Source: a virus
Reading direction: 5' to 3' (one strand)
DNA length: 64,000 bases
Virus record (IMG/VR): IMGVR_UViG_3300043788_000040
Span: 1 to 64,000 of that record
Shown: positions 1 through 64,000 of the stretch, one piece after another
Numbering within the stretch: the stretch's first letter is position 1
Layout: every line of letters begins with the position of its first letter
Program-made: the position numbers and the translations under genes
The notes under the pieces: generated by a model
What the model saw: the letters and a program-made list of their open reading frames with translations, nothing else
The model's database searches: none
Told to the model about the DNA's origin: nothing

Positions 1-129
1 CAACCCCAATTTCTGGACGGTAGAGATTACGCTGCCTTACCCGCCGCCGTATCCGATCATAGGCATGAACTCGCACATGGTAGTCTCAATTGACTTTGTG
101 CAAGATTCAGTCTATCTGGACGTAGCAGT

Positions 130-657
130 CTAAAGCCCACCGTTGTCAGGATAAATCAACGCTGCACGCTTGAGCCAGTTCTTGAGGAACGGAGCATCAG
201 CAGGATTATTTGCGACCACTTGCTTATCCCAAGCAGCCCGCTGGGCACGGAGATTGACTGCGAGAGTCGGTTGGTCAGCATTCTGAATCAGTTGAAGAGT
301 GTGTGGTCCGATCACGCCATCCTGTGTCGTGCCGAGAAGTATTTGAAGTTCCTTCACCGCACGGGACACGCCCGTGTTGACTCCAAAATCCATCATCACG
401 CTCGCAAGTCCGTCATCGTTGACGGAGTCCAAGTGGAGTGGGTGCCAGTACTGGTTGGCGTAAATCTGCTCCGCCATGAAGAGAGCCGTCGCCACGTCCG
501 TGGTGTAGAAGCTTGCGGGCACCTCGGGGTGCGCGTTGCTGGCGATTCCGAAACGAGTCATGCCACCGCTGTCGCCGGGTAGGTTCGTGACCACGCCGGA
601 GAGCGTGGAGTCCTCAAACCGAATAACCCACTTGATGATGCCGTCTTTGTTTGCCAT
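130..657 (-). CDS. Endolysin, glycoside hydrolase family 108 with C-terminal peptidoglycan-binding region
   Basis: E..(N)xPGDSGGMTRFGI motif, YxxxYW, DFGVNTG, LQ..LG...DGVIGPxT, C-terminal FLKNWLKR. Confidence 0.85.
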   Translation of the reverse strand: MANKDGIIKWVIRFEDSTLSGVVTNLPGDSGGMTRFGIASNAHPEVPASFYTTDVATALFMAEQIYANQYWHPLHLDSVNDDGLASVMMDFGVNTGVSRAVKELQILLGTTQDGVIGPHTLQLIQNADQPTLAVNLRAQRAAWDKQVVANNPADAPFLKNWLKRAALIYPDNGGL

Positions 658-689
658 TTTTCAACCCTCGCTAAAGGGTTGGAAATGGC

Positions 690-911
690 TTATTTAGGGG
701 ATTGCGTGCCGCACATCTGAGGGACTCGGGGGCTGAAGCAGTTCGCGCAGATCGTGATGCCTCTGGTGTCAGTACCGCACATGTGGACGCCATTGTGCTT
801 GCACCGGAGGCGACGAATGAACCACGTGTTCCTCCAGAAGAAGTAGTACACGGGCCACCAGATGTCACGCCAGCGGAGTTCTCGTTCGGGCTTGACTTGC
901 CAGTCGCTCAC
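690..911 (-). CDS. Small hypothetical Cys-rich protein
   Basis: 73 aa ORF coupled to the upstream ORF; CKH...CANC. Confidence 0.5.
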   Translation of the reverse strand: MSDWQVKPERELRWRDIWWPVYYFFWRNTWFIRRLRCKHNGVHMCGTDTRGITICANCFSPRVPQMCGTQSPK

Positions 912-1201
912 TTGGTGTACGTGTTCCGAAAGGAGATTAGGGAGTCAAGGACAGCTTCAATGGTTCCCTTGCCAAGCTTCGTGTCATCTGCAATGAGCGC
1001 CACGACGGCACGACGATTGAGTCCGATGTCGTAGAGCTTCTTCACCGTGTCGCCAATCTGGACGATAGAGGACGCAAGGACTTCCTTGGTGATCCGCTTC
1101 TCGGTGCCTTTCCACGCCGCGTGCGCCGGGCGGACGCAGCCGTAGCTGCCTTCCTCGTCAAAGCAGATCGCGCACTCGGGTTTGAGCTTCGCCTTTGCCA
1201 T
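908..1201 (-). CDS. Hypothetical protein
   Basis: ATG (MAKAKL) overlaps the upstream stop (TAATG coupling). Confidence 0.6.
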   Translation of the reverse strand: MAKAKLKPECAICFDEEGSYGCVRPAHAAWKGTEKRITKEVLASSIVQIGDTVKKLYDIGLNRRAVVALIADDTKLGKGTIEAVLDSLISFRNTYTK

Positions 1202-1482
1202 TAGCGTGGCCCCGCATAGTTCGTGCCTTCGGGTTCGCAATCACACGGCTCGCCGGGGATGTGCGGATCGGTCGGCAGATGGACGTGCGTGCCGGAATCA
1301 CCGGGAGGTGCCCCAGCGGCCGCCATCTTGCGGACTTCGGCGTCGTCAATGTGGGTTGCATTCTTGGTGCAAGCGTCCCACAGATTGGCGATGCCCACGC
1401 CTTCCGTAGGGTGAGCGTGGTACGTCAGCAAGACGTGGACGAGGTACTCGTGCAGCACGTCCGGCAGTTGAATGACTTTCAT
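1201..1482 (-). CDS. Hypothetical protein
   Basis: 93 aa ORF tightly packed in the operon, GAGG RBS. Confidence 0.55.
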   Translation of the reverse strand: MKVIQLPDVLHEYLVHVLLTYHAHPTEGVGIANLWDACTKNATHIDDAEVRKMAAAGAPPGDSGTHVHLPTDPHIPGEPCDCEPEGTNYAGPR

Positions 1483-1497
1483 AGAGCCTCTCTGGCT

Positions 1498-2073
1498 CTA
1501 ATACTGAAAGTTCTCCGCGAGGGATTGATTATCCACCGTTGAAGGCGGTGGGGGTGGAACTGGCTGCGGGAATGGCAGCAGGTTCGGCACCGGGGTCTGC
1601 ATCACAGTGACCAGCGGCGGTTCCGGCTCCACGTAAAGCAGCAGTTCTCGCAGCTTGGCAGTCGGTTTGACGTTCAATTCCGTAGTCACGATGTTAAGCC
1701 AAGGACGCCAGTTGCCCGCGTAGACTCGCGACACTTGCGCAAGTGTCATATCAGGCTTGAATCGTCTTGACCGACCGTCAACCATCTTGGACAGGTAGTC
1801 CCGAAGCGCCGCCCATCCTGCGGCGTCGTTCTCAAACACTATGTGACCGCCCTTGCCCAGCGTTTTCTGACCGGGGAGCGGATCGTAGATCGCGGCGGAC
1901 TTCAAGTCGCCGGGGTTGTGGTATCTCGTCGGAATCGCGTGATGGACTCCGAAACCTTCGGCATGCGCCACGGCGGCAGCAAAGGAGTTTAGCTTTTGCC
2001 TGTCCAAAGTCTGACCCTGCACAACGGCTGGCAGCAGGGACAAACCCAAGACCAGCAATAGTTTAGCTTTCAT
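1498..2073 (-). CDS. Signal-peptide-bearing lysozyme-like protein
   Basis: N-terminal signal peptide; AEGF...HNPGDL...F....GW.AL...YA motif typical of phage NNPGNL lysozyme-fold proteins; GGAGG RBS. Confidence 0.6.
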   Translation of the reverse strand: MKAKLLLVLGLSLLPAVVQGQTLDRQKLNSFAAAVAHAEGFGVHHAIPTRYHNPGDLKSAAIYDPLPGQKTLGKGGHIVFENDAAGWAALRDYLSKMVDGRSRRFKPDMTLAQVSRVYAGNWRPWLNIVTTELNVKPTAKLRELLLYVEPEPPLVTVMQTPVPNLLPFPQPVPPPPPSTVDNQSLAENFQY

Positions 2074-2228
2074 TGTTTCCTCCGTAAGGAATAGTAGTTT
2101 ACAGTCATGTCAGCGTTTCGTCCTTCCGTAAAATACAGATTAGGAAGGACTTAGTTGTATGTTTCCTCCTGAAAACACGAAAGGGAGCATCACGGCGATG
2201 GTACGCTTGGATGCTCCCCAGCAGATAC

Positions 2229-2257
2229 ATAATACCTGAAAGTTGGGAAAGAGTCAA
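2229..2257 (-). promoter_or_regulatory. Sigma70-type promoter TTGACT-N17-TATTAT
   Basis: Near-consensus hexamers with 17 nt spacer in intergenic DNA upstream of the lysis cluster. Confidence 0.6.
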
Positions 2258-2290
2258 GGGTTTTCGCCTTGACCCTTTGTTTTCAACAGT

Positions 2291-5200
2291 TTAGATCGTT
2301 GAAGAGAAGCGGGTCGGGACGTGAGGTTCGTAGATGAAGGTCATCGTCTGGGTGAGCGGGTCATAGGCGACCACACGACCGATGCAGATGACCCAGCCCA
2401 CTGCGAGGGCGCTGCTGAACGGGCCGATCCCGAACGGGCCAGCGCCGAAGACGCCGCCAGCCGATCCGGTAGTCATGGAAGCATAGTCCTGCGTCAGCCT
2501 TCCGTCCAGTCCGACGTATAGCAAGCCGCCGACTTCAATTTGGTCACTCGCGGTGACCGGGGACAGGAAGTATTGCTCGCCGTAGTACGCAGTGACCGTC
2601 ACCGACTGCCCCTGCGCACCGGAAGTCAGAGTGACACCGTCTGGGTTTGGCGCAAGTACAGCACCGGAGGCGTCAATGGCGTAGAGTATAGACCCCGTGT
2701 CTGCGGCGTCGTACGGCGTGGGCAGCGCCCAAGCCGGGATCACCAACGAGGAGTCCATCGCAATTATCAGTGGGCTAACTGAGGTGACCGTCCCCGTGAT
2801 ACCGTTTAGGAAATCAGCGGTGCCCATCCCAGAGAACACAACCAAGTTGCCAACTGCGAAGTTGTTCGCGTTGACAGTAGCAGTGACGATGTACGACCCT
2901 GAACTTCCGGTGATGTGGATGTGGCTGATCGTGGGGACGAACGGGTCTATTGGAGTTGCCTTACCGTCTATCGTCTCAATGCCGATAGCCGTCAACGCGG
3001 GTACGGGCTGCGTGACCCAGATTGGTAGCGGACTGTCCAAGTCGTAGGTGCGTGTGTGCCCCTGCGCGGACACGGTGTTTCCCCCGCCTCCCGGTGAGGT
3101 GACCTGCGACAGGATCATGCTGAACGTGCTGGTCGGCTCTATGTCGGCGGTACCGCTTATCAAGTTGGTCGAGGCGAGCACCTTCACCACGTCGCCCACG
3201 GCGAACGGCTGCGTGAACGTGACGTTGGTCGTGGTCGGCCCGGCGACGGTCGTGGTGCTGGAGGCCGTCGCTACGACCGTCGTTACGAGTCCAACGGTCT
3301 TCGTCACGGTGATCGTGTAAGTTCCAGCGGAGGGCACAGTCCACACGAACATGCCGATGCCGTTGTAAGTGCCCGCCGCTTGGATGGTGAACAGACCCGG
3401 TTGAATCGTGGTGACGTTGCCCGTGAAGTCAAAGTCCTGCGGAAGCTGTAGTGCGTCAAAGTTGACCTGTGCGTTGGTTCCCGGTGGCACGGCGGTGATC
3501 GTCGTGTACACGGAGACGTGAAACCCGATCTGCTGCGTGGCTTGGAGTAGTGCGTTCGCATTGTTGATCGCATTCGTGATGGACGTCTGCATGTTGTTCT
3601 TCCAGACGTTGATTCCAGCGTAGCTGAGGTTCGTGCGCAGCATGGCTATCTGCGTGGGAATCGAGAGGGATTGGATGTCCGGGCGTGCGAGAAACGCAAC
3701 CGGGTTGAAATCCATGCTGTTGACCCAGCCGTTGTCGTTCACGTTGGGACTGAAGCTACTCGGCGGAACTGTGACGGGCTGAACCGGAATGACAGGCAGC
3801 GGTGTGCCAGGTGTCCAGGTGCGGCTGCGTGACGCAACGTCCTGAAGCAGCGAGTTATACGCGGTGGGGTCTCCCAAAGGATTGATCGCGCCGTTGAGAA
3901 TCTCGGGATACGTCGCAGCGAACTGGACGAGGTACGGGTCTTGCGCAAGGAATATCGCCAAGTTGTTGGCGAAGTCCCTCCAGAACTGGCTGAAGCGGTC
4001 AACCTGTGTAGCCAGTGCGAACTGGTTGTACGTGTAGCGGCTCGCAATACGCGGCGACAGGTATGAAACGTCGGCGTTAATGTCGGCTGACGCAAGATCA
4101 ATCACGATATTCATGGTCTGCTGAAACGAGGTCGGGAACTTGATAGGCACCGGAAATTCTGCTGTGCCAGTGCCAAGAGTCACGTTGGCGGCCGATGTAG
4201 AAACCGCCGTGGGCTGGTAATCCAAGTCTGCCCCTGTCGCACCAGCCAAGTACGAGTTGTCTTGGCGTGAATCCCACTGCGGGTTGCGTGTGTAGCCCAG
4301 CAGCGACGCCTCAATGTAGGAAAGCTGCCAAAGCAGATGGCTAAGCTCGTTCGGCGTAAGGCTGGCAAACGTCTGAAGCAGCGGAATCTGTGGAACGTTG
4401 GAGTAGATCGTGTTCGCCGGGGCGGGTTCCCACATAGTCGCATCGGAGCCGGGCACCACGTCCGTGTTGGCAGCGATGGCGAGCCAAGTGCTACCGTTAT
4501 ACGTGACCACGTCGTTGACGGCATACGCAGTGGTGGTGTTCCACGTGCTCATCCAAAAGAAGTTTGTCAAGCCGAGGACGTCGTTCCACGGCACCGCGAG
4601 GGTTGTCACGGCGTTGAGTGATGGCTGGATGTACTGTTGGTACACAGCCTCAAAGTTGGGAATCCAGACACCGCCTCTACCCTGCCTGTCAAGGCTGAGG
4701 TAAATCAACCATGCGGCGGTGAGCAGCGGATCAAAATTGGATGCGACGATGTTTCCGAGGTTCACGAAGCTGATCAAATCCTTGCGAAGCTGGAGATCAC
4801 GAAGCGTGAAGTTGGGATTGCTGTAGTCCGGGTCGCCGACGAAGACCGTGTTCCCCCGGAGGGCGGGGACGATGCTCACGATGAAGTTGTTGAGACCCAA
4901 AATCTGCCAGTCTGAGATGATGTAGTGCGGGTCCGGCAACGCTCCTAGCATGTTCTGCAACGGGTTAAACGCAGTGCTGAACACCGGGTTGGTGGTGTTC
5001 GTCTGCATCGTGTTGATGAACGTTGGGTCAGTCAGGTCTTGGTTCGGATTCACCACGCTGCCGCTGAACGGTGGCACAAAGTATGTTGAGGAACCGAATG
5101 TCAACCCGCTGTTGTTGGTCAAGATAATCGGGTTTGACACGAACGAACTAGGCATCGTCGTTGGTCCGAACGAGCAGTTCGCAAACGTGAAGTTGAAGTC

Positions 5201-5773
5201 AAAGTCCGTGTTTGATTTGAATGCAGCGAATAGGGCGAGTGGCGAGAACAGGAAGCCGTTCCAGTTCCAAAGCATCTCTGGGAACAGGTTAGGAATAGAC
5301 GGTAGCGCAGGCAAGCCCCAGTTGCAGATGTTGTTCAGCAGGTTTGAGATGCTGTTGAGCGTTCCCTGCACCATGGCGAGCATGGACTGTTCCATGGAGA
5401 GAAGCGTGGTGATGTTGCTCTCAAGCGCCTGCACAAGTTCCTGAATCTCTACTTGGAGGCGTTGCGCTGTCTGAAGGATGCTGATTGAATCGCCAGCATA
5501 CAGCGGGGCACGCACCTGCCTGCCGTTCTGTCCGTCCACGGCGAGAGAATTCATGTGGTTGTACGAGATGATGTACTCGTCCAAAAGCTGCTTCTTCTGG
5601 AGAAGCCAGTTGTTCGCGTCGGCTATGCTGCACTCAAGGAAGCGCCCCTGCTCCATGGAGACCGGGTAGAATTTGGAGATGGTGGGGTCGTTGAGCGGTT
5701 GTGTCCTAACAACAGCGCCCTTCGCTTTGATCGGCCACAATAGGGCCTGGTTTTCGGCGTCTGTGAGTCCCAT
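2291..5773 (-). CDS. Large virion/baseplate-tail protein with CBM5/12-like module
   Basis: 1160 aa; WNTTTAYAVNDVVTYNGSTWLA...PG....W carbohydrate-binding motif; beta-rich C-terminus; within the tail module. Confidence 0.7.
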   Translation of the reverse strand: MGLTDAENQALLWPIKAKGAVVRTQPLNDPTISKFYPVSMEQGRFLECSIADANNWLLQKKQLLDEYIISYNHMNSLAVDGQNGRQVRAPLYAGDSISILQTAQRLQVEIQELVQALESNITTLLSMEQSMLAMVQGTLNSISNLLNNICNWGLPALPSIPNLFPEMLWNWNGFLFSPLALFAAFKSNTDFDFNFTFANCSFGPTTMPSSFVSNPIILTNNSGLTFGSSTYFVPPFSGSVVNPNQDLTDPTFINTMQTNTTNPVFSTAFNPLQNMLGALPDPHYIISDWQILGLNNFIVSIVPALRGNTVFVGDPDYSNPNFTLRDLQLRKDLISFVNLGNIVASNFDPLLTAAWLIYLSLDRQGRGGVWIPNFEAVYQQYIQPSLNAVTTLAVPWNDVLGLTNFFWMSTWNTTTAYAVNDVVTYNGSTWLAIAANTDVVPGSDATMWEPAPANTIYSNVPQIPLLQTFASLTPNELSHLLWQLSYIEASLLGYTRNPQWDSRQDNSYLAGATGADLDYQPTAVSTSAANVTLGTGTAEFPVPIKFPTSFQQTMNIVIDLASADINADVSYLSPRIASRYTYNQFALATQVDRFSQFWRDFANNLAIFLAQDPYLVQFAATYPEILNGAINPLGDPTAYNSLLQDVASRSRTWTPGTPLPVIPVQPVTVPPSSFSPNVNDNGWVNSMDFNPVAFLARPDIQSLSIPTQIAMLRTNLSYAGINVWKNNMQTSITNAINNANALLQATQQIGFHVSVYTTITAVPPGTNAQVNFDALQLPQDFDFTGNVTTIQPGLFTIQAAGTYNGIGMFVWTVPSAGTYTITVTKTVGLVTTVVATASSTTTVAGPTTTNVTFTQPFAVGDVVKVLASTNLISGTADIEPTSTFSMILSQVTSPGGGGNTVSAQGHTRTYDLDSPLPIWVTQPVPALTAIGIETIDGKATPIDPFVPTISHIHITGSSGSYIVTATVNANNFAVGNLVVFSGMGTADFLNGITGTVTSVSPLIIAMDSSLVIPAWALPTPYDAADTGSILYAIDASGAVLAPNPDGVTLTSGAQGQSVTVTAYYGEQYFLSPVTASDQIEVGGLLYVGLDGRLTQDYASMTTGSAGGVFGAGPFGIGPFSSALAVGWVICIGRVVAYDPLTQTMTFIYEPHVPTRFSSTI

Positions 5774-8142
5774 TAGCTGTTCTCGTCGGACGTGTACAAC
5801 CCTTGGTTGTTCACGATGTCCGGTGCCTCGGTCGTGTCACGCACGAGGGAGGATGTGATTCTCTTCTGCTGTGTTTCTACGTTGTCCGTCTTGACGATCT
5901 GGCGACGAGACGTGTACTCAAGCGTGGCATCGCCCGAGCAATAGTAGTTCAAGTTCCCGCGCTGGCTGATGTCAATGTCCCCGTCAATCATGAGGCGCAG
6001 CGCCTTGCCCTGCTTGTTCGCCTTGATCGTGATCTCCACACCACCCTCAAGCGCAGCCGTAATGGAACGCCCTTGGTTATCGGTGCCGAGATCAAAAACG
6101 AGACCGCCTGCCGTGTCAATCAGGATTGACTGCTTTGAGTCCGGGTTCGCTCCGACACGGAGGAGGATGTCCCTCACAGCATGTAAGTCAAGAGACTGCC
6201 CGTGTGAATCCATTGGCGAACTGGGCTGCGACTGACTCGTGATCGGTGTGCCAGACCAGACGTAAGGCGCTTGGAAAGTTGACGGCAAGATCGGTGAGCC
6301 TGCCTGCGTAAGATCGTGGAACTGGTAGATTGAGTCCCCAGCGCCGTAATCTGCACGATAGCTCTTTGAGTCAATACGTGCGGCGTCGTTGATACCGTAT
6401 GCGTGCTTACCGGGTCCGTCTTGATAACCGTTGTACAGATGGCGACGCTTGGCTGCCGGGTCTTTCGCACCGAGGCGCAGCACGGTACCGCCGTCAAACG
6501 CACCACGCAGCGAGACGCTCTCGCCTCCGGTCTTCATGGTCAAGCTGCCCGCGTCGCCGGGCTTGAGCACGACGCCATTCTGGTTCCAGAACTGGAGAAC
6601 ACGGTCGGAGACCATGTCTTTCTGACTCCTGATCTGCGTCTGGGTCACACGCCCGTCGTTACGTGTTGGGTTGGGGATTGAGGTATCGTCCGAACCGAGG
6701 CGCAACACAACCTGCCCGAGGGCGGTGAGGTCAAGCGATTCTTCCTCGCTGCGGTTCTTGCCAACAACGACTTGGGCGGAACCTACGAGGTTTGCTTCAA
6801 GGGAGCGTCCTGCGCCGAAGGGATATTCGTAGCCTTTCGCCGGGAGTAGGGGGATGTTCTCCTTCGGAAGCGTGCTTCCGATCTCCATCTGCACTAAGCC
6901 TTCTTTGGTGACGTTCACACGGGTTGTGTTCTGCTCGTATGGAAAACGAATTGCAAAACATGATGCGGCGAGTCTCGCTTCTGCGTGATCCGTGGAATCG
7001 GTCACGGGTAGGTAGCCAGACTCCACGGCGCTTCCGAACTTGCCGAGGTACGCCTGCTTCTGGGAACCGACGAAAAGCTGCGGCTTGAGCACCTTGCCGT
7101 AAGTGCTGGGGTCGTAAAGGTTGTAGCCGACCAGTGTACCCGCAGCCTTCTCCAGAATATAGCCCCGGCGCTGAGGTGTTGCGCCTTCGTTTGAAGTTGG
7201 GCCTACGGGAATTACACGGTCATCAAACGGGTCATCCGCACCTTGGTTGATGACGAACGATTCGTTGTCAAATGCCGGGATCGTGCCGTTCGCCGGAGTC
7301 ACCGTCGTGCGGAGCCACGGGTCTGCGGTCGTGCCTAGAATGGTGTCAAGGAGCGAGGTCTGCAACGTCTCGTAGGGTACTGGATAATCCAGCGAGTACT
7401 CCTGCACAAGTTCGGTGTTCTCGCTGAACGGAATCACGTCCTGCTTCCCGCTGATGTAACGGTCGGACGGCTGGGCACCAGGCTGCAAATACGCGATTGA
7501 GTCGCTTGTACCGTCCGGTAAGAGCGTGGGGACTAGGTTTGGAGCGGTAGGGCGGTTGACTGAGCCTTGGTACGAGACGCCTGCGTCGCTATATGTGACC
7601 CTGCGCCCGGCAATCGTAGTCCATTGGCGCTTGTCGGAGTCCAACTTGTCACGGGAAAAGTCAGCGCCCTGTCTGTCCCAAGCGGTGTCAACCCTCTCGG
7701 AAAACCCGCCCGAATACGTCGCTGTCTTTGAACCAGGGTACGCCTTACGGTACGAAAGACGGCGGCGGTCGGAATAGCCTTGGATGCGGTCGCCTGTGAG
7801 CGGTCGGTTGGCGATGGCGTCAATGCCCTGCAAGCGCTGCTGCTGAATCCACGCCACGACCATCGGGAACTTGAAGCCGCCGTGACCATACTCGTAGTTG
7901 GTGGCGATTCCCCATGCGCCCTGTTCGGGCATGTTGATGTCAATCTCTTCCTGCGAAGAGACGTTCGCCGGGAACATGCTGACCTCGTTGTAGATCATGC
8001 TGTTCTTGAGGTCACGTAGAGTCAAGACACGGCGCTCGTAGTCCACCGACAGCACTTCAACGAGATAAAGCTCGTTCGCCATGCGCTGGCGGTCACGCTC
8101 GAATGGTGCTTGCGGGTAGTGCCTTGTGTTGTCTCGAATCAT
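5773..8142 (-). CDS. Baseplate central spike (gp5/VgrG-like) protein
   Basis: N-terminal OB-fold-like V.SVDYE...MPEQG; C-terminal beta-repeat; follows the hub gene. Confidence 0.55.
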   Translation of the reverse strand: MIRDNTRHYPQAPFERDRQRMANELYLVEVLSVDYERRVLTLRDLKNSMIYNEVSMFPANVSSQEEIDINMPEQGAWGIATNYEYGHGGFKFPMVVAWIQQQRLQGIDAIANRPLTGDRIQGYSDRRRLSYRKAYPGSKTATYSGGFSERVDTAWDRQGADFSRDKLDSDKRQWTTIAGRRVTYSDAGVSYQGSVNRPTAPNLVPTLLPDGTSDSIAYLQPGAQPSDRYISGKQDVIPFSENTELVQEYSLDYPVPYETLQTSLLDTILGTTADPWLRTTVTPANGTIPAFDNESFVINQGADDPFDDRVIPVGPTSNEGATPQRRGYILEKAAGTLVGYNLYDPSTYGKVLKPQLFVGSQKQAYLGKFGSAVESGYLPVTDSTDHAEARLAASCFAIRFPYEQNTTRVNVTKEGLVQMEIGSTLPKENIPLLPAKGYEYPFGAGRSLEANLVGSAQVVVGKNRSEEESLDLTALGQVVLRLGSDDTSIPNPTRNDGRVTQTQIRSQKDMVSDRVLQFWNQNGVVLKPGDAGSLTMKTGGESVSLRGAFDGGTVLRLGAKDPAAKRRHLYNGYQDGPGKHAYGINDAARIDSKSYRADYGAGDSIYQFHDLTQAGSPILPSTFQAPYVWSGTPITSQSQPSSPMDSHGQSLDLHAVRDILLRVGANPDSKQSILIDTAGGLVFDLGTDNQGRSITAALEGGVEITIKANKQGKALRLMIDGDIDISQRGNLNYYCSGDATLEYTSRRQIVKTDNVETQQKRITSSLVRDTTEAPDIVNNQGLYTSDENS

Positions 8143-8145
8143 GGT

Positions 8146-11061
8146 TTACTTCGTTATCTGGTTCAAAAGCTGAACGTTCTGGGGCTGAGTGGGCTGCGTC
8201 TGAGCCGCGAGCAAAGCTTCCTGTACGGCTGGCGTGGGCGACACTTCCCCAGAGACTAATACGTTGACAGTCTGCTGAAGAGCATTTTGGGTGTTCGCCA
8301 AAAGCTGCTCAGCAAACTTGTTCTCCGGCTGTGCGGAGTTGAGCAAAGTGTTGTCGGCATTTGACCCCGGCTGCATCGGATCGTAGTGCAGGATGATGAC
8401 TGTGGCGTCGGGTTGACTTACGGACTTCTGTAGGCCTCCCTTCGCCGACCTCTGCGCTGTCTTCTGTATCGGGGTGCCCGCCGCTGGCGTTGACGTGGCT
8501 TGCGAGGCATAGTCGCCTGTCAGCGAGCCTCCGACAAGCTGCTGTTGGTTGTTCAAGGCAGTCTGAAGCTGCGTTGACGGATCGCCCGTTGCTGACGGCG
8601 TTCCCAGCCCGGCGAACAGGAAGGCTTCGGTGTTCTGCAAAGTTCGCAGATCGTCTTGGCTTATTTGGATCGGATTACCGTTTGCGTCTACGGCTTGCGG
8701 TAGAAATCCGGCTTGGGTGAACATCCTGACAGCGGTGTTCAAGTCCGTCCAGCGTCCCCACGGAAACGGTGAGATAAGCTCGTAGCCCTTGTCGTCAGTG
8801 AACGGAATCACGGAGTTGGTGGTCGGTGCGTTAGGTTTCCCGGTGAGCGCCTGAATGTAAGAAAAGTCGGCGGGGCGCTGCGCTGTAAAGAAGCCCGGAC
8901 CCGGATTCGTGTTCTTGTACGACTTTCCGTTGACCACGATGTTCTTTCCAACATTGGGGTCCATGGTGCCCTGCTGTTGGTTGCCGTCGTTCTTGATCAC
9001 GTATGTGGCAAACTCCGTGTCAAACTGGTTGCCCATCTTAGACACCAAGCCCTGCGTCTTGACGGAATAAAGCTTAATCTGAGCAGGAGTTGACGTTGGA
9101 GTGCCGTCTGGGTTGTTGACCGGAGTCGCAAGTGACTGCGATGTTCCCACTTGAGTGGAGTCGTTGGTGCTGTCGTTGCTGACACCGCTGATTGTCCCTG
9201 CGGCGTAGTTGATTGCCAAATTTGCCCGAATTTGCGCATTGCTGGGCGACGAATCGGGGTTAGGGCTTAGTGCATTAGCCTGTTGCGTGTCGGTTGATGC
9301 CTTCGTCCACTGGTAGATCAAGTTCGGCGCAGGCGTGTACGCGGCGAATGTTGTTGCACTATTACCGGACCCCTTAGTCTGCTGGGTATTGACGAGCACC
9401 CTACGGCGAACCGAGTCGCACGTAACTGTCATCGTCGCAGTTCCGCCAACGGAGTAGTTCAGTGAGATCGTCTTGATGTAGGCGTACATGTCCTTGTGCG
9501 GGATGAAGACTGGGAAGCCCAGCTTCAGTTCCGGGCGCATCGGAATTGAAAACGAGTATGTGCGATAGCCCCTGTTCGCACGTGCGGTCTCGGCGGCCGC
9601 ATGGACGAATAGCGTCTGCTTGTCGCCCTCTTGAATCCACGGAACTTGGTACAGCGGTTCCTCACGCAGACCGAACTTCGCCAGCTTGGAGATGTCAATG
9701 TATTCTCCAACTTGCGAGAAGAAAGCCTTGTAGTCGTTGCCGAGGCTCTTCAACACGTTGCCGACGACCGTGGTGCGTGTCCTGCGGATCGCTGCTTGGT
9801 CTTCGCTCTCTTGTTCGGTCAGCATCTCCGACAGGTAGACGACGAACGGATTGTTGCTCTCGTAGATGGCAGTCGCCGGGTTGCTCAAGCTGTTGTTTGA
9901 GCTATTCGGCCCTGTCTGGGTTTGCTTGGTGCGTGTGCCGAGGTTGACGACGTCCAAGTTGTATAGGGGCGGTTTGATGATGATCTTGCCGTCCACATCT
10001 TGGTACGCCTCGTAGTCCATCTTCTGCACGACTTCACGGATGATGTCCAGCCTGTTGACGATGACACTGTTCTCCAAGTCAAGTGCAGTGATGTTTCTGA
10101 ACGGAAAATACGTCTGGATCAAGCCGTAGTACGTTTGGTATTCCGCAACCAAGTCCTTCTCGGACTGTTTTGAAGTCTTGGTCACGCCAGAAGACTGAAT
10201 GTTGTCGTCTTGAGCGCCCCACGATTGGTTCTTCTTCATAGGTGAGGCTTGTCCGCTTAGGTCTTTGTACGGGCCGAAGATGTGGACGTCCTTCACCATG
10301 TTCCACAAGATAGACTGCCACTTAGCCATGAAGCCACGCTCTACAGCCTGCTGAAACGGGTCTTGAGCGGCTTGCAGCAACGAGCCGATCTGGAACATGT
10401 CCGAATGTAGCCCGTCAAGAAACACTGCGGCGAGCACCTCAAAACAATTGCCGGAAGCGTACTTGGACTGCCAGATCGTTTGTGAAACTCCGGTGTGGTG
10501 GGAGGTGTTGACAGACGGGTGAATGTTCGTCTGCATCTTTTCCAACAGGTGCATAATTCCGTGGCACTGGATGCTGATCTCAAGCGTCTTGCCGTTGTCG
10601 TTGTAGCTGATGTTAGAGGTGACGCCCTTGAACACACGACGGTACACGGTGTCGCCCGTTCCGGCTGCCATATAGTACGACTTGGCGTACACCTGAATCT
10701 GCGACATGGTCTGGAGTACGTTGTTGCCGCCAGGCATCTGGTACAGGTACTTTGAATAGTTCGGCACCTGAAGCTGCACGGTGCAGTTCGGCACCATCGC
10801 ATCCGTGTCGTACGTGGCGCTGAACTCAGTCACATGGTCATTGAAGTTGACCAAGGTGGTCAGGTGTCCATTTTTCGGATCGTTGACGAAAGGGTTGATG
10901 AGGTACGGCAGTCCCTCAATGAACACGACCACGTCGGGCGCTGTCTTAACTATCTCACGTTCCTGCACGGTCTGCGAGATGTTGCGGATCATGTTCCCTG
11001 AGGTCGGGACGGTCGTGCCCCCTGTGTTGCCGTTGTTGATGATGTCTTGTGGGGAAGCCAT
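8146..11061 (-). CDS. Baseplate hub (gp27-like) protein
   Basis: RVFKG.., YEAYQDVDGKIIIKPPLYN, IPMRPELKLGFPV motifs typical of hub proteins. Confidence 0.65.
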   Translation of the reverse strand: MASPQDIINNGNTGGTTVPTSGNMIRNISQTVQEREIVKTAPDVVVFIEGLPYLINPFVNDPKNGHLTTLVNFNDHVTEFSATYDTDAMVPNCTVQLQVPNYSKYLYQMPGGNNVLQTMSQIQVYAKSYYMAAGTGDTVYRRVFKGVTSNISYNDNGKTLEISIQCHGIMHLLEKMQTNIHPSVNTSHHTGVSQTIWQSKYASGNCFEVLAAVFLDGLHSDMFQIGSLLQAAQDPFQQAVERGFMAKWQSILWNMVKDVHIFGPYKDLSGQASPMKKNQSWGAQDDNIQSSGVTKTSKQSEKDLVAEYQTYYGLIQTYFPFRNITALDLENSVIVNRLDIIREVVQKMDYEAYQDVDGKIIIKPPLYNLDVVNLGTRTKQTQTGPNSSNNSLSNPATAIYESNNPFVVYLSEMLTEQESEDQAAIRRTRTTVVGNVLKSLGNDYKAFFSQVGEYIDISKLAKFGLREEPLYQVPWIQEGDKQTLFVHAAAETARANRGYRTYSFSIPMRPELKLGFPVFIPHKDMYAYIKTISLNYSVGGTATMTVTCDSVRRRVLVNTQQTKGSGNSATTFAAYTPAPNLIYQWTKASTDTQQANALSPNPDSSPSNAQIRANLAINYAAGTISGVSNDSTNDSTQVGTSQSLATPVNNPDGTPTSTPAQIKLYSVKTQGLVSKMGNQFDTEFATYVIKNDGNQQQGTMDPNVGKNIVVNGKSYKNTNPGPGFFTAQRPADFSYIQALTGKPNAPTTNSVIPFTDDKGYELISPFPWGRWTDLNTAVRMFTQAGFLPQAVDANGNPIQISQDDLRTLQNTEAFLFAGLGTPSATGDPSTQLQTALNNQQQLVGGSLTGDYASQATSTPAAGTPIQKTAQRSAKGGLQKSVSQPDATVIILHYDPMQPGSNADNTLLNSAQPENKFAEQLLANTQNALQQTVNVLVSGEVSPTPAVQEALLAAQTQPTQPQNVQLLNQITK

Positions 11062-11065
11062 TGTC

Positions 11066-12226
11066 TTACCTCCCCTTACCGATATTTAACGGTGAGATGA
11101 CGTAGTTCCATGTTCCGAAGTTCACCGGGTCAAGTGGATTGAGTGTCGGCGGCATATAAGACGTGTCGTTTGAATCGGGGCTGACCTGCGAATATGTGTT
11201 GCTGTCCTGCGCTGCTTGTATAGCGGGGGCAACGGGTGCAAGCTGCGGTGGTGGAACCAAGTTGCCCGTGATCGGTGCGGATGTAAGCTCAAAGGGGTTG
11301 ACGGGGTTGGCTGCTGTGTTTGGAGTAGTAGCCACAGTTGTGGACGTGCCAAAGCCGTTTCCTGATTGCTGTGTTGTGAGAGCGGAGGGTTGCCACGTGC
11401 CGTAGTCGTGCCCACGCTTGATGTCGTTGTGAATCGTGTCCTTGTACGGCGACCCCTTACGGAAGCGCTCCTTCCAAGCGATGAAGTTAATCTGGAAGTC
11501 CATCAGAAATGGTGCATCTGCGTTCTGTGAAATTGTCAGGGACTCAAACATCCCGTACCACATGAAGTTCCCTACGATAAGTTCCACGTCAGAGTGCATC
11601 TTGATGATGCGGCGACTGAAGTCAGCGCCCAGCGGACCTTCAGCAGCTTTTTCCCCCTCAAACCAATAGCCGTTGTTCTCAAACACAACCTGAAGCTGCT
11701 CAAGGTTGCGGTAGGACTCGGTAAAGGGCTGGTACCTATCCGTCGTTCCGAATGCGAAATACTGACCCGCTGTCTTCCCGGTGAGGCTGATCTGGAGAGA
11801 GTCCTCGCCCCACACACCGATCTGCCAACCGGAACGTGCGAATGCCTGACCGTCAAGTGTCGTGCGGTTCACTACGACTTGTGAAGGGTTGATGAGGAAG
11901 CGGTACACTGCTGGTGAATTGTCCGGCTGTCCGTTGCCGCCGAGACCACGGTTGTATAGACGCACGACGACGTAGTCCACGTAAGGCGAGATTGCCGCAG
12001 AAATCTCAAAATCTTTGTCCGAAACAAGTGGTCCACTAGGCTGTCCGCCCTGCGCCAGACGTGCGGCCTCAAACGCTATGCTAACGTCGGAGGGAGCCAC
12101 AGGCGAGGGGATGATGCGCTTCTCTCCACGGATGGGAAGTGTCTGAGGAGATACCTGCCCCTGAGTTCCAGCGTCGGGTCTGACGTCACTGACGTTGTCA
12201 ATGTTGTTATTCTGTGGGGTAGCCAT
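11066..12226 (-). CDS. Baseplate/tail-tube initiator-like protein
   Basis: FLINPSQ...R.GW....WGE...ISLTGKT; YGMFESLTI motif. Confidence 0.55.
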   Translation of the reverse strand: MATPQNNNIDNVSDVRPDAGTQGQVSPQTLPIRGEKRIIPSPVAPSDVSIAFEAARLAQGGQPSGPLVSDKDFEISAAISPYVDYVVVRLYNRGLGGNGQPDNSPAVYRFLINPSQVVVNRTTLDGQAFARSGWQIGVWGEDSLQISLTGKTAGQYFAFGTTDRYQPFTESYRNLEQLQVVFENNGYWFEGEKAAEGPLGADFSRRIIKMHSDVELIVGNFMWYGMFESLTISQNADAPFLMDFQINFIAWKERFRKGSPYKDTIHNDIKRGHDYGTWQPSALTTQQSGNGFGTSTTVATTPNTAANPVNPFELTSAPITGNLVPPPQLAPVAPAIQAAQDSNTYSQVSPDSNDTSYMPPTLNPLDPVNFGTWNYVISPLNIGKGR

Positions 12227-12229
12227 GTT

Positions 12230-13384
12230 TTATCCCTCACTTCCTGGCGGAGGGGGCGGTGGTTGCGGGTCGCCAGTGATCGCCCGAAGCGCTGTAATCT
12301 GCTGCTGAATCTGCGCCTGAACATTGGAGTAGTACAGCGCCGTGTATGTCTTTTCCACTTGGAACGTGAAGTTAAACTTCCACTGGAACGGGCTTTCAGC
12401 ATCCTGCGTCCAGCTAAGGCTCTTGAAATATCCGAGGTAGGTGTTGTTCCTGTAACGCATGGCAACATACCCACGAGTCATGACATCGTTGTTGCGTGAG
12501 TGCTGCTGGAAGCTTGTCGCCCCGGTCTGCGCCGACCAAGCGGTAGGAGACTCCTGCTGCGTCTGTCCGATGGTGCCAAGATTGGTTCCGTTCGCATAGC
12601 TTTGCGAGTGATACCAGATGCTCCCATTCATTTGGAATAGCTTTAGGAACTCAACGAATGCGTCCTGTGCCGCCACACGAAACGCCTCGTTCGGGTCGTT
12701 CGTGTTTTGCGCCGCGAGGATCAAGTCGGCGGGGGACTGTTGAGGAACCGCACCAGCAATCACCGCTCCAGTAGCCTGCTGTTCCGTGCTGGCGTTCAAG
12801 TCAAACTGAGGTGACTTAAATCCGGTGGTCAACAGCTTTTTTATGTCCTCGTTGATACCTACGGTGCTCATGAAGTCCGTTATGCCAAACTGGTTCATGA
12901 AGACACCAGTGGTGCCTTGACCGCTGATCAGGTCTGGTTCCATGCCCCACAGCGTGATGTGCATGCCCGTGCGGGACGGCGTGCGGTTGTACACGTGCTT
13001 GCTGGAAATCTCAAAGGACGAGAGCGACGTGTTCAACTGGATTTCAATGGGTCGCCCGGTCTTTGCATCATTAACATCCCGTAGCATCTGGTTCGGGTCG
13101 TTCCTGTCAAAGTAGACAACGAACGAGACGGGCTGCACGCTCGCCCGGATGCGGGGGTTCCCCGTAACTAGCCCTGTATCGGCGTACCATGCTGTGTTCG
13201 TCAGAGTGTCGTCCGGTACTTGTAGAATCGGCTGTATGGTTGACACCAACTCAATGAGGTTGTTGGTGCTCTTGGACGCTTCGGTTCCGCTGCCGTAGTT
13301 GATACCTGTCGTAGCCGGGTCAATGAGATTGCCCGTCGTGGTGGCCGCTTTGTGGGGTGTCGGTTTCTTTGTCGTGATTGCCAT
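12230..13384 (-). CDS. Baseplate/tail-tube initiator-like protein (paralog of the adjacent gene)
   Basis: RTG....WG.EPDLISGQGTT; YLGYFKSLSWTQDAESPF parallels 11066-12226. Confidence 0.55.
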   Translation of the reverse strand: MAITTKKPTPHKAATTTGNLIDPATTGINYGSGTEASKSTNNLIELVSTIQPILQVPDDTLTNTAWYADTGLVTGNPRIRASVQPVSFVVYFDRNDPNQMLRDVNDAKTGRPIEIQLNTSLSSFEISSKHVYNRTPSRTGMHITLWGMEPDLISGQGTTGVFMNQFGITDFMSTVGINEDIKKLLTTGFKSPQFDLNASTEQQATGAVIAGAVPQQSPADLILAAQNTNDPNEAFRVAAQDAFVEFLKLFQMNGSIWYHSQSYANGTNLGTIGQTQQESPTAWSAQTGATSFQQHSRNNDVMTRGYVAMRYRNNTYLGYFKSLSWTQDAESPFQWKFNFTFQVEKTYTALYYSNVQAQIQQQITALRAITGDPQPPPPPPGSEG

Positions 13385-13386
13385 GA

Positions 13387-13866
13387 TTACAGCCTCAGAT
13401 TCGCATTGCCATCGTTGCGAATCTTATACAAGCTAGACACGTTTGGACTGCCTGCGTTTGCGGCGATCAGAGAAACGTTGTACACAAAATCGGACACGGG
13501 TGCGAGTGGTGGGATGCCGTTGAACTGCTGCACCGTAGCGATTGACGTGAGGTAGGCAGCGAGTGCGAGGGGGTAGTTGCCCGCGAACGCTGCGAGAAGG
13601 GCGGCGAGGGTTGCGACTCCCGCTTGGATGTTCTGAACTTGCTGCGTGGCATCAAGATTAAGCGCAGCCGCCACGTCCTTGCTGATGCCCATAACGCCCA
13701 CACCGTGGGGTGTGATCACCAAGCGGCCGTCAGGATAAGACTGCTGTCCGCCCGAGGACACCTGCGCAACGGCGGACGCTACAAAAGCGTCAACGCTGTA
13801 CTGCGCAGCAGCACTGTTGATCTGCGCCTGCACGTCGGTCGGCAAGTTGATGGAGAAGGCTATCAT
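13387..13866 (-). CDS. SLT lytic transglycosylase-like protein, catalytically degenerate
   Basis: I.SAAAQY.VD....AVAQVSSGG, GVMG, NIQAG..L, ALAAY; the ES motif is replaced by SS. Confidence 0.65.
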   Translation of the reverse strand: MIAFSINLPTDVQAQINSAAAQYSVDAFVASAVAQVSSGGQQSYPDGRLVITPHGVGVMGISKDVAAALNLDATQQVQNIQAGVATLAALLAAFAGNYPLALAAYLTSIATVQQFNGIPPLAPVSDFVYNVSLIAANAGSPNVSSLYKIRNDGNANLRL

Positions 13867-16800
13867 TGCTTTTTGTTACCTGTCGTGCCCTTCTGCGGCT
13901 GGGCACCCTCTGTTGGTGACGACCCAGGCCCAGCTTGAGGCGTGGTATCCTGCTGAACCATGGAACTGTAGTAGTTGTTGACCACGACCGACTGAAACCC
14001 TGCGCCCTCCAGCTTGCCCGCTGCGCCCCCACCGAGGATATTTTTCACAGCCGCCGTCACGGCGCTCTCCTGCGCCCCTGTCGTAAATGTCCCTCTGTCT
14101 TTGATTTCTTCAAGTTTCTTGAGGGTGTCCGCGCCGATCTGGATTTGATCACTCATCGCGTCTGCCGTATCCGCATCGGCTTTAGACATCTTTCCCTTTT
14201 CGTTGGTATGTTCCTTCTGAAATGTGCGCAAGTTCGCTTGCTGGGCTTCGACGTTTCCGGTGAGTTTATCAATTGCCGTACCAACGTCAGTCATCTCCCC
14301 TTCTTTGGCAGCAGTAGCTTGCTCCGCGGTCTGAGCACCTCCCCCAAGAAAATGCCCCGCCAGCTTTGAGACCACCGTGGCGATACCCTCTAGCCCGTGG
14401 ATCAACTTGATCAGTAGAGGCTTGAAGGTGTTGCTCAGAAGGTCGCCAACGCTCTGCGTCCTTGAACCTATGGCTTTGGCTTGATTGATCTGGTCTGCAA
14501 TACCGTCCGCCCCCTGCTTGTTGCCGTCCGCGTTGGCTTTCAGAATTTTGTCTTGAGTCGCACCGGAATCAGCAATGGCGTCAAGGTTCTCGTGAGCCAA
14601 GCTGGAAAAGTCTTTTCTGCCCTCCTCGGTGGACAACATGTTGTCTAGCGTAGCCTCGTAATTGTCCTTTACATACTTGCCCATCCCCTTTGAGGTAAGG
14701 TATTGAGCGATGCCGTCCTTCGTCTTTGACCCCTTGTAAAACTCAGAGAAAATCGCCTTCCCCAAGCGGCTGCGATCCGTGGGGTTCGTGGACGTCGCGA
14801 CATCCCTCACCCTATTCGCGGCTTCGGCACGCATCAGTTCAAACGCATTGCCGTAACCGCCAGCCTTCACCCCCATCGCCTCGGAAAGCTGTTGCACCAA
14901 AATTTTCTGTTCGGCTGATCCACCGCCCTCCATGAGGTTCTTCATGGTCGTACCGCCCTGCTTCGCGGAGAACTTGAGGTTAGTGAAGAGGGCGGCGATG
15001 GTCTGTGCGGGGTCTTCCTTGTACATCCCCTGCGATGCAGCACGATTCAGAAAGTCCGGGGACATGACGCCGCCGACACGGTTGATCTGATCCTGAATCT
15101 TTTGTAGGTTATCGGTCATGCTTTGCTTGACAGTGGGGTCCTTGATGTCATTGATCTGCTGCCTCATCTTGTTCGCTTGTCCCTGCGCCCCAGCGAAGTC
15201 GCCTTTTTGGATGGAAGCGTTGATGTCCAAAGGAGAGATGCCGTGCTTCGCTCCCTCAGCGTTGAGAGCCTCAACGTAGTTCCCCAGTGTTGATTTTTCC
15301 GTCTCTTGAAGAGACTTAAGTGTGGCCGGGTCCATAACTGCCTGAGTGAAAGCAGCCGTCTGAACGTTGCTCATGTTGGTTTTCTGCTGCCCGGATTCCA
15401 GAAAGTCCATCATGTCTTTCAACGACTCGGAACTGATAGAGCCGTAGCGGCTGAGTTCACGCATGACTCCCGTGACCTGCTCTAAAGACTTGCCCATCTT
15501 GTCAAAGCTGCTGGAAACCTCGTCAATGATCTTCAAGTACTTTGTGGTGGATATGCCAGCGGCGGCTGTGTCCTTGTTCACCTGCGCCATGAAGCCCTCG
15601 GAACTTGCCATAGTCTCTCGGTATTCCGAGAGGAGCTTCATGACTTGCTCAACGCCTTCTTGGTCAGTGAGACCGCCGACCCTGCCCACTCCCATGACGA
15701 TGCGCTGCACCTCGCCGACGCCGCCCTTCATGAATTCGTCTTGCTGTCCCGGTCCAAGCCCCATATTGGCGGCTCCCGGTCCCTGCTCACCGATGCCCAA
15801 GCCTTGGGCTGAAGCGAATCCTGAGTTCGCCATCGCACCCGCTATGGCAATGTTGCGCTCAAAGTTGATCCCCAACTCCGTTGTGCCCGTTCCCATCTTC
15901 GGCCGCAGCGCGTCCCGTGCCTGCATGAAAGCTGAGCCTGCGCCTACGCCCGGTTGCGTGAACAGACCGCCCTTGCCGAGGTTCTTTTCCATCTCCTGGT
16001 TTTGCTTGACGTATTCCCCGAAGAGCTTAGAAAGAAGCTCAATGGCACCGATAAGGAGCGTTAGAGGAAGGGCGACAGATTCCAGCCCCACCATCAAACC
16101 TTCAATGCCGCCCTCAAAGGCTGTCATCACCCCTTCAATAGCGCCGCCGCCGCCCTCCATGGCAGCAGCATAGGCTGGCCCGGCATCCGCGCCTGCTGTC
16201 TCTGATAACTGGGCTTCTCCCCCCACAAACTGGCTATACTTCTTGGAGCCACGAGTGAAGCCCATTTTTTGTGCGAGAGTGTGACGTCCACCGCTGGTGA
16301 GTTCCCCCGAGGGGTCAAACATCTTCATGGGTACCCCGGTCTCCGGGTTAACGGTGAGACCGCCTTTTGCAGACTGACCTCTCATCTCCTCAAGGGCTTT
16401 CTCACGCTTGAGACCCATGTGTTTCGCCGTGGCGGTTTTACGAAGCTGGCGGGACTCTTCAACTTTGTCTTTAACTTCCCGAATCTGCTCCATCCTGCGC
16501 TCTAAGTTGCGGTTCATGCCTTTCCCGATGCCCATCGCACCGAGAATGCCTGTGAAGCCTTTCAGCGCTGCGCCAGTCTTGGTGAGCTTGGACATGGCTT
16601 CAGCTAGGTCGTTGGTGTTGCGAGCCGCCTCCCCAAGCAGGTCTTTCATTTCTGAAATCTGCTTCCCTGAAAACTTGGCTTCCGTCCCCACGTTTTTCAG
16701 AAATTCCTTAACCTTGGCGAGGTTCTTCGTCATCTCCTTGGATTCTTTGGTGTTTTTCTGCGCGAGCTTCAGACCTTCCTCGTACAGCTTGGCGATCAGT

Positions 16801-17129
16801 TCAAGCTCTTTCTTGGATTTCTTCGCGTCTTCTAGGTCCTTGTCGCTTAGGTTCTTGAGCTTCTTGCCCAATTCAACCCGCTTCTTCATCACCGTTTCTA
16901 TGCTCTCGGACACCTTGAGGTTCGCCTTGAAAGCCTCGGTCATGCTGGCTACCTGCGCAGCCATCCCCGCATAAGCCTTCTCCGATGCCTCGGCTTTTTG
17001 GTTCGCGAGTTCCATAGCCGACGCCATGCGCTCAAACACATTAGCCGTGCCGGGGTCTACGGGCGGAGATGGAGGACCGCCTCCCGTGGGAGGACCACCT
17101 GCACCTGTCGGATTGGTCGGATCAGCCAT
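13863..17129 (-). CDS. Tape measure protein
   Basis: 1088 aa, helical, Ala/Gly/Lys-rich with a hydrophobic segment, upstream of baseplate genes. Confidence 0.7.
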   Translation of the reverse strand: MADPTNPTGAGGPPTGGGPPSPPVDPGTANVFERMASAMELANQKAEASEKAYAGMAAQVASMTEAFKANLKVSESIETVMKKRVELGKKLKNLSDKDLEDAKKSKKELELIAKLYEEGLKLAQKNTKESKEMTKNLAKVKEFLKNVGTEAKFSGKQISEMKDLLGEAARNTNDLAEAMSKLTKTGAALKGFTGILGAMGIGKGMNRNLERRMEQIREVKDKVEESRQLRKTATAKHMGLKREKALEEMRGQSAKGGLTVNPETGVPMKMFDPSGELTSGGRHTLAQKMGFTRGSKKYSQFVGGEAQLSETAGADAGPAYAAAMEGGGGAIEGVMTAFEGGIEGLMVGLESVALPLTLLIGAIELLSKLFGEYVKQNQEMEKNLGKGGLFTQPGVGAGSAFMQARDALRPKMGTGTTELGINFERNIAIAGAMANSGFASAQGLGIGEQGPGAANMGLGPGQQDEFMKGGVGEVQRIVMGVGRVGGLTDQEGVEQVMKLLSEYRETMASSEGFMAQVNKDTAAAGISTTKYLKIIDEVSSSFDKMGKSLEQVTGVMRELSRYGSISSESLKDMMDFLESGQQKTNMSNVQTAAFTQAVMDPATLKSLQETEKSTLGNYVEALNAEGAKHGISPLDINASIQKGDFAGAQGQANKMRQQINDIKDPTVKQSMTDNLQKIQDQINRVGGVMSPDFLNRAASQGMYKEDPAQTIAALFTNLKFSAKQGGTTMKNLMEGGGSAEQKILVQQLSEAMGVKAGGYGNAFELMRAEAANRVRDVATSTNPTDRSRLGKAIFSEFYKGSKTKDGIAQYLTSKGMGKYVKDNYEATLDNMLSTEEGRKDFSSLAHENLDAIADSGATQDKILKANADGNKQGADGIADQINQAKAIGSRTQSVGDLLSNTFKPLLIKLIHGLEGIATVVSKLAGHFLGGGAQTAEQATAAKEGEMTDVGTAIDKLTGNVEAQQANLRTFQKEHTNEKGKMSKADADTADAMSDQIQIGADTLKKLEEIKDRGTFTTGAQESAVTAAVKNILGGGAAGKLEGAGFQSVVVNNYYSSMVQQDTTPQAGPGSSPTEGAQPQKGTTGNKKQ

Positions 17130-17146
17130 TTAGCTTACTTTGCCTC

Positions 17147-17788
17147 TTACTCCTCGGGCGTCTTCTCAGGCGTCGTGTCATACAGTGCGGCGACCTGCTC
17201 GTCTCGGATGACTTGGAAAGATTCGTCCATTTGCTTGCGTGCGCGATCAATGAGTCGGGTTTCAACCTCGGTCATCATGGCATTCTGGGGGAATTCTTCC
17301 TTGAGCCTGTCCTCGATGTTCTGCGAGTGGTTCATCAGAACCTTCCAGAGAGACTCCACAAGTTCCTGTCCCCAAGTCATGATCGTGTTGCGCAACACAG
17401 TTTGCACGTCACGTACTGCGTGGTTCGGGTCAGTCGGGTCCGGGACGAACCGCTTCTCGGTCGCGAGGGTGCGGATGTCAATGCCGTCAATCCAAGAGAT
17501 CGCTCGGGAGATAAGCTCAACCTTCACACGCTTGATCCACAGGTAGCCCTTGAACTCGTCGGCAGCCTGCACCGAGAGCATTTCGTCGGATGTTGGGATG
17601 TTCGCAATCTTGATTCGTAGGTCTTTGCCCTTGCATTTCAAAGTGAGGATTTCCTCAAACTCTTCGATGCCAAAGCCCTTCAGCCCGGCGATCACGTCAT
17701 CGAGCGATTTCGGGGGTGCCTCTTGCTCCTGCGGCGGTGCCGGAGCGATTGCTTCTAGCTCGCCTTGAGCCTTCTGTACGTCGTCCAT
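17147..17788 (-). CDS. Putative tail assembly chaperone
   Basis: Acidic helical protein immediately upstream of the tape measure gene. Confidence 0.5.
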   Translation of the reverse strand: MDDVQKAQGELEAIAPAPPQEQEAPPKSLDDVIAGLKGFGIEEFEEILTLKCKGKDLRIKIANIPTSDEMLSVQAADEFKGYLWIKRVKVELISRAISWIDGIDIRTLATEKRFVPDPTDPNHAVRDVQTVLRNTIMTWGQELVESLWKVLMNHSQNIEDRLKEEFPQNAMMTEVETRLIDRARKQMDESFQVIRDEQVAALYDTTPEKTPEE

Positions 17789-17889
17789 GATTTACCTTCC
17801 TGTAAGTGATTTGCCAGCCTGAAAAACTGGTTTTGCTGACTAATACTCACTTCCGGGTGACATCCTCAACAGTTTCAATAGGTTAAAGG

Positions 17890-17919
17890 TAGACAAACCA
17901 TGGGGTTAAGCTGTATACT
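17890..17919 (+). promoter_or_regulatory. Early-type promoter TAGACA-N18-TATACT
   Basis: One of four repeated copies (see findings). Confidence 0.6.
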
Positions 17920-17935
17920 ATGGCTGGAGGACGCG

Positions 17936-18565
17936 ATGCACATCATTGAAGAGCTTGAAGGGTTGATCGGGTGGGTCATAAAGCAGATACTTCTCGTCGT
18001 CGGGCTGCTTATCGCGGGGGCGGCGACCCCGGCTATCCTCATCGTGCTTCCCCAACTGCTTCTCATCACAAGCCCAAACAGCGATTTTCTAGGGTTGGCG
18101 ATAACTTTTATTTGGGCTGCTCCGGTGGCGGTGGCGATCTGGATGATGGCTTTGTGCCACGCACATAGCATCCGGTTGTGGGTGCGCCGAGATCAGTCAC
18201 AGGACTGGCAGAAAGACCACGGTGGTTGGATGCGGACGAACATGAAGTCCACACGCTACATGTTTCTTGGGCTGTTTGGTTCCTTCGTGTGCGAGATGTT
18301 GCTGCTCCTGAGTTTCAAATTCGTTTCCTACTCTTCGTTTAGCGGAGTGGCAAGGTACTCACTGTGGTTTGCCTTGTTTCCGTTTGCGGCGTTTGCTCCG
18401 GTTCTCTTGCTCCTGTACAAGCGCCGGAACTACAACGAACCGCTTCGTCTTAAAGCCGACGACCCACAATGGCTTGCTTACCTTGAAACGCTGCGTGTGG
18501 AAGAGGCTGCGCAAGCGGCACGCAAGTCCGACGACGACTTCTTGAAGGGTATGGGCATCGCCTAA
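17936..18565 (+). CDS. Four-TM membrane protein inserted antisense in the tail module
   Basis: Hydrophobic segments; GGAGG RBS before ATG 17936; own promoter. Confidence 0.65.
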   Translation: MHIIEELEGLIGWVIKQILLVVGLLIAGAATPAILIVLPQLLLITSPNSDFLGLAITFIWAAPVAVAIWMMALCHAHSIRLWVRRDQSQDWQKDHGGWMRTNMKSTRYMFLGLFGSFVCEMLLLLSFKFVSYSSFSGVARYSLWFALFPFAAFAPVLLLLYKRRNYNEPLRLKADDPQWLAYLETLRVEEAAQAARKSDDDFLKGMGIA

Positions 18566-19662
18566 AGGTACTTCTTGACCTTATCCAACTGGCGTGTGGT
18601 GGCGTCTACTTCAAAGTTGCTGCGTGTCTTGACCGCTGTAGGCTTCGGCTTCTGCCCTTTGGCGAGAGCCGCCTGACGCTCCCTGATTTCCTTCTCCGTG
18701 AGAACGACCGTGCTCTGCTGAAACACCCCCGCCTCAGTAATGCCCCGCTTCTTGCGGGCTTCCTCAACTTCCTTCTGCTTCGCCTCGGCTTCGGCGATCA
18801 TCTGCTTTGACCAAGCCTCCATCACCTTCTCGTGCTTGTCGCCCCCCATCATGCCTTTCAGTTCACGCTGCAAGTCCTCAAGCGAGTCGCCGGGGTGTCC
18901 CCACCCGTCGTTGATGTCCACGTTTGCTTTGGTCTGTATCCTGACCACCTGCTCCCACATATAGTTGGAGCCTGTCTCAAGTTGCCGTGCCACAGTAGTT
19001 AGCTCTTTGGCTATGGGGTCTGCGTGTTTGCCCGCCCACGGGCGCACGATGAACAGGGCGTTGGTGTTGTCCTCCAGCCGCCTTTTTGCTTGTTCACGGT
19101 ATGCGCATAGCGTCGCCCACATGCGGGCGTGATCAGGCGGAGCCATGATCGTGATCTTCTTGCCGTCCGGCATGGTGACGACTTTGTGGTCAAAGGATGT
19201 AAGCTGCTCGCCCTTACCGTACCACAAGACCTCAGACGACTGCGTTGTAACGAAGGCGTTCAGGTACGGGTACAACGACAGGTCATGCTCGCTCATCTGC
19301 TTGACGACATCCACGAGGCTTCTGATCTCGTCCGACTGCATCGCTTCAATCTCTTCACGTGAGAACGAAGTGGCATTCTGCAAGGTCAATGCGATGTAGT
19401 CGTTAGGTTCACGCACCCAGCGTTTGAGCATCTGCTTTTCTTGGAAGTGGATTCCACGCACCCAGCCGACTTGCTTGCCGTCTGCAATCAGGGGTCTGAT
19501 CCGGGCACCAAGGTCAATAAGCTCTTCGCAGTTCTCGGTGATGATGTGCTTTACCTCTTCAACGTCTTTGATCGGGGCAGGCTTAAGCTCACCGTCTTGG
19601 ATACGGCGCATCAAGTCCATTCCGATAGAGGCGTCCCGACCGCGGGTGAACTTAGTTGGCAT
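18562..19662 (-). CDS. Hypothetical (tail assembly-associated) protein
   Basis: Likely start MPTKF at 19662 after GGAGG; the ORF-track extension to 19734 overlaps the upstream gene. Confidence 0.6.
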   Translation of the reverse strand: MPTKFTRGRDASIGMDLMRRIQDGELKPAPIKDVEEVKHIITENCEELIDLGARIRPLIADGKQVGWVRGIHFQEKQMLKRWVREPNDYIALTLQNATSFSREEIEAMQSDEIRSLVDVVKQMSEHDLSLYPYLNAFVTTQSSEVLWYGKGEQLTSFDHKVVTMPDGKKITIMAPPDHARMWATLCAYREQAKRRLEDNTNALFIVRPWAGKHADPIAKELTTVARQLETGSNYMWEQVVRIQTKANVDINDGWGHPGDSLEDLQRELKGMMGGDKHEKVMEAWSKQMIAEAEAKQKEVEEARKKRGITEAGVFQQSTVVLTEKEIRERQAALAKGQKPKPTAVKTRSNFEVDATTRQLDKVKKYL

Positions 19663-20206
19663 TCTTTTTCCTGCCTCCGGGGGGAGGGGTGGCTCCGAAC
19701 TTGTCTTCGTCAGGCGTTGCTCTCGTTGCACCACGCAGCTTGGAGTTTTTTGCCATCTGACGTTCCAGTTCTAGTTGCTCGGTAAGTTCCTGTTTTCCAA
19801 ACTTGCTTTCCAACTCCTGCTCCACTCTGTCCATGATCTTGTCCCGCTGCTCCTCAACCTCCGCTATCCGTGCCACGAACTTACCCGGCTCCGACGCTTT
19901 GTACAAGCCCATGGTTGAGAAACGTCTAGGCATAGGGAAACTGCCCTTGTACAGGATGAAGCAGCGCTGGATGACTGCGTCTGGTAGTGGGCGCAACACC
20001 TTCAAGGCGTCTTGCGGGGACCCCACCTTCAACCCAGAAACCTCCACGAGCGCATGGGATAGAATGGTACGGAGGCGGTTTCCGCCCTTCTCAAAGCGGA
20101 TAGCACCCTCGTCTCGCCACGACATTTGGCGAAAACGGAAGGTGTATTGGAGTATTTTGACTTCAACGATTTCCATGGTCACTGACGGTTCGTGTAGCCC
20201 ATTCAA
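19652..20206 (-). CDS. Hypothetical (tail chaperone-like) protein
   Basis: 184 aa ORF heading the minus-strand tail operon. Confidence 0.55.
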   Translation of the reverse strand: MNGLHEPSVTMEIVEVKILQYTFRFRQMSWRDEGAIRFEKGGNRLRTILSHALVEVSGLKVGSPQDALKVLRPLPDAVIQRCFILYKGSFPMPRRFSTMGLYKASEPGKFVARIAEVEEQRDKIMDRVEQELESKFGKQELTEQLELERQMAKNSKLRGATRATPDEDKFGATPPPGGRKKNAN

Positions 20207-20325
20207 GAGAAAATACCGTCATGGGCGGTATTATCTGTATGTCGCACCGTCTCCGGGTTGCTCCGAGTGACGTTTGAGGATGGGAGCCGGACCTCTAGCC
20301 GTGCTCCCTTCCGATCTAGGGGAAA

Positions 20326-23238
20326 ATGTCTACTTCTGACAACACGCAAGCCAACGAAATTCGCAGCTATCTCTCCAAACTTTTCAAGCCCGGAGAACTG
20401 ATTGAGTACCGTGCCCTGCTTTGGGGCAGCGGTGGTCGTGGTCTTTACTTCACAGACTTAGATCGCTTGGCTGAAGTCGTCGCCAAAATTGACCAAGACC
20501 CTCGTGTTCAATCCAGCTACGTAGTCATCAACCCGTTGAAGGGACGCCTGATACGTGAGCGTGGGTTGATAGTGAACCCGACTGATGAACAGGTGGAACA
20601 GGGTATCTCAGGTCCGGGTGGACAAACAGCCAGCAACGGCGACGTTGATCGCCTCACCAAGATTTTCATTGACTGTGACACTGAGCGTGCTCCGCATCTC
20701 AGAGAGTCTGACCCGAAAGAATACGACCGCCTCCAGAAGGAACCCTCATCCGATGAGGAGAAGGCCAAGACGAAACTGGTTGCGAAGGCTGTGCGGAAGT
20801 ACCTCACAGAACAGGGATGGCCTCAGCCATACGTCTGCGATTCAGGAAACGGCTACCACCTACTGTATCTCATCAATCTCGTAAACAACGCGACCAACTT
20901 CGGTCACCACGCCGACTGCTTGAAGGCGTTGAAAACAAAGTTTGACTGCGATGGCACGAAGATTGACTCAACGGTGTACAACCCTGCCCGTTTGACCCGT
21001 GCCTATGGTTCAACCACACGCAAAGGCTCGGACTCGCCGGAACGCCCGTACCGGAGAAACTACATCTACGAGTCAAATGAGCCTGTGTTGGAAGTTCCGT
21101 TTGATCTAATCCTGCGACTCGCCACAGATTCCCCTGGCTACAACAAACACAGCAATAACGGCGAGATGCCGGAGCTTGATCCCAGCTTTGATAAAGACGC
21201 TTACTTCAAACACTGGGAAGAGCAGGGCGCTTACACCATTGTGGGCGAGAAAGAGTGGCAGGGTAACCCGATCTGGGCCACCGACATTTGCCTCTTCCAA
21301 GGACACCACCACTCCGGCGACGGGTTCAAATCCGGTTTCGTCTTCGGCGACACGCTGGGCTACAAGTGCTTTTCGGACGATTGCGAAGGGTTGACGATCA
21401 AGGATGTCAACCGCATCCTGAAAGAGAAGAAGGACGACCAAGGAAACCCGCTGTACAGACCCTACCCCGGCGTGGTCTACAAGACTGACACGCTTGAGGA
21501 GTTGAGGGAAGTCTTTGAGTGGGAAGACTTGGACGAGCTTGACGCGGAACAAGAAGCCGAAGATGCGGTGCATTCCATTGACGCACCAGAACCTACCGTG
21601 GAACCTGCTGATGAATCAGGAACAAAGAAGCTCGCAATTAGCAGGATCAAAGATTTAGTGGAGTGGATGATAGGTGCCATACTGCGTGATCCAGTGGAGA
21701 CGCTCCCCCAGTTCAGGTTGCGCAAGTCACACATAGAGGCTTCAGCCAAGGAGTACATTGAGATAGAAAAGGCTCGGGTGTGGATGATAGACAGCCCGAT
21801 GCGGGAGACTCTGACGTGTATTCTCGGGTATTTTGAAGACCTCAGTACACTACCAAATAGGGCTGAACTTTTGAACTGGATGGACGAATCCTCCCACGCC
21901 GTGGCGAAGAAGGCTCGCAAGAAGGATCACTTCAGCGAAATTAAGGCTTACGTCGCTGACCTTAAGGACGATCCTACCAAAGAATTCGCCCCCACATCAG
22001 CGGAGCTTGACCGTGCCATTTCTCTTTCCGCAACGAAGCTGACTACCAAGAAAAACTACGACAAGTACCTGAAACCGGGTAGCGAAGAGGATGAACAGGC
22101 ATTTGTCATCGCCCAGCGCAGGCACTCGCAGAGGAAGCTTTACAGCCAAGGCGACATCGTCGGCAAGCCCCTCCAGATGATGACAGAGGCTATCTCGGAA
22201 GAGTTTCGCAAAGATGTGGACGGAGTGAATGACGCAGGCAAGTTTCTGTTCGGGTTCCCGCCCATTGATGAGCACTCACATATCGGACTCCACGGTGAAC
22301 GAACGGTCTTCATCTACGGGCCTGCAAACGTCGGCAAAACAACCCTGCTCATGACTTGGGCTGTGAACGCCGCCATGATGGGTAAGAACATCCTCGTCCT
22401 CATCGGCGAGCACCAAGCTATCCCGATGATGAAGACGCTCACCCTCATGTTGGGTTCCTTCGTCAAGGACGACCCTGAGATCGGCGTACTGCCAGATCGT
22501 GACGCATGGGAAGGCATCAACCGCACGGCGACGATAGAAGATTGGGCACGAATTGATAAGCTGCTCCAAAAGCTCCGTGAACGGTTAATCCTGCCGGGTT
22601 GGATGGGTGTGGAAAACATCAGTGCCATCGCTGGGGACGCAGAGGACAGGCTCGGAGTCTGCGTAGACTACATTCACAGCTTCCACATGAAGTACCCACT
22701 AGATGCGATCTTCATTGATCCCCTTGACCAAGTCATGCCGCTGAGCGCTATGGGGCGTGACGACGCGTGGCAGGAGGGTGTCCAAGTGTTACAGCGCATC
22801 CAATCCCTCAGCCGCAGCTTTGAAGGGCGTGAGGGTAAGGGTCTGATGTTCATCACGTCAGTGCAGTTCAACTCCAAGATGCAGAAGGAGATTGAAAAGA
22901 ACCAAGCGAAGACCGCCATCGGGGACAACATGGACGACGTCATTCTGGGTCTGATGCAGCAGATGAGCCAAGTGCAGTTCTACACCACAATTCCGCAGCA
23001 TGCGGATTGTATGATCGGCATTGTCACCCGCCTCAAGGGAGGCAATGAGGGCTACCTCGTTCACGGTCGCTTCCGCTTCGGTTCCACATTCAAGAGCATG
23101 CCGTTCGTCATGGACCCGGTTGCACACATCATTACACCCAAAGGCCCAGCGACTTACGTCGCACCGAACTCCAGAGCCGCTGCTGCACCTGACGGCAGCG
23201 TGGTGGAACAATCCATGGAGCCTTACGACGTCCTATGA
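20326..23238 (+). CDS. Primase-helicase (AEP primase + DnaB-like SF4 helicase)
   Basis: FIDCD and DSGNGYHLLY AEP motifs, C..H...C...C Zn module, Walker A GPANVGKT, IFID, QFN. Confidence 0.8.
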   Translation: MSTSDNTQANEIRSYLSKLFKPGELIEYRALLWGSGGRGLYFTDLDRLAEVVAKIDQDPRVQSSYVVINPLKGRLIRERGLIVNPTDEQVEQGISGPGGQTASNGDVDRLTKIFIDCDTERAPHLRESDPKEYDRLQKEPSSDEEKAKTKLVAKAVRKYLTEQGWPQPYVCDSGNGYHLLYLINLVNNATNFGHHADCLKALKTKFDCDGTKIDSTVYNPARLTRAYGSTTRKGSDSPERPYRRNYIYESNEPVLEVPFDLILRLATDSPGYNKHSNNGEMPELDPSFDKDAYFKHWEEQGAYTIVGEKEWQGNPIWATDICLFQGHHHSGDGFKSGFVFGDTLGYKCFSDDCEGLTIKDVNRILKEKKDDQGNPLYRPYPGVVYKTDTLEELREVFEWEDLDELDAEQEAEDAVHSIDAPEPTVEPADESGTKKLAISRIKDLVEWMIGAILRDPVETLPQFRLRKSHIEASAKEYIEIEKARVWMIDSPMRETLTCILGYFEDLSTLPNRAELLNWMDESSHAVAKKARKKDHFSEIKAYVADLKDDPTKEFAPTSAELDRAISLSATKLTTKKNYDKYLKPGSEEDEQAFVIAQRRHSQRKLYSQGDIVGKPLQMMTEAISEEFRKDVDGVNDAGKFLFGFPPIDEHSHIGLHGERTVFIYGPANVGKTTLLMTWAVNAAMMGKNILVLIGEHQAIPMMKTLTLMLGSFVKDDPEIGVLPDRDAWEGINRTATIEDWARIDKLLQKLRERLILPGWMGVENISAIAGDAEDRLGVCVDYIHSFHMKYPLDAIFIDPLDQVMPLSAMGRDDAWQEGVQVLQRIQSLSRSFEGREGKGLMFITSVQFNSKMQKEIEKNQAKTAIGDNMDDVILGLMQQMSQVQFYTTIPQHADCMIGIVTRLKGGNEGYLVHGRFRFGSTFKSMPFVMDPVAHIITPKGPATYVAPNSRAAAAPDGSVVEQSMEPYDVL

Positions 23239-23867
23239 ACAAGCCACGTGACAACCAAGCGTTTCTCAGGATGCGTAAGGGCATCTTTGAGCATGTGCGG
23301 AAGGGCTGGATGGATAGTTCCATGTTCCTTGCCTACTCCGTGCTATTGGAGACGTGTGACTGGGCTACAGGGGTGTGGCACGGTTCTGGGGCGAAGCTTC
23401 GTGATCTCACTGGTTCTCAGTGGTCTGAGCGCACCGCCGAGAGAGTGCTTGAGCAACTTGCCGAAGGAAAGTACATAGAGTCCAAGTACCAGCGTGGCAA
23501 GCGGGGCAACTACGACATCCTCATCAACAATTACATCCCAACGTCCGGCGAGGCTAAGGGCAAGAAGCTCCGCCCGGTCACAGCAGGATTTCCCCTAAGT
23601 GACGACAATAGTGGCGACACAGTTGACGTCAGTGCAACAGGTAGTGCCGCCAAAACTGTCGCCATGGCTGTCGGCACTTCAGGTAAAGTGACGACAAAAC
23701 TACCGACAGAACTGCCGACAAAAGTGCCGACACAGGTGGCGAGTATTCAAGAAGTATTACAAGAACCGCTCCCTTCGGTCGCGCAAGAGGTTTCAAGAGA
23801 GAATGAATGTATGAATGAATGGCAGACGCCTCGGCGTGGAGTATTTGAGAAGGAGGAAGCAGAGTGA
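23235..23867 (+). CDS. Putative replication initiator (winged-HTH) with internal repeats
   Basis: SERTAERVLEQLAEGKYI wHTH-like; iteron-like repeats; upstream of the DnaC-like gene. Confidence 0.6.
   Translation: MNKPRDNQAFLRMRKGIFEHVRKGWMDSSMFLAYSVLLETCDWATGVWHGSGAKLRDLTGSQWSERTAERVLEQLAEGKYIESKYQRGKRGNYDILINNYIPTSGEAKGKKLRPVTAGFPLSDDNSGDTVDVSATGSAAKTVAMAVGTSGKVTTKLPTELPTKVPTQVASIQEVLQEPLPSVAQEVSRENECMNEWQTPRRGVFEKEEAE
23598..23746. repeat. Iteron-like 12-bp repeats A(G/C)TG(C/A)CGACA, putative origin
   Basis: Tandem copies at 23687, 23699, 23711, 23723, more at 23598, 23610, 23643, inverted copy at 23669-23678. Confidence 0.6.
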
Positions 23868-24271
23868 TTGGTATGGAAGAGAAGACGCTCAAATCGGATG
23901 AAGAACGCGTAGCAGCTTACCTCTGGACGCTTCTGGGGCAGCCAGCAGAATTTGATGACGCAGAAACGAGGGCTTACTGGATGCGCCAACTGCGTGAGTG
24001 TATGGGGGAGACACAGTATGATCGTGTCCAGTTCAAGCGGTTCCTTGCGTGGGTGCTGGATATGAACCCCAGAAGCGCGGAGTACATGCGCAAAGCAAAC
24101 GACCCAGTCGCCACCCTCAAGAAGAACCTGCCAACGCTGATGAAGTTTTACGGTGCGTACCTCAAGGGGCAGGAAGCGATGGAACGATCTAAGAATTCAT
24201 TCAAGGCTAAGCCGGGTCCGAAGTACAGACAGGACTCAGGTAACAGAGAGATTCTAAAAGGCGACGTATGA
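23864..24271 (+). CDS. Hypothetical protein (replication module)
   Basis: Overlap-coupled between the initiator and the loader. Confidence 0.6.
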   Translation: MIGMEEKTLKSDEERVAAYLWTLLGQPAEFDDAETRAYWMRQLRECMGETQYDRVQFKRFLAWVLDMNPRSAEYMRKANDPVATLKKNLPTLMKFYGAYLKGQEAMERSKNSFKAKPGPKYRQDSGNREILKGDV

Positions 24272-25140
24272 TCTGGAACGAAGAACAGCTACGCGAAGAA
24301 CTCGGGGTGGACGGCTACGCATGGTTTGTAGCCAAGGCGATGCCCCGCCTTGCAGCCTGCCCTTACTGTCAGGGAAGCTGCAAAGTCACGATGCCAAACG
24401 ACATACTGAATGAGACGTGGGCGAAGGAAGGCAAGACTACCAACTTCACGAAGGTTGAAGCGTGCCGCTCGTGCCACGAATACATCGGACGCCTCACGAC
24501 GTTTGTCAGGATTTGGATTCGCACGGTTCCCCCAGCATACCGGGCGTTTACGCTCCGCACACTTGCACCTAAGGATGGGCTGTCTGTCCCTGTTGATCGT
24601 CAGCGGAAAGTCATGGATTTCCTCCGTGCTAACCCGGATCAAGGCTACGCTTTCTTCGGGCCACCGCAGGCGGGCAAAACTGTGATGACTACGGCGCTCT
24701 ATACAGAAGCACTCTGGAATGAAACTGTTCGTGCGCCGCAGTACGACTACAAGGCACAGAAGTTTTTTCCTCTCTGGCGCATCTCCACGAAAAAGCTGCT
24801 GGATGAACACACCGACTGGACTATGCACCGCAACGACAAGGAGTCTGAGTCTGGTCCCATCGTTCTCGGCGTGCCGTATCCGACAGTCACAGTGGAGAAG
24901 ATAGCCTACGTGCGTCAATACGGTCGCACACCTCGCCTCTTCCTTGAAGAACTTGACAAGGTGAAGGAAACAGAGGCACGTCGCTACAACTTGTTTGAAA
25001 TCCTCAACGCGATGCACGACTACCAAGGAGTGCTCGTGGTCAACTCCAACTACACCCTAGAAGAATTTGCGACCCAGTTCGGTGACGACTTTGCGTGGCG
25101 CATCAAGGAAGCCTGCAAGATCGTGAACCTGTTTGAATGA
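24268..25140 (+). CDS. DnaC/IstB-like AAA+ helicase loader
   Basis: CPYC..CRSC Zn motif, GPPQAGKT Walker A, LFLEELDK Walker B, NSN, WRI. Confidence 0.75.
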   Translation: MIWNEEQLREELGVDGYAWFVAKAMPRLAACPYCQGSCKVTMPNDILNETWAKEGKTTNFTKVEACRSCHEYIGRLTTFVRIWIRTVPPAYRAFTLRTLAPKDGLSVPVDRQRKVMDFLRANPDQGYAFFGPPQAGKTVMTTALYTEALWNETVRAPQYDYKAQKFFPLWRISTKKLLDEHTDWTMHRNDKESESGPIVLGVPYPTVTVEKIAYVRQYGRTPRLFLEELDKVKETEARRYNLFEILNAMHDYQGVLVVNSNYTLEEFATQFGDDFAWRIKEACKIVNLFE

Positions 25141-25291
25141 TTTCCCATATACACTGAGAAAAACTTTTTCCTCACTTTTCTCACCGAAAATTTCCACAGA
25201 TCGCTAGTGAAAAATTTCGCCGTTCCCTGTTTCTTAGTTGTCGCCAAAAATAGTATTACACACAGTTCCCACAAAGAGAGAGTCAGAGTTC

Positions 25292-27211
25292 ATGGTAAGC
25301 AAAGCCAGTGATATATCCCCGTACCAACAATTCATCCATAAAAGCAGGTACGCACGCTGGGACTATGAGCGTCAGCGTAGAGAAAATTGGGACGAGACCG
25401 TCCATCGCTACGTAGGCTTTTTCTCTGAGCGCATCCCGAAGGCTGATCGCGAACAAATCTCCAATGAAATTGAGAAAGCGATCCTCAGCATGGATGTCAT
25501 GCCGTCTATGCGTGCGATGATGACGGCTGGTCCCGCGCTTGAGAAAGACAACGCAGCGGGCTACAACTGCTCGTACATTGCCGTTGACGACCCACGAGCG
25601 TTTGACGAGGCGATGTACCTCTCAATGTGCGGCACGGGCGTCGGCTTTTCTGTTGAGCGCCAGTACGTCAATGCGATGCCGACAATCGCCGAGAAATTTT
25701 TTCCGGTAGACACCTGCATCAAGGTGAAAGACTCTAAAGTGGGCTGGGCAAGCGGGTTACGCCAGCTTATCCAACTCCTCTACAGTGGTGACATCCCCAA
25801 ATGGGACTTCAGTGCTATTCGCCCCGCAGGTGCGTTACTGAAAACAATGGGCGGGCGTGCCTCCGGACCGGAACCGCTTGAACGTCTTTTCCGTTTTGCC
25901 ATAGAGCTTTTCAAGAAAGCTGCTGGTCGCAAGCTCAACTCCATTGAGTGTCACGACTTGATGTGCATGATCGGCGATGTAGTGGTGGTCGGCGGTGTTC
26001 GTCGCTCTGCCATGCTTTCCCTCTCCAACCTGTCCGACGACCGCATGAGGAACGCTAAGAACGGTCAGTGGTGGGACGAGAAGGCACCAGGCGGCGCTCC
26101 ATGGCGCAGGCTGGCGAACAACTCCGTCGCCTACACCGAGAAGCCTGACCCGGAAATCTTCATCAAGGAATTCCTGACGCTGATTGAATCCAAGTCCGGC
26201 GAGCGTGGCATCTTCAACCGTGTCGCGGCCGTTAACTCTGCAAAGAAGACCGGACGCCGCAAATGGGAAGGCATCGAGTTCGGCACCAACCCCTGTGGCG
26301 AGATCAACCTGCGTCCGAAAGGCTTCTGCAACCTCTCAGAGGTCGTCATCCGCCCGCATGACACCAAGGCTACAATCAAGCGCAAGATTCGCATAGCGAC
26401 CATCGTAGGCTGCCTGCAAGCCACACTGACAGACTTCCGCTACCTCCGCAAGGAATGGCAGAAGAACGCCGAGGAAGAGTGCTTGCTGGGCGTGTCCCTC
26501 ACGGGGATCATGGACAACCCGCTGACGTACACGAACGGGTCAGAACTCGCTGCTATGCTTGACGAGTTCCGTGAGTACACAATCGCCGTCGCCAAGGAAT
26601 GGTCGGACAAGCTGGGCATCAACATGCCAGCGGCGATCACCTGCGTCAAGCCGTCCGGCACCGTGTCCCAACTCGTGAACTGCTCGCCAGGCATCCACAC
26701 GCGATTCGCGCACTGGATCATGCGTGGCACGCAGGAAGACCGCAAGTCCCCGGTCAACACTTTCCTGAGGTCGCTTGGGTGGCCTTCAGAACCAGAGATC
26801 AACAAGCCGAATGACTCCGACGTGTTTTACTTTGCGCTTGAGTCGCCCACGGCTAGCCAGACACGCAACGACCTGACCGCGCTGGAACAGCTTGAGATTT
26901 ACAAGACCTACAAACTGCATTGGACAGAACACAACCCCTCCTGCACGATCTACGTGAAGGAGTCGGAGTGGACGTGCGTTCTTGACTGGTGCTTCAGGAA
27001 TTTTGACCTCATCGGCGGTGTCAGCTTCTTGCCTTTTGACAATGGCATTTACCGCCAAGCCCCGTACACAGAAATCTCCGAAAAGGAGTATTTATCCTTG
27101 AAGGGGAAGCAGCCCGTAATAGACTGGTCACGCCTTCCAGATTTTGAGAAGGAAGACATGACCACCGGAGCCAAGGAACTTGCGTGCTCTGCCGGGTCCT
27201 GCGAACTGTAA
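25292..27211 (+). CDS. nrdJ: Class II (B12-dependent) ribonucleotide reductase
   Basis: PSMR, YNCSY, GTGVGFS, TNPCGEI, CNLSE, KPSGTVSQL, C-terminal CSAGSCEL. Confidence 0.9.
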   Translation: MVSKASDISPYQQFIHKSRYARWDYERQRRENWDETVHRYVGFFSERIPKADREQISNEIEKAILSMDVMPSMRAMMTAGPALEKDNAAGYNCSYIAVDDPRAFDEAMYLSMCGTGVGFSVERQYVNAMPTIAEKFFPVDTCIKVKDSKVGWASGLRQLIQLLYSGDIPKWDFSAIRPAGALLKTMGGRASGPEPLERLFRFAIELFKKAAGRKLNSIECHDLMCMIGDVVVVGGVRRSAMLSLSNLSDDRMRNAKNGQWWDEKAPGGAPWRRLANNSVAYTEKPDPEIFIKEFLTLIESKSGERGIFNRVAAVNSAKKTGRRKWEGIEFGTNPCGEINLRPKGFCNLSEVVIRPHDTKATIKRKIRIATIVGCLQATLTDFRYLRKEWQKNAEEECLLGVSLTGIMDNPLTYTNGSELAAMLDEFREYTIAVAKEWSDKLGINMPAAITCVKPSGTVSQLVNCSPGIHTRFAHWIMRGTQEDRKSPVNTFLRSLGWPSEPEINKPNDSDVFYFALESPTASQTRNDLTALEQLEIYKTYKLHWTEHNPSCTIYVKESEWTCVLDWCFRNFDLIGGVSFLPFDNGIYRQAPYTEISEKEYLSLKGKQPVIDWSRLPDFEKEDMTTGAKELACSAGSCEL

Positions 27212-27212
27212 A

Positions 27213-27407
27213 ATGGGCGATAGCGAGTTTGGCAAGGTTCTGATAGAAGACATTCACGGCGGCTACGTGGTTTCCAGCGAAGGAAGCCCCCGCCGAGAAG
27301 ACGGAACGATAGTCTTCATCTCCTCAGCCTTCAACCCCCTCACCAGTAAACAGCTTCGCGATCTCGCGGACCGAATGGACAAACATGGAAATCAAGCTAA
27401 AGTTTAA
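27213..27407 (+). CDS. Hypothetical protein
   Basis: ATG directly after the nrdJ stop. Confidence 0.5.
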   Translation: MGDSEFGKVLIEDIHGGYVVSSEGSPRREDGTIVFISSAFNPLTSKQLRDLADRMDKHGNQAKV

Positions 27408-27663
27408 GATCACATTTGTTTCCGGTGAAGTGACCGAGCAGGACATCTCCCTCCCGGCTGATCCCAACAAGCCGTTCGACCTTCAAGCGAAGCTGCTCAT
27501 GCAGCAGATGCTCGCCCAGTACACGCAGGTCGGTATGCTGCGCCAGCCGGAACAGGGCACCTTCGTGCTCCTATGCCCCAGCCAGATCGCCATGGTTGAG
27601 TGCTCACTACCTTCCATCATCCTTGCGAACGCGACTGAAGTCCCGAAGGTCTCTCTGGACTAA
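27385..27663 (+). CDS. Hypothetical protein
   Basis: 92 aa ORF in operon. Confidence 0.6.
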   Translation: MEIKLKFKITFVSGEVTEQDISLPADPNKPFDLQAKLLMQQMLAQYTQVGMLRQPEQGTFVLLCPSQIAMVECSLPSIILANATEVPKVSLD

Positions 27664-27684
27664 CTGACTTCCGTTTTCGCTAGT

Positions 27685-28014
27685 ATGCCCGAGCGATTCA
27701 ATTGGAACCGTGAGGTCGTGGAAGAGTACAAGCTGACCTGTAAGGATTTCCAACACTACGGCGTCAACTGCTGCCCTACTTGCCACGAATTTGATCTTGC
27801 TGAATACGAACTTAGGGTCGTGCAGGTAGACGGCGTCAACGCCCTTCTTTGCTGCGCGATGGTCGCATACTTTTACCCGAGAGACCCAGGCAAGGGGATG
27901 TCCCCGGAAGAAAAGCTCCTGCTTGCAATCTTCGGCGAGAAGTCAGTGCATCCGGCTGCCGAGCAGTACATTGATCCGATCATCAACGACCCGGACTACG
28001 ACCCAGATTTCTGA
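27685..28014 (+). CDS. Hypothetical Cys-rich protein
   Basis: C...CCPTCH...CC. Confidence 0.6.
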   Translation: MPERFNWNREVVEEYKLTCKDFQHYGVNCCPTCHEFDLAEYELRVVQVDGVNALLCCAMVAYFYPRDPGKGMSPEEKLLLAIFGEKSVHPAAEQYIDPIINDPDYDPDF

Positions 28015-28045
28015 TCTAGCGGTTTCTTTTTCAGTGGGAGGACCC

Positions 28046-28294
28046 ATGAGAGACAAGAAGCTGATGACTCCGCACGAAGCAGAGATTGACAGGCTCCTCC
28101 AGATCATGGCTGTCCTGATTGACAAACTGGGTGGTGAGGTGTTTGTCAGTCGCCGAGAATTGGAACTCTTTTTTGACGTTCCTGTGGTAAGCCGAGTGAT
28201 CTCACCAGATTACATCCTGTTCCGTGTCAACTACCCGGACGAGGACGGCATTGAAATAGACATCCCCGACGACAAAGAGACCCCGCAAACTTAA
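28046..28294 (+). CDS. Hypothetical protein
   Basis: GGAGG RBS before ATG 28046. Confidence 0.6.
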   Translation: MRDKKLMTPHEAEIDRLLQIMAVLIDKLGGEVFVSRRELELFFDVPVVSRVISPDYILFRVNYPDEDGIEIDIPDDKETPQT

Positions 28295-28314
28295 CAAAAC
28301 AAAGGTTTTATTTC

Positions 28315-28344
28315 TGGACAAAACCTGCCATCCTGCTGTATACT
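28315..28344 (+). promoter_or_regulatory. Early-type promoter TGGACA-N18-TATACT, leaderless start at 28351
   Basis: Repeated promoter family; ATG 6 nt after the -10 element, no RBS. Confidence 0.6.
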
Positions 28345-28350
28345 TCCAGT

Positions 28351-29283
28351 ATGGCGATCCCGGCTACAAACAAAATCATCGCAACGTTTGGTACTCCCTA
28401 CATTCGGGATACCTTCCAGCGACATACCGACCAGTTCACTGCATCGCTGCGCACCATTGAAGAGGGGCTTCAAGCCGGGAAAATCTGGAACCAAGAATTC
28501 CTCACGGCGAAAAGCTACATTGCAGGTGGGTGCGAGCACGCACAACACGTTGCCTCAGACCCGGCTCGTGGCGAAGAACGTACACACTCTTACGGTGACT
28601 GCCGGGATGAGATCGGCTACGCCTTCTCCATGAACCAAGCGGCGAAAATGAGCCGCAACCTCAAGAAACTTTGGAAGCGCTACCCCGACACATTCACGCA
28701 GGGCATCGTTGGCTACGTTGAAGTCCTTGATCAAATTGACGATTTGTGGAAGTGGCTCCAGACCGTGAAGCCAATCATCGTGAAGGGACGCAAGCCAGCC
28801 GAGAACCCGACTCCCGTTGACATCACCAACACCGGGCACTGTGCGATCTGCGAGGCACGCTTCAAGCTGGAGCGCCACGGCGAGCGCAAGATGGTCCACC
28901 ACGGCTTCCGCATCAGCGACCGCATGGGTCATTACTACGGGCACCGCAGCGGCAAGTGCTTCGGCTACGGCTACCAGCCTTACGAACTTTCAAACAAGGC
29001 GAACATTGCGTACAAGTATTTTCTGGAACAGGAACTCAAGGACGCCGAACGGTATCTCGGCGATCTGAAAGCCAGTGTACCGGACACGCTGCCAGTTCTG
29101 GAATATCAGAAGGGCATCGCCAATCCTGTCCCGGTCAGGTACGAGCGTGGCACTAAGAAATACGAGGACGAGCGCCAGCACCTTATCTGGCAAGTTGAAT
29201 CCGAGATTCGCTGGTTGAACGATCAGATTCCGTACCAGCAAAAGCGCATAGACTCATGGCACTTGCAAACTTTGGCTGATTGA
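28351..29283 (+). CDS. Hypothetical early protein with Zn-binding motif
   Basis: CAIC...HHGF...C motif; 310 aa. Confidence 0.7.
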   Translation: MAIPATNKIIATFGTPYIRDTFQRHTDQFTASLRTIEEGLQAGKIWNQEFLTAKSYIAGGCEHAQHVASDPARGEERTHSYGDCRDEIGYAFSMNQAAKMSRNLKKLWKRYPDTFTQGIVGYVEVLDQIDDLWKWLQTVKPIIVKGRKPAENPTPVDITNTGHCAICEARFKLERHGERKMVHHGFRISDRMGHYYGHRSGKCFGYGYQPYELSNKANIAYKYFLEQELKDAERYLGDLKASVPDTLPVLEYQKGIANPVPVRYERGTKKYEDERQHLIWQVESEIRWLNDQIPYQQKRIDSWHLQTLAD

Positions 29284-29310
29284 GGTAACATATTCAACCC
29301 GGAGAGTGAA

Positions 29311-29958
29311 ATGCCCGTTGGCGCACAGGTCAGGAAATCTGTTTACGATTCGTCCGAGGAGCTTGATCTCGTCCACAAGGCGAAGCACGGGGACGAGACC
29401 GCTTTTCGTTCGCTCTACGATGCGCACCACAGGCATGTGATCGTGACCATCACCCGGTTCGTCAAGGACGACGATGCGGCGATGGAAGCCACCAACACCG
29501 CTTTTTTCAAAGCTTGGAAAGCACTGCCGAGATTTGAGGAACAGGCGAAGTTCAGCACGTGGATAACACGCATCGCCATCAACGAAGCACGGATGCTCCT
29601 GCGCACCAACAAGAGAAGGCAGCGTGAAGTATCACTTGACACCCTGTTGTCCTACGGACCGGACGGGGAACGCTACGAGGGTTCTTCTGACGTGAGTTAT
29701 GCGCAGCGCTGGCTGGCAATCCGAGACCTAGAACTTGAAGGCATCGCCGACCGCCAGCTTCTTGAACGTGCGATTGGGAAAGTCCCGAAAAAGTTTCGTG
29801 AGATTCTCCGGCTCCGGTTTTGGGAAGGTCTGTCAGAACGTGAGATTCAGGAGAAGGTCAGTGCCAAGGAGTCCAAAGTAGTCAGCATGTCGGCTGTGAA
29901 GTCCCGCATCTTACGGGGACGCAATTTGCTCATTGAACAAGTTGAACAAATTTCATAA
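29311..29958 (+). CDS. ECF-type RNA polymerase sigma factor
   Basis: Region 2 GDETAFRSLY...FFKAW..L.RF...FSTWITRIAIN; region 4 AVKSRILRGR. Confidence 0.9.
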   Translation: MPVGAQVRKSVYDSSEELDLVHKAKHGDETAFRSLYDAHHRHVIVTITRFVKDDDAAMEATNTAFFKAWKALPRFEEQAKFSTWITRIAINEARMLLRTNKRRQREVSLDTLLSYGPDGERYEGSSDVSYAQRWLAIRDLELEGIADRQLLERAIGKVPKKFREILRLRFWEGLSEREIQEKVSAKESKVVSMSAVKSRILRGRNLLIEQVEQIS

Positions 29959-29975
29959 CGAGAGGACTTTTATCC

Positions 29976-30317
29976 GTGTACAACAAAGAGTTTTCACCCC
30001 GACCGGGCGAACGAGAAGCTGTCATAGGCGATGTTTCTACTCCCCTGTCCTTGGGCTTCCACCTGAGGATCGCGCAGCCCCACGTGGACATGCTGAACGA
30101 GTTGCCGATGTTCCGTGACCTGACCACGGCGAAGCTTTTCACGCTGCTCCCGAAGAAGTACCACAAGTTCGTGCCGCCAATCGGCGAGGATTTGCAGATC
30201 AGGGAAGCGGCATTCCAGCGGGAAGAGCGCATGGCACGGGCGGTCATAATCGGCTTGATAGCAAAGCCGGAGCACATTGAACAGCATCAGGCGCAGAGAT
30301 TCCTAGAACGGCTGTAA
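29976..30317 (+). CDS. Hypothetical protein
   Basis: GAGGA RBS before GTG. Confidence 0.6.
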   Translation: MYNKEFSPRPGEREAVIGDVSTPLSLGFHLRIAQPHVDMLNELPMFRDLTTAKLFTLLPKKYHKFVPPIGEDLQIREAAFQREERMARAVIIGLIAKPEHIEQHQAQRFLERL

Positions 30318-30337
30318 CCGAGGGCGAAAGATTCCCC

Positions 30338-30375
30338 TTGACAACTATCATCAAAAATGAGAATATCAGGTATTA
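30338..30375 (+). promoter_or_regulatory. Putative promoter(s) of the tRNA operon
   Basis: TTGACA 30338-43 with a weak -10 GAATAT at 17 nt; phage GTATT motif at 30370-74. Confidence 0.45.
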
Positions 30376-30384
30376 GGTAGAGAC

Positions 30385-30525
30385 ATGAGCTTCCTCAACG
30401 CCAATTCGACAGCAGCCGACACCATCTTCGGACGGAACGTAGTCGCCTGCGCAGGTACGGTCGCCGCTGAAGCGGCGGCGGTGAATGAGGGAGATACCAT
30501 GTCCCTTGGAGGGTTTGGCGAGTAA
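30385..30525 (+). CDS. Leader peptide (46 aa) of the tRNA-array attenuator
   Basis: MSFLNANSTAADTIFGRNVVACAGTVAAEAAAVNEGDTMSLGGFGE*; 25/46 codons are GNN; stop lies inside the antiterminator. Confidence 0.75.
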   Translation: MSFLNANSTAADTIFGRNVVACAGTVAAEAAAVNEGDTMSLGGFGE

Positions 30526-30555
30526 CTAGAGACCAAACCAAAGATTCCAAGGGAC
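30501..30555 (+). promoter_or_regulatory. Antiterminator hairpin
   Basis: GTCCCTTGGA(30501-10)/TCCAAGGGAC(30546-55) 10 bp plus GGTTTGG/CCAAACC 7 bp; shares 30549-55 with the terminator. Confidence 0.8.
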
Positions 30556-30587
30556 GAACCGAAAGATGGTTCGTCCCTTTTGTTTTT
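30549..30587 (+). terminator. Intrinsic terminator (attenuator) just upstream of the first tRNA
   Basis: AAGGGACGAACC/GGTTCGTCCCTT 12 bp stem plus TTTTGTTTTT. Confidence 0.85.
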
Positions 30588-30589
30588 GT

Positions 30590-30666
30590 ACCCGGTTAGC
30601 TCAGTTGGTTAGAGCGCTACTCTTACAAAGTAGAGGTCGTGAGTTCGAGCCTCACACTGGGTACCA
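30590..30666 (+). tRNA. tRNA-Val(TAC)
   Basis: Cloverleaf, CTACT-CTTACAA-AGTAG, TTCGAG T-loop, CCA. Confidence 0.95.
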
Positions 30667-30675
30667 GTTTTCTGT

Positions 30676-30750
30676 GGGTCGGTAGCATAATTGGGAATGC
30701 GCCTCTCTTGCAAAGAGGAAGATGGAGTTCGAATCTCCCCGTATCCACCA
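30676..30750 (+). tRNA. tRNA-Ala(TGC), bulged acceptor stem
   Basis: CCTCT-CTTGCAA-AGAGG, G3:U70, CCA. Confidence 0.85.
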
Positions 30751-30755
30751 AATTG

Positions 30756-30833
30756 TGCCGCCCCGGACGGCAGAGCAGCCGGAGCCTTCGGGCTACGGTG
30801 TTGGAGCGCATAGGCTCCTTAAGCATCCGGGCG
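30756..30833 (+). ncRNA. Unassigned structured RNA (possible pseudoknot)
   Basis: Three hairpins including a UUCG tetraloop; loop CCCGGA complementary to downstream TCCGGG. Confidence 0.45.
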
Positions 30834-30843
30834 AAAAATTTAT

Positions 30844-30920
30844 GGAGATGTAGAGGAGAGGCCGTCCTCAGGTCCCTGTCACGGACCAAATCGTGGGTTC
30901 GAATCCCATCATCTCCGCCA
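30844..30920 (+). tRNA. tRNA-Asp(GTC)
   Basis: GGTCC-CTGTCAC-GGACC, G73, CCA. Confidence 0.93.
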
Positions 30921-30925
30921 AATTT

Positions 30926-31142
30926 GGCAAACCTGCCCCAGTAGAACGGCAGCGGTGGCTGTGCAGAAGCCGGGGACAAGTGCCGATTGCATGATCGGGG
31001 ACCAAAGCTTTTCAGCCCGCGAGTGGGGCGTGACCTCTGCAAAGGGAACGTTTCGCTGATCCTAGTGGATAACGCGGGGAAGAACCACATGAGCTTGCAG
31101 GCAAGTGTGGGAGCGAGGTGCGATCCCTCCAAGATTGTTTGT
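30926..31142 (+). ncRNA. Unassigned ~215 nt multi-hairpin RNA
   Basis: Serial hairpins and a 3' T-arm-like element between tRNAs; no credible ORF. Confidence 0.4.
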
Positions 31143-31217
31143 TGCGGCGTACCCAAGTGGTAAGGGAGAGACCTGCAAAGTCTTTATTCGGGAGTTCGAT
31201 TCTCCCCGTCGCATCCA
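31143..31217 (+). tRNA. tRNA-Cys(GCA)
   Basis: GAGAC-CTGCAAA-GTCTT, U73, CCA. Confidence 0.93.
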
Positions 31218-31218
31218 C

Positions 31219-31295
31219 GGTGGCACGGTCCAGTTGGAGTGGACGCCTCCCTGTCACGGAGGAGAACGCGGGTTCAAGTCCCGCTGTCACCGCCA
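31219..31295 (+). tRNA. tRNA-Asp(GTC)
   Basis: CCTCC-CTGTCAC-GGAGG, CCA. Confidence 0.95.
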
Positions 31296-31310
31296 AGTTT
31301 AGGAGAGACG

Positions 31311-31523
31311 GTGAGGATTCTCTACGACGAGCAGCGGCATCTAATAGCAGTGCCGTACAGCGTGGAGAATCTTCACAAGGCAGCCGAGGTGCTGGGTATT
31401 AAACGCTGCTGGTTTCACAAAGACCACTATGACATTCCAAAGCGCATGGTTGCGCGGATGCCGGAGACAGTGGCAGAAAAAGTTTCGCCGCGAGAGATAG
31501 CGAGGATTGTACGCGGCAAGTGA
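31311..31523 (+). CDS. DUF4031-like small protein
   Basis: AGGAG RBS + GTG; HL....ENLH..A..LGIKR.WF...HYDI motif. Confidence 0.65.
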   Translation: MRILYDEQRHLIAVPYSVENLHKAAEVLGIKRCWFHKDHYDIPKRMVARMPETVAEKVSPREIARIVRGK

Positions 31524-31527
31524 GTTT

Positions 31528-31603
31528 GCTACGGTCGGCAAGTTGGAAAGCTATCTGCCTGCAAAGCAGACATACGTGGGTTCGAACCCCACCCGTAGCT
31601 CCA
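31528..31603 (+). tRNA. tRNA-Cys(GCA)
   Basis: TCTGC-CTGCAAA-GCAGA, U73, CCA. Confidence 0.9.
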
Positions 31604-31607
31604 AATT

Positions 31608-31956
31608 TGTACTGAGTGGGACAATCGCCGCCGCGCAAGCGGGGGAGGAAAGTCCGGGCACCATAAGCAACCGTACCAGTTAACGGCTGGGCATCCGGGT
31701 CAGAAACGGATGACGATTAGAGGACAGTGACGAACCGATTCAGTTCGGGTGAGACGACCAATCTCTACGGGGTGCAATCTCAAATAGGCCGTGAGTCCTG
31801 CTTGGACGAACAACGTCGGCGAAAGCCGATAGCAAACGGCGGGTTGAGAGCTTGAGGCGTGCAGCGATGCACGTCCTAGACGAATGATTGTCACCGTTCT
31901 GCATCTGGCGCAAGCCGATTGGAACGGTACAGAACCCGGCTTATAAACTCAGTACA
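31608..31956 (+). ncRNA. rnpB: RNase P RNA (bacterial type A-like, compact)
   Basis: P1 TGTACTGAGT/ACTCAGTACA; GAGGAAAGTCCGGGC (31645-59); ACAGAACCCGGCTTA (31929-43); P2 GACAATC/GATTGTC. Confidence 0.92.
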
Positions 31957-31963
31957 GAGTTTC

Positions 31964-32037
31964 GCGGAACTAGCTCAATGGTAGAGTCTCGGTCTTCCAA
32001 ACCGAGGACGCGGGTTCGATTCCCGTGTTCCGCTCCA
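31964..32037 (+). tRNA. tRNA-Gly(TCC)
   Basis: TCGGT-CTTCCAA-ACCGA, U73, CCA. Confidence 0.95.
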
Positions 32038-32042
32038 AGATT

Positions 32043-32118
32043 GGGGCTGTAGCTCAGTTGGGAGAGCGCATCCATGGCATGGATGAGGTCAGGGGTTCGA
32101 CCCCCCTTAGCTCCACCA
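32043..32118 (+). tRNA. tRNA-Ala(GGC)
   Basis: CATCC-ATGGCAT-GGATG, G3:U70. Confidence 0.95.
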
Positions 32119-32130
32119 GTTTTGTAGTTC

Positions 32131-32206
32131 GGGGAAGTAGCTCATTTGGGAGAGCGCATCGTTCGCAACGATGAGGTAGCGGGTTCGACCCCCGTCTTCT
32201 CCACCA
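32131..32206 (+). tRNA. tRNA-Ala(CGC)
   Basis: CATCG-TTCGCAA-CGATG, G3:U70. Confidence 0.95.
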
Positions 32207-32219
32207 GTTTTGTAGCAGT

Positions 32220-32297
32220 GCGCTGTTAGCTCAGCCCGGAGTGAGCGCTTCCTTGACATGGAAGAGGTCAGAGGTTCAAATCCTCTACGGCGCACCA
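32220..32297 (+). tRNA. tRNA-Val(GAC)
   Basis: CTTCC-TTGACAT-GGAAG, CCA. Confidence 0.93.
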
Positions 32298-32305
32298 GAT
32301 TTTAT

Positions 32306-32347
32306 GCCGGAGGTCGGAGAGATACCGACACAAACTCTCCGGCTCCA
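32306..32347 (+). ncRNA. 42 nt tRNA-like minihelix ending UCCA
   Basis: GCCGGAG/CTCCGGC 7 bp + T + CCA, internal GTCGG/CCGAC hairpin. Confidence 0.55.
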
Positions 32348-32351
32348 GATT

Positions 32352-32426
32352 GGCCCGGTCGTCTACTGGCTAGGACATCAGCCTTTCAAGCTGGGGAAGG
32401 GGGATCGAAACCCCCTCGGGCTACCA
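32352..32426 (+). tRNA. tRNA-Glu(TTC)
   Basis: TCAGC-CTTTCAA-GCTGG, CCA. Confidence 0.92.
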
Positions 32427-32435
32427 AATTTGAGG

Positions 32436-32510
32436 GCGCGATTAGCTCAGTGGGAGAGCGCTCGCTTCACACGCGAGAGGTCGCAGGTTCAAACCCTGCA
32501 TTGCGCACCA
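32436..32510 (+). tRNA. tRNA-Val(CAC)
   Basis: CTCGC-TTCACAC-GCGAG, CCA. Confidence 0.95.
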
Positions 32511-32542
32511 GTTTTGCGGTACTATAGTAGAGAGGCTTCAAA

Positions 32543-32616
32543 GCGGAATTTGCATAATGGTAGTGCGAGACCTTGCCAAGGTCTAGGCACGGGTTCGATT
32601 CCCGTATTCCGCTCCA
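32543..32616 (+). tRNA. tRNA-Gly(GCC)
   Basis: AGACC-TTGCCAA-GGTCT, U73. Confidence 0.95.
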
Positions 32617-32631
32617 AATTTTGAGTAGTAC

Positions 32632-32705
32632 GCGGGCGTGGTTCAATGGTAGAATTGGAGCTTCCCAAGCTTCGGACGTGGGTTCGATTCCCATCGCCCG
32701 CTCCA
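32632..32705 (+). tRNA. tRNA-Gly(CCC)
   Basis: GGAGC-TTCCCAA-GCTTC, U73. Confidence 0.95.
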
Positions 32706-32719
32706 GATTAGAGGCTCTC

Positions 32720-33424
32720 TTGGAATCGCTGTACAACGTCAACGGACTGATCTTCTGGGGTGAGCGGGAGATCAACGCACGCAAGATAGTGGAGAGCCAC
32801 TTAGTTCAGGCGGTCAAGGACAGCCTGAAGAGCATGAACCGGGCGTGGGAGTTCTTCCAGGTGGAGGCTCCGATCCTGACGCCAAAGCCGTTCGTGAACC
32901 CGAACTACACGGACGAGGACTTGTTTGCGACAGGCGGCACGGCGAAGGACAGCGACGGGACGGATGTGGCGCTGATTGCCCGTCCTGAGACCACAATGGG
33001 TTCTTACGCGTGCGCGAGGTACCTGTTGAACCCGCACAACGAAACAAAGGTGCGGATGCCTCTGGTGGTCTGGCAGCATGGCAAGAGCTTCCGGCGTGAG
33101 CAAGACCAGCCGACAAAGTTCATGCGGCTGAAAGAGTTTAACCAGCTTGAGTTTCAGTGCATCTACAGTCCGACGACTGCGATGGACTACAGCTTGAAGC
33201 TGCTCGCGGATGTCGCCATCGCGCTGACGAAGTTGGTAGGCGAGACGAGGATCACGCCGAGCGATAGGCTGCCGGACTACAGCGAGTCCACGATAGACAT
33301 TGAACACGCTGAGAGCGGTATGGAGCTTTGCTCCTGCTCAAGGCGCAAGGATTTTGAAGGTGCGAAGGTTCTAGAAGTTGCGGTGGGCACCGACCGCGTT
33401 GTGAAACATTTTCTGGGCGTGTAG
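32720..33424 (+). CDS. Glycyl-tRNA synthetase-like class II aaRS catalytic core (no anticodon-binding domain)
   Basis: GAGG RBS + TTG; VEAPILTP, RPETT, motif 2 SFRRE...MRLKEFNQLEFQ, motif 3 EVAVGTDR. Confidence 0.75.
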   Translation: MESLYNVNGLIFWGEREINARKIVESHLVQAVKDSLKSMNRAWEFFQVEAPILTPKPFVNPNYTDEDLFATGGTAKDSDGTDVALIARPETTMGSYACARYLLNPHNETKVRMPLVVWQHGKSFRREQDQPTKFMRLKEFNQLEFQCIYSPTTAMDYSLKLLADVAIALTKLVGETRITPSDRLPDYSESTIDIEHAESGMELCSCSRRKDFEGAKVLEVAVGTDRVVKHFLGV

Positions 33425-33490
33425 CTCAACTGGGAGAGCGCGTGCTTTGCAAGCATGAGGTAGCAGGTTCGACCCCTGTCACGTCCACCA
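33415..33490 (+). tRNA. tRNA-Ala(TGC)
   Basis: CGTGC-TTTGCAA-GCATG, G3:U70; overlaps the aaRS-like stop codon. Confidence 0.95.
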
Positions 33491-33495
33491 ATTTT

Positions 33496-33571
33496 GGGGC
33501 TATAGTGCAGCGGCCTAGCACATCACCCTCTCACGGTGAAAACGCGGGTTCAAATCCCGCTAGCCCTACCA
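33496..33571 (+). tRNA. tRNA-Glu(CTC)
   Basis: TCACC-CTCTCAC-GGTGA, CCA. Confidence 0.95.
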
Positions 33572-33618
33572 ATTTCAAACCCATAGTGTGATTGTTTGTC
33601 GCCGGGATGCGACGCCCT

Positions 33619-33780
33619 ATGGACAAGCGTTGTCTGCACTGTAACGAAGTGATGGATGATGAGCGCGAGAAATACGTAGGCGTTTGCTTCCGGTGCCGCA
33701 GGTTCGGGCTTCTCACCGGAAAATTCCCCAAAAGCTTGGAAGAAAGAAAACGTTGGGAAGAGGGTCTTAAAAACGGCTGA
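33619..33780 (+). CDS. Small Zn-finger protein
   Basis: CLHC...CFRC. Confidence 0.5.
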   Translation: MDKRCLHCNEVMDDEREKYVGVCFRCRRFGLLTGKFPKSLEERKRWEEGLKNG

Positions 33781-34042
33781 TCCAGCGCCGCCCGAGCCGC
33801 CCGGCTTTCTTGGCAGCACGAGTAGCCGTCCTTCCGGCCTTAGGGCAGTCAATCAGTTTCGCCGAGCAGCGTGGAAGCTCCCCGCCCCTCGGACCCGCCC
33901 CGAAGTACTTTCCCGGTCTCCCGCAACCATACTGGCACAGGACTTCCCCGGATTCTGGCGTGTTCATGCGGTGGTCAAACTCCTCGTCGGTCTCTGCTGG
34001 CTGAGTGTCCTCGGGGAAGGCGGTCTGGAATTTCTCGTCCAT
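33767..34042 (-). CDS. Hypothetical protein with CxxGC motif
   Basis: CQYGCG...C......C; fills the gap between divergent genes. Confidence 0.5.
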   Translation of the reverse strand: MDEKFQTAFPEDTQPAETDEEFDHRMNTPESGEVLCQYGCGRPGKYFGAGPRGGELPRCSAKLIDCPKAGRTATRAAKKAGRLGRRWISRF

Positions 34043-34076
34043 ACTGAAGATTTCAGTATTTGGTAGAGAGGTTTCT

Positions 34077-34583
34077 ATGGCTAAAGCAAAGGCTCAATTG
34101 AAGGTCATTTACCACGAATTCTTCTGCGACGACGTGCTCAGCGAGTTTGACGGGTTCTTTGAGATCGTCAACGGCAAGGTGGAGTACGTCACCGGGTGGT
34201 TCGCCAACGACGCCAACTGGCGCGGCGAGTACATGGGCGGTCTGATAGAGCACTTCGGCGGTGACGTGCAATCCCTGCCTGAGAAGCACTACAAAGCAGC
34301 CCGCACCTTGGCGGCGAAGGCCTACGGCATAGATGAGCAGGAAGACCACGACGGTGAGTACGAGTACGTCCAGCTTTACTTCCGCAAGGGAACGTCCGAC
34401 AAGGTTTACTACATCAACCTGTCCCGTGACGACAACGGCTGGTTCGTCAACGTAGAGTACGGGCGTCGCAACGGTACTCTCAAGGACGAGATGAAGTGCG
34501 AGGCGACCCACTACACGGAAGCCAAGGGAATTTACGACAGCATTCTGAACGAGAAGCTCAAGAAAGGCTACAAACGCAAGTGA
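34077..34583 (+). CDS. WGR-domain protein
   Basis: LYFRKGTSDKVY.I...WFV.VEYGRRNG....EKLKKGY. Confidence 0.75.
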   Translation: MAKAKAQLKVIYHEFFCDDVLSEFDGFFEIVNGKVEYVTGWFANDANWRGEYMGGLIEHFGGDVQSLPEKHYKAARTLAAKAYGIDEQEDHDGEYEYVQLYFRKGTSDKVYYINLSRDDNGWFVNVEYGRRNGTLKDEMKCEATHYTEAKGIYDSILNEKLKKGYKRK

Positions 34584-35245
34584 GAGTAGTTTTCATTTCC
34601 GACACACACGGGCTACACGGACGCATGACTGCTCCGATCCCCGAGGGCGACATCCTGATTCACGCGGGCGACGGCACCAACGTCGGGCGCATGAATGAGA
34701 TCGCGGCCGCAGGAGTGTGGCTGCGCAGCCTGCCCCACAAGCACAAGGTTTTCGTCGCTGGTAACCACGACTGGATGTTTGAGAAGAACTGTGCCATGGC
34801 GGTGCAACTATTGAACCAAGGTCTCACTGGCGATACGTTGAACTCAAAGATCGTGTATCTTGAGGACAGCGCCGTTGAGATTGAGGGTCTGAAAATCTAT
34901 GGCAGCCCTTGGCAGCCGAGGTTCTTGGACTGGGCATTCAACTTGGATCGCGGTGAATCAATCAAGAAGAAGTGGGACTTGATCCCCGAGGGTCTGGACA
35001 TCCTGATCACGCACGGCCCGCCGATGGGAATCCTTGACCAGACCAACCCGGTTCTTGGCACCGATCACCTTGGTTGCGAGGAACTCATCAAAGCGGTTGA
35101 GCGGGCGAAGCCGAAGGTTCACGTCTTCGGTCACATCCATGGCGGGTACGGCAAGGTGCAGTATCCGAACACACTGTTCATCAACGCCGCGATCTGCGAC
35201 GAGGCGTACAAACCTTGGCGGGAGCCTGTTGTCGTTGACCTATGA
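34580..35245 (+). CDS. Metallophosphoesterase
   Basis: SDTHG, HAGD, GNHD, THGPP, FGHIH. Confidence 0.9.
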   Translation: MRVVFISDTHGLHGRMTAPIPEGDILIHAGDGTNVGRMNEIAAAGVWLRSLPHKHKVFVAGNHDWMFEKNCAMAVQLLNQGLTGDTLNSKIVYLEDSAVEIEGLKIYGSPWQPRFLDWAFNLDRGESIKKKWDLIPEGLDILITHGPPMGILDQTNPVLGTDHLGCEELIKAVERAKPKVHVFGHIHGGYGKVQYPNTLFINAAICDEAYKPWREPVVVDL

Positions 35246-35400
35246 GACGGAAGTGTCAAGTCTACCACGACTGGAAGCAGTGCGAAGAACCCGCCGTGGA
35301 CTACGTTCAGATAGACTACGAGGAAGACACCGTCAGGGTTTGGATGTGCGCCCACCACTGGGACGAACACCAGAAGAGAGTCAAGAATGCAACGCGCTAA
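35242..35400 (+). CDS. Small Cys/His protein (52 aa, not in the ORF track)
   Basis: ATGA overlap; MRRKCQ...C...MCAHHW. Confidence 0.5.
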   Translation: MRRKCQVYHDWKQCEEPAVDYVQIDYEEDTVRVWMCAHHWDEHQKRVKNATR

Positions 35401-35662
35401 CCCACAGCTTTCCGCACTTGCCCTCCTTGTGCAGAGATTTGGCAAACAGATTCCGGGCGGATACGAGGTGCATGTCTCAGCGTTGGAGATGACAACCATG
35501 TCTCCGCATGGTATATTCCAAGAGGTGCCCGACGCTGATGGCAGGGGCGTGCGCTGGCAATACTTCCCGAACCACGTCATTGACATTGAAGGCGGCACGG
35601 TTCCCGACGAGAAGCCAGCGGCTCAGTTACCGGAGAAAACAGACAGTGATAGACCCGTATGA
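35387..35662 (+). CDS. Hypothetical protein
   Basis: Packed in operon. Confidence 0.55.
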   Translation: MQRANPQLSALALLVQRFGKQIPGGYEVHVSALEMTTMSPHGIFQEVPDADGRGVRWQYFPNHVIDIEGGTVPDEKPAAQLPEKTDSDRPV

Positions 35663-36248
35663 TCTGACGAAGCCGTGGGATGCAGTCCGCCTTCAGGAAT
35701 GGTTCCTTTTCGGCGTATGCGTGGCGGGCAAGAGCGCCAAGCAGACCGCAGCGAAGGTTGAGGCGATGCTGAAGGACATGCGCTTCCAGAAGACAGAGCT
35801 TTTCGGCAGGGGCAGCATGCTCGTCCAGTGCGAGAATCTCACGCCTTTCGCTTGCGTGGATTGCGCCGTCAGGCGTGGCAAACTGGGCTACTACCTCCGC
35901 AAGCACAAGCTGGGTCAGTATGGACGGATCAACAAGGCTTTCCGGGGCATGATCAAAATCAGCCCGGAGACCGTCACGCTGAATGAGCTTGAACAGATTC
36001 ACGGCGTCGGTGCAAAGACCGCCCGGATGCTATTGCTCTACACCCGCCCGGATCAGGAAATGATTCCTCTGGATACCCACGTCCTCAAGTGGCTCCACGC
36101 CCACGGCTACGACGCACCGAAAAGCACCCCACCACCCGGCAAGAAATACCGTGAGCTTGAACTTGCCTTCATCCGCGAGGGTAAGAAGCGTGGGCTGACC
36201 GCCAAGGAGTGGGACACTAAAGTCTGGCAGCAGTACGCGAAAGGATGA
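35646..36248 (+). CDS. HhH-GPD DNA glycosylase/AP lyase-like protein
   Basis: LEQIHGVGAKTA helix-hairpin-helix with Lys; PLDTHV catalytic Asp. Confidence 0.75.
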   Translation: MIDPYDLTKPWDAVRLQEWFLFGVCVAGKSAKQTAAKVEAMLKDMRFQKTELFGRGSMLVQCENLTPFACVDCAVRRGKLGYYLRKHKLGQYGRINKAFRGMIKISPETVTLNELEQIHGVGAKTARMLLLYTRPDQEMIPLDTHVLKWLHAHGYDAPKSTPPPGKKYRELELAFIREGKKRGLTAKEWDTKVWQQYAKG

Positions 36249-36251
36249 GCC

Positions 36252-36554
36252 ATGTTCGTTTTGCAGCTTAACCCGATGACCTCCAACGCCGAGAACGTCG
36301 TCCCGGTCGTCCGCGCCGAGACACGTGAGGCTATCGAAGCCCTCCTAAACTCCGAGACCGTGGAGCCGTACACGGACGGACAGTGGCGTAAGGTCTTCCG
36401 GCAGGGCGGCATGTTGGAGTGGTACAACCCGCCGATGGGCGGAGAGTCTTGGATCGGCGTGCCCGCGATCGCGGACATCGGCACAGCCGACGACTGGGCA
36501 CGTCTCGCCCGTGAAGAGTACGAACGTGTTGTTTCGACTATCCCGCAAGTCTGA
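36252..36554 (+). CDS. Hypothetical protein
   Basis: RBS AGGA; 100 aa. Confidence 0.6.
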   Translation: MFVLQLNPMTSNAENVVPVVRAETREAIEALLNSETVEPYTDGQWRKVFRQGGMLEWYNPPMGGESWIGVPAIADIGTADDWARLAREEYERVVSTIPQV

Positions 36555-36631
36555 AAAACCCCCTAAATACAACGATTTCCAATAGCAAATAGGTTCCGTG
36601 ACTTCGGTTCTCTTCAAGTAGGAGAGAGCCT

Positions 36632-37195
36632 GTGCCGATCACCCTACCCATTCCAAAGCTCGCGGCGACCCCAGCCTTGCCGAAGCGGTTCAAGAATGGG
36701 CTTCTTCAGCCTAACTCCAACAAGATGAAGCAGGCAGCCGACCTCCGCGACATCTACGGCGAGATCGCCGGGGAGTGGGGCGGCTTTGAGGACGACCAGT
36801 CCCTCTACGAATTCGCCGAACCGAAGACACGGGAACTTCTTCTTGGAACGGACGAGGACTTGAACGCCGTCCATGATTTTGACACCGCCTCCATGTACGC
36901 CCACAGCGGCAACTGGAAGATGGCGAGTCAGTACCTCGGGTACGCATTGAGGAAGGTCGCCGAAAAGATTGAGAAGCTGGGCTACGGTTACGACGTCAGT
37001 GGTGAAACCGGACGTGGCGGCGGGGGCACAAGCGGTAACGACCGTCATCTCTGGGACACGGGCAACGCCCCAAAGCACGACCACACTGGGGTCAACCCGG
37101 CGAACATGATGTTTGACACGGAAGCGGAGTCAGATTACCCGGAGCTTGCAGCGTTCAAACACAAGCGGGTGCATTGGCCGCCGAGGACTAGATAA
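36632..37195 (+). CDS. Hypothetical protein
   Basis: AGGAG RBS; first gene of the second structural block. Confidence 0.6.
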   Translation: MPITLPIPKLAATPALPKRFKNGLLQPNSNKMKQAADLRDIYGEIAGEWGGFEDDQSLYEFAEPKTRELLLGTDEDLNAVHDFDTASMYAHSGNWKMASQYLGYALRKVAEKIEKLGYGYDVSGETGRGGGGTSGNDRHLWDTGNAPKHDHTGVNPANMMFDTEAESDYPELAAFKHKRVHWPPRTR

Positions 37196-37197
37196 AA

Positions 37198-38523
37198 ATG
37201 GCAACAGTCCAAGTTTGCATTTTCAATCCGGTAACGACGCTCATTGACACAATCACCGCCGCGGCATTCGGTCCGTCGGCGGCTGGTGTCCCCGTTGTCA
37301 CCAACAGCCTTGGTGTCATTGACTCCTCCCTCATCGGTATCGGCGTCACGGCGACGGCTGGACAGAACCTCACCTCGGGACAGCTTGTCAACCTGTACAG
37401 CAACGCTGGAACGCTGACTGCACAGATCGCATCGGCACAGAATACGGGCACGGCTCCCTCCGGCGCTCCCTATCCGATCCAAGCGCAAGGCTACGCAGGG
37501 CTGTCCACATTCGGTGCGACGCAGACGTTCACCGGGGCGAAGCTGACGGTCAACTTCTTCGGCACGTTCACATACATTGACGGCAACGCTGAGTTCAACG
37601 CAGGCACCATCGGTCAGGAAGTGTTCCTGTCTGCCATTACGCCTGGTGGCGTAACGCTGACTCCGGTTACAGCCCTTGAACAGGCGGTCGGCTACGTCGT
37701 TGGATTTGCTGCACCCAACATCGTCTCTATCAGTTTCGCTTCGGGCTTCCAAGACTTCTCACACATCTCCGGCGTCAACCCGATCACCAAGGGCGGCACT
37801 GGTGCTACAACCGCCGTGCAGGCGCTTGACAATCTTTTCGGAACGTTCTCCGCTGGTCAGTTTTGGGCGGGTCCGCTACCCGACGTGGGCGGTGGACCGT
37901 TCGGAGTTGGGGCTTTTGGTGCCGGACCTTTCGGCAGCCCGGCGTCAGCCTTCCCCACGGCTCGCCTCATTTTCAACACTGACTTGCAGGATGCAATCTT
38001 CGGAGCATCTGGTCCGCTTCACAATCCCGGCGCGGTTCCCGACCCCGGCCCGGTTGCTGGCACGACCCACTTCCTGCGGGAAGACGGCACATGGGCAACG
38101 ATTCCGCCCCCTCCGCCCCCTCCGATGCCTATTCAGTCGGATCATCCGGGTCTCACGGCGTCCTTCGGTCCGGTGACCCTACTCGTCCCGGCAGCGACGG
38201 GTATGTTCCGAATCTCGGTTTACGAGGAATGCACGGTCGCTGGCGCAAGCGGCGGTGGCACTCCGTTCGGTGGCGGAATTTTCGGTGGCGGGGTTTTCAA
38301 TGGTTTGGACGACAACCTTCAGACCGTCGTGACTTGGATAGACGACGTTGGAGTGCGCACGGACACGCCGATGGCTATACCTCTTGATCTCGGGAACACG
38401 AATTCTACGAGCGGTGATCTTTTCTTCCGTGCAGTGGGAGGCACCCCGATCACTTTTCAGACGTTTTTGCTAAAGACGGGCACGCCGACATACGGAGTTT
38501 TCGTTAGGCTGGAGAGCTTGTAA
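37198..38523 (+). CDS. Virion structural/fibre-associated protein
   Basis: Gly/Thr-rich; PITKGGTGATTA, FLREDGTW fibre motifs; GxFG repeats. Confidence 0.65.
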   Translation: MATVQVCIFNPVTTLIDTITAAAFGPSAAGVPVVTNSLGVIDSSLIGIGVTATAGQNLTSGQLVNLYSNAGTLTAQIASAQNTGTAPSGAPYPIQAQGYAGLSTFGATQTFTGAKLTVNFFGTFTYIDGNAEFNAGTIGQEVFLSAITPGGVTLTPVTALEQAVGYVVGFAAPNIVSISFASGFQDFSHISGVNPITKGGTGATTAVQALDNLFGTFSAGQFWAGPLPDVGGGPFGVGAFGAGPFGSPASAFPTARLIFNTDLQDAIFGASGPLHNPGAVPDPGPVAGTTHFLREDGTWATIPPPPPPPMPIQSDHPGLTASFGPVTLLVPAATGMFRISVYEECTVAGASGGGTPFGGGIFGGGVFNGLDDNLQTVVTWIDDVGVRTDTPMAIPLDLGNTNSTSGDLFFRAVGGTPITFQTFLLKTGTPTYGVFVRLESL

Positions 38524-38525
38524 AC

Positions 38526-40043
38526 ATGCCATACATCAACCAACTTGACGCCGCCATCGCAACCGTCATCGCTCAGGTGAACGGCACTACGCCTTTGGCT
38601 GGACAGAATATAATCATCACCCCCAGCCCTAGTGGGACTAGAGTCGCACTTGCGAACAACATCGTCGTAAACAACATCACCGCGAACGGTGTAGAGTCCG
38701 TGAGTGGGATGCTCACCGTGGGTGCGGCGCTTTCCGTAAGCGGTTCAATCACTCTTTTGAACCCTGGCATAGCCACATCTCCGGCGAACGAGTTCGCCGC
38801 ACCGTCATTAGTCTTCACCGGATCGTACTGGCACAACACGCCTCCCGGCGCACACCCCGATAGCTACTCGCTTGATGTGACCATGCTCGGAAGTTCGTTT
38901 GATAACCAGTCTTCGGCTGTTCTGACCTTGAACCACGTAGGCGCGAACATCGCATACTTCACGCTGGGTCCTCAGATTTTCCGTTTCACTTCGGGTGGGG
39001 AGAACGTCCTCGGCACGGTTAGTGGCGTGAACTTCGTGGTCTCCCCGGAGCACAGCGATGGAACAGTCTTTACCTTAACCGCCGCTGCCAACGCAATTGG
39101 GAACCTCACAACCTACACCGGGTCTAACATCGCCGTTGTGCCGCCCGAACCTGGGCAGTATGTCACCATCGCTGGTTTCACCAACGGTGCAAACAATGGA
39201 CGCTTTTTGGTTTCAAGTTCCACGGTGGGCGGCGGCGGTAGCGTCACAGTTTACAATGCTGGTGGTATTGCCGAGACGCATGCTGGAACCTCAACTACCG
39301 ACTTCGCCTACCCCCCTCAAGGCGTGTTTTCATCTGTCGGTTTCGGCAGTGGTGTTTTTCATTTGCTGGGGACGTCTCATAACACTCAAGCCACCTTCAC
39401 AGGGGAACCGGGCACTATCCAGTTGGCAATCGGCATGGATGGTAACGCAACCGACGCTGGGTACATGCGTGTCATCAACGACCCCGTATCAGGCAACCAT
39501 GGTATTGAACTCGGCGCTGTGATTGACGGCACGGGCGTTGCACCAGTCTTCATGCAGCTTGGTCACATCGCGGGACAGTCCACGGCGGCTTTCAACGCTC
39601 CTCTGACTCTCCTCGGATCAACCTCCGGCTCCGCGTCTATCGGCGTCGCCGCAGCGGCGGGCACCCCGAACCAAATCAACCTGCCGACCACGACTGGAAC
39701 TGCTGGTCAGGTCTTGACCACAGACGGAATGAACCCGCAGCAGCTTTCATGGAGTTCCGGTAGCGGTCCGCAGACCGAGACTGTGCGTGTCGTGTACGCG
39801 TCAAACCCACTGGCGGCTGGAGCCTTGAGCAGTTCAATACCCGTGACTTTCTCAAGCCCCTTCGCTGATGCAAACTACACGGTGAGTGTGAGCGTGGAAA
39901 CTGCTGCCGCCATGCAGTCTGCTACAGTCGTTGCCACTTTCCAGAAGCAGGGGACACCGCAGAACGGCGTGAACGTGCAGGTTTTGAACAATGACTCCCT
40001 CTCACATACCGTGACTGTGCATGTCATAGCGAGGCACGACTAA
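38526..40043 (+). CDS. Tail fibre-like protein
   Basis: LPTTTGTAGQVLTTDG...LSW fibre motif; C-terminal VTFSSPF..Y.V lectin-like domain. Confidence 0.7.
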   Translation: MPYINQLDAAIATVIAQVNGTTPLAGQNIIITPSPSGTRVALANNIVVNNITANGVESVSGMLTVGAALSVSGSITLLNPGIATSPANEFAAPSLVFTGSYWHNTPPGAHPDSYSLDVTMLGSSFDNQSSAVLTLNHVGANIAYFTLGPQIFRFTSGGENVLGTVSGVNFVVSPEHSDGTVFTLTAAANAIGNLTTYTGSNIAVVPPEPGQYVTIAGFTNGANNGRFLVSSSTVGGGGSVTVYNAGGIAETHAGTSTTDFAYPPQGVFSSVGFGSGVFHLLGTSHNTQATFTGEPGTIQLAIGMDGNATDAGYMRVINDPVSGNHGIELGAVIDGTGVAPVFMQLGHIAGQSTAAFNAPLTLLGSTSGSASIGVAAAAGTPNQINLPTTTGTAGQVLTTDGMNPQQLSWSSGSGPQTETVRVVYASNPLAAGALSSSIPVTFSSPFADANYTVSVSVETAAAMQSATVVATFQKQGTPQNGVNVQVLNNDSLSHTVTVHVIARHD

Positions 40044-41356
40044 TGGGACCGATTAACGACTGGCATTTTGCCCACAATATCGTGGTCGGCGGCAACGCCA
40101 CCATGACTGGCTTCGCGGAAGCCGCGAACGTGTTGATCAACACGAACTCGGTCACGGCCATGCTCGCGGTCGTAGGTTCGGGCGTGCAACCGCTCACGAT
40201 CATCAGCAACAGCGGCAACACGCCCGTCTTCACGATAGACCAGTTCGGTGGGATCGCCGCCGCTGGTGCGTCGCAAAACAGCTTCTCAAACACAGGCGCG
40301 AGCGGCACGCAGATCGTTGATTCTGGCGGTGGCGGGGTCGTCATAACAAACTCTGACACGGGCGGAAGTTTAATCCACATCACAAACAATGGCGCACTCG
40401 GGACGACCATTCTGGATACGGGAGCCGGAGGCATAACCCTCAACTCCAACAACGCAGGCGGAATTTCAATAGACAGCAGCACTGGTGCTGGTACTATCAC
40501 TATCTCGAATAACGGGACTGGCGGCACAAACATCTCGGATGGCGGCACAGGCGGTTTGTCAGTCAGCGTCAGCGGAAACAGCCTCACCCAGCTAGGTTTC
40601 ATCAATCTCTCTAACTCGGGCGGTCTCAACACGGAGGTTGACGACACGGGCGGCGGCGGAATCTTCCTCTATATGGATTCCAGCGGTGCGGTGCCCTACA
40701 CTGTCACTTCCGTTGGCGCTTCCGGGGGCGGCAGCACGACCTACCACGGAACATTCCCATCTGTCAGCATGGGCGGTAACTGGGTGACCATCACAGGCTT
40801 CACGAACTTGTCAAACAATGGCACGTTCCTGATGACCAGCAGCACGGCCACAACGATAGTCGCCAACAATGCCTCCGCCGTCGCTGAAACCCATGCCGCG
40901 ACTGCGACAGAAGCCAGCAGCTTTGTTGTTCAACAGGTTGGCGCAGGCGGCACTCACATCACGGACTCAGGCGGCGGCGGGATCGTGATTGACGCCACGG
41001 GCGCGGGCGCAACCCTCTCCTTGAACCCGAGCGGGAAGCCCGTCAATGCAAATGGAAATCTTGTCAGCCAGACTGTTGCATCCGGGCTAACGGCTCTCGG
41101 TACATCACTGATTGCGTCGGGAGCTTCAGCCACGGTTGTGACCGCAACAGCAACGGGCGCACTGACGACCGACAACCTCGTCGCGGATTTCAGCGCCGAC
41201 CCAACTGGCACTGTCGGATACCAGCCATCAGCGAACGGGATGCTGACCATCATCAAGTTCATCACGGCGGGGCAAGTGAATTTCAAGGTAGTCAACAACA
41301 CTGGAAGCTCAATCACGCCGGGAGCGGTCAGCCTTCAGTGGCGTGTGATCAGGTAA
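40043..41356 (+). CDS. Tail fibre/spike-like beta-repeat protein
   Basis: Repeated D(S/T)GGGGI motifs; Gly/Ser/Thr-rich. Confidence 0.65.
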   Translation: MGPINDWHFAHNIVVGGNATMTGFAEAANVLINTNSVTAMLAVVGSGVQPLTIISNSGNTPVFTIDQFGGIAAAGASQNSFSNTGASGTQIVDSGGGGVVITNSDTGGSLIHITNNGALGTTILDTGAGGITLNSNNAGGISIDSSTGAGTITISNNGTGGTNISDGGTGGLSVSVSGNSLTQLGFINLSNSGGLNTEVDDTGGGGIFLYMDSSGAVPYTVTSVGASGGGSTTYHGTFPSVSMGGNWVTITGFTNLSNNGTFLMTSSTATTIVANNASAVAETHAATATEASSFVVQQVGAGGTHITDSGGGGIVIDATGAGATLSLNPSGKPVNANGNLVSQTVASGLTALGTSLIASGASATVVTATATGALTTDNLVADFSADPTGTVGYQPSANGMLTIIKFITAGQVNFKVVNNTGSSITPGAVSLQWRVIR

Positions 41357-41800
41357 ATGTCGGCGGCCTCTCGCACGATGGTGTATGCAGACGGGACGAC
41401 GGTAGAAGGCTCCACTCATCCGCAGGTGGACTCGGGGTTCGGCTTCACATGCGACGAAGAGATTCTACCCTTTATCGCTGCTTTTTATTCTGTGGGGATG
41501 CAGACTTTGGGTTCTTGTCAAGGCATCTCGGCGTGGAGTCCAGCGGTTATCGTGGCGTCTACTTTCTCAGCGACGCCTACAGGATTCCCCCGGCGTTGGA
41601 TCGCGTACACGCACACTGACCCACAAGTCGTTTTTAATTTTGCTCTCTATATCAGAGACGGAGTGGGGGAGATTGGCGGATGGGCGCAGGCAGTGATGGC
41701 AGATCACCACTCTGCACCGGATGCCGTTTTTGCTGCACTGGAGTTCACTCCTGATTTTGACGCCAAGATGCTTGACCTAATCAAGGCGTGGGAGGGGTAA
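41357..41800 (+). CDS. Hypothetical protein
   Basis: D..I...I......G.QT.GSCQG motif. Confidence 0.55.
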   Translation: MSAASRTMVYADGTTVEGSTHPQVDSGFGFTCDEEILPFIAAFYSVGMQTLGSCQGISAWSPAVIVASTFSATPTGFPRRWIAYTHTDPQVVFNFALYIRDGVGEIGGWAQAVMADHHSAPDAVFAALEFTPDFDAKMLDLIKAWEG

Positions 41801-41801
41801 A

Positions 41802-42089
41802 ATGGCTGTTGTTACGCACTTCACAATCTCCGGTACCTGCAACATAAACGGAACAACGATAACCATAGGCGGCAGCGGCTCTGGAACTCAGATCGTTTCT
41901 GGTGGAACCTATTCCTTTACCGCCGCCTTCGTGGCGGGAAACTTCCCGCTCACCGTCACCCCATCCCTGTCCGGGTTCAATTTCTCCCCGACCGTCATCA
42001 ACGAACCCACGCCTGTCAACGACACGAACGCGAACTTCATTGGCAACACCGTTGCGGGGCAGGTCGGGGCGTTCGCGGTGGGGATTTGA
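41802..42089 (+). CDS. Small Ig-like/transthyretin-like virion protein
   Basis: TISGT..., YSF, VTPSLSGFNFSP, NANF. Confidence 0.55.
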   Translation: MAVVTHFTISGTCNINGTTITIGGSGSGTQIVSGGTYSFTAAFVAGNFPLTVTPSLSGFNFSPTVINEPTPVNDTNANFIGNTVAGQVGAFAVGI

Positions 42090-42214
42090 CCCGATTTCGG
42101 CTTTAGCCGCTTCGGGCACAGTAATATACGGGGTTGAAAACGCTGTAAGGGTCTGAAAATGCTTGTAGGTAACCAAAAATTCCGATTTTCAAAGGCTAGA
42201 TAGAGAGGGTAAAA

Positions 42215-43948
42215 ATGTCAACACCAACAGTATACATGGGACTTCCGAACCCGACAGTCGGCGGCGACGCCAACGTCTGGGGTGGTTTCCTCAACACCTG
42301 CATCACCGGATTCGACACCTTGGCGGTCTACAACGTCGTCCCCGTGGCGGCGAACGCGACTCTGGGAATCTTCAACGGCCCGGCGCTCATCAAGGCGACG
42401 GCTGGCGTCGGTGGCATCACCCTCACACTCCCCGACGCAACGATTCCAGCGAATAAGGGTCGTGTTTACAACGTCGTAAAGGTAGACGCCGCAGTCGGCA
42501 CAGTTACCCTATCACCCTTCGGCGGACAGACAATTTCCGGCCAAGCGAGCGTAGTCATTTCCACTCAGTGGTTTGGCGTTGTCATTCAATCTGACGGCGC
42601 GAACTGGATCGTCTTGGACTTTGATTCCGCCCTCCCGGTCTTCACGTCCAACGGCGTCCTAATCGGCAACGGCACCAACACCCCGACGTCCACTTCTGCT
42701 GCACCCCCGAACTCAATCCTGACAGGCGGCACCAGCGCAGGCATCGTGGGAACGCAGTTGCTCACGGCAGCGTCCTACGCAATCCTCGGCGCAAGCGGAG
42801 TCTCCAACACAGGCGCATCGCTGATCGCTGGCGGTAACGTCGGTTCCTTCCCGACCAACACGATCACCGGACTGACGGGCGCTAACTACACGGCACCCGC
42901 ACAGACGGTCACCGCGGTCTCCCAGAACCAGACAGACCTGCAAGCAGCCATTGTTTTCTATCAGGGCTTGACGCCTTCCACTTCCGGTTTGACTTCGTTT
43001 GGCACCACAACTTTCACCGCCGTAGCCACAGGCTACGCTGGCGGTCCCGGCTTCGTCGGTAACGCAGCAAGCACCCTGCACTTCACGGGCGGCACGATCA
43101 CCCTTGACGGCGCAGGACTAACGAACCCCGTGTTCGTCTTCCAGGTTGGTTCGGCACTCAACGTTGACACCGCTACGACTACATTCAACCTGATCAACAA
43201 CGCAACCGCAGCGAACGTGGTCTTCGTGGTCACAAGCTCGGCTGTGTTTGACGCACACCCGCACATCTTCTCTGGAAACATTCTTGCCAGCACGAGCATC
43301 ACGCTCAATGGCGGAACCCTCACGGGTCGTGCTCTTGCACACACGGGAGCGGTCACCCTCTCCTCGGCGACCAACATCGTCGTCCCGGCTGGCGGAAGCG
43401 GCGCACCGTCGTTCTCCTCAACACCGACCCTCACCTCGCTGGCAACGGTCGGAGCGATTGTGGCTGGCACGACCATCGCATCCGCATCTTTGTCAACCAC
43501 AGGCTTCATTTCGGTTGGTTCCACGATCTCCTCGTACAACGGTCAGGTAACCGCTGGCAACGGCATCGCGTCTATCGTAGCAGCTACCTCACAGAAGTCC
43601 GAGTCCGCTGCCGATGCGAACGTCCTCACATTCACCCCGCCAGCGCTGGCAGGCACCTACAGGGTGCGTTTCGTCCTGTCGGTCTCGGCCGCCGCGGCTG
43701 CTGTCCTCGGATGGACGGCAACATGGACGGACTCAAACGGCAACGCTCAGACTCCGACGAATCTTGCTTTGAGCCAAGCCGGAACCGCACCCGCAGCATT
43801 GACATTTACGACGTCCTCCGCAGGAAACTACTACGGTTTCGCTGATATTGACATCAACAACGCTGCAACGCCTATCGTGATCAAGTTTACTCTCACGGGC
43901 GGCACCATCACTGCCAAGGCGTCGGCAACAATTGAACGCATGATCTAA
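42215..43948 (+). CDS. Virion fibre protein with DUF3494 ice-binding-like domain
   Basis: ASYAILGASGVSNTG, ITLDG...VFVFQVGSAL, NVVF.V.SSA, FSGNILA..SITL..G...GRALA.TGAVTL. Confidence 0.8.
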   Translation: MSTPTVYMGLPNPTVGGDANVWGGFLNTCITGFDTLAVYNVVPVAANATLGIFNGPALIKATAGVGGITLTLPDATIPANKGRVYNVVKVDAAVGTVTLSPFGGQTISGQASVVISTQWFGVVIQSDGANWIVLDFDSALPVFTSNGVLIGNGTNTPTSTSAAPPNSILTGGTSAGIVGTQLLTAASYAILGASGVSNTGASLIAGGNVGSFPTNTITGLTGANYTAPAQTVTAVSQNQTDLQAAIVFYQGLTPSTSGLTSFGTTTFTAVATGYAGGPGFVGNAASTLHFTGGTITLDGAGLTNPVFVFQVGSALNVDTATTTFNLINNATAANVVFVVTSSAVFDAHPHIFSGNILASTSITLNGGTLTGRALAHTGAVTLSSATNIVVPAGGSGAPSFSSTPTLTSLATVGAIVAGTTIASASLSTTGFISVGSTISSYNGQVTAGNGIASIVAATSQKSESAADANVLTFTPPALAGTYRVRFVLSVSAAAAAVLGWTATWTDSNGNAQTPTNLALSQAGTAPAALTFTTSSAGNYYGFADIDINNAATPIVIKFTLTGGTITAKASATIERMI

Positions 43949-44038
43949 TTCCTCCCGCCCGGCGAGTATTATGTCCTATGGGCGTACGTTCGCCGGGTTT
44001 TAGCCTCTTCAAAGTCAATAAAACAAAGAGCTTATATC

Positions 44039-44068
44039 TAGCCGTTTTCGCCCCATTCGCTGTATACT
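44039..44068 (+). promoter_or_regulatory. Early-type promoter TAGCCG-N18-TATACT
   Basis: Member of the repeated promoter family. Confidence 0.5.
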
Positions 44069-44083
44069 AGGGATGGAGGCAAC

Positions 44084-45775
44084 GTGTCAGACACAGCCGA
44101 AAAACTTGTCCAGATCAAGAACCTGACCTCCGAGCGTTCCACCAACCTGCGTGACCATTTCCCTTTCGCCGAAGTGCGTGGCAATCAAGAGGCGACTCTT
44201 GACAAGCTGGCGAAGTGGACTTCTTCTCCCCAAAAATTCTTCCTCTTGGAAGGACCGACTGGATTCGGAAAGTCGCCCGTTGACATTGCCTGTGCGTCGC
44301 ACGCAAAGACTCTGCCGGGCTACGGCACATTTGAACAGGGCGCATACATCCTGACACCGCAGAAGACTCTTGCCGAGCAGTACATGAAGGATTTCCGTGA
44401 TCATGGTTTGGTTGAACTGAAAGGGCGCTCCAACTACACGTGCAGCAAGTGGAGCCAGATCACGGGCGAGGAAGTTGATTGCGAGACGGGCGGCACCCTC
44501 AATGAATCCACCGGGCTGGACGAGAAATGCACGTCCTGCCCCTACCGTGCTGCGAAAGACAACTTCATTGCGCAGCCCTTCGGCACCACGAATTTCGCCT
44601 ACTACCTGAACGAGACGAACCACGCCGGGGAACTTGAGAACCGCAACATGCTGATCTTGGACGAAGGGCACAACACCGAAGATCAGATTCTCAGCCTGAC
44701 CGACACCGAGATCAACCAACGCCGCTGCGATGAATACGGCGCAGGGAAGTTGCCCATCTTTGACGCCGGGGACAACGAAGCCGTCCTGCGGTGGCTTGAC
44801 AACACGTTTGTTCCAGCAGCCAACATCCACGCCTTCAAGCTGGCGAAGGCTTTCAAGGAATCACGGGACGACGAGCGCATCAAGGTTGTACGCAAGCAGA
44901 AGGCGCTGGAAAACTACCTTTCCCGAATCCAGATGTTCAGCAACTCCGCAGACCCCGGCGAGTGGTTCGTGTGGTCTGACTGGTCTGTGAACAAGAACAC
45001 TGGCAAGAGCTACGGCACTGGCGACCTGTTCATCAAGCCGCTGACCGCCCGGCTGTTCGCTGACAAGCTTCTTTTCTCCAAGGCGCAGAAGGTGCTGATC
45101 ACTTCCGCAACCATCCTTGACTTCACGACCTTCATGCGCAACCTTGGCATTGACAAGAACAACGCACAGGTGCAAGCGGTGGATTCCGAGTTCCCGGTTG
45201 AGAACCGCCCGATGTTCTACCGCCCGGTCGGCAGCATGTCGTACAACAACATTGACAAGACACTGCCGCTGATGGCGCAAGAAGTTGAAGCGCTGCTGAC
45301 CCGCTACATGGGGAAGAAGGGCATCGTCCACACCAACTCGTACAAGGTCAACAAGTACATCACCGAGTATCTGATGTCCACGTCACACGCCTCCCGCATC
45401 ATCACGCATGACAATTCTCGTGGCGCACGTGAGGCGGCGCAAGTGAAGCACCTGACGTCAAAAGAGCCGACCGTTTTGTTCTCGCCTTCCATGACCGAAG
45501 GCTTGGACTTGAAAGAAGATTTGAGCCGCTTCCAGATCATCTGCAAGGTGCCGTATCCGGCGCTTGACCCTTACACCCGAGCACGCATGAACCGTGACAG
45601 CCAGTGGTATCAATGGCAGACGGCGCTCAAGCTGGTGCAGGGCACCGGGCGCAGCGTGCGCAGCAAGACCGACCGGGCGCACACCTACATCCTTGACGCC
45701 GACTTCGCCAAGTTCATCCAACAGAACAACCGCACTCTTCCGAAGTACTGGCTAGACGCAATCATTTGGGGATAA
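44084..45775 (+). CDS. DinG/XPD-family helicase
   Basis: EGPTGFGKS, LKGRSNYTC...CPY Fe-S motif, DEGH, SAT, EGLD, QGTGRSVRS. Confidence 0.9.
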   Translation: MSDTAEKLVQIKNLTSERSTNLRDHFPFAEVRGNQEATLDKLAKWTSSPQKFFLLEGPTGFGKSPVDIACASHAKTLPGYGTFEQGAYILTPQKTLAEQYMKDFRDHGLVELKGRSNYTCSKWSQITGEEVDCETGGTLNESTGLDEKCTSCPYRAAKDNFIAQPFGTTNFAYYLNETNHAGELENRNMLILDEGHNTEDQILSLTDTEINQRRCDEYGAGKLPIFDAGDNEAVLRWLDNTFVPAANIHAFKLAKAFKESRDDERIKVVRKQKALENYLSRIQMFSNSADPGEWFVWSDWSVNKNTGKSYGTGDLFIKPLTARLFADKLLFSKAQKVLITSATILDFTTFMRNLGIDKNNAQVQAVDSEFPVENRPMFYRPVGSMSYNNIDKTLPLMAQEVEALLTRYMGKKGIVHTNSYKVNKYITEYLMSTSHASRIITHDNSRGAREAAQVKHLTSKEPTVLFSPSMTEGLDLKEDLSRFQIICKVPYPALDPYTRARMNRDSQWYQWQTALKLVQGTGRSVRSKTDRAHTYILDADFAKFIQQNNRTLPKYWLDAIIWG

Positions 45776-45787
45776 AGGACTTACGGC

Positions 45788-45817
45788 TAGACAAAATCCC
45801 CCACCCTGCTGTATACT
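45788..45817 (+). promoter_or_regulatory. Early-type promoter TAGACA-N18-TATACT
   Basis: Member of the repeated promoter family. Confidence 0.6.
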
Positions 45818-45838
45818 ATAGCTGGAGGAAACGACCAA

Positions 45839-46489
45839 ATGATTAAAGCCTTTGACAAGTCCAACCTGAAAACGCTTCGTGCCGACATTGACGCTGCCTT
45901 CGCAGCCATCCGCCAGAAGCATGGCGTTTCCATCTCCATCGGCAACATCAGCTACAGCCCCGAGAAAGCCACGAGCCGACTCACGTTGGTCGCCGTTGGT
46001 GACCCGAGCCTCGCCAGTGACCCCCGTGCCGCCGCCGCCGTCAAGATGCAGGGCGAGTTCAAACTCTACGCCCCGTCCTTCGGACTCACGGCTGAGCAGT
46101 ACGGTGCGATCATCAAGCACGGGCGTGACACCTACAAGCTGGTCGGCTTCTCGCCACGCTCCCCACGATTCCCGATTCTTGCGACGAACATTGCGAACGG
46201 CAAAACCTTCAAGCTGCCCGAGTCCGCCATCGTCAGCTTGCAGAGCAAAGAGCACAAGGAAATGTTCGGCATCACGTCCTCAACAACGCCAACCGCCTCG
46301 GGTATGTGCTCCAACGACAACGCCTACGACGACAAGTTCAACCCCATCGGCAAGTGCAACCGTCCGGCGACCACGAGCCGCAAGGATGGCTTCGGTCGCC
46401 CCGCCCGGATGCAGCCCTTCTGCACCAAGTGCGCCGAACTGATTGACGAAGCTACTGCCGAAGCCCGTGCGGAAGGGCGAGCGTCCTAA
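45839..46489 (+). CDS. Hypothetical early protein, C-terminal Zn finger
   Basis: GGAGG RBS; C..C...CTKC. Confidence 0.7.
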   Translation: MIKAFDKSNLKTLRADIDAAFAAIRQKHGVSISIGNISYSPEKATSRLTLVAVGDPSLASDPRAAAAVKMQGEFKLYAPSFGLTAEQYGAIIKHGRDTYKLVGFSPRSPRFPILATNIANGKTFKLPESAIVSLQSKEHKEMFGITSSTTPTASGMCSNDNAYDDKFNPIGKCNRPATTSRKDGFGRPARMQPFCTKCAELIDEATAEARAEGRAS

Positions 46490-46629
46490 TGGACGTCGCC
46501 TCGGCTGTTTTCGCTTACCTGTTCTTCGTTGCTGCCATCTTCGTGGCGTACTATGCGATGAAGTTCACGGCGATGCGCCGGGAGCAACGTGAGGAAGCTG
46601 CCAAGCGCCGAGCAAAGATGAAATCATGA
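46489..46629 (+). CDS. Small single-TM protein (46 aa)
   Basis: TAATG coupling; hydrophobic N-terminus, basic tail. Confidence 0.5.
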   Translation: MDVASAVFAYLFFVAAIFVAYYAMKFTAMRREQREEAAKRRAKMKS

Positions 46630-46823
46630 CCGAACCTAAGATCACCGTTAACGGAGTGGAACTCAGCGTCGGGCAAGCAATGACCCTGCGTGTAGCCCTC
46701 ACCAGCTTCATCTTCGGCATGAAGGAAGATGGGCTTGGCGACGACGAGCACGGCATCGCCATGGCAAGCGGGTACATTGACCGAGGCAGCGAAGTGCTTC
46801 TGCTGATGTTGGGGCAACGATAA
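46626..46823 (+). CDS. Hypothetical protein
   Basis: ATGA coupling; ITVNGVELS.GQAMT.RVA. Confidence 0.6.
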   Translation: MTEPKITVNGVELSVGQAMTLRVALTSFIFGMKEDGLGDDEHGIAMASGYIDRGSEVLLLMLGQR

Positions 46824-47029
46824 TGGCTCACGAACTGTTTGACATTTGGGAGGTTGAAGAACTCGTTGAGTACCCTTGGCGTGCTCAGCTTATCAACTAC
46901 GTGGGGCAGTTTGCCACGAAGGAACTGGCAGAGCGCTACGTCGCTGCGGTGGTGAAGGCAAGGGCGCAGCAGGAGAAAACGCAGTACATGGAAGCCGCCG
47001 AGATGCCCCGAAAGAAAAACGTCAAGTAA
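46823..47029 (+). CDS. Hypothetical protein
   Basis: TAATG coupling. Confidence 0.6.
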   Translation: MAHELFDIWEVEELVEYPWRAQLINYVGQFATKELAERYVAAVVKARAQQEKTQYMEAAEMPRKKNVK

Positions 47030-47048
47030 AACCCCGTATTAGACCTGC

Positions 47049-47372
47049 ATGCTGACCCACCGCCAGCGAAAGCGGCTCCCCAAAATGAAGGACATCGCCA
47101 TGATGTGGCGGGCGCTTCAAGGCTCAATTCCCATGGACGTGCAGCCTTACCAAGGACTGCGTGAGTCGTACCGGGGGGTTGTCAACTACAGAATTGCGTC
47201 AGCCACCGCCGAACGCGAGTGGACGGTGGATGTCTATCATGGTGGGTACTTTGTGGTTACCGCACGAGGCTACACCCAGCCCTGCCCCACCATTCCTTCC
47301 GCTATCGGACATCTCAGACGTATGTTAGGATTGAGGGATGTACATCGCACGCATACCAAAGCACGTTCCTAA
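47049..47372 (+). CDS. Hypothetical protein
   Basis: Follows the GTATT motif. Confidence 0.5.
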   Translation: MLTHRQRKRLPKMKDIAMMWRALQGSIPMDVQPYQGLRESYRGVVNYRIASATAEREWTVDVYHGGYFVVTARGYTQPCPTIPSAIGHLRRMLGLRDVHRTHTKARS

Positions 47373-47616
47373 ACCGCTGCTGCCCGGCCTCAAGGTCGGG
47401 GGGCTTGTCAAGACCATCACCGCCGACTATTCACAGGCGAAGAATAGCTTTGAAACGAAGCTCCTCCCGGCTGGCTCCCTCGGCAGGGTGAAGAAGATTT
47501 GGGACTTCGGTGCGCTCGCCGGGCGTGGTGGTCGCCGCTTCTATTGCGAGGTCAAGATTGAGGGGCATCCCATCACCAGTTTCTATTCGGAAGAGCTTGT
47601 CAAGGTGCGTGTCTGA
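47338..47616 (+). CDS. Hypothetical SH3-like protein
   Basis: LKVG.LV...G.V..I...YSEEL pattern. Confidence 0.5.
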   Translation: MYIARIPKHVPKPLLPGLKVGGLVKTITADYSQAKNSFETKLLPAGSLGRVKKIWDFGALAGRGGRRFYCEVKIEGHPITSFYSEELVKVRV

Positions 47617-48203
47617 TGGCGAAGAAGAGAAAGAAGAAACGTGGAACGATTGTCCCGATCCACTCCAGAGAGGAGTTAGGGAAGGTGCTTGCAATCCAGC
47701 AAGCTGTGTCCGACCGGGCACGACATGAACTGGTGAGCAGCAACCCGGCGACGCCAAAAGAGTTCGTTGAAATAGCCGCTAAAACATTGGAGAAATACGC
47801 ACGCTACTCCACTATGACCGAGTACCAGTTCGCACCGAACCTCGCGGACAGTGAAAAATGGGGTGCGACATTCGGCGTGACAGCCCTCGTGGGTGCGCTG
47901 ATTCTTGAACACGCTCGCAGGCTGATGGGCGTGCGTTCCGACCTGATGCTGGAATACCTGCGCTTCCTTGACACCCTCGCTGAACCGGGCGGCGGCAGCA
48001 TTGACATGAACGCCCTCAATCGTGTCTTCGCCGTATTGTCCGAAAATTACGGTATAGTTTGGACAAACGGTGACAGCCTGTCGCTGACAGTCGCCGGGAA
48101 GCGGGTCTACCTGCACATGCTGGACGCGGCGAAGTTCGTGGAGGAGGCGGTCAAGGCACACCGAAAATTCAAGGAATCCAAGGAACCGAGTATTCCCCTG
48201 TGA
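47616..48203 (+). CDS. Hypothetical protein
   Basis: TGATG coupling; 195 aa. Confidence 0.6.
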   Translation: MAKKRKKKRGTIVPIHSREELGKVLAIQQAVSDRARHELVSSNPATPKEFVEIAAKTLEKYARYSTMTEYQFAPNLADSEKWGATFGVTALVGALILEHARRLMGVRSDLMLEYLRFLDTLAEPGGGSIDMNALNRVFAVLSENYGIVWTNGDSLSLTVAGKRVYLHMLDAAKFVEEAVKAHRKFKESKEPSIPL

Positions 48204-48721
48204 TGCGTCGAATCTACCTAGCTGCGCCATTTGACTGGATAGGCCGGATGAAGGTCTATGCGGAGCAGCTTCGTGCCCTCGGCTTTGAGGTCACTTCACG
48301 CTGGCTGGACGAGCAGGACAAGGGTGGCGACACCGACCTCACCGACGCGGATGGCGGCACCCAGCTTGACAAAACCGAGCTTGCGATCAGCTTCGCAGTG
48401 CGTGACATCCGCAACATCCTCATCGCGGACACCATCATTGAGTTCAACCCAGGTAAGGCTCTCGTGCGTAACACACGCTTGGCGGAATTCGGCGGGGCGC
48501 TGTTTCTCGGTAAGCAGTGCATCGTAATCGGCCCGGAAAACCCAAAGCACAAGAATCGCATTGATACGGTCTTCTGTCTCCTCGGCGAAGGCTCCATCCC
48601 AGAGGACTTGGCAACGGCGGGAATTAAACCCGTTAAGCATTACGATACGTGGGGAGATTTCCTTGAGTTCGCTGTGATGGAGGCTGCTAAGAAAAATGGG
48701 ACTGCCGTACCTACCACATGA
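48200..48721 (+). CDS. Nucleoside 2-deoxyribosyltransferase-like protein
   Basis: IYLAAPF, GFEVTSRW, DI..I..AD, EFG.A...GK..IVIG. Confidence 0.7.
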   Translation: MMRRIYLAAPFDWIGRMKVYAEQLRALGFEVTSRWLDEQDKGGDTDLTDADGGTQLDKTELAISFAVRDIRNILIADTIIEFNPGKALVRNTRLAEFGGALFLGKQCIVIGPENPKHKNRIDTVFCLLGEGSIPEDLATAGIKPVKHYDTWGDFLEFAVMEAAKKNGTAVPTT

Positions 48722-48995
48722 TCTGACGACCAAGACTGTCTGCCTCGCCATCAGCATGCTGATGGCTCTCTTCATGTACATTCCTCTGTTCAGGCGATTC
48801 GCTAAGCGTCACCATACCCGTGATCTCTCAAAGACTTTCTGCTGGCTCAATTTTGCAGTCCAAGTGAACAACGGCGTGCTGGCATTTTCGGAGCATGCTC
48901 CTTTTCTCGTTTTCTGGTATTCGGTGCAGACCGTTACCACGGGAATTACTCTGTGGCTGGTCTACAAATACTGGGACTTTCCCTCCCCAAAATAG
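48696..48995 (+). CDS. SemiSWEET/PQ-loop-like small transporter
   Basis: Three TM helices; YIPL......H.TRDLS pattern. Confidence 0.55.
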   Translation: MGLPYLPHDLTTKTVCLAISMLMALFMYIPLFRRFAKRHHTRDLSKTFCWLNFAVQVNNGVLAFSEHAPFLVFWYSVQTVTTGITLWLVYKYWDFPSPK

Positions 48996-49038
48996 CCCCA
49001 AAATACTCACTACGGAACCCTCCTAAGGAGGCATTCAC

Positions 49039-49203
49039 ATGACAATTCTCATCGGTATCCCCAGCGTTATCACCGCCGCACTCACTTGGTCCCACGCAGC
49101 GGTTGCAGTAATCGGTGCGGTTGCGCACAAAATCTGGTCAAAGCTCGTCGGAGCCGAAAAGGCTGCCGCGGCCGAGATCGCAAAGCTCAAGTCCAAGGTC
49201 TAA
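49039..49203 (+). CDS. Small hydrophobic protein (54 aa)
   Basis: Strong RBS TAAGGAGG; followed by a terminator. Confidence 0.65.
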   Translation: MTILIGIPSVITAALTWSHAAVAVIGAVAHKIWSKLVGAEKAAAAEIAKLKSKV

Positions 49204-49227
49204 CTCCTTTCTCAACCTGATCAAAGG

Positions 49228-49258
49228 AAAGCCCGCCATGTGCGGGCTTTTCGTTTTT
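49228..49258 (+). terminator. Intrinsic terminator
   Basis: AAAGCCCGC/GCGGGCTTT + T tract. Confidence 0.75.
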
Positions 49259-50072
49259 GCGGTATCATGTCTATGTGACCGAATCACTGACAGAATACCC
49301 AACCATCCCGCTCATCCTTGAACGGGTGCCCAAGCGTCACAACGTCCTGATCGGCAACGATCCCATCCAGGTACGTTTCGCTGAACAAGTCCTCTCCATG
49401 CACCACGGCGTTCTTATCAGGCATGAGCAGGTTCCCGAGGTACGTGACGAGATGGTTCTCGGTAAGGACGAGCCTACGCTTTACCTCGTGGATGTCGTCC
49501 AACAGGTTGACCTGTCCCCGGCCGTCAAGGCTAAGACGGGGGTGTGGTCGCTTGATCTGATTGAGAAGGGCAGCGCCGGGATCAACGCCATCATCCGGCA
49601 TGCGGTCAAACTGCTGGGTATTGCGAAGCCGACCAAAGAGGTCATAACGAAAATCGGCAACGATCTTGTCAAGGACAGCGACCCCAGCAAACGGTATCTC
49701 TTAACCGACATCCGAGCCGCTGTCTGGTATGCTGCTTGGCTCCTAACTGGGCCTGCGGAAAGGAAACTGTCGTGGGTTGCGCCGTGGGAGAACTGGCAGA
49801 CGTGGCTCCCACAAGGGGGCGATGCGCCCTACCGCCTCAACTCTCTGTACTGGGAGCTTGTGAGGTGGACGTTCGCCCAGACTGGAGACGAGCGTGGCTA
49901 CCGTAGGACCGGAGGAAGCTGGGACCCTAAGCGGTTCCAGAAGCTAACAACGCTCCAGCTACCGAAGGACAAGGTCTACGACACCCTCACGGTGCTTTCA
50001 GCTTGGCGGGCACACGGATACGACCCCTACGTGTGCGTGATCCGCATATCAAAAATCTGGGTGACCCAGTAA
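49257..50072 (+). CDS. Hypothetical protein (start uncertain)
   Basis: 271 aa ORF with phage-like codon usage. Confidence 0.6.
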   Translation: MRYHVYVTESLTEYPTIPLILERVPKRHNVLIGNDPIQVRFAEQVLSMHHGVLIRHEQVPEVRDEMVLGKDEPTLYLVDVVQQVDLSPAVKAKTGVWSLDLIEKGSAGINAIIRHAVKLLGIAKPTKEVITKIGNDLVKDSDPSKRYLLTDIRAAVWYAAWLLTGPAERKLSWVAPWENWQTWLPQGGDAPYRLNSLYWELVRWTFAQTGDERGYRRTGGSWDPKRFQKLTTLQLPKDKVYDTLTVLSAWRAHGYDPYVCVIRISKIWVTQ

Positions 50073-50117
50073 ACTCGCCTCCTTTTTCCCTTTGTTTCCG
50101 TGAGAACGCGGTATTAC

Positions 50118-50486
50118 ATGGCAGAGGGAAACATGTCAACTGGAAAATCTAAGGCTGGTCGCGAAGATTTGGTCGGGCGGGTGCAGGCAGCCCTCAACCT
50201 GACCACCAAGAAGGAAGCCGAGAACATCGTGGACACGGTGATTGAGGCTCTTGAAGCAACTCTGCTGGCGAACCTCTCCACCGACAAGTTCTCTCTGAAA
50301 CTGAATTCTTTCGGGAAATTCACAGTTAAGCACAAACCCGGTATTTATCGGAAGATACCCTTCACCGGGGAAACGAAGATGACGAGCGCTAAGCGCAAAG
50401 TCAAGTTTGTGACACTCGGTGAACTTCGGAAGAAGGAAGTGGTATCCCAAACTGACACCGAATCTAACACCCAAAAGGAAAACTAA
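50118..50486 (+). CDS. HU/IHF-family DNA-binding protein
   Basis: EAE.IVD.V...L, LNSFGKFTV, PFTGE, VKF....L. Confidence 0.85.
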   Translation: MAEGNMSTGKSKAGREDLVGRVQAALNLTTKKEAENIVDTVIEALEATLLANLSTDKFSLKLNSFGKFTVKHKPGIYRKIPFTGETKMTSAKRKVKFVTLGELRKKEVVSQTDTESNTQKEN

Positions 50487-50488
50487 CT

Positions 50489-51394
50489 ATGGCAATGAAC
50501 ATGCAAACGTTTGACGATGATTTTGAATCAATCCCGACAGCAAAGGCTGGAACGACCGCAGCGGCAGCAACAGCAACCGCCACGGCTCCGGCAGCCCAAG
50601 CAGGAAACGCATCAGCGGTTCCGGCAAAGTCCACCCCGCCCGCCAAGGCAGCCGCAGCCGAAGAGGAAACCTCTCCGAAAGGCACGACTGTAGACGACAA
50701 CGAGAACCTCTCCACCGACTTTGACGACGAGAAGGTCTACGCTCGCCCCGGCCAACTGAACCGTGTCCGCCCCGATAAGGGCAAAGCTTCACGTTTCGCA
50801 TTCATCCCGAAGGAATGGGTTGCTCCGCAAACCGCCAAGTCCCACTGGGTAGACACGACCCGTGACGGCAAGGCAACAAAGGTTCGTGTGCGCTGCCTCA
50901 CCCCCATCGGCGCTGAAGGTGAGCAGGCATTTTGCTGCACCACCCTCGGAGAAGACGGCAAGATTGAAGTGGTCGCACTGGTTGTCCACTATACCAACGC
51001 CGACCCCGTAACTGGCAAGTACGAGAAGGACAAGGACGGCAACTTCCCTCCGGTTGAGTTTGAGATCGGATTCGTTGGTCTGTCCGGCTTCAACATGCGC
51101 CAGATCAAGAAGCTCCCTGATGAAGACTCCACCCCGTTCAAGATTGACATCGTGATGACTCACGCTGACGGTCGTGCATTCGGGTACGAATTCAACCGCA
51201 AGTCCAACACCCCACGCTGGACGCTGGACCCAGAAGTTGCAGCAAAGGTCAAGGCGGCAGCACAGCGCTTCCTAGACGGTAAGGCGCTGCGTGGAAAACT
51301 CGGCCAGAAGATGAACGAAATCGAGTGGAAGGCACTGCTCTCCGGCAAGAAGGTCGGCGGCGACGCAACACTCGGAAACGTGGAAGAACTGTAA
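50489..51394 (+). CDS. Putative single-stranded DNA-binding protein
   Basis: Acidic; H..C..CC motif; located among recombination genes; own terminator. Confidence 0.5.
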   Translation: MAMNMQTFDDDFESIPTAKAGTTAAAATATATAPAAQAGNASAVPAKSTPPAKAAAAEEETSPKGTTVDDNENLSTDFDDEKVYARPGQLNRVRPDKGKASRFAFIPKEWVAPQTAKSHWVDTTRDGKATKVRVRCLTPIGAEGEQAFCCTTLGEDGKIEVVALVVHYTNADPVTGKYEKDKDGNFPPVEFEIGFVGLSGFNMRQIKKLPDEDSTPFKIDIVMTHADGRAFGYEFNRKSNTPRWTLDPEVAAKVKAAAQRFLDGKALRGKLGQKMNEIEWKALLSGKKVGGDATLGNVEEL

Positions 51395-51418
51395 ATCGGC
51401 TGTACATCGGCAGTACCG

Positions 51419-51450
51419 GGGGGTCGGGCAATCCTGACCCCCTTTTTCTT
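51419..51450 (+). terminator. Intrinsic terminator
   Basis: GGGGGTCGGG-CAAT-CCTGACCCCC + TTTTTCTT. Confidence 0.75.
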
Positions 51451-51459
51451 GGAGGAACA

Positions 51460-51702
51460 ATGTCTTATTACACTGTAGATGTAGATTCCGGGGGGACTTT
51501 AGGAAAGATCAAGTTTATCGAAGAAAAGATTGAACTTGGCGACGTGTTCCCACTGGAGGGTAAGGTATACCGTGTGAACTATGTGCTGATTGCGCACCCT
51601 GTTGGGGCAGCTTTCGGCTCAGAGGAGAGGTACTTGCGCGTCACCGACCTGGGAGCAGGACGCCTTGTCCTTCCAGATGTCCGTGTAGAGGCGAGGGTTT
51701 GA
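51460..51702 (+). CDS. Hypothetical protein
   Basis: GGAGG RBS. Confidence 0.6.
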   Translation: MSYYTVDVDSGGTLGKIKFIEEKIELGDVFPLEGKVYRVNYVLIAHPVGAAFGSEERYLRVTDLGAGRLVLPDVRVEARV

Positions 51703-51950
51703 TGGCAGCTTATACACTCAGCCATAATCAAGGCGGTCGTTTTTACGCCGTGCAGCTTGAGATCGTAGGTTCAGACGGACCCGGCGAAATGGGACAATTG
51801 GACAGCGATCCCCGCAACGCGAGGGTAGGCGACATCATCACTTGCGAACATGGAGTTTACAAAGTCCGTCCCGGTGGCAGGCAGATACTAATCGGTGATG
51901 CCCTTGCTAGTCCTTGCCATCTCAAGGTGGAAAAGGTTGAAAATCTGTAA
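51702..51950 (+). CDS. Hypothetical protein
   Basis: TGATG coupling. Confidence 0.55.
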   Translation: MAAYTLSHNQGGRFYAVQLEIVGSDGPGEMGQLDSDPRNARVGDIITCEHGVYKVRPGGRQILIGDALASPCHLKVEKVENL

Positions 51951-52392
51951 GGATTGTGGGCAGGACGAAACGACGGTGATTTTTCCGAAGAATCGTTTGG
52001 TGTGTCGGGAGTGTTTTAACAAGAAGCTTAAGGCTTACCCCTCTCAACAACGGTCATTCCGCGCACCGTACCTGCGTGACTGGCGCATCAAGAATCCGTT
52101 GAAACAGCGTGAGTACGATCTTCGTGCCAGCTATGATGCGACCCCGGAACAGGTAGATGTGATCCTCGCTTGGGATGGCGGGCCTTGTTCCGCGTGCGGG
52201 AAGCAACTGTTGAAGTTCGGAACGGGGTTGGACGAAGCCTGTATTGACCACGACCATGAGACTGGGTCTTTGCGCGGGATCATTTGCGGAGCCTGCAACA
52301 GGGCGATGGGGCTTGTGAAGGACAGCGTTGAGCATCTGAGGCAGTTGGAAGCCTATTTGCAGGGAGAACGGTTATTCTCATACTGGGCCTAG
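51937..52392 (+). CDS. Endonuclease VII-family HNH nuclease (possible homing endonuclease)
   Basis: CKDC..CREC, CSAC, IDHDHETG.LRGIIC..CN..MG. Confidence 0.85.
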   Translation: MKICKDCGQDETTVIFPKNRLVCRECFNKKLKAYPSQQRSFRAPYLRDWRIKNPLKQREYDLRASYDATPEQVDVILAWDGGPCSACGKQLLKFGTGLDEACIDHDHETGSLRGIICGACNRAMGLVKDSVEHLRQLEAYLQGERLFSYWA

Positions 52393-53123
52393 ACTTTGAG
52401 ACGACAGGACTGAACATACCGACCATCGGCGTGACGGAAATCGGTATGGTTCTTTGGGACACAGACCTGAACGCCCCCGTCAAGCTATTCGGCACCCTCG
52501 TTGATCCAGCCCCATACGCCGTGTGGGAGCCGGGCGTTGAAAAGGTCAACGGTCTGACTCGTGAAATCTGCGCCAAGTTCGGCATGGAAGATGAGAAAGC
52601 CCTCAAGACTGTGCTCTCGTGGTATGGGAGCGCGGACGTTGCCTGCGCTCACAACGGCAACGCTTTTGACAAACCCCTGCTTGAAACGTGGGCGACTAGG
52701 TACGGCCTCGATGCCCAGAAGAGTAAAGTTTGGCTTGATACACGGGCAGATTTAGAGCGCCCGCCACGTGATAGCCATCGCCTCGGCTACATGGCGTCGG
52801 ATCACGGATTCCTGAATCCCTTCCCCCACAGAGCTATGTTTGACGTCATGACCATGCTCACAATTCTGACAGCCCGTGACATTTCAAAGGCCCCGCCGAA
52901 GTACGATTTGGACTCCGTCTTGGTTGTGGCAAAGTCTCCGCTTCGTGTTGTGAAAGCTCTGGTTAGCTTTGACCAGAAAGAGGCGGCGAAGACACGGGGC
53001 TACCATCCGATTTACGAAAACGGGAAGTTCAACCGTTGGGAACTTGAGGTCAAGGAATGCAATCTTGAGAAGGAACGTGAGGCGGCTCGCCTCGCGGGAT
53101 TTGAAATCGAGATTATTCGATAA
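52374..53123 (+). CDS. DEDDh 3'-5' exonuclease (DnaQ-like), probable non-canonical start
   Basis: LDFETTGL (upstream of the track start), AHNGNAFD, HRAMFD. Confidence 0.8.
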   Translation: MLILGLDFETTGLNIPTIGVTEIGMVLWDTDLNAPVKLFGTLVDPAPYAVWEPGVEKVNGLTREICAKFGMEDEKALKTVLSWYGSADVACAHNGNAFDKPLLETWATRYGLDAQKSKVWLDTRADLERPPRDSHRLGYMASDHGFLNPFPHRAMFDVMTMLTILTARDISKAPPKYDLDSVLVVAKSPLRVVKALVSFDQKEAAKTRGYHPIYENGKFNRWELEVKECNLEKEREAARLAGFEIEIIR

Positions 53124-53250
53124 ACCGATTGGTTCAATCAACCTTTTGAATTTGCCAGTGTTAGCTAGAAAACTGGCTTTCTAATCCCCTAATCAAGTGC
53201 TAGTATTTAAGTTGAGACGCACGTCGTGGCGGAAGCCACATTGGGGAAAT

Positions 53251-54729
53251 ATGCAGATCAAAAAATTGCTGTTCGCTGCCTTGATGCTCCTTTTCGTCGC
53301 CGGGACGGCATCCGCCCAATCCCAGCCCTCCCAGTTACCGTTCTTCTTTCCAAAGGGGTTCCACCAGACCTCTGACCCGATCCTTCAAAGGGAAGAGTAC
53401 GTCCGCTGGCTGACTAGCACGTGGAATTGCAACCAAGGCGGTAGCGGTGGCTTCAACATGACGATCCCAGGTTCGGACAGCATCCGCATCCAGACCAACA
53501 CCGTCAGCACCGACAGCGTTACCGAGAACCCAGCCAAGATGACGATGGTCTTTGACCACTACATCAAGCAGGCTGACGGGACGATTCGTTACACCGACCT
53601 GTGCCACACCGAAATCCTTACTCCCGCACAGTTCAAGGTCGTCACTGATGGCTTGCAGAAACAGGCTGTTGACGCGGCTCAGCGTGACTACGACTTCTAC
53701 GTGGTCATCTACGACAAGTCCATTGAAGCACGTGCCGCCAAGCTCGGTATCTCCAAGGCTGATTTGATCAAACAGTTGGATGAAAAGGTCCCCGGCTACA
53801 ACGTGACGTGGCGTGAAGTTCACCGCATCCCGAAGCCGATGCACCCGTCTGACTTCGTCCCCCGTGAACTCCACCTCGGGTTCAACCCTCCGCTGGGCGG
53901 AATCCTCGGCGTGACGTGGCTCAACACCGGAGTCATCTACTACAACCCGGATGCGTGGATCACCGACGCCCTGAACGGCATCCCGAAGGTCATGCAGCAC
54001 GAGGAAGTCCACGGCAACATCAACATCCAGAAGTGGCCCCTCTCGCAGGCGTTTGACGTGGAGCTTATCGCTAGCATTCCCGAGATGTTGTACCCTGAGA
54101 ACCAGACGGACTTCCCGTCACACGGCTACGCCAAAGACATCCGTGAGCTTGCGCAGATTTACTACGGCATGGACTGGGCTGAAATGCAGAGGCAGATCGT
54201 GAAGTTTGACTACGCGGGCAACACCGTGTACGACGACGCAAAGTTCGTGTACTACTACAAGCAGATTGACCAGATCAAAGCCGAGATGATGAAGTTCTTC
54301 ATGGACGTCACCATCCCCGAGTTTGAATCCGACCCAGTCTGGTGGAGTGCCGTGAACGATATACGTGGGGACAGCAACACCGTGTTCCGTGTCACGATGG
54401 CAGACCACTACCAGATTTGCTCACTCGGTGGCTGTGCCGCTTCCAGCGAATGGTTGGAGACGCACAAGGATGAAATCCTAGCAACCGCCCAACGAGCCTT
54501 TACTGCCGGAATCGGCAAGGATCGCAGCAGCGGCAACTTCAACGTGACGCCGTGGATGCTGGAACAATACAACAAGCTGTTTACTCCTGCGGAACAGGTG
54601 AACATTGAGAAGTACTTCCGCCAGCACCCGGAACAGCTTAAGAATCTGCGTACGATGACTCCCGCCGAGGCGGTGGTCTTCATGCAGCGCTTCAAAGTCA
54701 ACTCGCTTGACAAGGTGACAGCACAATGA
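53251..54729 (+). CDS. Secreted protein with HEExH zinc-peptidase-like motif
   Basis: Signal peptide ending ASA-Q; GILGVT..., MQHEEVH...E. Confidence 0.6.
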   Translation: MQIKKLLFAALMLLFVAGTASAQSQPSQLPFFFPKGFHQTSDPILQREEYVRWLTSTWNCNQGGSGGFNMTIPGSDSIRIQTNTVSTDSVTENPAKMTMVFDHYIKQADGTIRYTDLCHTEILTPAQFKVVTDGLQKQAVDAAQRDYDFYVVIYDKSIEARAAKLGISKADLIKQLDEKVPGYNVTWREVHRIPKPMHPSDFVPRELHLGFNPPLGGILGVTWLNTGVIYYNPDAWITDALNGIPKVMQHEEVHGNINIQKWPLSQAFDVELIASIPEMLYPENQTDFPSHGYAKDIRELAQIYYGMDWAEMQRQIVKFDYAGNTVYDDAKFVYYYKQIDQIKAEMMKFFMDVTIPEFESDPVWWSAVNDIRGDSNTVFRVTMADHYQICSLGGCAASSEWLETHKDEILATAQRAFTAGIGKDRSSGNFNVTPWMLEQYNKLFTPAEQVNIEKYFRQHPEQLKNLRTMTPAEAVVFMQRFKVNSLDKVTAQ

Positions 54730-56414
54730 AAATCCAAATCGTAGCCACGCTTCTGCTTTCCGCGCTGCTGGTCGGTTGCGCTCCGCCGTACCGCCAGACG
54801 TTCAACGACGAGGGCAGCCAAAAGGGCTGGACTCAGAAGCAGACCGACGCAGCCTTCGCATACGCTGACCGCATCTTCTGGTCACGTGAGACTGCCGACA
54901 ACAAGTACGTCATCGTCTACGGCAAGGTTCCCGTCTCCAAGGTGCGTGAGCAGCTTGAAGGCACCCTGAAGGATTTGGACGCTTCCCTTGACCCGAAGAA
55001 CAAGGAAATGAAGCAGTACCTTGACACGTTCAATCTGCGTGAAGACGCTAAGCACGACCAAGAGGTCGCACAAGCGATTTATGACCGTCTGCGTGCCGCT
55101 GAACTTCAAACCGCGTTCAAGCAGAAGATGGGCGACATCGCCGAGTACGGCCCGGAAGCCGAAATGGCACAGGGCTACAGCGCCCGCCGCCTCTACGTGG
55201 ACAAGCCGCTCGTTGACGCATTCCCATTCAACTCCGACGTGATTGACGCTGCGAGGAAGGCTGGTACACTCAAGCAGGTCGCCACGCTGACCATTGACCA
55301 GTCCAATCAGTACGATCACAAGGACCCGAACCCGAACAACCCGGATGAGCCGAACGATTTCATCTGGAAGGCACGTAATCAGAAGATGATCCTGACCGAG
55401 TACAAGATCATTGACATTGACAAGCCGCTAGACAACAGGGGCGACTACATTGAAGGCTACCGTGTCGTGGACAACAAGCAGGAACAGTACCCGGCTATCA
55501 GGGTGTTCTTCCCGCCGTCCGGCAGCATGGCTCTTATGCTGATTGACGCTGATGAGAACGGCATGCCAGGATTCGGTGTGCCCGACATCATTCAGGAAAT
55601 TTCTTCGCAGACCAACCTGACCGATTTGATGCAGAACTCCAGCTTGATCAACAGCCTCTTTGACAAGAAGGAAGCTAAGAAAGATCAGACGACTGGACCC
55701 GCACAGCTATTCAAGATTGAAATCGCTCCTCTCGGGGCGAAGGTGGACGAATGGACGAAGTCCGGGGACTCTACCGGATGGATCGTGCCGTTCAAGTACA
55801 CGAACCTCACGGGCGATAACTACAACATCCGTATCAAGTACAAGCCCATCGCGCCAGTTGACATCGCCGCAGGCGAGAACGCTGGTCACAGCCACAGTGA
55901 GTACTTGCAGCTTGAGTACATTGAAAAGGAATACACCAAGACCGGGGACAAGTACACGCCGTCCGCTGGCAGGGTGATTGAGTACTACCGCCCGAAGGGG
56001 GACTTTGCCGGGAAGGTGAAGGCTCAAGTGCTGTACAACGAAGACACCAAGAAACTTCAGTTCCAGTTTGAAGACGGCTCCGTCGTTGAGGGGTTTGTCA
56101 CACCGGGCAAGAACAAGTTCATTGAAGATGCCCCGTATGCCAAGTCCTACAACGAAGGGCAGAAGCGTTACTGGATTGAGTCTTCTAACAACGACGGCAA
56201 GTACGACAAGCGCAAGATCGTCGGGCAGCCCATGCAACAGACGGGACAGTACACCGACAACGAAGCGCAAGCAGCGCAGCCGAATCAGGCAAGCGCCAAC
56301 CCAGACATGGACGAGAACCGCAAGCCGCAAATCAACCTCGGCTGCACGAACCACTTTGACATCTTGAACTCACAGTGGGCTTGCGTGCCGAACTCGGCCC
56401 TACCGAAGCAATAA
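54726..56414 (+). CDS. Lipoprotein of unknown function
   Basis: Lipobox LVG-C after a hydrophobic leader; ATGA-coupled to the secreted protein. Confidence 0.7.
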   Translation: MKIQIVATLLLSALLVGCAPPYRQTFNDEGSQKGWTQKQTDAAFAYADRIFWSRETADNKYVIVYGKVPVSKVREQLEGTLKDLDASLDPKNKEMKQYLDTFNLREDAKHDQEVAQAIYDRLRAAELQTAFKQKMGDIAEYGPEAEMAQGYSARRLYVDKPLVDAFPFNSDVIDAARKAGTLKQVATLTIDQSNQYDHKDPNPNNPDEPNDFIWKARNQKMILTEYKIIDIDKPLDNRGDYIEGYRVVDNKQEQYPAIRVFFPPSGSMALMLIDADENGMPGFGVPDIIQEISSQTNLTDLMQNSSLINSLFDKKEAKKDQTTGPAQLFKIEIAPLGAKVDEWTKSGDSTGWIVPFKYTNLTGDNYNIRIKYKPIAPVDIAAGENAGHSHSEYLQLEYIEKEYTKTGDKYTPSAGRVIEYYRPKGDFAGKVKAQVLYNEDTKKLQFQFEDGSVVEGFVTPGKNKFIEDAPYAKSYNEGQKRYWIESSNNDGKYDKRKIVGQPMQQTGQYTDNEAQAAQPNQASANPDMDENRKPQINLGCTNHFDILNSQWACVPNSALPKQ

Positions 56415-56445
56415 TACTTTCCGCCCTATGGCATAGGAGCGGAAC

Positions 56446-56610
56446 ATGACACCACTGCTTATGTATGCCGCCTTCGCTGGCGGAATGGGTTGGGGAATTA
56501 GTAAGAAAAGGTGGGGCGTGGCTGCATTTTTCGGGGCTATGCTTGTCTGGATGATTGTCGTTCAGCTTGCCGTCGCTCTCATGTCAAGTCACGCGGGCGT
56601 CTCGCTCTAA
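56446..56610 (+). CDS. Small membrane protein (54 aa)
   Basis: AGGAG RBS; two hydrophobic segments. Confidence 0.5.
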   Translation: MTPLLMYAAFAGGMGWGISKKRWGVAAFFGAMLVWMIVVQLAVALMSSHAGVSL

Positions 56611-56648
56611 ACCCGTATTGAAAACCCTAAACTGGCGTATTAAGAGGC

Positions 56649-57554
56649 ATGCCTCGCGCCGTCAAAGTCAAAGAGCCTATCCCTCTTTTGTTTCCTGACC
56701 CGAACCCACGCATCAAGCGCTGGATGATTCTCGGTCTTGACCCGTCCGTATCCCGAACTGGATTCGCATTGCTTGATGTTCGCCCCGCACTCGCACACAC
56801 TCCTGAAGAAGGTCCATACACCGACGCGAGATGGCTTGCTGCTGGCTCCGCCAAACCTGACAAGATTGATGACGACCTGCTTGACGCACGCACGACGGTG
56901 TGGATTCGTGCTAAGGCAGTCGCTCTGTATCTTCGGGAAGTCATCAAGTCCGTTGCACCACCAAAGAAAGAGGCGGACAACCCTTATGGCGATTTTGAAC
57001 CGGGACACCCAAAATCCGATGTGGGTCTCATCGTCTCCATGGAATACCCAACACCCAACAACGACTACCTTTGGTCAATGAACAGAATCATCAACCTTGT
57101 CCTGTTTGACGACAGCGAGGTCGCCGAGTCATTCGGTGAAGTCAGGATTATGCTGACCAATGCGAGCACGCTCCGTTCACTGATGGGGTTGACCCAGCGG
57201 GGCAACCAGAACAAGGGCGAGAACATCCTGAAGGCGTACGAGTTCATTGACAGGAAGCGGTTCCCACAGCTTGACTCTGACGCTTGCGACGCGATCCTGC
57301 TGTGCATGATGGGGCGGCATGCGGCCTCCATCACGCTGGGCACCAAAGAAGAAGTACCGGAACGCTTCCTGACCAGCATGTGCAACGCCACGCAGGAGAA
57401 CAAGGGCAAGGGGCGCAACGCCTATGTCCGCACGAAGGGGCAGCTTCACAGGACGGAGTACTGGTACAAGTACGAACGCCGCAGCTATGCGGTCGCCGTC
57501 AAGGATGCTTCTAATCCGAAAAAGAACCTGAGTCGGGTCAATTTCAGTATCTAG
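56649..57554 (+). CDS. RuvC-like Holliday junction resolvase
   Basis: ILGLDPSVSRTGFA, SME, K..I, DACDA. Confidence 0.8.
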   Translation: MPRAVKVKEPIPLLFPDPNPRIKRWMILGLDPSVSRTGFALLDVRPALAHTPEEGPYTDARWLAAGSAKPDKIDDDLLDARTTVWIRAKAVALYLREVIKSVAPPKKEADNPYGDFEPGHPKSDVGLIVSMEYPTPNNDYLWSMNRIINLVLFDDSEVAESFGEVRIMLTNASTLRSLMGLTQRGNQNKGENILKAYEFIDRKRFPQLDSDACDAILLCMMGRHAASITLGTKEEVPERFLTSMCNATQENKGKGRNAYVRTKGQLHRTEYWYKYERRSYAVAVKDASNPKKNLSRVNFSI

Positions 57555-57610
57555 GTAGAGAGTCGCAAGCCCCGACCTGAGGGTCATACGGCACTGACTC
57601 TGGAGAGCAA

Positions 57611-58891
57611 ATGGCAAAACCAACGAAGCCTACCCCGAAGTCTGCGGATACTCGCAATCTATCAGTTGCAAAGCGCCGCGAAATGTTCCTTGCAGCCCGC
57701 AAGGGAGAAAAACCAGATTATCAAGTCCTCACAGCGGATTTCGTGGACGACCTCGTTCCCTACGATCTGATCACGTTTGACAGCGTGCTCGGACTGGGCG
57801 GCGTCAAGCGCCACGGTTTCGTGTCTCAGGTACACGGCGACGAAGGTGTCGGCAAGTCCACGCTGACGTATCAGATCGCTGCGAACTATCAGAAGCGCAC
57901 GGGCGAGCCGCTGGGCGTGTTTGACTTTGAAGGCACGGGCACACCCGCCTACTTGGAAAAGATCGGCTGCGATATGGAGATGGTACAGTTCATCCAGCCG
58001 GACTGCATGGAAGACGCAGTGAACGACACGCTTGAGTTGATTGACCAAGGCTGCCGCTTCTTCATCTACGACTCAATTCCGTGGATCAACATGCTGGTAG
58101 ACCGCAAGGACATCAAGAGCGGCAAGGCTTTCCGTGCCAGCTACGGTAAGCACGCACAGACCATGGACAAGTTCTTCAAGACTCTACACCCTTACGTCAA
58201 GCGAGCCGACGGCCACATGATGATGGTCAACCAGACCCGCTCCCGCATTGACAACAGCCGTGAAGCGGAATACGCCAACGATTACAGCTACACCAACAAG
58301 ACCTACCAACTTCCTGGCGGACGCATCTGCCGCTTCACTCCGTCCACGATGATTGAGATGCGCATGGTCAAGGCAGTCACGCCATACGACGGTCGTGATG
58401 GGCAGGGGCCAGACAAAGATGCTTGGATCGTTGACCCGGAGACCGAGGCAAATGCCGGGAACCCGTGCGTCAACCGTGTGCGTGTTCGTTCGCTCAAGAA
58501 CAAGGTCACTGGCGCAGGCTTCCGTGAAGGTCACATCTGGGTTCGCCCAGCCACGCACGTCATGCCGGGCATTGACAATCTGATGAGCATTCGGGAACTT
58601 GCCCGTGAGTATGGCTTCATCTTCAACAAGGGCGCAAAGTGGATCGTCGGCGACCCGGACACGGACAACGTCATCACGACGTACCCGAACAAGGACGCTG
58701 GCATCACGGATTTGGTCGTGAACCGCAACCCCGAAGTCCACGCCAAACTGAATGATCTGCTCTCGGCGAAGATCAAGTCAGATACCACGGGACGTCACAG
58801 CACGGTTGTCACCAAGGAAGAAATTGACATGATTGAGGGTGACGACACGGCCGTGGTAGGGAAGGGTTTTGATGTCGAAGAAGCCGAGTAA
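57611..58891 (+). CDS. recA: RecA/UvsX recombinase
   Basis: GDEGVGKSTL, FDFE, YDS, NQTR, PGG, KNKV. Confidence 0.88.
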   Translation: MAKPTKPTPKSADTRNLSVAKRREMFLAARKGEKPDYQVLTADFVDDLVPYDLITFDSVLGLGGVKRHGFVSQVHGDEGVGKSTLTYQIAANYQKRTGEPLGVFDFEGTGTPAYLEKIGCDMEMVQFIQPDCMEDAVNDTLELIDQGCRFFIYDSIPWINMLVDRKDIKSGKAFRASYGKHAQTMDKFFKTLHPYVKRADGHMMMVNQTRSRIDNSREAEYANDYSYTNKTYQLPGGRICRFTPSTMIEMRMVKAVTPYDGRDGQGPDKDAWIVDPETEANAGNPCVNRVRVRSLKNKVTGAGFREGHIWVRPATHVMPGIDNLMSIRELAREYGFIFNKGAKWIVGDPDTDNVITTYPNKDAGITDLVVNRNPEVHAKLNDLLSAKIKSDTTGRHSTVVTKEEIDMIEGDDTAVVGKGFDVEEAE

Positions 58892-59129
58892 ACCCGAAGG
58901 GGCTGCGGCTCCGAAGAAACGTAAGAAGAAGGAGTCCGTCCAATTCGCGGGGCGCAGGGACGGCGTCATGAAGCTCTTCAAGACCGAGAATGAAGCCTTC
59001 GAGTACGCCGAGCCGAACTCAACCATCGCGTCGTACAAGACGACCAACGGAACCGACTTTGACTTCGTAGCTGTTGTGGGCATCAAAACGAGCGCGGATC
59101 GGATCGGGAGAATCCTGCAACATGGGTGA
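58872..59129 (+). CDS. Hypothetical protein
   Basis: Packed in operon. Confidence 0.5.
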   Translation: MSKKPSKPEGAAAPKKRKKKESVQFAGRRDGVMKLFKTENEAFEYAEPNSTIASYKTTNGTDFDFVAVVGIKTSADRIGRILQHG

Positions 59130-59379
59130 TGAAAAATATCGTCTTACCGAAGAAGGCGCTCAAGAAGCGGTCACGATCTTGGAGCGCACCGGATTCCTAC
59201 CGGAAGCCACGGAGGATGAAGACATCAACACCCTACAACTCATGGCTGCTTGTACAAAGTACATTGACGCGTCCCGTGCCAAGGGAGACAAGCGGACAGA
59301 GTTAGAATGTCAGGACGCTCTGATCGTAGCTTATTTTGAGGCGTTCCTCAAAGCCCTCGTGCGTCGGATCGTGAATTGA
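59122..59379 (+). CDS. Hypothetical protein
   Basis: GGAG RBS. Confidence 0.55.
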   Translation: MGDEKYRLTEEGAQEAVTILERTGFLPEATEDEDINTLQLMAACTKYIDASRAKGDKRTELECQDALIVAYFEAFLKALVRRIVN

Positions 59380-59392
59380 GTATTAGTCCCCT

Positions 59393-60667
59393 GTGAGACT
59401 TTCAGGCAAAAATCTGCAAAGCTGGGCTGCGTTTGACGTGGAGATCAACGGGCTGACCGTGGTCACTGGCCCGTCGGATGTCGGCAAGAGCGCCTTGTTT
59501 CGTGCTCTGAAGGGCGTGCTCCGCAACGAGCTTCCCGCAGAGTGGGTGCGTGACGGTCAAGACGAACCGATGGAAGTGACTGTAGAGGTTGACGGACACA
59601 AGATTTCCGCCAGGCGCAAACGCAAGGGGTCAACCACATACGTCATTGACGGCAAGGACTTCGCCAAGCTCGCTGGGGGAATGCCCGAAGACCTTGCTAA
59701 GATGAAGTTCAGTGAAGTCGTCATCGGCGACTTCGACTTCGATCCAATCTTTGGCAGGCAGAACAGCGCACAGTTTCTTATTGATCCACTGACTTACAAA
59801 CCCACAGAGGTCAACGCGATCCTCGGAGCATTCGGCGGGACGGAGAAACTAGAACATGGAAAGAAGGAAGCCAATCTTCGCAAGACGCAGAAGGACGCGG
59901 AAGCCCGCACTATTGCCACGCAAATCAGAGACTCCGAAGAACGTCGAGCCAAGCTCACCGACATGCAGCTTATCGGTGACCAAACCGCCAGCATCCTGAT
60001 AGACCTTGAGAGGGATGTCCGGGGGCTGGAATCCGAGGCTCACTGGTTAGCGGAGACCGCCCGGTATCGTCAGGAAATCGTCAGGTATCGTCAGATTTTG
60101 GACGCTTTCGTCCTGCCCGACATAGCGGGGCTGGAACTGGAATACCGCCTAGCTCACTTCGCGGAGCAGGCTGCGGAGTCTAACGCCTTCGCCAGATGGC
60201 TATCCAAGCCCATTGCGACCCTTTCCAGCGCATCCGCCTTCTGGGATGACGTCAGACGCCTGCAAGGCGAGATCGTGGCTCTGGAGACCGCCCAGAAGAC
60301 CAGGCGGCAGGCGGAGTGGCTTTCGGGCACGGCTGCATCACTTGAGGTCGGCACCGGGTGGGCAGACGCCCGCCGCCTCTGGAACGAGATCGTCGCCTTG
60401 GAAAACACCGCGGCGGCAGGCAGGCATATCGTATCCACGGACAAGCTCAAGTCCTCCCTGTCCGGGGTTGACACGACCTTTAACGAGGCAGTCCTGCTTT
60501 GGAACAGTATTAAGCGTCTAGAAGCTCTCAGTGCGTTGCTGGGGGAACTAAAGGTTTCGGTTGAGAGACTCGCCGGGGTTGAAGCGGAACTCTCAGCAGC
60601 GCAAGCTGAGCTTCAGAAGGGGTTATGTCCTAAGTGCGGAAAGCCTTTGGGACACCAGTGCGCATGA
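59393..60667 (+). CDS. SbcC/Rad50-like ATPase, N-terminal half ending at the zinc hook
   Basis: NLQS, GPSDVGKSALFRAL, Q-loop, coiled coil, terminal CPKCG. Confidence 0.8.
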   Translation: MRLSGKNLQSWAAFDVEINGLTVVTGPSDVGKSALFRALKGVLRNELPAEWVRDGQDEPMEVTVEVDGHKISARRKRKGSTTYVIDGKDFAKLAGGMPEDLAKMKFSEVVIGDFDFDPIFGRQNSAQFLIDPLTYKPTEVNAILGAFGGTEKLEHGKKEANLRKTQKDAEARTIATQIRDSEERRAKLTDMQLIGDQTASILIDLERDVRGLESEAHWLAETARYRQEIVRYRQILDAFVLPDIAGLELEYRLAHFAEQAAESNAFARWLSKPIATLSSASAFWDDVRRLQGEIVALETAQKTRRQAEWLSGTAASLEVGTGWADARRLWNEIVALENTAAAGRHIVSTDKLKSSLSGVDTTFNEAVLLWNSIKRLEALSALLGELKVSVERLAGVEAELSAAQAELQKGLCPKCGKPLGHQCA

Positions 60668-60963
60668 GCGAAGTCACACAAGAAACACTGAAAGAAATCC
60701 AAGCCCGAGTCAAGAAGCTTCAGGGCACCCGCGACGAGATTATCGGGACCTTCAAGGTTCAGGAATCCAAAAGGGACGAGGCTTATGCTAAACTGAGAGA
60801 GTTGGGGATTGAGACCCCGGAGAAGATGTCCTCCAAAGAACTCCAAGCCCTAGCCGATCAGAAGCGGGGAGAACTTTCGGAAAAGATCGCTGCCCTGCTT
60901 GAGCAGCTTGCGCAGGGCGAGAAACTGATTGAACAATACAGAGAGTTACAACAGGAGAATTAA
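60664..60963 (+). CDS. Short coiled-coil protein
   Basis: ATGA-coupled to the SbcC half; heptad pattern. Confidence 0.65.
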   Translation: MSEVTQETLKEIQARVKKLQGTRDEIIGTFKVQESKRDEAYAKLRELGIETPEKMSSKELQALADQKRGELSEKIAALLEQLAQGEKLIEQYRELQQEN

Positions 60964-60964
60964 C

Positions 60965-61534
60965 ATGGCAACAGTTCCAATGTCTCACCCAGCCACAGCG
61001 CAGAAGAACTCTGACGGCACGTGGTCTGTCCGTATCCAGCACACCATTGAAGGCTCCATCACCACGGTGGAATTCACGAACACGCTCTTCGCCGAGGTTC
61101 TGGCGAAAGCCTATGCTGACGTGCTGAACGGCAAGGCTGCCGTTGAAGCCAAGCTCGGGCAGATCGCTACCGATCTCGGTCCGGCTGTGACCGATGTCAA
61201 GGCGGACGTGAAGCAGATCATCGCCGACGCCCAAGCCGAGGCACAGAAGCTCATCACTGCGGCAAAGACCGAAGCCGGGAAGATCAAGGCTGACGCCACC
61301 ACGCTCGTGCAGTCCGCCGAGGCAGAAGCCGTGACGCTGAAGGAAGAAGCTGGAAAGGCTTTGACCGCTGCGAAGACCGAAGCCGAGAAGCTCCTGACCG
61401 AAGCCCGCACCGAGGCCTCCAAGATTCTCCATATCGCAGCCTCAAAGGTTGAACCGACCCCGGCTGCTCCGGTAACTCCCGCAACTCCCGTCGCGACCGA
61501 GGCCCCAAAGCCCCCGGTTGTTGAGGAAGAATAA
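60965..61534 (+). CDS. Ala-rich 11-residue-repeat coiled-coil protein
   Basis: A(K/Q/R)xEAxK(L/I)xx repeats; AGGAG RBS. Confidence 0.7.
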   Translation: MATVPMSHPATAQKNSDGTWSVRIQHTIEGSITTVEFTNTLFAEVLAKAYADVLNGKAAVEAKLGQIATDLGPAVTDVKADVKQIIADAQAEAQKLITAAKTEAGKIKADATTLVQSAEAEAVTLKEEAGKALTAAKTEAEKLLTEARTEASKILHIAASKVEPTPAAPVTPATPVATEAPKPPVVEEE

Positions 61535-61568
61535 CCAGTTTTCTTGAGAAATTCCCGTATTGTAGTGC

Positions 61569-61964
61569 ATGAGCCACTACGGGCGACTTGTGTATTTTGC
61601 AAGCCCACTGACACATCCCGATGCCGCAGTCAGGCTGGAACGGTCAGTGGCGGTCGCACGTGCCTGCGGTTGGTTCATGAACAACAAGCGTGAGATATTC
61701 TTTTTCTCTCCCATAACCCACGCCCACACCATAGCCATGGAGTGCTCACTTCCGTACGAGTGGCAGTTCTGGGCCGAAATTGATGAGTGCATGCTTTCAA
61801 GGTGTGAGGAGATTTGGGTGCTCTGCATCCCCGGATTTAAGAAGTCCACTGGCGTGAACGCGGAGCGGAAGATTGCTGAGCGTCTCGGTTTGCCATGCAG
61901 GTTCGTGATCCCACAGCCGGACGGTTCTTACGTCGTCTCGGATACGGAGCCGGAAGATGTGTGA
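61569..61964 (+). CDS. DUF1937-family (NDT-fold) protein
   Basis: YFASP.THPD, FSPITHAH, W...D..ML.RC, STGV.AE. Confidence 0.75.
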   Translation: MSHYGRLVYFASPLTHPDAAVRLERSVAVARACGWFMNNKREIFFFSPITHAHTIAMECSLPYEWQFWAEIDECMLSRCEEIWVLCIPGFKKSTGVNAERKIAERLGLPCRFVIPQPDGSYVVSDTEPEDV

Positions 61965-62256
61965 AGAGTGCCCAGTTTGCAGCGCCCAGATGAAGGAGCA
62001 CATTGACACCATTGATTGGGGTGGCCCGATCTGTGAGCATGTGGCGACGTGTCCCAACGGGTGCTACTCCTATGAGTATCTCTATGGCTACACCAGCGTC
62101 CATGTGGCTGACTCGCAATTCGGCTGGGGTTATAGCGACGACAGACAAGTAGTGAAAGCACAGACCGACGCCATAGATGTCGCAATTGAGGCGGTACGTC
62201 TCGCCCGTGGAATCCCAAGTGAAGATAAAACTGGACGACCCCAAGAATCGCGTTAA
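61957..62256 (+). CDS. Small Zn-ribbon protein
   Basis: CPVC...CPNGC. Confidence 0.5.
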   Translation: MCEECPVCSAQMKEHIDTIDWGGPICEHVATCPNGCYSYEYLYGYTSVHVADSQFGWGYSDDRQVVKAQTDAIDVAIEAVRLARGIPSEDKTGRPQESR

Positions 62257-63226
62257 CCTCGTTTGGACGACGGACTGGCACTTCAGCGATGTCCCGCCCG
62301 GACGCCGTAGGGACGACTATCGTCTTGCCCTGCTTGACAAGCTCGCTTTCGTGCGTGACCTCACGGAAAAACTTCATGGTGCGGCGCTCTGCGGTGGCGA
62401 CGTGTTCCACATCAAGAAGCCCAACCACAACGGTAATAGCTTCCGCCTCATCATTGAACTTATCGGCGCTCTTCGGCGCTTCCCGCACGAACGGGTGTTC
62501 GGCAGCGTCGGCAACCACGACATCTCGTACGACCGCATGGATTCCCTACCTCGTCAACCGCTAGGATTGCTGATGGAGGTGGGCGCGTACCACAACCTGA
62601 ACCGAGAACCTGTTTTCTTCACCAACCGAGATGAGACCGTCAAGGTTTCGGTAGAGACCTTCCCCTACGCCGAGGGTGTGGAGACCATCCAGAACATCAT
62701 GAACGTCGGCCCGAGGCAGCCCGGCGTGACCTACAGGATCGGCATCGTCCACGCCTACGGGCACCCCGGCGACGCGGCGGACATGTTCGGAACACGCACG
62801 ATAGGGTACAATGAGCTTGAGGGCAGCGATTTTGACATCCTGCTCTGGGGACATGACCATTCTCGCCACGGGGTTGACGAGGTAGGCAAGACGACGCACA
62901 TCAACCTTGGCAGCATGGCACGGGCGGCGTTCACCTATGACGAGCTTGACCGCCCAGTCGTAGCGGCGATCTTGTCCTTTCAGCCGGACGGGACTTTTCA
63001 GTACGGCGAGAAGCCGATCCCGGTCAAGCCGATTGAGCAGGTCTTCGCATCGGCGGACAAGGGCGTGGAGATGGTTGCCAAGTCCGAGGAGATCAGCAAC
63101 TTCTTCGCGGAGATGGACGAGGCTGTTTCGGGGATAGAAGTTAACGATCCCCGTGCCGTCATCCACGAGCTATGTGGCGACGACGCTAAACTTGAGAGCC
63201 TAGTTTTGGAGGTTTGTGATCTGTGA
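62207..63226 (+). CDS. SbcD/Mre11-like nuclease
   Basis: TDWH, GGDVFH, GNHD, GHDH, NLGS; start uncertain (62177-62219). Confidence 0.85.
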   Translation: MESQVKIKLDDPKNRVNLVWTTDWHFSDVPPGRRRDDYRLALLDKLAFVRDLTEKLHGAALCGGDVFHIKKPNHNGNSFRLIIELIGALRRFPHERVFGSVGNHDISYDRMDSLPRQPLGLLMEVGAYHNLNREPVFFTNRDETVKVSVETFPYAEGVETIQNIMNVGPRQPGVTYRIGIVHAYGHPGDAADMFGTRTIGYNELEGSDFDILLWGHDHSRHGVDEVGKTTHINLGSMARAAFTYDELDRPVVAAILSFQPDGTFQYGEKPIPVKPIEQVFASADKGVEMVAKSEEISNFFAEMDEAVSGIEVNDPRAVIHELCGDDAKLESLVLEVCDL

Positions 63227-63394
63227 GTGTGGCGTATGTATGCAAGGAGTGCGGCGAGTGGATGCGCCTTTGGTGCCATTGCTGCGGCCTGTGCCTCCAC
63301 GAGCCGGAGGGTCCGCAATGCTGCAAATGCACGGTGCTGGTCGGCGGCCCTAGTGTTGTGGAGCCGCTTTGGAAGTGGCTGAAGGGGTTGTTCA

Positions 63395-63715
63395 ATGAGT
63401 GAATATCAACACGGCATCTGGTGCTCCGGCAGCAGGCAGCACCCCCGTACACCCGGTAACTCCTGCTCCTGCCACTCTTGCGACGTGTTTTACAACCGCC
63501 TTGATGTCCTCCGGCACGACGAAGATCAGATCAAGCGCACCCTGCGGATAGCCACGTGCCCCGGCTGCCACAACCGTACCGAGTTTCCGTTCACCAGTGA
63601 GAGCGTCCCAAAGGAAGTTTTCTGCATCAAATGTTCTGTATGGGCACCCGTAGAGACAATCTCATGGGATGGATTGGACTTCGCCAAACTTCTGCCAGTC
63701 TTAGAGCGCCCGTGA
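63395..63715 (+). CDS. Cys-rich hypothetical protein
   Basis: CSC..C, CPGC, CIKC. Confidence 0.5.
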   Translation: MSEYQHGIWCSGSRQHPRTPGNSCSCHSCDVFYNRLDVLRHDEDQIKRTLRIATCPGCHNRTEFPFTSESVPKEVFCIKCSVWAPVETISWDGLDFAKLLPVLERP

Positions 63716-64000
63716 GACCTTGGTTTTCTCTCCTCTACCTCGCCCTTGCGCTGGTTTCATTCCGCATGTGGGAACAATCCTCTGACCTGTGGTGGACTCT
63801 GGGTGCGGCGGGCTTTGCCTTGGCGTCCATCAGGGAGACCCTCCTGTATTTGAAAGAGACGTTCCGACAATGAGCACGGCGGCAAGCTTCGCGAATCCTT
63901 CAATAGGCGTGAGGCGTGTCATGGCGAGACGACGCAAAAGGGATCGGGTCGAGGAAAGAATCTACAAGACGGTCTGGCATATCTTGATCGCTGCTGTCGG

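Follow-up and report, generated by a model that had tools for sequence, protein, structure and literature searches.

The short reading frame ahead of the first tRNA array in an uncultured giant phage is, as far as comparison with its relatives can tell, quite likely to be a ribosome-mediated (leader-peptide) transcription attenuator, the output of which would be the very set of tRNAs that it puts under test. The phage would then probably make these tRNAs only when its ribosomes read the cognate codons slowly. This interpretation goes back to an original prediction made on one piece of the DNA, and the comparative tests reported here argue for it; literature searches found no published account of leader-peptide attenuation for tRNA genes. 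The window is the whole stretch of 64,000 nucleotides that was analysed (positions 1 to 64,000 of IMG/VR record IMGVR_UViG_3300043788_000040), and the features of the first leader and its array are all given on the plus strand.

The tRNA arrays of the contig

The cargo that would be under regulation (30590-33571) is made up of 16 tRNA genes, an RNase P RNA and an ORF resembling the core of GlyRS/HisRS. The tRNAs of this array (array 1) serve Val (three genes), Ala (four), Asp (two), Cys (two), Gly (three) and Glu (two), with 13 distinct anticodons among the 16, and the first gene of all is a tRNA-Val that starts at 30590. The RNase P RNA was identified at 31609-31959 with a score of 181 bits, and the similarity of the aminoacyl-tRNA synthetase-like ORF (32573-33424) to the GlyRS/HisRS core is weak. 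A search for sigma-70-like promoters within array 1 found none. The association of Val, Ala, Asp, Cys, Gly and Glu tRNAs with RNase P recurs in relatives, and the contig carries two further arrays, one for Tyr and Leu (array 2) and one for Pro, Met and Phe (array 3). There is also a phage-encoded sigma factor just upstream of the leader of array 1.

Promoter, reading frame and codons of leader 1

Leader 1 is preceded by a near-consensus candidate promoter (30338-30366) with a -35 element TTGACA (30338-30343), a spacer of 17 nt, a TG at 30358-59 and a -10 element GAATAT (30361-66). A second -10-like sequence, TATTAG (30371-76), is aligned with the -10 element of relatives, and its use as the -10 would give an mRNA that is nearly leaderless. 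Promoters of the same TTGACA-N17 form are also found at the head of arrays 2 and 3, and the position of the promoter is the same in all homologues of leader 1. The ORF starts 9-19 nt downstream of the candidate -10 elements; its Shine-Dalgarno sequence is weak (AGGU), and the AGGU and GAGA elements upstream resemble those of other phage genes.

The ORF itself (30385-30525) runs from ATG to TAA over 46 codons, with MSFLNANSTAADTIFGRNVVACAGTVAAEAAAVNEGDTMSLGGFGE as its predicted peptide. It contains 25 GNN codons and one TGC, with 15 of the 16 GNN types represented and GTT absent. Within it there is a putative regulatory patch (30439-30495, codons 19-37) in which 17 of the 19 codons are GNN or TGC, and which is situated just upstream of the point where, in the ribosome model, a ribosome begins to block the antiterminator. 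The frame, the patch, the 15 GNN types and the cover of 13 anticodons are all present as they were first described.

A match between leader and array is apparent from the codon counts, as 26 of 45 codons are cognate to the array, compared to a background cognate fraction of 0.36, and 13 of the 13 anticodons are covered. Taken jointly the two values have P = 1.8e-4 when set against random in-frame coding segments, and of the 747 ATG-initiated small ORFs in the contig it is leader 1 alone that attains both of them for array 1. The variety of GNN codons can also be assessed by itself, with P = 0.028 for at least 15 types among 25 GNN codons, and the G-rich arms of the helices impose some of the abundance of GNN codons. 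Furthermore, cognate codons are equally frequent after the switch point described below (7/12) and before it (19/33), an observation that counts against the attenuator reading.

Codons 26-32 also form a hairpin within the ORF (30460-30479, GUCGCCGC-UGAA-GCGGCGGC), which is part of the MFE fold and in that fold has no pairing to the antiterminator arm; it is possibly an RNA polymerase pause or a synchronising element.

Alternative hairpins and the position of the ribosome

The end of the ORF enters a predicted antiterminator (30501-30555) that consists of an outer helix of 10 bp (30501-30510 with 30546-30555, the arms being GTCCCTTGGA and TCCAAGGGAC) and an inner helix of 7 bp (30512-30518 with 30533-30539, GGTTTGG and CCAAACC). 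It has a free energy of -26.1 kcal/mol and holds the TAA stop (30523-25) inside its loop. The competing intrinsic terminator (30549-30589) pairs 30549-30560 with 30568-30579 (AAGGGACGAACC with GGTTCGTCCCTT, then TTTTGTTTTTGT) around a loop GAAAGAU, is followed by a U tract at 30578-30589 and has a free energy of -20.5 kcal/mol; its stem is 12-13 bp long, 12 pairs being annotated and 13 scored by the terminator scan. The segment AAGGGAC (30549-30555) is common to both structures, the shared part being only 7 of the 12 nt of the terminator arm. The two hairpins and their shared segment had been predicted as a 10+7 bp antiterminator and a 12 bp terminator with a U tract, and they are found as such, adjoining tRNA-Val. 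The terminator stem leads through UUUUGUUUUUGU directly into tRNA-Val at 30590, and the terminator ends 54 nt past the stop codon of the leader. The U tract reaches the base before tRNA-Val, so that a promoter would find no space between the terminator and the first tRNA.

Two models were used to follow the effect of a ribosome on these structures. In the equilibrium model the full leader is folded with ribosome masks; in the co-transcriptional model, which was added after the equilibrium result, the 3' arm of the terminator is not yet transcribed. The equilibrium model favours the terminator for most stall positions (with a ribosome stalled at any of codons 9-30 of leader 1, P is still about 0.8-0.9) and does not reproduce a switch set by ribosome position, so that such a switch must be kinetic and co-transcriptional. 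In the co-transcriptional model, sequestration of the terminator's 5' arm is 0.6-0.85 while the A site is at codons 1-34 and drops to 0-0.4 for positions between codon 36 and the stop, which places the predicted switch between A-site codons 34 and 37. Folding with ribosome masking had been put forward as a check of the attenuator, and in this model only it gives the expected outcome, a ribosome near the stop freeing the terminator arm and an upstream stall leading to the antiterminator. The same contrast between early stalls and positions near the stop is predicted for 8/8 homologues and for leaders 2 and 3.

A leader free of ribosomes is predicted to adopt the antiterminator (0.72, co-transcriptional model), and no protector (1:2) hairpin is predicted in leader 1, which means that an untranslated leader should read through. 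The geometry had been likened to that of trp, his and ilv attenuators, and this holds in part: the shared segment and the stop codon within the antiterminator are there, but a protector hairpin is not and the arrangement is not a four-segment one. The protector defines the trp/his subtype and not the whole class of leader-peptide attenuators.

Homologues of leader 1

DNA and protein searches of cultured phages yielded no close relative; DNA matches were confined to tRNA stretches, and the best identities to cultured phages were at most 32% for the sigma factor and at most 58% for RNR. IMG/VR contigs were therefore used for comparison. A search of viral contigs with the sigma factor returned only a near-identical strain, the leader of which differs by one substitution, TTC to CTC, in a non-cognate codon and is therefore uninformative. 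The homologue set consists of eight diverged homologues of leader 1 from giant-phage contigs, with a PolA identity of 54-62% where the PolA locus was recovered. The motif GTCGCCGC-NGNN-GCGGCG, taken from the hairpin at 30460-30479, is kept in 7/8 homologues, and when used as a query it led to four more contigs, three of them with new leaders. No match to RNase P was obtained in five smaller relatives, because these are fragments.

The leader 1 frame is open in all eight homologues over lengths of 35-48 codons, and the other two frames contain stops in all cases except one frame of one homologue. Cognate codons make up 56-67% of the homologous leaders. The ATG, a Cys codon and the TAA are invariant, the Cys being one of six invariant columns, and the TAA always falls within the antiterminator loop. 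The middle of the peptide is variable in both sequence and length, with its codon class kept, and the conserved parts are MN..., GTVAA and D.V/MSS. One way in which the original prediction might have failed was for the peptide to be kept and the codons or hairpins lost; what is seen in the homologues is a varying peptide middle with the codon set and the hairpins retained.

Conservation of the two hairpins is likewise seen in 8/8 homologues, with free energies ranging from -21 to -27 kcal/mol for the antiterminator and from -16 to -20.5 kcal/mol for the terminator. In the outer helix of the antiterminator nine pairs are canonical in every homologue, five of these nine with changes on both sides, and the inner helix is rebuilt from different sequences across the homologues. 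The terminator hairpin and its U tract are kept throughout, and the upper stem covaries, 4/9 pairs being compensatory. With MAFFT, whether the complete leader or just its 3' part was aligned, the antiterminator of the contig came to lie one base out of register, and for this reason pairs were counted in each sequence from the closing pair and RNAalifold was run on the separate helices. Ahead of the homologous array, related phages thus have, as anticipated, a short ORF with the same codon set, and there are compensatory changes in both hairpins.

Leaders of other arrays

Arrays 2 and 3 of the contig each have their own, unrelated leader of 24 codons that covers every anticodon downstream. Leader 2 (region 68286-68460), MTNLTLSLTLYSLLSGLHGGVFIG (CTT, CTA, CTG, TTG, TAT), has a codon for all five anticodons of array 2 (P = 1.1e-3), and among the 747 small ORFs none but leader 2 does this well for that array; leader 3 (region 74795-75000), MNTMRPFSGFRPYTPPSVRGVASL, likewise accounts for all five anticodons of array 3 (P = 3.5e-3). 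Matched to either of the arrays that are not its own, each of the three leaders does poorly. A 1:2-type hairpin is predicted in leader 3, and the hairpin that follows this leader has no good U tract.

Besides leader 1, four further non-homologous families of leaders stand before other arrays, each matching its own array. In a relative with a complete genome of 463 kb, an array of four Ser tRNAs and tRNA-Leu(UAA) lies behind MNRISSLSSSSSSFGGFGERVRWRGW (TCC, TCA, TTA, TCG, TCT, AGT, AGC), and an array for Trp, His, Arg, Asn, Gln and Lys lies behind MTSMKHNTVARKQWRNRRHD..., a leader in which CGA, CGG, CGT and CGC occur once each for four Arg tRNAs. Enrichment in cognate codons extends to both other leaders of the contig and to five of the 463-kb relative. 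The TTA codon, which accounts for 2% of Leu codons, appears in just two leaders, both with tRNA-Leu(UAA) in their array, and in 0/5 other Leu leaders. The roster of codons is imperfect in relatives: two Pro/Met/Phe arrays include a tRNA-Gln but have leaders that lack a Gln codon, and the tRNA-Phe in one GNN array of a relative is not specifically reflected in its leader. On the minus strand of the 463-kb relative, an array for Thr, Ile, Gln, Lys and a suppressor has no leader within 380 nt of its sub-blocks.

How the leader would work

RNA polymerase would set out from the TTGACA promoter, with a ribosome following closely as it translates the 46-codon leader. Were all of the Val, Ala, Gly, Glu, Asp and Cys codons decoded fast, the ribosome would arrive at the last dozen codons or at the TAA, where it would lie over 30501-30518, the antiterminator's 5' arm, and the terminator could fold, ending transcription directly before tRNA-Val. 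If any one cognate aminoacyl-tRNA were scarce, the ribosome would stall no later than codon 34; the antiterminator would then form first and hold AAGGGAC, with read-through into the 16 tRNAs, the RNase P RNA and the synthetase-like gene. The new tRNAs would relieve the stall, and this would close a negative feedback loop. The other two arrays of the contig and those of related phages would be gated alike by their own leaders.

The same switch might be thrown by a signal other than the loss of a specific tRNA, such as general translation capacity, amino-acid starvation or merely whether any ribosome follows the polymerase; infection timing or a global stress on translation would then be what the arrays answer to. 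A leader that is not translated should, according to the model, fold into the antiterminator, so that any block in translation would switch the array on; moreover, a stalled ribosome is blind to whether a tRNA is missing or uncharged, and the N-terminal third of the leader, which is conserved, is occupied by Asn, Thr and Ser codons that are non-cognate. A general sensor would, however, need no roster, and yet each leader covers the anticodons of its own array and few others, the Cys codon is invariant, and TTA tracks tRNA-Leu(UAA) between arrays; extra tRNA would also be no cure for amino-acid starvation. It would seem unlikely, then, that such a signal is the one that matters.

It is far harder to see the ORF as an independent micro-gene with its own terminator, the tRNAs being supplied by constitutive leakage or by unrecognised phage promoters, which the sigma factor encoded by the phage just upstream makes possible. 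The partial conservation of the peptide would fit such a gene, but the conserved C-terminal residues overlie the antiterminator arm and GTVAA overlies the conserved hairpin, and this coincidence with RNA helices means that the RNA explains why the peptide is conserved. In addition the middle of the peptide varies where the codon class does not, the U tract runs up to the tRNA with no space for a promoter, and five unrelated peptides would have to mirror their own arrays by chance, all of which makes a micro-gene very improbable. Scarcely any credence can be given to a non-translated RNA switch set by a trans factor (a T-box-like tRNA contact, an RNA-binding protein or a small molecule) with an incidental ORF. 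Alternative hairpins alone would be sufficient for a riboswitch-like element, and the fold of leader 1 is far more stable than its shuffles (z = -4.25), but the ATG and TAA are invariant and the frame stays open through lengths of 35-48 codons with the other frames mostly stopped. Both a micro-gene and an incidental ORF were rejected on the strength of the five array-matched leaders, the conservation of the frame and the residues that RNA explains. A T-box or a known Rfam leader was rejected as well, as no T-box, riboswitch or leader family matched 30300-30600 at gathering thresholds or with E up to 10; the best matches there were chance-level small RNA and microRNA models with E of at least 2.6, and no Trp, His, Leu, Thr or Phe leader was found.

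What the leaders may be for

Why phages have tRNA genes and how these are expressed has been argued over for decades, the candidate roles being codon compensation, the substitution of host tRNAs that have been degraded, and the evasion of anticodon nucleases (for example PMC10264068). If the attenuator reading is true, phage tRNAs would be made on demand with feedback from decoding speed, and this would explain the sorting of giant-phage tRNA genes into amino-acid-specific arrays. Each leader predicts which tRNA depletion turns on which array, which renders the idea directly testable. A further possibility, which we put forward tentatively and regard as doubtful, is that the leaders are both a counter-defence alarm and the organising principle of the phage tRNA complement, acting as a feedback sensor tRNA by tRNA. 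Each array would then be a regulon with a leader that lists one codon per isoacceptor, and the loss of any single host tRNA, whether through anticodon nucleases, phage-induced decay of host RNA or codon demand, would cause a stall that deploys replacement tRNAs together with RNase P RNA for their maturation. Such a direct feedback sensor, if true, is not known to have been described for any tRNA genes.

Comparison with known attenuators

Amino-acid biosynthesis genes and a small number of synthetase genes are the known targets of leader-peptide attenuation, and if leader 1 does work in this way RNA genes would be added to them; the leaders would also offer synthetic biology compact natural multi-input sensors of tRNA supply. 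In the ilvGMEDA leader (Ile, Leu and Val) and the thr leader (Thr and Ile) a stall at any of the codons favours an antiterminator over an intrinsic terminator before the structural genes. Leader 1 is likewise a short ORF with codons for several amino acids, but those leaders contain runs of one codon and have biosynthetic enzymes as their output, whereas leader 1 has about one codon per isoacceptor (13 anticodons, six amino acids) and would govern tRNAs and RNase P RNA in a phage. As in trp and his, the end of the ORF and its stop overlap the 5' segment of the antiterminator, with which the terminator shares a segment, and the spacing from stop codon to terminator end in the trp leader is similar to the 54 nt of leader 1; unlike them leader 1 is without a protector, and no superattenuation is predicted when translation is absent.

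A Phe-codon leader attenuator controls phenylalanyl-tRNA synthetase in pheM-pheST of E. coli, and there too a component of translation that serves the leader's own codons is governed. In that case one amino acid is sensed and a synthetase made, whereas leader 1 would sense many isoacceptors and its product would be tRNA genes, so the feedback would be direct. In T-boxes, similarly, the supply of specific tRNAs chooses between terminator and antiterminator ahead of translation-related genes, but a T-box binds uncharged tRNA without a ribosome and in leader 1 the ribosome would be the reader; leader 1 contains neither a specifier loop nor a T-box motif, and Rfam gives no match. Finally, the polycysteine ORFs of mycobacteria are reported to be leaderless short ORFs that serve as cysteine-responsive attenuators at the 5' end of operons (bioRxiv 10.1101/834739). 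The mycobacterial ORFs differ in that one amino acid is sensed and protein genes are controlled; the likeness is that leaders 1 and 2 may also be nearly leaderless, and that the ORFs are very short and codon-specific.

The leader 1 cassette and its setting

Array 1, which has 16 tRNAs with 13 anticodons and amino acids limited to Val, Ala, Asp, Cys, Gly and Glu, is preceded by an ORF of 46 codons (leader 1, 30385-30525, ATG start and TAA stop), in which 25 codons begin with G (GNN, with 15 of the 16 types present) and one is TGC. Upstream the sequence reads as a promoter in which TTGACA (30338) is separated by 17 nt from GAATAT, itself preceded by a TG; we also infer a transcription start and a ribosome binding site for the leader. 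The TAA stop is enclosed by an antiterminator with outer arms at 30501-30510 and 30546-30555 (10 bp) and inner arms at 30512-30518 and 30533-30539 (7 bp), the alternative being a terminator (30549-30560 with 30568-30579, then UUUUGUUUUUGU) whose U tract extends to the last base before the first gene of the array, a tRNA-Val starting at 30590. As the U tract abuts this tRNA and no sigma-70-like promoter was found inside array 1, polymerase must pass the terminator to reach the first tRNAs at least. Embedded in the array are a complete class A RNase P RNA (31609-31959, + strand, 181 bits) and, just after two tRNA-Gly genes, an ORF (32573-33424, + strand) that weakly resembles the catalytic core of class II GlyRS/HisRS (E = 2e-10, well short of the family cut-offs) and looks like a truncated synthetase-like protein; its true start is probably later than the listed TTG, which overlaps tRNAs. 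Checks of the sequence, the tRNAs and the RNase P RNA found the original prediction to be correct in all particulars in its description of the ORF, codons, hairpins and cargo.

The whole record is a single virus contig of 170,563 bp and 56% G+C, the window being its first 64 kb; the 31 tRNAs of the contig are grouped by amino acid into three arrays. No close cultured phage was found for it; the genes neighbouring the cassette are phage-like and include a B12-type ribonucleotide reductase (phrog_367), a DnaB-like helicase, a tail fibre and an ECF-type sigma factor. The sigma factor gene (29311-29958, + strand, Sigma70_r2 and r4) is located immediately 5' of leader 1, and a 113-aa ORF that follows it had no family match. 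With such a sigma factor the phage may redirect the host polymerase, and some promoters may hence not be of sigma-70 type. A promoter-like motif, T(A/G)GACA-N18-TATACT, recurs on the + strand at 17890, 28315 and 45788 of the window and at 71073 and 124950 of the contig, always with CT ahead of the -10; it is unlike the TTGACA-N17 type that heads the tRNA arrays and may be a second promoter class. A fourth TTGACA-17-TATTCT promoter is found at contig 126567-126900 (L004:2567-2900), where a structured non-coding region downstream holds a tRNA-like T arm (GGGGTTCGACCCCCC).

Codon content and the predicted switch

The cognate fraction for array 1 is 58% in leader 1 compared with 36% in long ORFs of the contig, and the leader codons cover 13 of the 13 anticodons. 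The probability that a random in-frame coding segment attains both is 1.8e-4, and leader 1 alone does so among the 747 ATG small ORFs (20-60 codons) on both strands of the contig. Cognate codons are present in the tail of the leader too.

The original prediction had the position of the leader ribosome choosing between the two hairpins. For each A-site codon a 30-nt footprint and everything 5' of it were masked, and the transcript was folded to the terminator loop, with the 3' arm not yet made; in this model the 5' arm of the terminator is sequestered (0.6-0.85) at codons 1-34, and from codon 36 up to the stop it is free (0-0.4). This boundary coincides with the end of the regulatory patch (codons 19-37), the switch falls ~12 codons before the stop in all eight leader 1 homologues, and the same switch is seen in leaders 2 and 3, which precede the other two arrays of the contig. 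A conserved hairpin inside the patch (30460-30479) possibly pauses the polymerase until the ribosome arrives. The proposal holds in the model whilst the 3' arm is unmade, but in the full-length equilibrium fold the terminator dominates, and control of leader 1 would therefore have to be kinetic, as in the classic attenuators.

The comparison originally drawn with trp, his and ilv stands in part. As predicted from sequence, the cassette would work in the manner of the multivalent leader-peptide attenuators ilvGMEDA and thr, and its logic is similar to that of pheM-pheST and T-boxes; unlike trp and his, however, no protector hairpin is predicted in leader 1, so that an untranslated leader should, as modelled, read through. 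The cassette had no match to Rfam leader or T-box models. Its sequence points to leader-peptide attenuation, a known mechanism, of which a full-text literature search found no description in the control of tRNA genes.

Conservation in related phages

Relatives were retrieved via the PolA gene adjoining array 3 (13 IMG/VR loci, some on contigs that reach 463 kb in length, PolA 47-74% identical), and several of these keep the Pro/Met/Phe array together with a leader homologue such as MNTMRPTPMFRPCTPTVRGGEVL. An RNase P RNA is found beside tRNA genes in each of the five large relatives searched (139-255 bits), and in four of them it lies inside the Val/Ala/Asp/Cys/Gly/Glu array with a leader 1 homologue upstream; no description of a phage-encoded RNase P RNA was found in a literature search. 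A DNA pattern made from the conserved hairpin within the ORF added four more contigs and three new leaders, two contigs being identical there.

The eight distinct leader 1 homologues have 35-48 codons, of which 56-67% are GNN or TGY, and their other two frames are interrupted by stops, except for one frame of one homologue. Only six columns of the peptide alignment are invariant, Cys among them, and the middle of the peptide varies in sequence and length whilst its codon class is constant; in some relatives the codon roster falls short of a full match to the array. The TAA stop is invariant within an otherwise variable antiterminator loop. Both hairpins are predicted in all eight, the antiterminator at -21 to -27 kcal/mol and the terminator at -16 to -20.5 kcal/mol, and RNAalifold has nine outer antiterminator pairs canonical in 8/8 sequences, five with both sides changed, along with four such terminator pairs. 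The antiterminator inner helix is rebuilt with other sequences (GGUUUGG/CCAAACC versus GAUUUCG/CGAAAUC). Related phages had been proposed as the place to look for short ORFs with a codon set matching the array and for compensatory changes in both hairpins, and both were found there.

Immediately ahead of the leader 1 promoter, two relatives carry GGGTTTTGACTCCC and GGGTTCAACTCC (L027:6940-6985 and L028:6250-6300), T-arm-like sequences with ACCGGGCAGCTTC following in each case; these may be tRNA-like genes that ARAGORN missed.

Other arrays and their leaders

Cassettes of the same layout and unrelated sequence precede arrays 2 and 3. Leader 2 (68324-68398, 24 codons, promoter TTGACA-17-TATTCT) is followed by a canonical terminator, and its CTT, CTA, CTG, TTG and TAT cover tRNA-Leu GAG, UAG, CAG and CAA and tRNA-Tyr GUA. 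Leader 3 (74877-74951, 24 codons, promoter TTGACA-17-TACTAT) has CCA, CCG, CCC, ATG, TTT and TTC, the tRNAs of array 3 being Pro UGG/CGG/GGG, Met and Phe. The match probabilities are 1.1e-3 for leader 2 with array 2 and 3.5e-3 for leader 3 with array 3, and none of the three leaders of the contig fits either of the other two arrays well. Downstream of leader 3 the hairpin is without a good U tract, and in two relatives the 3' arm of this hairpin is the 5' strand of the acceptor stem in the first tRNA-Pro, again with no U tract (L008:4240-4275, L016:3205-3241); the Pro/Met/Phe cassette may therefore work somewhat differently, and may control tRNA folding or processing instead of termination. 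An ORF inside array 3 (contig 77007-77615, L001:13007-13615) encodes the domains RF-1 and PCRF (E = 1e-32).

The complete 463-kb relative has 68 tRNAs in six amino-acid-sorted arrays and carries homologues of all three contig leaders. Its array of four Ser tRNAs and Leu(UAA) is preceded by MNRISSLSSSSSSFGGFGERVRWRGW, with codons TCC, TCA, TCG, TCT, AGT and AGC and TTA as the sole Leu codon, and its Trp/His/Arg/Asn/Gln/Lys array by MTSMKHNTVARKQWRNRRHD..., in which CGA, CGG, CGT and CGC occur once each; for one minus-strand array no leader was found. Its five leaders match their own arrays far above each array's background (codon count and anticodon cover taken jointly, P = 7e-4 to 6e-3), and four of them score a higher raw cognate count with their own array than with any other, the count of the Tyr/Leu leader being tied with that for the much commoner GNN class. 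TTA makes up 2% of Leu codons, and among six Tyr/Leu leaders it is found solely in the one whose array has tRNA-Leu(UAA) (L066:6910-6987), whilst in the 463-kb phage this tRNA is in the Ser array and TTA in the Ser leader. That TTA tracks tRNA-Leu(UAA) between arrays argues, from sequence comparison, that leaders are matched to individual isoacceptors.

Three further tRNAs of the 463-kb relative have the anticodon CUA (amber suppressors, called Pyl by ARAGORN). They lie at 238747-239065 on the minus strand of G001 (loci L050/L051) and have a promoter-like element to themselves but no leader, a hint that TAG may be recoded in this group of phages.

Follow-up and report, generated by a model that had tools for sequence, protein, structure and literature searches.

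A GNN-decoding tRNA array with an embedded RNase P RNA, a probable attenuation-gated tRNA-supply unit of an uncultured huge phage

The window analysed here is a stretch of 64,000 nucleotides of the virus record IMGVR_UViG_3300043788_000040, the whole contig of which measures 170,563 bp, and the region singled out within it by an earlier note spans positions 30590-33571. Sixteen tRNA genes, all on the + strand, were located in this region by ARAGORN and by the Rfam tRNA model RF00005 in agreement (49-70 bits against a cut-off of 29). Their anticodons are Val TAC, GAC and CAC, Ala TGC (twice), GGC and CGC, Asp GTC (twice), Glu TTC and CTC, Gly TCC, GCC and CCC, and Cys GCA (twice), exactly as had been claimed. 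C36 is found in 14 of the 16, which by standard wobble makes all 16 GNN codons readable, and the remaining two genes are divergent copies of tRNA-Cys with 55% identity between them. The 16 calls thus bear out a complete GNN decoding set in which Cys is the only amino acid from outside the GNN families. Miscalled anticodons, raised as a concern in the note, are not indicated, as the covariance-model and identity-element checks are concordant. The calls are upheld by the acceptor identity elements, namely G3:U70 in all four tRNA-Ala, G1-C72, C2-G71, G3-C70 and U73 in all three tRNA-Gly, and the discriminators U73 in both Cys, G73 in both Asp and A73 in the three Val genes. CCA is encoded in every one of the 16. 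The features of positions 30338-33571 are listed below, tRNA genes being called by ARAGORN, Rfam and identity elements except where stated.

30338..30376, +, promoter-like site read from the sequence: TTGACA at 30338-30343, 17 nt including TG, GAATAT at 30361-30366
30371-30376, +, second -10-like motif, TATTAG, within the promoter-like site
30385..30525, +, leader ORF, 46 codons and TAA (codon list)
30501..30511, +, antiterminator 5' strand, within the leader ORF, four codons (12 nt) upstream of its stop
30545..30555, +, antiterminator 3' strand, overlapping the first 7 nt of the terminator 5' arm
30549..30589, +, intrinsic terminator: 13-pair stem (7 G-C), 5-nt loop, T-run
30590..30666, +, tRNA-Val (TAC)
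30676..30750, +, tRNA-Ala (TGC), short form, G3:U70, 79% identical to its ortholog in the relative G001; the end at 30750 counts discriminator and CCA, a small correction of an earlier listing
30844..30920, +, tRNA-Asp (GTC)
30921..31142, +, 222-nt spacer, its 3' end a CCA followed by a trailer typical of real tRNAs
31143..31217, +, tRNA-Cys (GCA) copy 1, U73, with its own G001 ortholog at 80%
31219..31295, +, tRNA-Asp (GTC) copy 2
31311..31523, +, small ORF with a DUF4031 domain (Pfam PF13223, E=2.9e-12; phrog_4887)
31528..31603, +, tRNA-Cys (GCA) copy 2
31609..31959, +, RNase P RNA, bacterial class A (Rfam RF00010)
31964..32037, +, tRNA-Gly (TCC)
32043..32118, +, tRNA-Ala (GGC)
32131..32206, +, tRNA-Ala (CGC)
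32220..32297, +, tRNA-Val (GAC)
32306..32347, +, tRNA-like minihelix: 7-bp acceptor-like stem, 5-bp/7-nt hairpin, discriminator U, CCA and the usual trailer
32352..32426, +, tRNA-Glu (TTC)
32436..32510, +, tRNA-Val (CAC)
32543..32616, +, tRNA-Gly (GCC)
32632..32705, +, tRNA-Gly (CCC)
32720..33424, +, GlyRS-core ORF, ~234 aa (Pfam tRNA-synt_2b; PDB GlyRS chains)
33415..33490, +, tRNA-Ala (TGC) copy 2
33496..33571, +, tRNA-Glu (CTC), with which the array ends

The inventory of the earlier note, correct for the tRNAs, had missed the RNase P RNA, three ORFs and the minihelix. The RNase P RNA matches positions 1-367 of the RF00010 model, its full length, at 181 bits (cut-off 100), with both P4 strands intact, a short P12 and the P13/P14 block missing. 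This block is absent across the RNase P RNAs of the clade, in an alignment of which P1 covaries. The gene is wedged between tRNAs, 5 nt past tRNA-Cys and 4 nt ahead of tRNA-Gly (TCC), and in relatives a Cys gene nearly always lies immediately 5' of it. No gene for the RnpA protein was found in the phage. The ORF at 32720..33424 encodes the catalytic core of a class II aminoacyl-tRNA synthetase without the anticodon-binding domain; its Pfam tRNA-synt_2b score of 28.5 bits is slightly below the cut-off of 29.3, its nearest solved relatives are GlyRS (PDB chains, E=1e-5), and it is kept in eight huge-phage loci at 51-74% identity, mostly within tRNA arrays. By eye, the DUF4031 ORF starts with GTG at 31311 preceded by AGGAG. 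The minihelix region (32298-32351) folds at -19.4 kcal/mol (z=-3.7). The 222-nt spacer, possibly a decayed tRNA-like or unknown RNA, has a fold z-score of merely -1.8 and is missing in compact relatives such as L074.

The clustering of GNN decoders is not due to chance. On the contig they make up 14 of the 16 tRNAs in this array and none of the 15 elsewhere (Fisher p=5e-7), and in G001, a complete 463-kb relative with ~68 tRNA genes, 13 of 15 in the corresponding array and none of 50 elsewhere (p=6e-12). As isoacceptors tend to lie together, these Fisher tests overstate the significance; when whole amino-acid families were permuted among arrays, a conservative test of the kind proposed in the earlier note, the result was p=5e-4, or p=1e-3 if second-base classes are also allowed. 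Nor do related arrays show random mixes of anticodons. Among the 254 genes of 22 clade arrays there are 218 GNN decoders, 34 Cys and two others (both Phe), Cys (UGY) is in the GNN unit of every relative, and each tRNA of the present array, including both Cys and both Ala-TGC genes, has its own ortholog in that of G001 at 70-87% identity. The same 22 arrays have 11 non-nested gene orders, at least eight of them from full-length arrays.

It is possible that the combination of GNN and Cys is a frozen accident of first assembly, with duplications, losses and inversions acting within the array, in which case the upstream ORFs described below would not be sensors, and the hairpin ahead of the tRNAs would be the terminator of an upstream unit or an element for 5' processing or stability. 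A very fluid gene order with fixed content is what local-only rearrangement would yield, and conserved membership could be passive if rearrangements were purely local. In unrelated phage arrays, neighbouring genes often serve the same amino acid (51 such adjacencies observed, 17.5 expected), an indication that local duplication shapes arrays, and sequence similarity is slightly higher among the GNN families (0.557) than between families of different arrays (0.516). However, the tRNA bodies of different families share only ~55% identity and the common anticodon base accounts for part of the slight difference, so that recent remoulding is not indicated. We consider such a history unlikely, also in view of the leaders.

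The contig, which is 54% complete, carries three tRNA units: the GNN and Cys array (A1), the largest of the phage's presumably separately controlled tRNA units; Tyr with five Leu (A2); and four Pro, three Met and two Phe (A3). G001 has seven units in six clusters, with syntenic counterparts of A1-A3 and units of four Ser with Leu-TAA, of Trp/His/Arg/Asn/Gln/Lys and of Ile/Thr/Gln. Every unit other than the GNN one mixes first codon bases, and the separate ANN, CNN and UNN arrays predicted in the earlier note do not exist in either genome. True sorting by first base (C36), whether as codon-class regulons or as replacements for tRNAs lost to a host nuclease or toxin that recognises C36 anticodon loops, would fit the presence across the 22 arrays of all five GNN families and of no C36-less family but Cys, as well as the family-level permutation. 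It is contradicted by the absence of sister units, by the two A36 tRNA-Cys as constant members, and by the lack of first-base adjacency in 13 phage arrays outside the clade (33 observed, 42 expected, p=0.97). We know of no C36-specific toxin and none was found in literature searches; this form of sorting is extremely improbable. The GNN look of the array is a reflection of the amino-acid families assigned to the unit and not of a genome-wide first-base rule.

The partition might instead follow the type or supply of the amino acids and not the tRNA species or the codon base, with the leaders reporting aminoacylation state. It would group small and acidic amino acids with Cys here, all six amino acids with side-chain nitrogen in G001 cluster c2, and the long-arm Ser, Leu and Tyr in c1 and c5. 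In c2 the robust members are Trp, His, Arg, Asn, Gln and Lys and no others, all long-variable-arm families fall within two units, Cys sits with Gly (both are synthesised from serine), and the mixed first bases of the other units agree with it. These groupings are, however, post hoc, and Gln and Lys are present in further units too. There is no obvious shared chemistry in Pro, Met and Phe or in Ile, Thr and Gln, Ser is not placed with Gly and Cys, and a shortage of amino acid is not relieved by extra tRNA. Such a partition seems to us a tentative possibility, and a rather doubtful one.

All nine arrays examined (three on the contig and six in G001) are preceded by a promoter-like site and an ORF of 22-46 codons with a recognisable start. 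The layout TTGACA-17-TAnnnT is common to A1, A2, A3 and G001 c1, c2, c3b and c6, and c5 has the variant -35 TTGCAA; the A1 promoter-like site was missed by a strict consensus scan because its -10 matches at just three of six positions. It could be supposed that these are plain tRNA operons promoted separately for different stages of infection, the codon match being irrelevant. An ECF-type sigma factor gene directly upstream (29311-29958) would suit this, as would the many tRNAs that huge phages carry (Al-Shayeb et al. 2020, cited in PMC8172020). The single promoter type in all units nevertheless argues against different temporal classes, and a strong terminator between promoter and first tRNA would be senseless for a simple operon, so that we hold this to be very improbable.

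The earlier expectation that each array would have its own matched leader is borne out computationally for the nine arrays of the two genomes. In the leader-array codon-match matrix the true assignment comes first among 720 possible ones in G001 and among 6 on the contig. Individual leaders are enriched in codons of their own array with p values between 1e-2 and 5e-6 (combined by Fisher's method, 3e-13 for G001), although the enrichment of any single one is moderate. The anticodon species with a cognate leader codon number 13/13 (A1), 5/5, 5/5, 5/5, 10/12, 6/6, 11/12, 5/5 and 5/6 (combined p=1.7e-4). Among the leaders examined, TTA is confined to that of the unit with Leu-TAA, and all four CGN codons are present in that of the unit carrying four Arg CGN tRNAs. 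Of the 45 codons of the A1 leader, 26 match tRNAs of its array (background 36.6%) and 19 are non-cognate; the leader has 15 of the 16 GNN codons and one Cys codon, and codons 19-37 are GNN or TGC in 17 of 19 cases. The membership of the unit, all Val, Ala, Asp, Glu and Gly isoacceptors and two Cys, is thus the codon set concentrated in the leader core. Eight distinct, diverged variants of this leader in relatives each have exactly one Cys codon, within the Val/Ala/Gly core, and stop 4-6 codons past the pairing strand. Of the proposed codon-class regulons, the division into separately promoted units with matched leaders therefore stands, and codon class as its principle does not.

No clear Shine-Dalgarno sequence was found before the leaders, and they may be leaderless or short-leadered. 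For a G001 sub-array of three amber-suppressor tRNAs and Lys a leader was not found. Such leaders were found neither in more distant relatives, whose embedded ORF has 51-57% identity, nor in ~75 other phage loci, so the leader system is confined to one clade.

An intrinsic terminator lies between leader and first tRNA in eight of the nine arrays; the A3 hairpin has a weak T-run and was not caught by the terminator detector, and in G001 c6 just a hairpin without a T-run was seen by eye. The T-run of the A1 terminator stops one base ahead of the first tRNA, and its position is kept in every clade member for which the upstream sequence reaches far enough. The A1 antiterminator is an 11-bp duplex (30501-30511 with 30545-30555) of -20.1 kcal/mol. 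Native clade antiterminators are duplexes of 10-12 bp at -18 to -22 kcal/mol, against -7.6 +/- 2.6 for shuffled leaders, none of 2700 of which reaches the native mean, and for two relatives the fold of minimum free energy is the antiterminator. Between clade members its 5' strand shows covariation with the arm of the terminator, and strands pair inside each of its two sequence classes (-19.7) and fail to do so when the classes are mixed (-12.9). This covariation, the single Cys codon surviving in eight diverged leaders, and the codon-level match of nine leaders to their own arrays are all left unexplained by a passive history.

We consider it probable that an uncultured huge phage has several regulons for tRNA supply under the control of ribosome-mediated attenuation, of which this array is one. 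The unit comprises, in order, promoter-like site, 46-codon leader ORF, intrinsic terminator, and then 16 CCA-encoding tRNAs with the RNase P RNA and three small ORFs; the placing of each tRNA set behind a short ORF enriched in its own cognate codons suggests that the set may be switched on solely when its tRNAs are scarce. We infer that the leader is translated and that, on scarcity of any cognate aminoacyl-tRNA, the ribosome would stall in its core. Strand 30501-30511 could then pair with 30545-30555, the terminator would be blocked, and RNA polymerase would read through into the array. With adequate aminoacyl-tRNA the ribosome would reach the stop codon and mask 30501-30511, and the terminator would form. 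The 5' ends of the precursor would be cut by RNase P, its RNA supplied by phage and/or host and its protein subunit by the host, and further cuts would fall at the conserved CCA-RRTTT trailers; these processing cuts would also free the RNase P RNA itself. The presumed benefit to the phage holds only if the amount of tRNA is limiting, because amino-acid starvation would not be remedied by extra tRNA.

No report of attenuation preceding tRNA genes was found in the literature searched. Phage tRNA clusters are known from T4, and huge phages have up to ~70 tRNAs. The present array resembles these, and the bacterial and plasmid 'tRNA array units' such as those of mycobacteria (PMC5966550), in being a dense same-strand run on a mobile genome with adjacent isoacceptors and interleaved small ORFs. 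It is unlike known phage clusters in that units have fixed membership and matched leaders, one of them holding every GNN decoder and an embedded RNase P RNA. The long tRNA array (L-array) of Anabaena sp. PCC 7120, induced under translational stress (PMC8421152), resembles the phage unit in concept, as an extra, inducible set of tRNAs turned on upon impaired translation. It is, however, a single unit of mixed tRNAs whose promoter contains the direct repeats that mediate its regulation, presumably by a repressor, and the terms leader, attenuator, terminator and RNase P each have zero occurrences in that paper.

With the bacterial class A RNase P RNA (RF00010; E. coli M1 RNA) the phage RNA shares a full-length match, invariant P4 strands and a covarying P1, and it differs in being phage-encoded with tRNAs 4-5 nt to either side, a shortened P12 and no P13/P14 block. 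T-box riboswitches likewise set a terminator/antiterminator decision by the state of a specific tRNA, but they bind uncharged tRNA directly and independently of translation, and their targets are synthetase and amino-acid genes; no Rfam match to a T-box was obtained in the array region.

A further close parallel lies in the ribosome-mediated attenuation of enterobacterial amino-acid operons and pheST (trp, his, leu, thr, ilvGMEDA, pheA; see PMC1183508 and PMC3082878). Both have a short ORF close to the promoter with many regulatory codons, an intrinsic terminator ahead of the regulated genes, and a mutually exclusive antiterminator with its 5' strand in the end of the ORF. As in the thr and ilv leaders, several amino acids would be sensed together. 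In contrast to these operons, the phage targets are the tRNAs themselves and the RNase P RNA rather than biosynthetic enzymes or synthetases, the leader samples up to 13 anticodon species for six amino acids, mostly once or a few times and without long runs, and several units exist in parallel in one phage genome, each with its own codon set.

In the best reading, this huge phage has several leader-gated tRNA regulons, and the array at 30590-33571, which carries its own RNase P RNA, is the largest of them. ARAGORN places 16 tRNA genes in its 2,982 bp, all on the + strand, and each of them is also matched by the Rfam tRNA model (49-70 bits); between them the two methods bear out every anticodon that the earlier note had listed. 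Fourteen of the tRNAs have C36 and, with ordinary wobble, read all 16 GNN codons, the quarter of the code to which 36.6% of the phage's own codons belong, while the remaining two are tRNA-Cys (GCA). CCA is encoded by all 16 genes. The acceptor ends agree with the anticodons, with G3:U70 in all four Ala genes, G1-C72, C2-G71, G3-C70 and U73 in all three Gly genes, U73 in both Cys, G73 in both Asp and A73 in all Val genes, and a miscalling of the anticodons, which had been raised as a concern, is therefore excluded. Many tRNA genes on one strand, at high density and in a viral genome, make this a phage tRNA gene array. It also contains the following features.

Within the array: ORF matching DUF4031 (Pfam)
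30751-30843: spacer of 93 nt without an ORF
30921-31142: spacer of 222 nt without an ORF
31609-31959, + strand: RNase P RNA, bacterial class A (RF00010), 181.3 bits (cut-off 100) over model positions 1-367
32306-32347: tRNA-like minihelix of 42 nt with a 7-bp acceptor-like stem, a 5-bp/7-nt hairpin, U73 and CCA (fold z-score -3.7)
32720-33424, + strand: class II synthetase catalytic core of ~234 aa, nearest to GlyRS

The two spacers may be decayed tRNA-like inserts, since they are missing in compact relatives such as contig L074. The 3' end of the 222-nt spacer consists of CCA and the usual trailer, immediately 5' of tRNA-Cys, and the minihelix likewise has a position and trailer like those of a genuine tRNA. 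This trailer, one or two purines and then a T run (for example AATTT, GTTTT or AGATT), stands directly after the encoded CCA of almost every tRNA in all three arrays of G000, the whole contig (window 30590-33571; G000 68467-70662 and 75052-79681), and may be a 3' processing signal. The GlyRS-like ORF scores 28.5 bits with tRNA-synt_2b (Pfam), just below the cut-off of 29.3, and its matches to GlyRS in the PDB are limited to chain residues ~175-290; only the core of a dimeric class II GlyRS is present, the anticodon-binding domain being absent. It lies directly 3' of tRNA-Gly in the window and in the complete relative G001. Similar cores occur at eight huge-phage loci (L003-L010, 51-74% identity), mostly inside tRNA arrays, and a similar stretch in Sinorhizobium phage Phosso is annotated as serine-tRNA synthetase.

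G000, of which the window is the first 64 kb, is an IMG/VR virus record of 170,563 bp and 56% G+C, estimated to be 54% complete, and encodes replication and nucleotide-metabolism genes. A blastn search of 50,697 phage records found no related array in isolated phages, only scattered single-tRNA matches. The search with the embedded synthetase-like ORF led to the eight loci of uncultured huge phages, with the closest match (74% identity) in G001, a genome of 463,033 bp rated 100% complete; the related viral contigs span 100-463 kb. G000 has 31 tRNAs in three + strand clusters, the window array (A1) and two others.

G000 68.5-70.7 kb, + strand: array A2, Tyr and five Leu
G000 75.0-79.7 kb, + strand: array A3, four Pro, three Met and two Phe

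In G001 there are 68 tRNA genes (ARAGORN; 69 Rfam matches) in six clusters, three of which are syntenic with the arrays of G000 and spaced as they are there. The others comprise four Ser with Leu-TAA, a Trp/His/Arg/Asn/Gln/Lys unit, and one minus-strand cluster that divides into amber suppressors with Lys, and Ile/Thr/Gln. The first part of this cluster (L013, ~238.7-239.7 kb, minus strand) has three CTA amber-suppressor tRNAs, Lys-TTT and two odd tRNA-like genes, and its suppressors hint that phages of this group may read through or recode TAG. In the Trp/His/Arg/Asn/Gln/Lys unit (L012, 87.7-94.7 kb) the calls for Asn, Gln and Arg-CCT have variable arms of unusual length (87-88 nt), and a further two tRNA-like genes are atypical.

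The GNN observation is correct, far from chance and specific to one phage clade. All GNN decoders lie in one array and none elsewhere, in G000 (Fisher p=5e-7) as in G001 (p=6e-12). Because isoacceptors cluster, whole amino-acid families were also permuted among arrays, and a five-family first-base class then fell into one array in 5 of 10,000 permutations (p=5e-4), or 1 in 1,000 when second-base classes were also allowed; the grouping is thus non-random at the level of families too. Every window tRNA, both Cys included, has its own ortholog in the G001 array at 70-87% identity, which indicates that array membership predates the split of the two phages; the two window Cys genes are only 55% identical to each other. 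Further arrays were found by means of the leader signature, a universal P4 15-mer and a clade-specific RNase P 22-mer, probes that added four viral contigs and 17 metagenome contigs. The 254 tRNA genes in the 22 arrays of the clade are 218 GNN decoders, 34 Cys and two Phe, so that GNN or Cys accounts for 252 of them, and the random anticodon mixes that would have spoken against the earlier note were not found. The 22 arrays show 11 non-nested gene orders, at least eight of them from full-length arrays, yet the first gene is always Val and the junction of Cys, RNase P RNA and Gly(TCC) is almost invariant. The two exceptions are Phe-GAA genes, at 6048-6123 of contig L042 and at 2104-2179 (oriented) of L109, where the position ahead of RNase P, in every other case that of a Cys gene, is taken by Phe. 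They were considered as mutated Cys genes and this was rejected, as their sequences resemble ordinary Phe-type tRNAs and give no alignment with the Cys genes.

The first codon base is not what the tRNA genes are sorted by. Separate ANN, CNN and UNN arrays had been predicted and do not exist; every other unit of G000 and G001 mixes first bases (Tyr with Leu; Pro with Met and Phe; Ser with Leu; Trp/His/Arg/Asn/Gln/Lys; Ile/Thr/Gln), and Cys, with its UGY codons, is a constant member of the GNN unit. Nor is first-base adjacency a general trait of phage arrays: in 13 arrays from outside the clade, neighbouring blocks with different amino acids and a common first codon base numbered 33, where chance would give 42.2 (p=0.97). 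In these same 13 arrays GNN grouping was not seen and neighbours of the same amino acid are enriched three-fold (51 against 17.5 expected). In more distant relatives Gly adjoins Pro and Tyr, and Asp adjoins Lys and Asn.

Recent duplication followed by remoulding of the anticodon can be discounted as the main cause, the families being ~55% identical and the within-array excess only 0.02-0.04. Within arrays the families share an identity of 0.546, as compared with 0.522 between arrays, part of the excess being the common anticodon base, and the sequences show little sign of common descent of the tRNA bodies within an array. All long-arm tRNAs are confined to two units, and the G001 array c2 has as its robust members Trp, His, Arg, Asn, Gln and Lys, precisely the set of six amino acids whose side chain contains nitrogen. 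These groupings are post hoc and give a hint that the units are partitioned by amino-acid or tRNA type; the GNN pattern would then be a consequence of how the code is structured.

What the units do have in common is the region that precedes them. For the window array the features are as follows.

29311-29958: ECF-type sigma factor gene (Sigma70_r2 and r4_2; phrog_1740), directly upstream of the array promoter
Upstream of the leader ORF, + strand: promoter-like site, TTGACA-17-GAATAT with a TG extension (perfect -35, poor -10)
30385-30525, + strand: leader ORF of 46 codons
30501-30511 pairing with 30545-30555, + strand: antiterminator, 11 bp of complementarity
30549-30589, + strand: intrinsic terminator, 13-pair stem and T-run, ending one base before tRNA-Val

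The promoter was not found by a strict sigma-70 consensus scan of 29800-34200, and no ribosome-binding site is evident upstream of the leaders. Upstream of the G001 array no long ORF equivalent to the sigma factor gene was seen. The same layout of promoter and leader precedes A1, A2 and A3 of G000 and c1, c2, c3b, c4, c5 and c6 of G001, and the expectation that other arrays would have their own matched leader was borne out at all nine, each with a promoter and a codon-matched ORF, the six in G001 serving as independent tests. For the amber-suppressor/Lys sub-array of G001 no recognisable leader was found. The window leader contains 15 of the 16 GNN codons and one TGC, covers all 13 anticodon species of its array, and is cognate in 17 of 19 positions over codons 19-37. 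In the Tyr/Leu leader CTT, CTA, CTG, TTG and TAT are present and TTA is absent; TTA is found only in the leader of the unit with Leu-TAA, beside eight Ser codons that cover all six Ser codons. In the Trp/His/Arg/Asn/Gln/Lys unit the leader has all four CGN codons, both Lys and both His codons, AAT twice, CAG and TGG, and that of the Ile/Thr/Gln unit has ten codons for Thr and three each for Gln and Ile. In a leader-by-array matrix with scores relative to the codon usage of the phage itself, the true pairing came first of 720 in G001 and first of six in G000. Taken together, the leaders are enriched for the codons of their own array with p=3e-13, and so wide a coverage of anticodon species has a combined probability of 1.7e-4 by chance.

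Eight diverged variants of the leader keep the frame, with the stop 4-6 codons beyond the pairing strand, and their peptides have exactly one Cys codon each, within a Val/Ala/Gly-rich core. Phe codons in the leaders were compared with the Phe-tRNA intrusions and did not discriminate; they are uninformative because the window leader has three Phe codons and its array no Phe tRNA. Leader modules were not found in more distant relatives or in ~75 other phage loci by a search that recovered five of five positive controls, although as many of these loci are fragments this is weak evidence for absence outside the clade. The proposal of codon-class regulons in the earlier note therefore stands in respect of its matched leaders and falls in respect of codon class, and its alternative, a counter to a host toxin that targets C36 tRNAs, found no support.

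Eight of the nine leader-array modules of G000 and G001 have an intrinsic terminator. The terminator detector was positive in five of five control modules; the terminators of c5 and c3b were recognised by eye, that of A3 has a weak T-run, and c6 has, again by eye, a hairpin without a T-run. In the window the 5' strand of the antiterminator (30501-30511) lies within the end of the leader ORF and its partner (30545-30555) takes in the first 7 nt of the 5' arm of the terminator; an inner hairpin spans the leader stop codon. The native duplexes, nine distinct sequences, are of 10-12 bp and -18 to -22 kcal/mol, whereas shuffled leaders give -7.6 +/- 2.6 kcal/mol and none of 2,700 reached the native mean. 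They fall into two sequence classes, GTCCCTTGG with CCAAGGGAC, and GTCCTCGG with CCGAGGAC or CCGGGGAC, and the duplex energy is -19.7 within a class compared with -12.9 across classes. Since the strands pair well within and poorly across the classes, the coding segment covaries with the terminator. The antiterminator is the minimum-energy fold in two members and the terminator narrowly wins in the others. In two clade members, L042 (3620-3737) and L033 (40-150), the terminator is separated from the first tRNA by an additional structured element of ~110 nt that has a long terminal helix.

A conserved short ORF, cognate codons, a terminator and a covarying antiterminator exclusive of it are thus all present, and on sequence grounds the leader region has the anatomy of classical attenuation. 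From this anatomy we infer the direction of control, namely that stalling of the ribosome would open the array.

The RNase P RNA begins 5 nt after tRNA-Cys and ends 4 nt before tRNA-Gly(TCC). Both P4 strands are kept, P1 covaries, and across 12 phage copies the 15-mers of P4 do not vary. Its specificity domain is incomplete, with a 45-position stretch of the model reduced to 3 nt and P12 from 24 to 10, and the P13/P14 block is missing in G000, G001, L042 and L074 and present in other phage copies. RnpA (PF00825) had no match in G000 or the complete G001, and the RNA would consequently need a host protein. RNase P RNAs that pass the Rfam cut-off (108-300 bits) are also encoded on at least 13 more viral contigs of large size, where they are located in tRNA arrays and typically 0-5 nt from tRNAs; as the tRNAs abut the ribozyme, tRNA processing would also release it. 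A group I intron (RF00028, 68 bits) was seen at 3325-3528 of L052, a 202-kb viral contig, ~3 kb from the RNase P RNA. No literature on phage RNase P RNA was found in a search that reached few subscription journals; the array gives this phage RNA a defined operon context.

The usual explanation for tRNA genes in phages is that they match codon usage; lately they have also been seen as spares against tRNA-cleaving host defences, and to our knowledge almost nothing is known of their regulation. It seems to us an evenly balanced proposition that this phage runs a distributed sensor of tRNA supply, with ~70 tRNA genes in ~7 regulons, each opened by stalling at its own leader codons. Depletion of host tRNAs by anticodon nucleases, host shut-off or a mismatch in codon usage would then be sensed codon by codon, as a ribosome stalling in the leader peptide at the codons of a regulon would open that regulon, and exactly the missing tRNAs would be made and the depletion repaired. 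The GNN unit would in addition couple tRNA supply with the ribozyme that matures those tRNAs. If true, tRNA genes would for the first time be seen under the control of leader-peptide attenuation, and the fixed membership of the tRNA sets, of which the GNN and Cys set is the largest, would be explained. More directly, the array shows a full set of decoders for one quarter of the code held by a phage as a single unit, with membership fixed across many diverged relatives; tRNA units of this kind come with leaders that mirror their content, and the generalisation needs correcting in that the sorting is not by first codon base. If the leaders do attenuate, they would form a self-contained feedback that measures decoding capacity for each codon, a classical mechanism in a new use, and could offer ready-made codon-specific sensors for synthetic biology and a handle on the limits of translation in infected cells.

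Our literature search, which reached few subscription journals, found nothing on tRNA arrays that are sorted or on tRNA genes under attenuation. In function the nearest precedent is the L-array of Anabaena, which is induced by translational stress; it is one mixed unit controlled via promoter repeats, and its paper mentions no leader or terminator (PMC8421152). T-boxes, like the phage leaders, couple the state of tRNA to termination but act without translation, and Rfam gave no T-box match in the window. In mechanism the likeness is to amino-acid operons under ribosome-mediated attenuation, those with the multivalent thr and ilv leaders among them, with the difference that here the tRNAs are the regulated products and there are several parallel units, each with its own codon set. 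The array therefore joins phage tRNA arrays with leader-peptide attenuation, both known in themselves, in a new form.

Follow-up and report, generated by a model that had tools for sequence, protein, structure and literature searches.

Few ribozymes are universal in cells, and the RNA component of RNase P is among them; in textbooks it has the status of a cellular or organellar gene. The presence of such an RNA within a tRNA array of a phage raises the question of whether a virus can maintain this ribozyme in a working form, from which organism it was acquired, and what it does for the phage. The window analysed here covers positions 1 to 64,000 of an IMG/VR virus record of 170,563 bp, which CheckV rates as ~54% complete; the whole phage genome is roughly 320 kb. 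The viral nature of the record is reflected in a portal protein (phrog_16240, E 8e-23), a virion structural protein and a weak tail-fibre match. The replication genes include a family A DNA polymerase (PolA), a clamp loader, helicases and a UvsX-like recombinase, and they are accompanied by ribonucleotide reductase, ThyX, an ECF-type sigma factor, a release factor and Ro60/Y-like RNAs. For most of the large ORFs of the record no protein family is matched, as is usual in huge phages.

A preliminary description of this DNA had placed a phage-encoded RNase P RNA at 31608-31956, inside a tRNA operon. The features of the locus are as follows:

30339..30579, + strand: candidate start of the transcription unit, with TTGACA-17-GAATAT (identified by eye), an ORF and a terminator-like hairpin
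30590..33571, + strand throughout: array of 16 tRNAs (Val, Ala, Asp, Glu, Gly, Cys) with encoded CCA (ARAGORN, Rfam)
31528..31603, + strand: tRNA-Cys(GCA) with encoded CCA, 5 nt upstream of rnpB (ARAGORN/Rfam)
31606..31959, + strand: RNase P RNA gene (rnpB, class A), with the outermost P1 pairs included (RF00010, mapped structure, covariation)
31964..32037, + strand: tRNA-Gly(UCC), 4 nt downstream of the Rfam end of rnpB (ARAGORN/Rfam)

Identity and fold of the RNA

The Rfam covariance model of the bacterial class A RNase P RNA (RF00010) covers positions 31609-31959 on the + strand, with model positions 1-367 of 367 aligned. The score of 181.3 bits lies well above the gathering cut-off of 100 (E 6.4e-57), which bears out the original call, and the proposed coordinates agree with the Rfam span to within 3 nt. 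All conserved blocks of the family are present: the P4 strands, the GCAA of J5/15, the AAAUAGG and CGGGU of L15/16, GCUUGAG, and UAGAnGAAUG. Class B (RF00011; P5.1, P10.1, P15.1) is not supported, as clan competition retains the class A match alone, and the mapped fold includes the class A features P15-P17 and P6. The window therefore holds a full-length class A RNase P RNA gene on a phage contig. The RNA is ~351 nt long and is predicted to act as a ribozyme on the 5′ leaders of pre-tRNAs.

The whole fold was mapped by hand from the model alignment, and every pair was checked. The main elements are located as follows:

31645..31659, + strand: P4 5′ strand and CR-I block (GAGGAAAGUCCGGGC), with bulged U31653 (mapped; covariation)
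31665..31668, + strand: 5′ strand of the P6 pseudoknot, AAGC (or AAGCA) in J5/7, pairing with GCUU at 31800-31803 in the P17 loop
31671..31770, + strand: specificity domain with P7, P8, P9, P10/11 and P12, without P13/P14 (model alignment, mapping)
31778..31849, + strand: P15-P16-P17 arm (model alignment; P15 and P16 covary)
31856..31875, + strand: P18, 8 bp, GCGA tetraloop (7 of 8 pairs change on both sides in the clade)
31893..31928, + strand: P19-like long hairpin with a GCAA loop (mapped; varies within the clade)
31929..31943, + strand: P4 3′ strand and CR-V block (ACAGAACCCGGCUUA) (mapped; covariation)

The two P4 signature strands named in the preliminary description, GAGGAAAGTCCGGGC at 31645-31659 and ACAGAACCCGGCTTA at 31929-31943, are found at these positions. 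They form a helix of 8 bp, in which 31650-52 and 31654-58 pair with 31935-42 and U31653 is bulged. The other helices that had been recognized by the first reading are also recovered in the mapped fold. P1 consists of ten consecutive Watson-Crick pairs (31608-31617/31947-31956) and can be extended to 12 pairs by one U-G and one U-A, while P2 is a perfect 7-bp helix (31620-26/31886-92). The short P3 has 7 pairs, including one G.G, and a GCAA loop, and the P18- and P19-like hairpins occupy 31856-75 and 31893-31928. In addition, P5, P7, P8, P9 and P10/11 are placed, so that together with P6 all catalytic-domain helices (P1, P2, P3, P5, P15, P16, P17, P18) are mapped. P12 is limited to 4 bp (31735-38/31745-48), and 3 nt stand in place of the 45 model positions of the P13/P14 block.

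The P15-P17 arm contains the L15/16 loop strands AAAUAGG (31782-88) and CGGGU (31840-44), both conserved in the clade of related phage RNAs. The GGU of this loop is the predicted binder of the tRNA 3′-CCA, which fits with the encoding of CCA by all phage tRNAs. Rfam places P17 in a GAAA-capped hairpin at 31815-31830 with four mismatches. The hairpin at 31795-31807 supersedes this placement and makes a better P17, since P6 is formed by its loop. The GAAA-capped hairpin is thus an additional element, and among the clade it is common only to L057.

Phage relatives, covariation and the probable cellular donor

An exact search of IMG/VR with the P4 motif gives 75 loci, some of which lie at contig ends and perhaps represent host flanks. 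On contigs longer than 70 kb, 17 of 17 such loci are rnpB genes within a tRNA array, on the tRNA strand, with the catalytic domain intact, and their size ranges from ~350 nt (308 bits) down to 207-243 nt (72-118 bits). The clade of the window RNA, defined by its S-domain 20-mer, has 16 member loci in IMG/VR, and the contigs that carry them measure 2-463 kb; its full-length copies score 139-209 bits each, and all lie among tRNAs. The same RNA is present on 12 further contigs of 20-463 kb, mostly in the slot between tRNA-Cys and tRNA-Gly. The downstream tRNA-Gly(UCC) follows rnpB by 4-7 nt in 9 of 13 clade members, and the nearest upstream tRNA is tRNA-Cys(GCA) in most of them, at a distance of 5-6 nt in five. 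Four large relatives have portals 70-84% identical to that of the window phage, and three of them, of 332, 456 and 463 kb, are rated 100% complete. These four relatives carry exactly one rnpB each, located 60-300 kb from any contig end. The independent contig L039 matches the window at 98.6% identity over 7.1 kb, with none of the 99 differences falling in rnpB.

The mapped structure was evaluated on a 13-sequence MAFFT alignment (A2), the quality of which is poor for P3 and for the 5′ ends of L080, L085 and L086. Standard pairs occupy 89.7% of the cells over the 13 sequences, compared with 73.1% in shuffles (0 of 500 reach the observed value) and 32-43% when each partner is shifted by 1-3 columns. 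In 58 of 107 pairs both sides change, and every catalytic-domain helix that varies contains such pairs. P4, P5 and P7 are 100% paired with compensated pairs in each (5 of 8 in P4), and P8 is 95% paired, with 4 of its 5 pairs compensated. The strands of P6 were split by MAFFT, and the pseudoknot was therefore examined separately: a 4-6-nt complement of J5/7 is found in the P17 loop of all 13 clade members. At least six different sequence pairs realize this interaction, namely AAGCA/UGCUU, GAACAG/CUGUUC, GAGCAG/CUGCUC, GGAU/AUCC, GGACA/UGUCC and CCAC/GUGG.

The comparison with cellular RNAs describes the constraint on individual positions. In 105 cellular rows, 128 columns reach a conservation of 97% or more; of these, 83-92% are retained in the phage copies and 86.7% in the window RNA, and in the remaining columns the window is ~43% identical to the cellular rows. 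Among the 17 departures of the window from the cellular-conserved columns, 10 are compensated pairs (P4, P5, P9, P11, P15) or a P6 change. The pattern is that of a working structured RNA rather than a decaying copy. In the specificity domain, P7-P12 are present and covary, and the strands of J11/12 and J12/13 that read the T-loop are nearly invariant within the clade. Several departures affect positions that are unpaired and invariant in cells: 31728 A>U in J11/12, 31753 A>G and 31757 G>A after P12, and the deletion of one C in P11. A further change of this kind, 31845 A>U, lies beside the CGGGU loop. Such substitutions could weaken the recognition of the T-loop or of CCA.

The preliminary description had pointed out a compact S-domain with a short P12 and no obvious P13/P14. 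The architecture itself is as described, but as a peculiarity of the phage it does not hold, as cellular rnpB of Burkholderiales is built alike. The S-domain 20-mer of the clade is found in at least 120 bacterial genomes, nearly all of them Burkholderiales, with Polaromonas, Variovorax, Hydrogenophaga, Limnohabitans, Rhodoferax, Rubrivivax and Sutterella among the matches listed. In Rfam alignments of the cellular Burkholderiales RNAs, which score 188-229 bits, the 43 model positions of the P13/P14 block are reduced to 0. Viral miniaturization, in which the missing P13/P14 would be a phage reduction, is ruled out by this identical architecture. The absence of P13/P14 is thus a trait of the donor lineage and a variation within the family, not a reason for exclusion from RF00010. 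The window RNA is a bona fide member of RF00010 with the betaproteobacterial sub-architecture, and what is unusual is the genome in which it resides.

The same architecture in the cellular RNAs argues for a capture from a Burkholderiales-type bacterium. The window RNA shares 70% identity or less with any sampled cellular copy and 85% with its closest phage relative. In a maximum-likelihood tree from which the long-branch phage row L086 was left out, and for which the cellular rows had been pre-selected by the 20-mer, biasing the inference of the donor, the other 12 phage rows form one group with moderate support (65/80, 66% of bootstrap trees). Its sister is a set of three cellular MAG rows. 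The cellular nature of one of them, L115, is clear from the genes next to its rnpB, which encode DnaK, ribosomal protein L25 and RsmD. The phage group and the MAG rows lie, with long branches involved, inside a set with Sutterellaceae and Burkholderiaceae supported at 100/99. On a 20-mer-selected cellular sample and with long branches, a single ancient capture from a genome of betaproteobacterial type, with vertical inheritance since then, appears most likely. The genomic context, on the other hand, differs between cells and phages: a tRNA within the 8-kb locus was found in 0 of 108 full-length cellular loci among the matches listed, so the tRNA-array context is specific to phages. If the donor assignment is correct, the Burkholderiales-style S-domain provides a host clue for an uncultured lineage of 330-460-kb phages.

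The locus L086:949-1243, on a 51.8-kb contig, has a very long branch and an odd base composition, with Val(GAC) downstream followed by Ser tRNAs. This copy may be a separate capture or a fast-evolving one.

The tRNA array and the proposed maturation pathway

The location inside a tRNA operon, as originally proposed, is supported by the shared strand of rnpB and both neighbours and by spacers of 5 and 4 nt. The record carries 31 tRNA genes in three arrays, all encoding CCA, and only one rnpB. A generic sigma-70 scan gave no promoter anywhere in 29800-34600, and neither promoter- nor terminator-like sites separate rnpB from the flanking tRNAs. A candidate promoter, TTGACA-17-GAATAT with TG upstream of the -10, is located at 30339-30367; it was picked by eye and is outside the results of the generic scan. 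Between this candidate and the first tRNA lies a 46-codon ORF (30385-30525). A strong GC-rich hairpin of 13 bp, terminator-like in that a T-run follows it, stands just ahead of the first tRNA (30549-30579). Because this hairpin precedes the first tRNA, rnpB is possibly placed behind an attenuator.

Several protein genes are found in and near the array. The gene of a small DUF4031 protein (31338-31523, +, E 6e-12) separates tRNA-Asp from tRNA-Cys, a short distance ahead of rnpB. Because this ORF lies among its tRNAs, the array is a mixed mRNA/tRNA/ribozyme unit. The ORF at 32706-33424 (+) gives a weak match to PF00587, the core of class II aminoacyl-tRNA synthetases (27.8 bits against a cut-off of 29.3), and may encode a truncated or divergent synthetase-like protein among the Gly, Ala, Val and Glu tRNAs. 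Immediately upstream of the array lies the gene of the ECF-type sigma factor (29311-29958). In the region 29311-30589, the window differs from L039 by 3.2% in the sigma gene and by 6.3% in the following ORF and leader, with surroundings below 0.8%.

The trailers that follow the CCA of the tRNAs (30590-33600; G000 68467-79681) are nearly all AATTTG, GTTTTG, AGTTTG or ATTTTG, an R-W-U-U-U-G-like motif. It flanks rnpB as well, with CCA-AATTTG-TACT... leading into the gene and the similar AGAGTTTC after it. The tRNAs and rnpB may have a processing signal in common, perhaps a site of the RNase E type. Elsewhere in the record, two RNA ligases, one of them Rnl1-like, and a tRNA nucleotidyltransferase (CCA-adding) are encoded (G000 100177-101514, 136536-137648, 137927-139276). 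The CCA-adding enzyme is kept although all tRNAs of the record encode CCA. Together, the ligases and the CCA-adding enzyme look like a tRNA repair kit beside a maturation ribozyme.

A bacterial RNase P RNA acts with the protein RnpA, and the preliminary description had noted no rnpA gene in the window. A PF00825 search extends this statement to the whole 170-kb record, with no match at E<=1. At the same threshold RnpA was not found in five relatives, three of them rated 100% complete; the control search found it in 10 of 14 reference genomes. Given this absence from the record and from three complete relatives, a host-supplied RnpA is a reasonable inference and a plausible partner. Assembly with the host protein is plausible also because the protein-binding core of the RNA is of the likely host's own type. 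The ~54% completeness of the record leaves room for a divergent protein partner that the window phage itself may encode.

From the observed identity, fold, covariation and synteny, we infer co-transcription, a processing route, the use of host RnpA, catalysis and a benefit to the phage. Most likely, rnpB would be co-transcribed within a polycistronic tRNA precursor. Its 3′ end would be set by the RNase P cut at the 5′ end (+1) of tRNA-Gly(UCC), and its 5′ end would result from the 3′ processing of the upstream tRNA-Cys. The first rnpB molecules would be released by the host RNase P or by cleavage in cis. The phage RNA would then pair with the host RnpA protein, and RNase P capacity would be raised or secured for the removal of 5′ leaders from a burst of CCA-encoding phage pre-tRNAs. 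With good confidence, the locus is interpreted as a phage-borne rnpB of betaproteobacterial type, captured long ago, inherited vertically in 330-460-kb phages and maturing pre-tRNAs with host RnpA. A more far-reaching proposal, in which this giant-phage lineage, and by extension many unrelated huge phages, would own a working RNase P as a self-releasing cassette, with a tRNA supply independent of the host RNase P RNA, is about evenly balanced between right and wrong. If it is true, the CCA-adding enzyme, the RNA ligases and the release factor would form with the ribozyme a largely autonomous line of tRNA production. Host RNase P RNA is stable, which leaves no obvious need for a second copy. 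Should the protein rather than the RNA limit the holoenzyme in the host, more RNA alone would not raise its amount.

Metagenomic contigs can be chimeric, and with some of the 75 P4-motif loci at contig ends, perhaps in host flanks, the locus could be cellular DNA misjoined to a phage contig. This is extremely improbable, as rnpB lies 31 kb into the contig with spacers of 4-5 nt to phage tRNAs, 7.1 kb of the region are reproduced independently by L039 at 98.6% identity, relatives hold the gene 60-300 kb inside their contigs, and the sampled cellular copies have no neighbouring tRNAs. A host rnpB acquired by chance and drifting to decay would agree with the clearly cellular (betaproteobacterial) type of the sequence and with the fact that phages do acquire host DNA. 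Such a functionless passenger is contradicted already by the covariation and retention data: the RNA is at most 70% identical to the sampled cellular copies, yet it keeps 87% of the cellular-invariant positions, and its helix changes are compensated. Moreover, it persists as one copy per genome in largely the same slot across portals diverged to 70%, which makes this explanation very unlikely, if somewhat less so than a misassembly.

The remaining alternative accepts that the RNA is made but assigns it a main job other than the 5′ maturation of phage pre-tRNAs. It could titrate RnpA and skew host tRNA processing, process other phage RNAs, such as the Ro60/Y-like RNAs or mixed mRNA/tRNA transcripts, or stand in for a host RNase P RNA that becomes a target in the course of infection or defence. 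The changes at several unpaired, cell-invariant positions of the S-domain speak for this possibility, as do the lack of a phage-supplied protein subunit, the protein-coding ORFs of the array, which would need to be separated from the tRNAs, and a genome rich in other RNA-handling genes. Against it, conservation and covariation like those of a working ribozyme extend over the full catalytic core, the loop that binds CCA and the module that reads the T-loop, and the conserved distance of 4-7 nt to a tRNA 5′ end in the arrays points to tRNA work. For an RnpA sponge in particular, intact P4, P6 and L15 would be unnecessary. A main role outside pre-tRNA maturation is considered unlikely, though it is the least improbable of the three alternatives. 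Under the preferred reading, in which the RNA matures phage pre-tRNAs with host RnpA, a ribozyme would join the translation-related genes known from viruses, and tRNA 5′ maturation could limit phage growth strongly enough for selection.

Comparison with other RNase P RNAs

The closest cellular counterparts are the Burkholderiales rnpB genes, for example those of Parvibium lacunae, Sutterella and Variovorax paradoxus. They share with the phage RNA the helices P1-P12 and P15-P18, including P4 and P6, the absence of P13/P14, and a short P12 whose loop (GAUUCAGUUC) is almost the same. In J11/12 and in the strand after P12 the match is also nearly complete (ACAGAGACGAG ... GGGUGAAACGGGCAA), and a P19 hairpin is present in some cellular copies. 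The phage copy differs in being virus-borne, in its position 4-5 nt from the tRNAs of an array and in the absence of rnpA from the genome. It also has the extra GAAA-capped hairpin after P17 and the few substitutions at cell-invariant unpaired positions. The M1 RNA of Escherichia coli is alike in the P4 strands with the bulged U, the GCAA of J5/15, the CGGGU of L15/16, P6, P8/P9 and a GNRA-capped P18. Its partner is the small RnpA protein (C5), and the same kind of partner is expected for the phage RNA. M1 RNA is 377 nt long, has P13/P14 (as does the Thermotoga maritima reference) and is expressed from its own promoter as a single gene, whereas the phage RNA of ~351 nt is without P13/P14 and is apparently punctuated out of a tRNA precursor.

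In organelles, a bacterial-type rnpB is retained by a genome without a gene for the bacterial protein subunit. Organelle-encoded RNase P RNAs exist in plastids and in the Paulinella chromatophore, and some of the plastid RNAs are reported to be functionally defective (PMC4264200). The organelle copies descend from an endosymbiont; the copy described here belongs to a huge phage of lytic type and appears canonical throughout.

The RNA described here is a candidate for the first virus-encoded RNase P. Within a partial coverage of the literature, no description of a phage or viral rnpB was found, and a prior report is possible; the papers on rnpB annotation in that coverage make no mention of phages. 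In the same partial coverage, no statement was found that betaproteobacterial RNase P RNAs lack P13/P14. In GenBank phages (INPHARED), a blastn search with the window RNA returned only a mis-filed Salmonella contig, and no annotated similar RNA was found in the GenBank phage records. Two other phage rnpB queries gave a few unannotated metagenomic 'Bacteriophage sp.' records and Microcystis phage MaAM05. The latter (L214, MW495066.1 115321-115473) was rejected as a clean phage rnpB, as its neighbours are fabI, engB and mtgA and no tRNAs are nearby. The rnpB-like stretch of MaAM05 is unannotated and its context is cellular-looking. The genome of PhiMa05, related to MaAM05, has been discussed in a published comment and the reply to it (PMC13623518, PMC13623530). 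What is new here is the donor type, the inherited compact S-domain, the absence of RnpA in complete relatives and the conserved junction between rnpB and tRNA-Gly(UCC).

Other phage copies in IMG/VR likewise lie in a tRNA array on the tRNA strand with the catalytic domain intact. In contrast to L050, L076 and L037, which have lost most of the S-domain and score 72-118 bits, the window clade keeps a complete, host-like specificity domain. The range from the full-size RNAs of the window clade to half-size phage variants would offer a natural series for studies of a minimal RNase P.

Reduced or divergent copies are located at L050:10596-10802 (207 nt), L076:2248-2468 (-) (221 nt), L037:5635-5877 (243 nt) and L063:1748-2055. 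These four copies of 207-308 nt score 64-118 bits, three of them under the Rfam threshold, and lie in tRNA arrays on contigs of 71-203 kb. L037 also carries a tmRNA, and a group I intron is found near the L034 copy. Long insertions occur in P9 of L083, L079, L077 and L087 (A2 columns ~200-290), and L080 has a P3 insertion in its 5′ part. A TGGTTGGAAGCG...CCCAACC-like module is common to these P9 and P3 insertions, and it may represent a structured element, mobile or recurrent, that inserts into the ribozyme.
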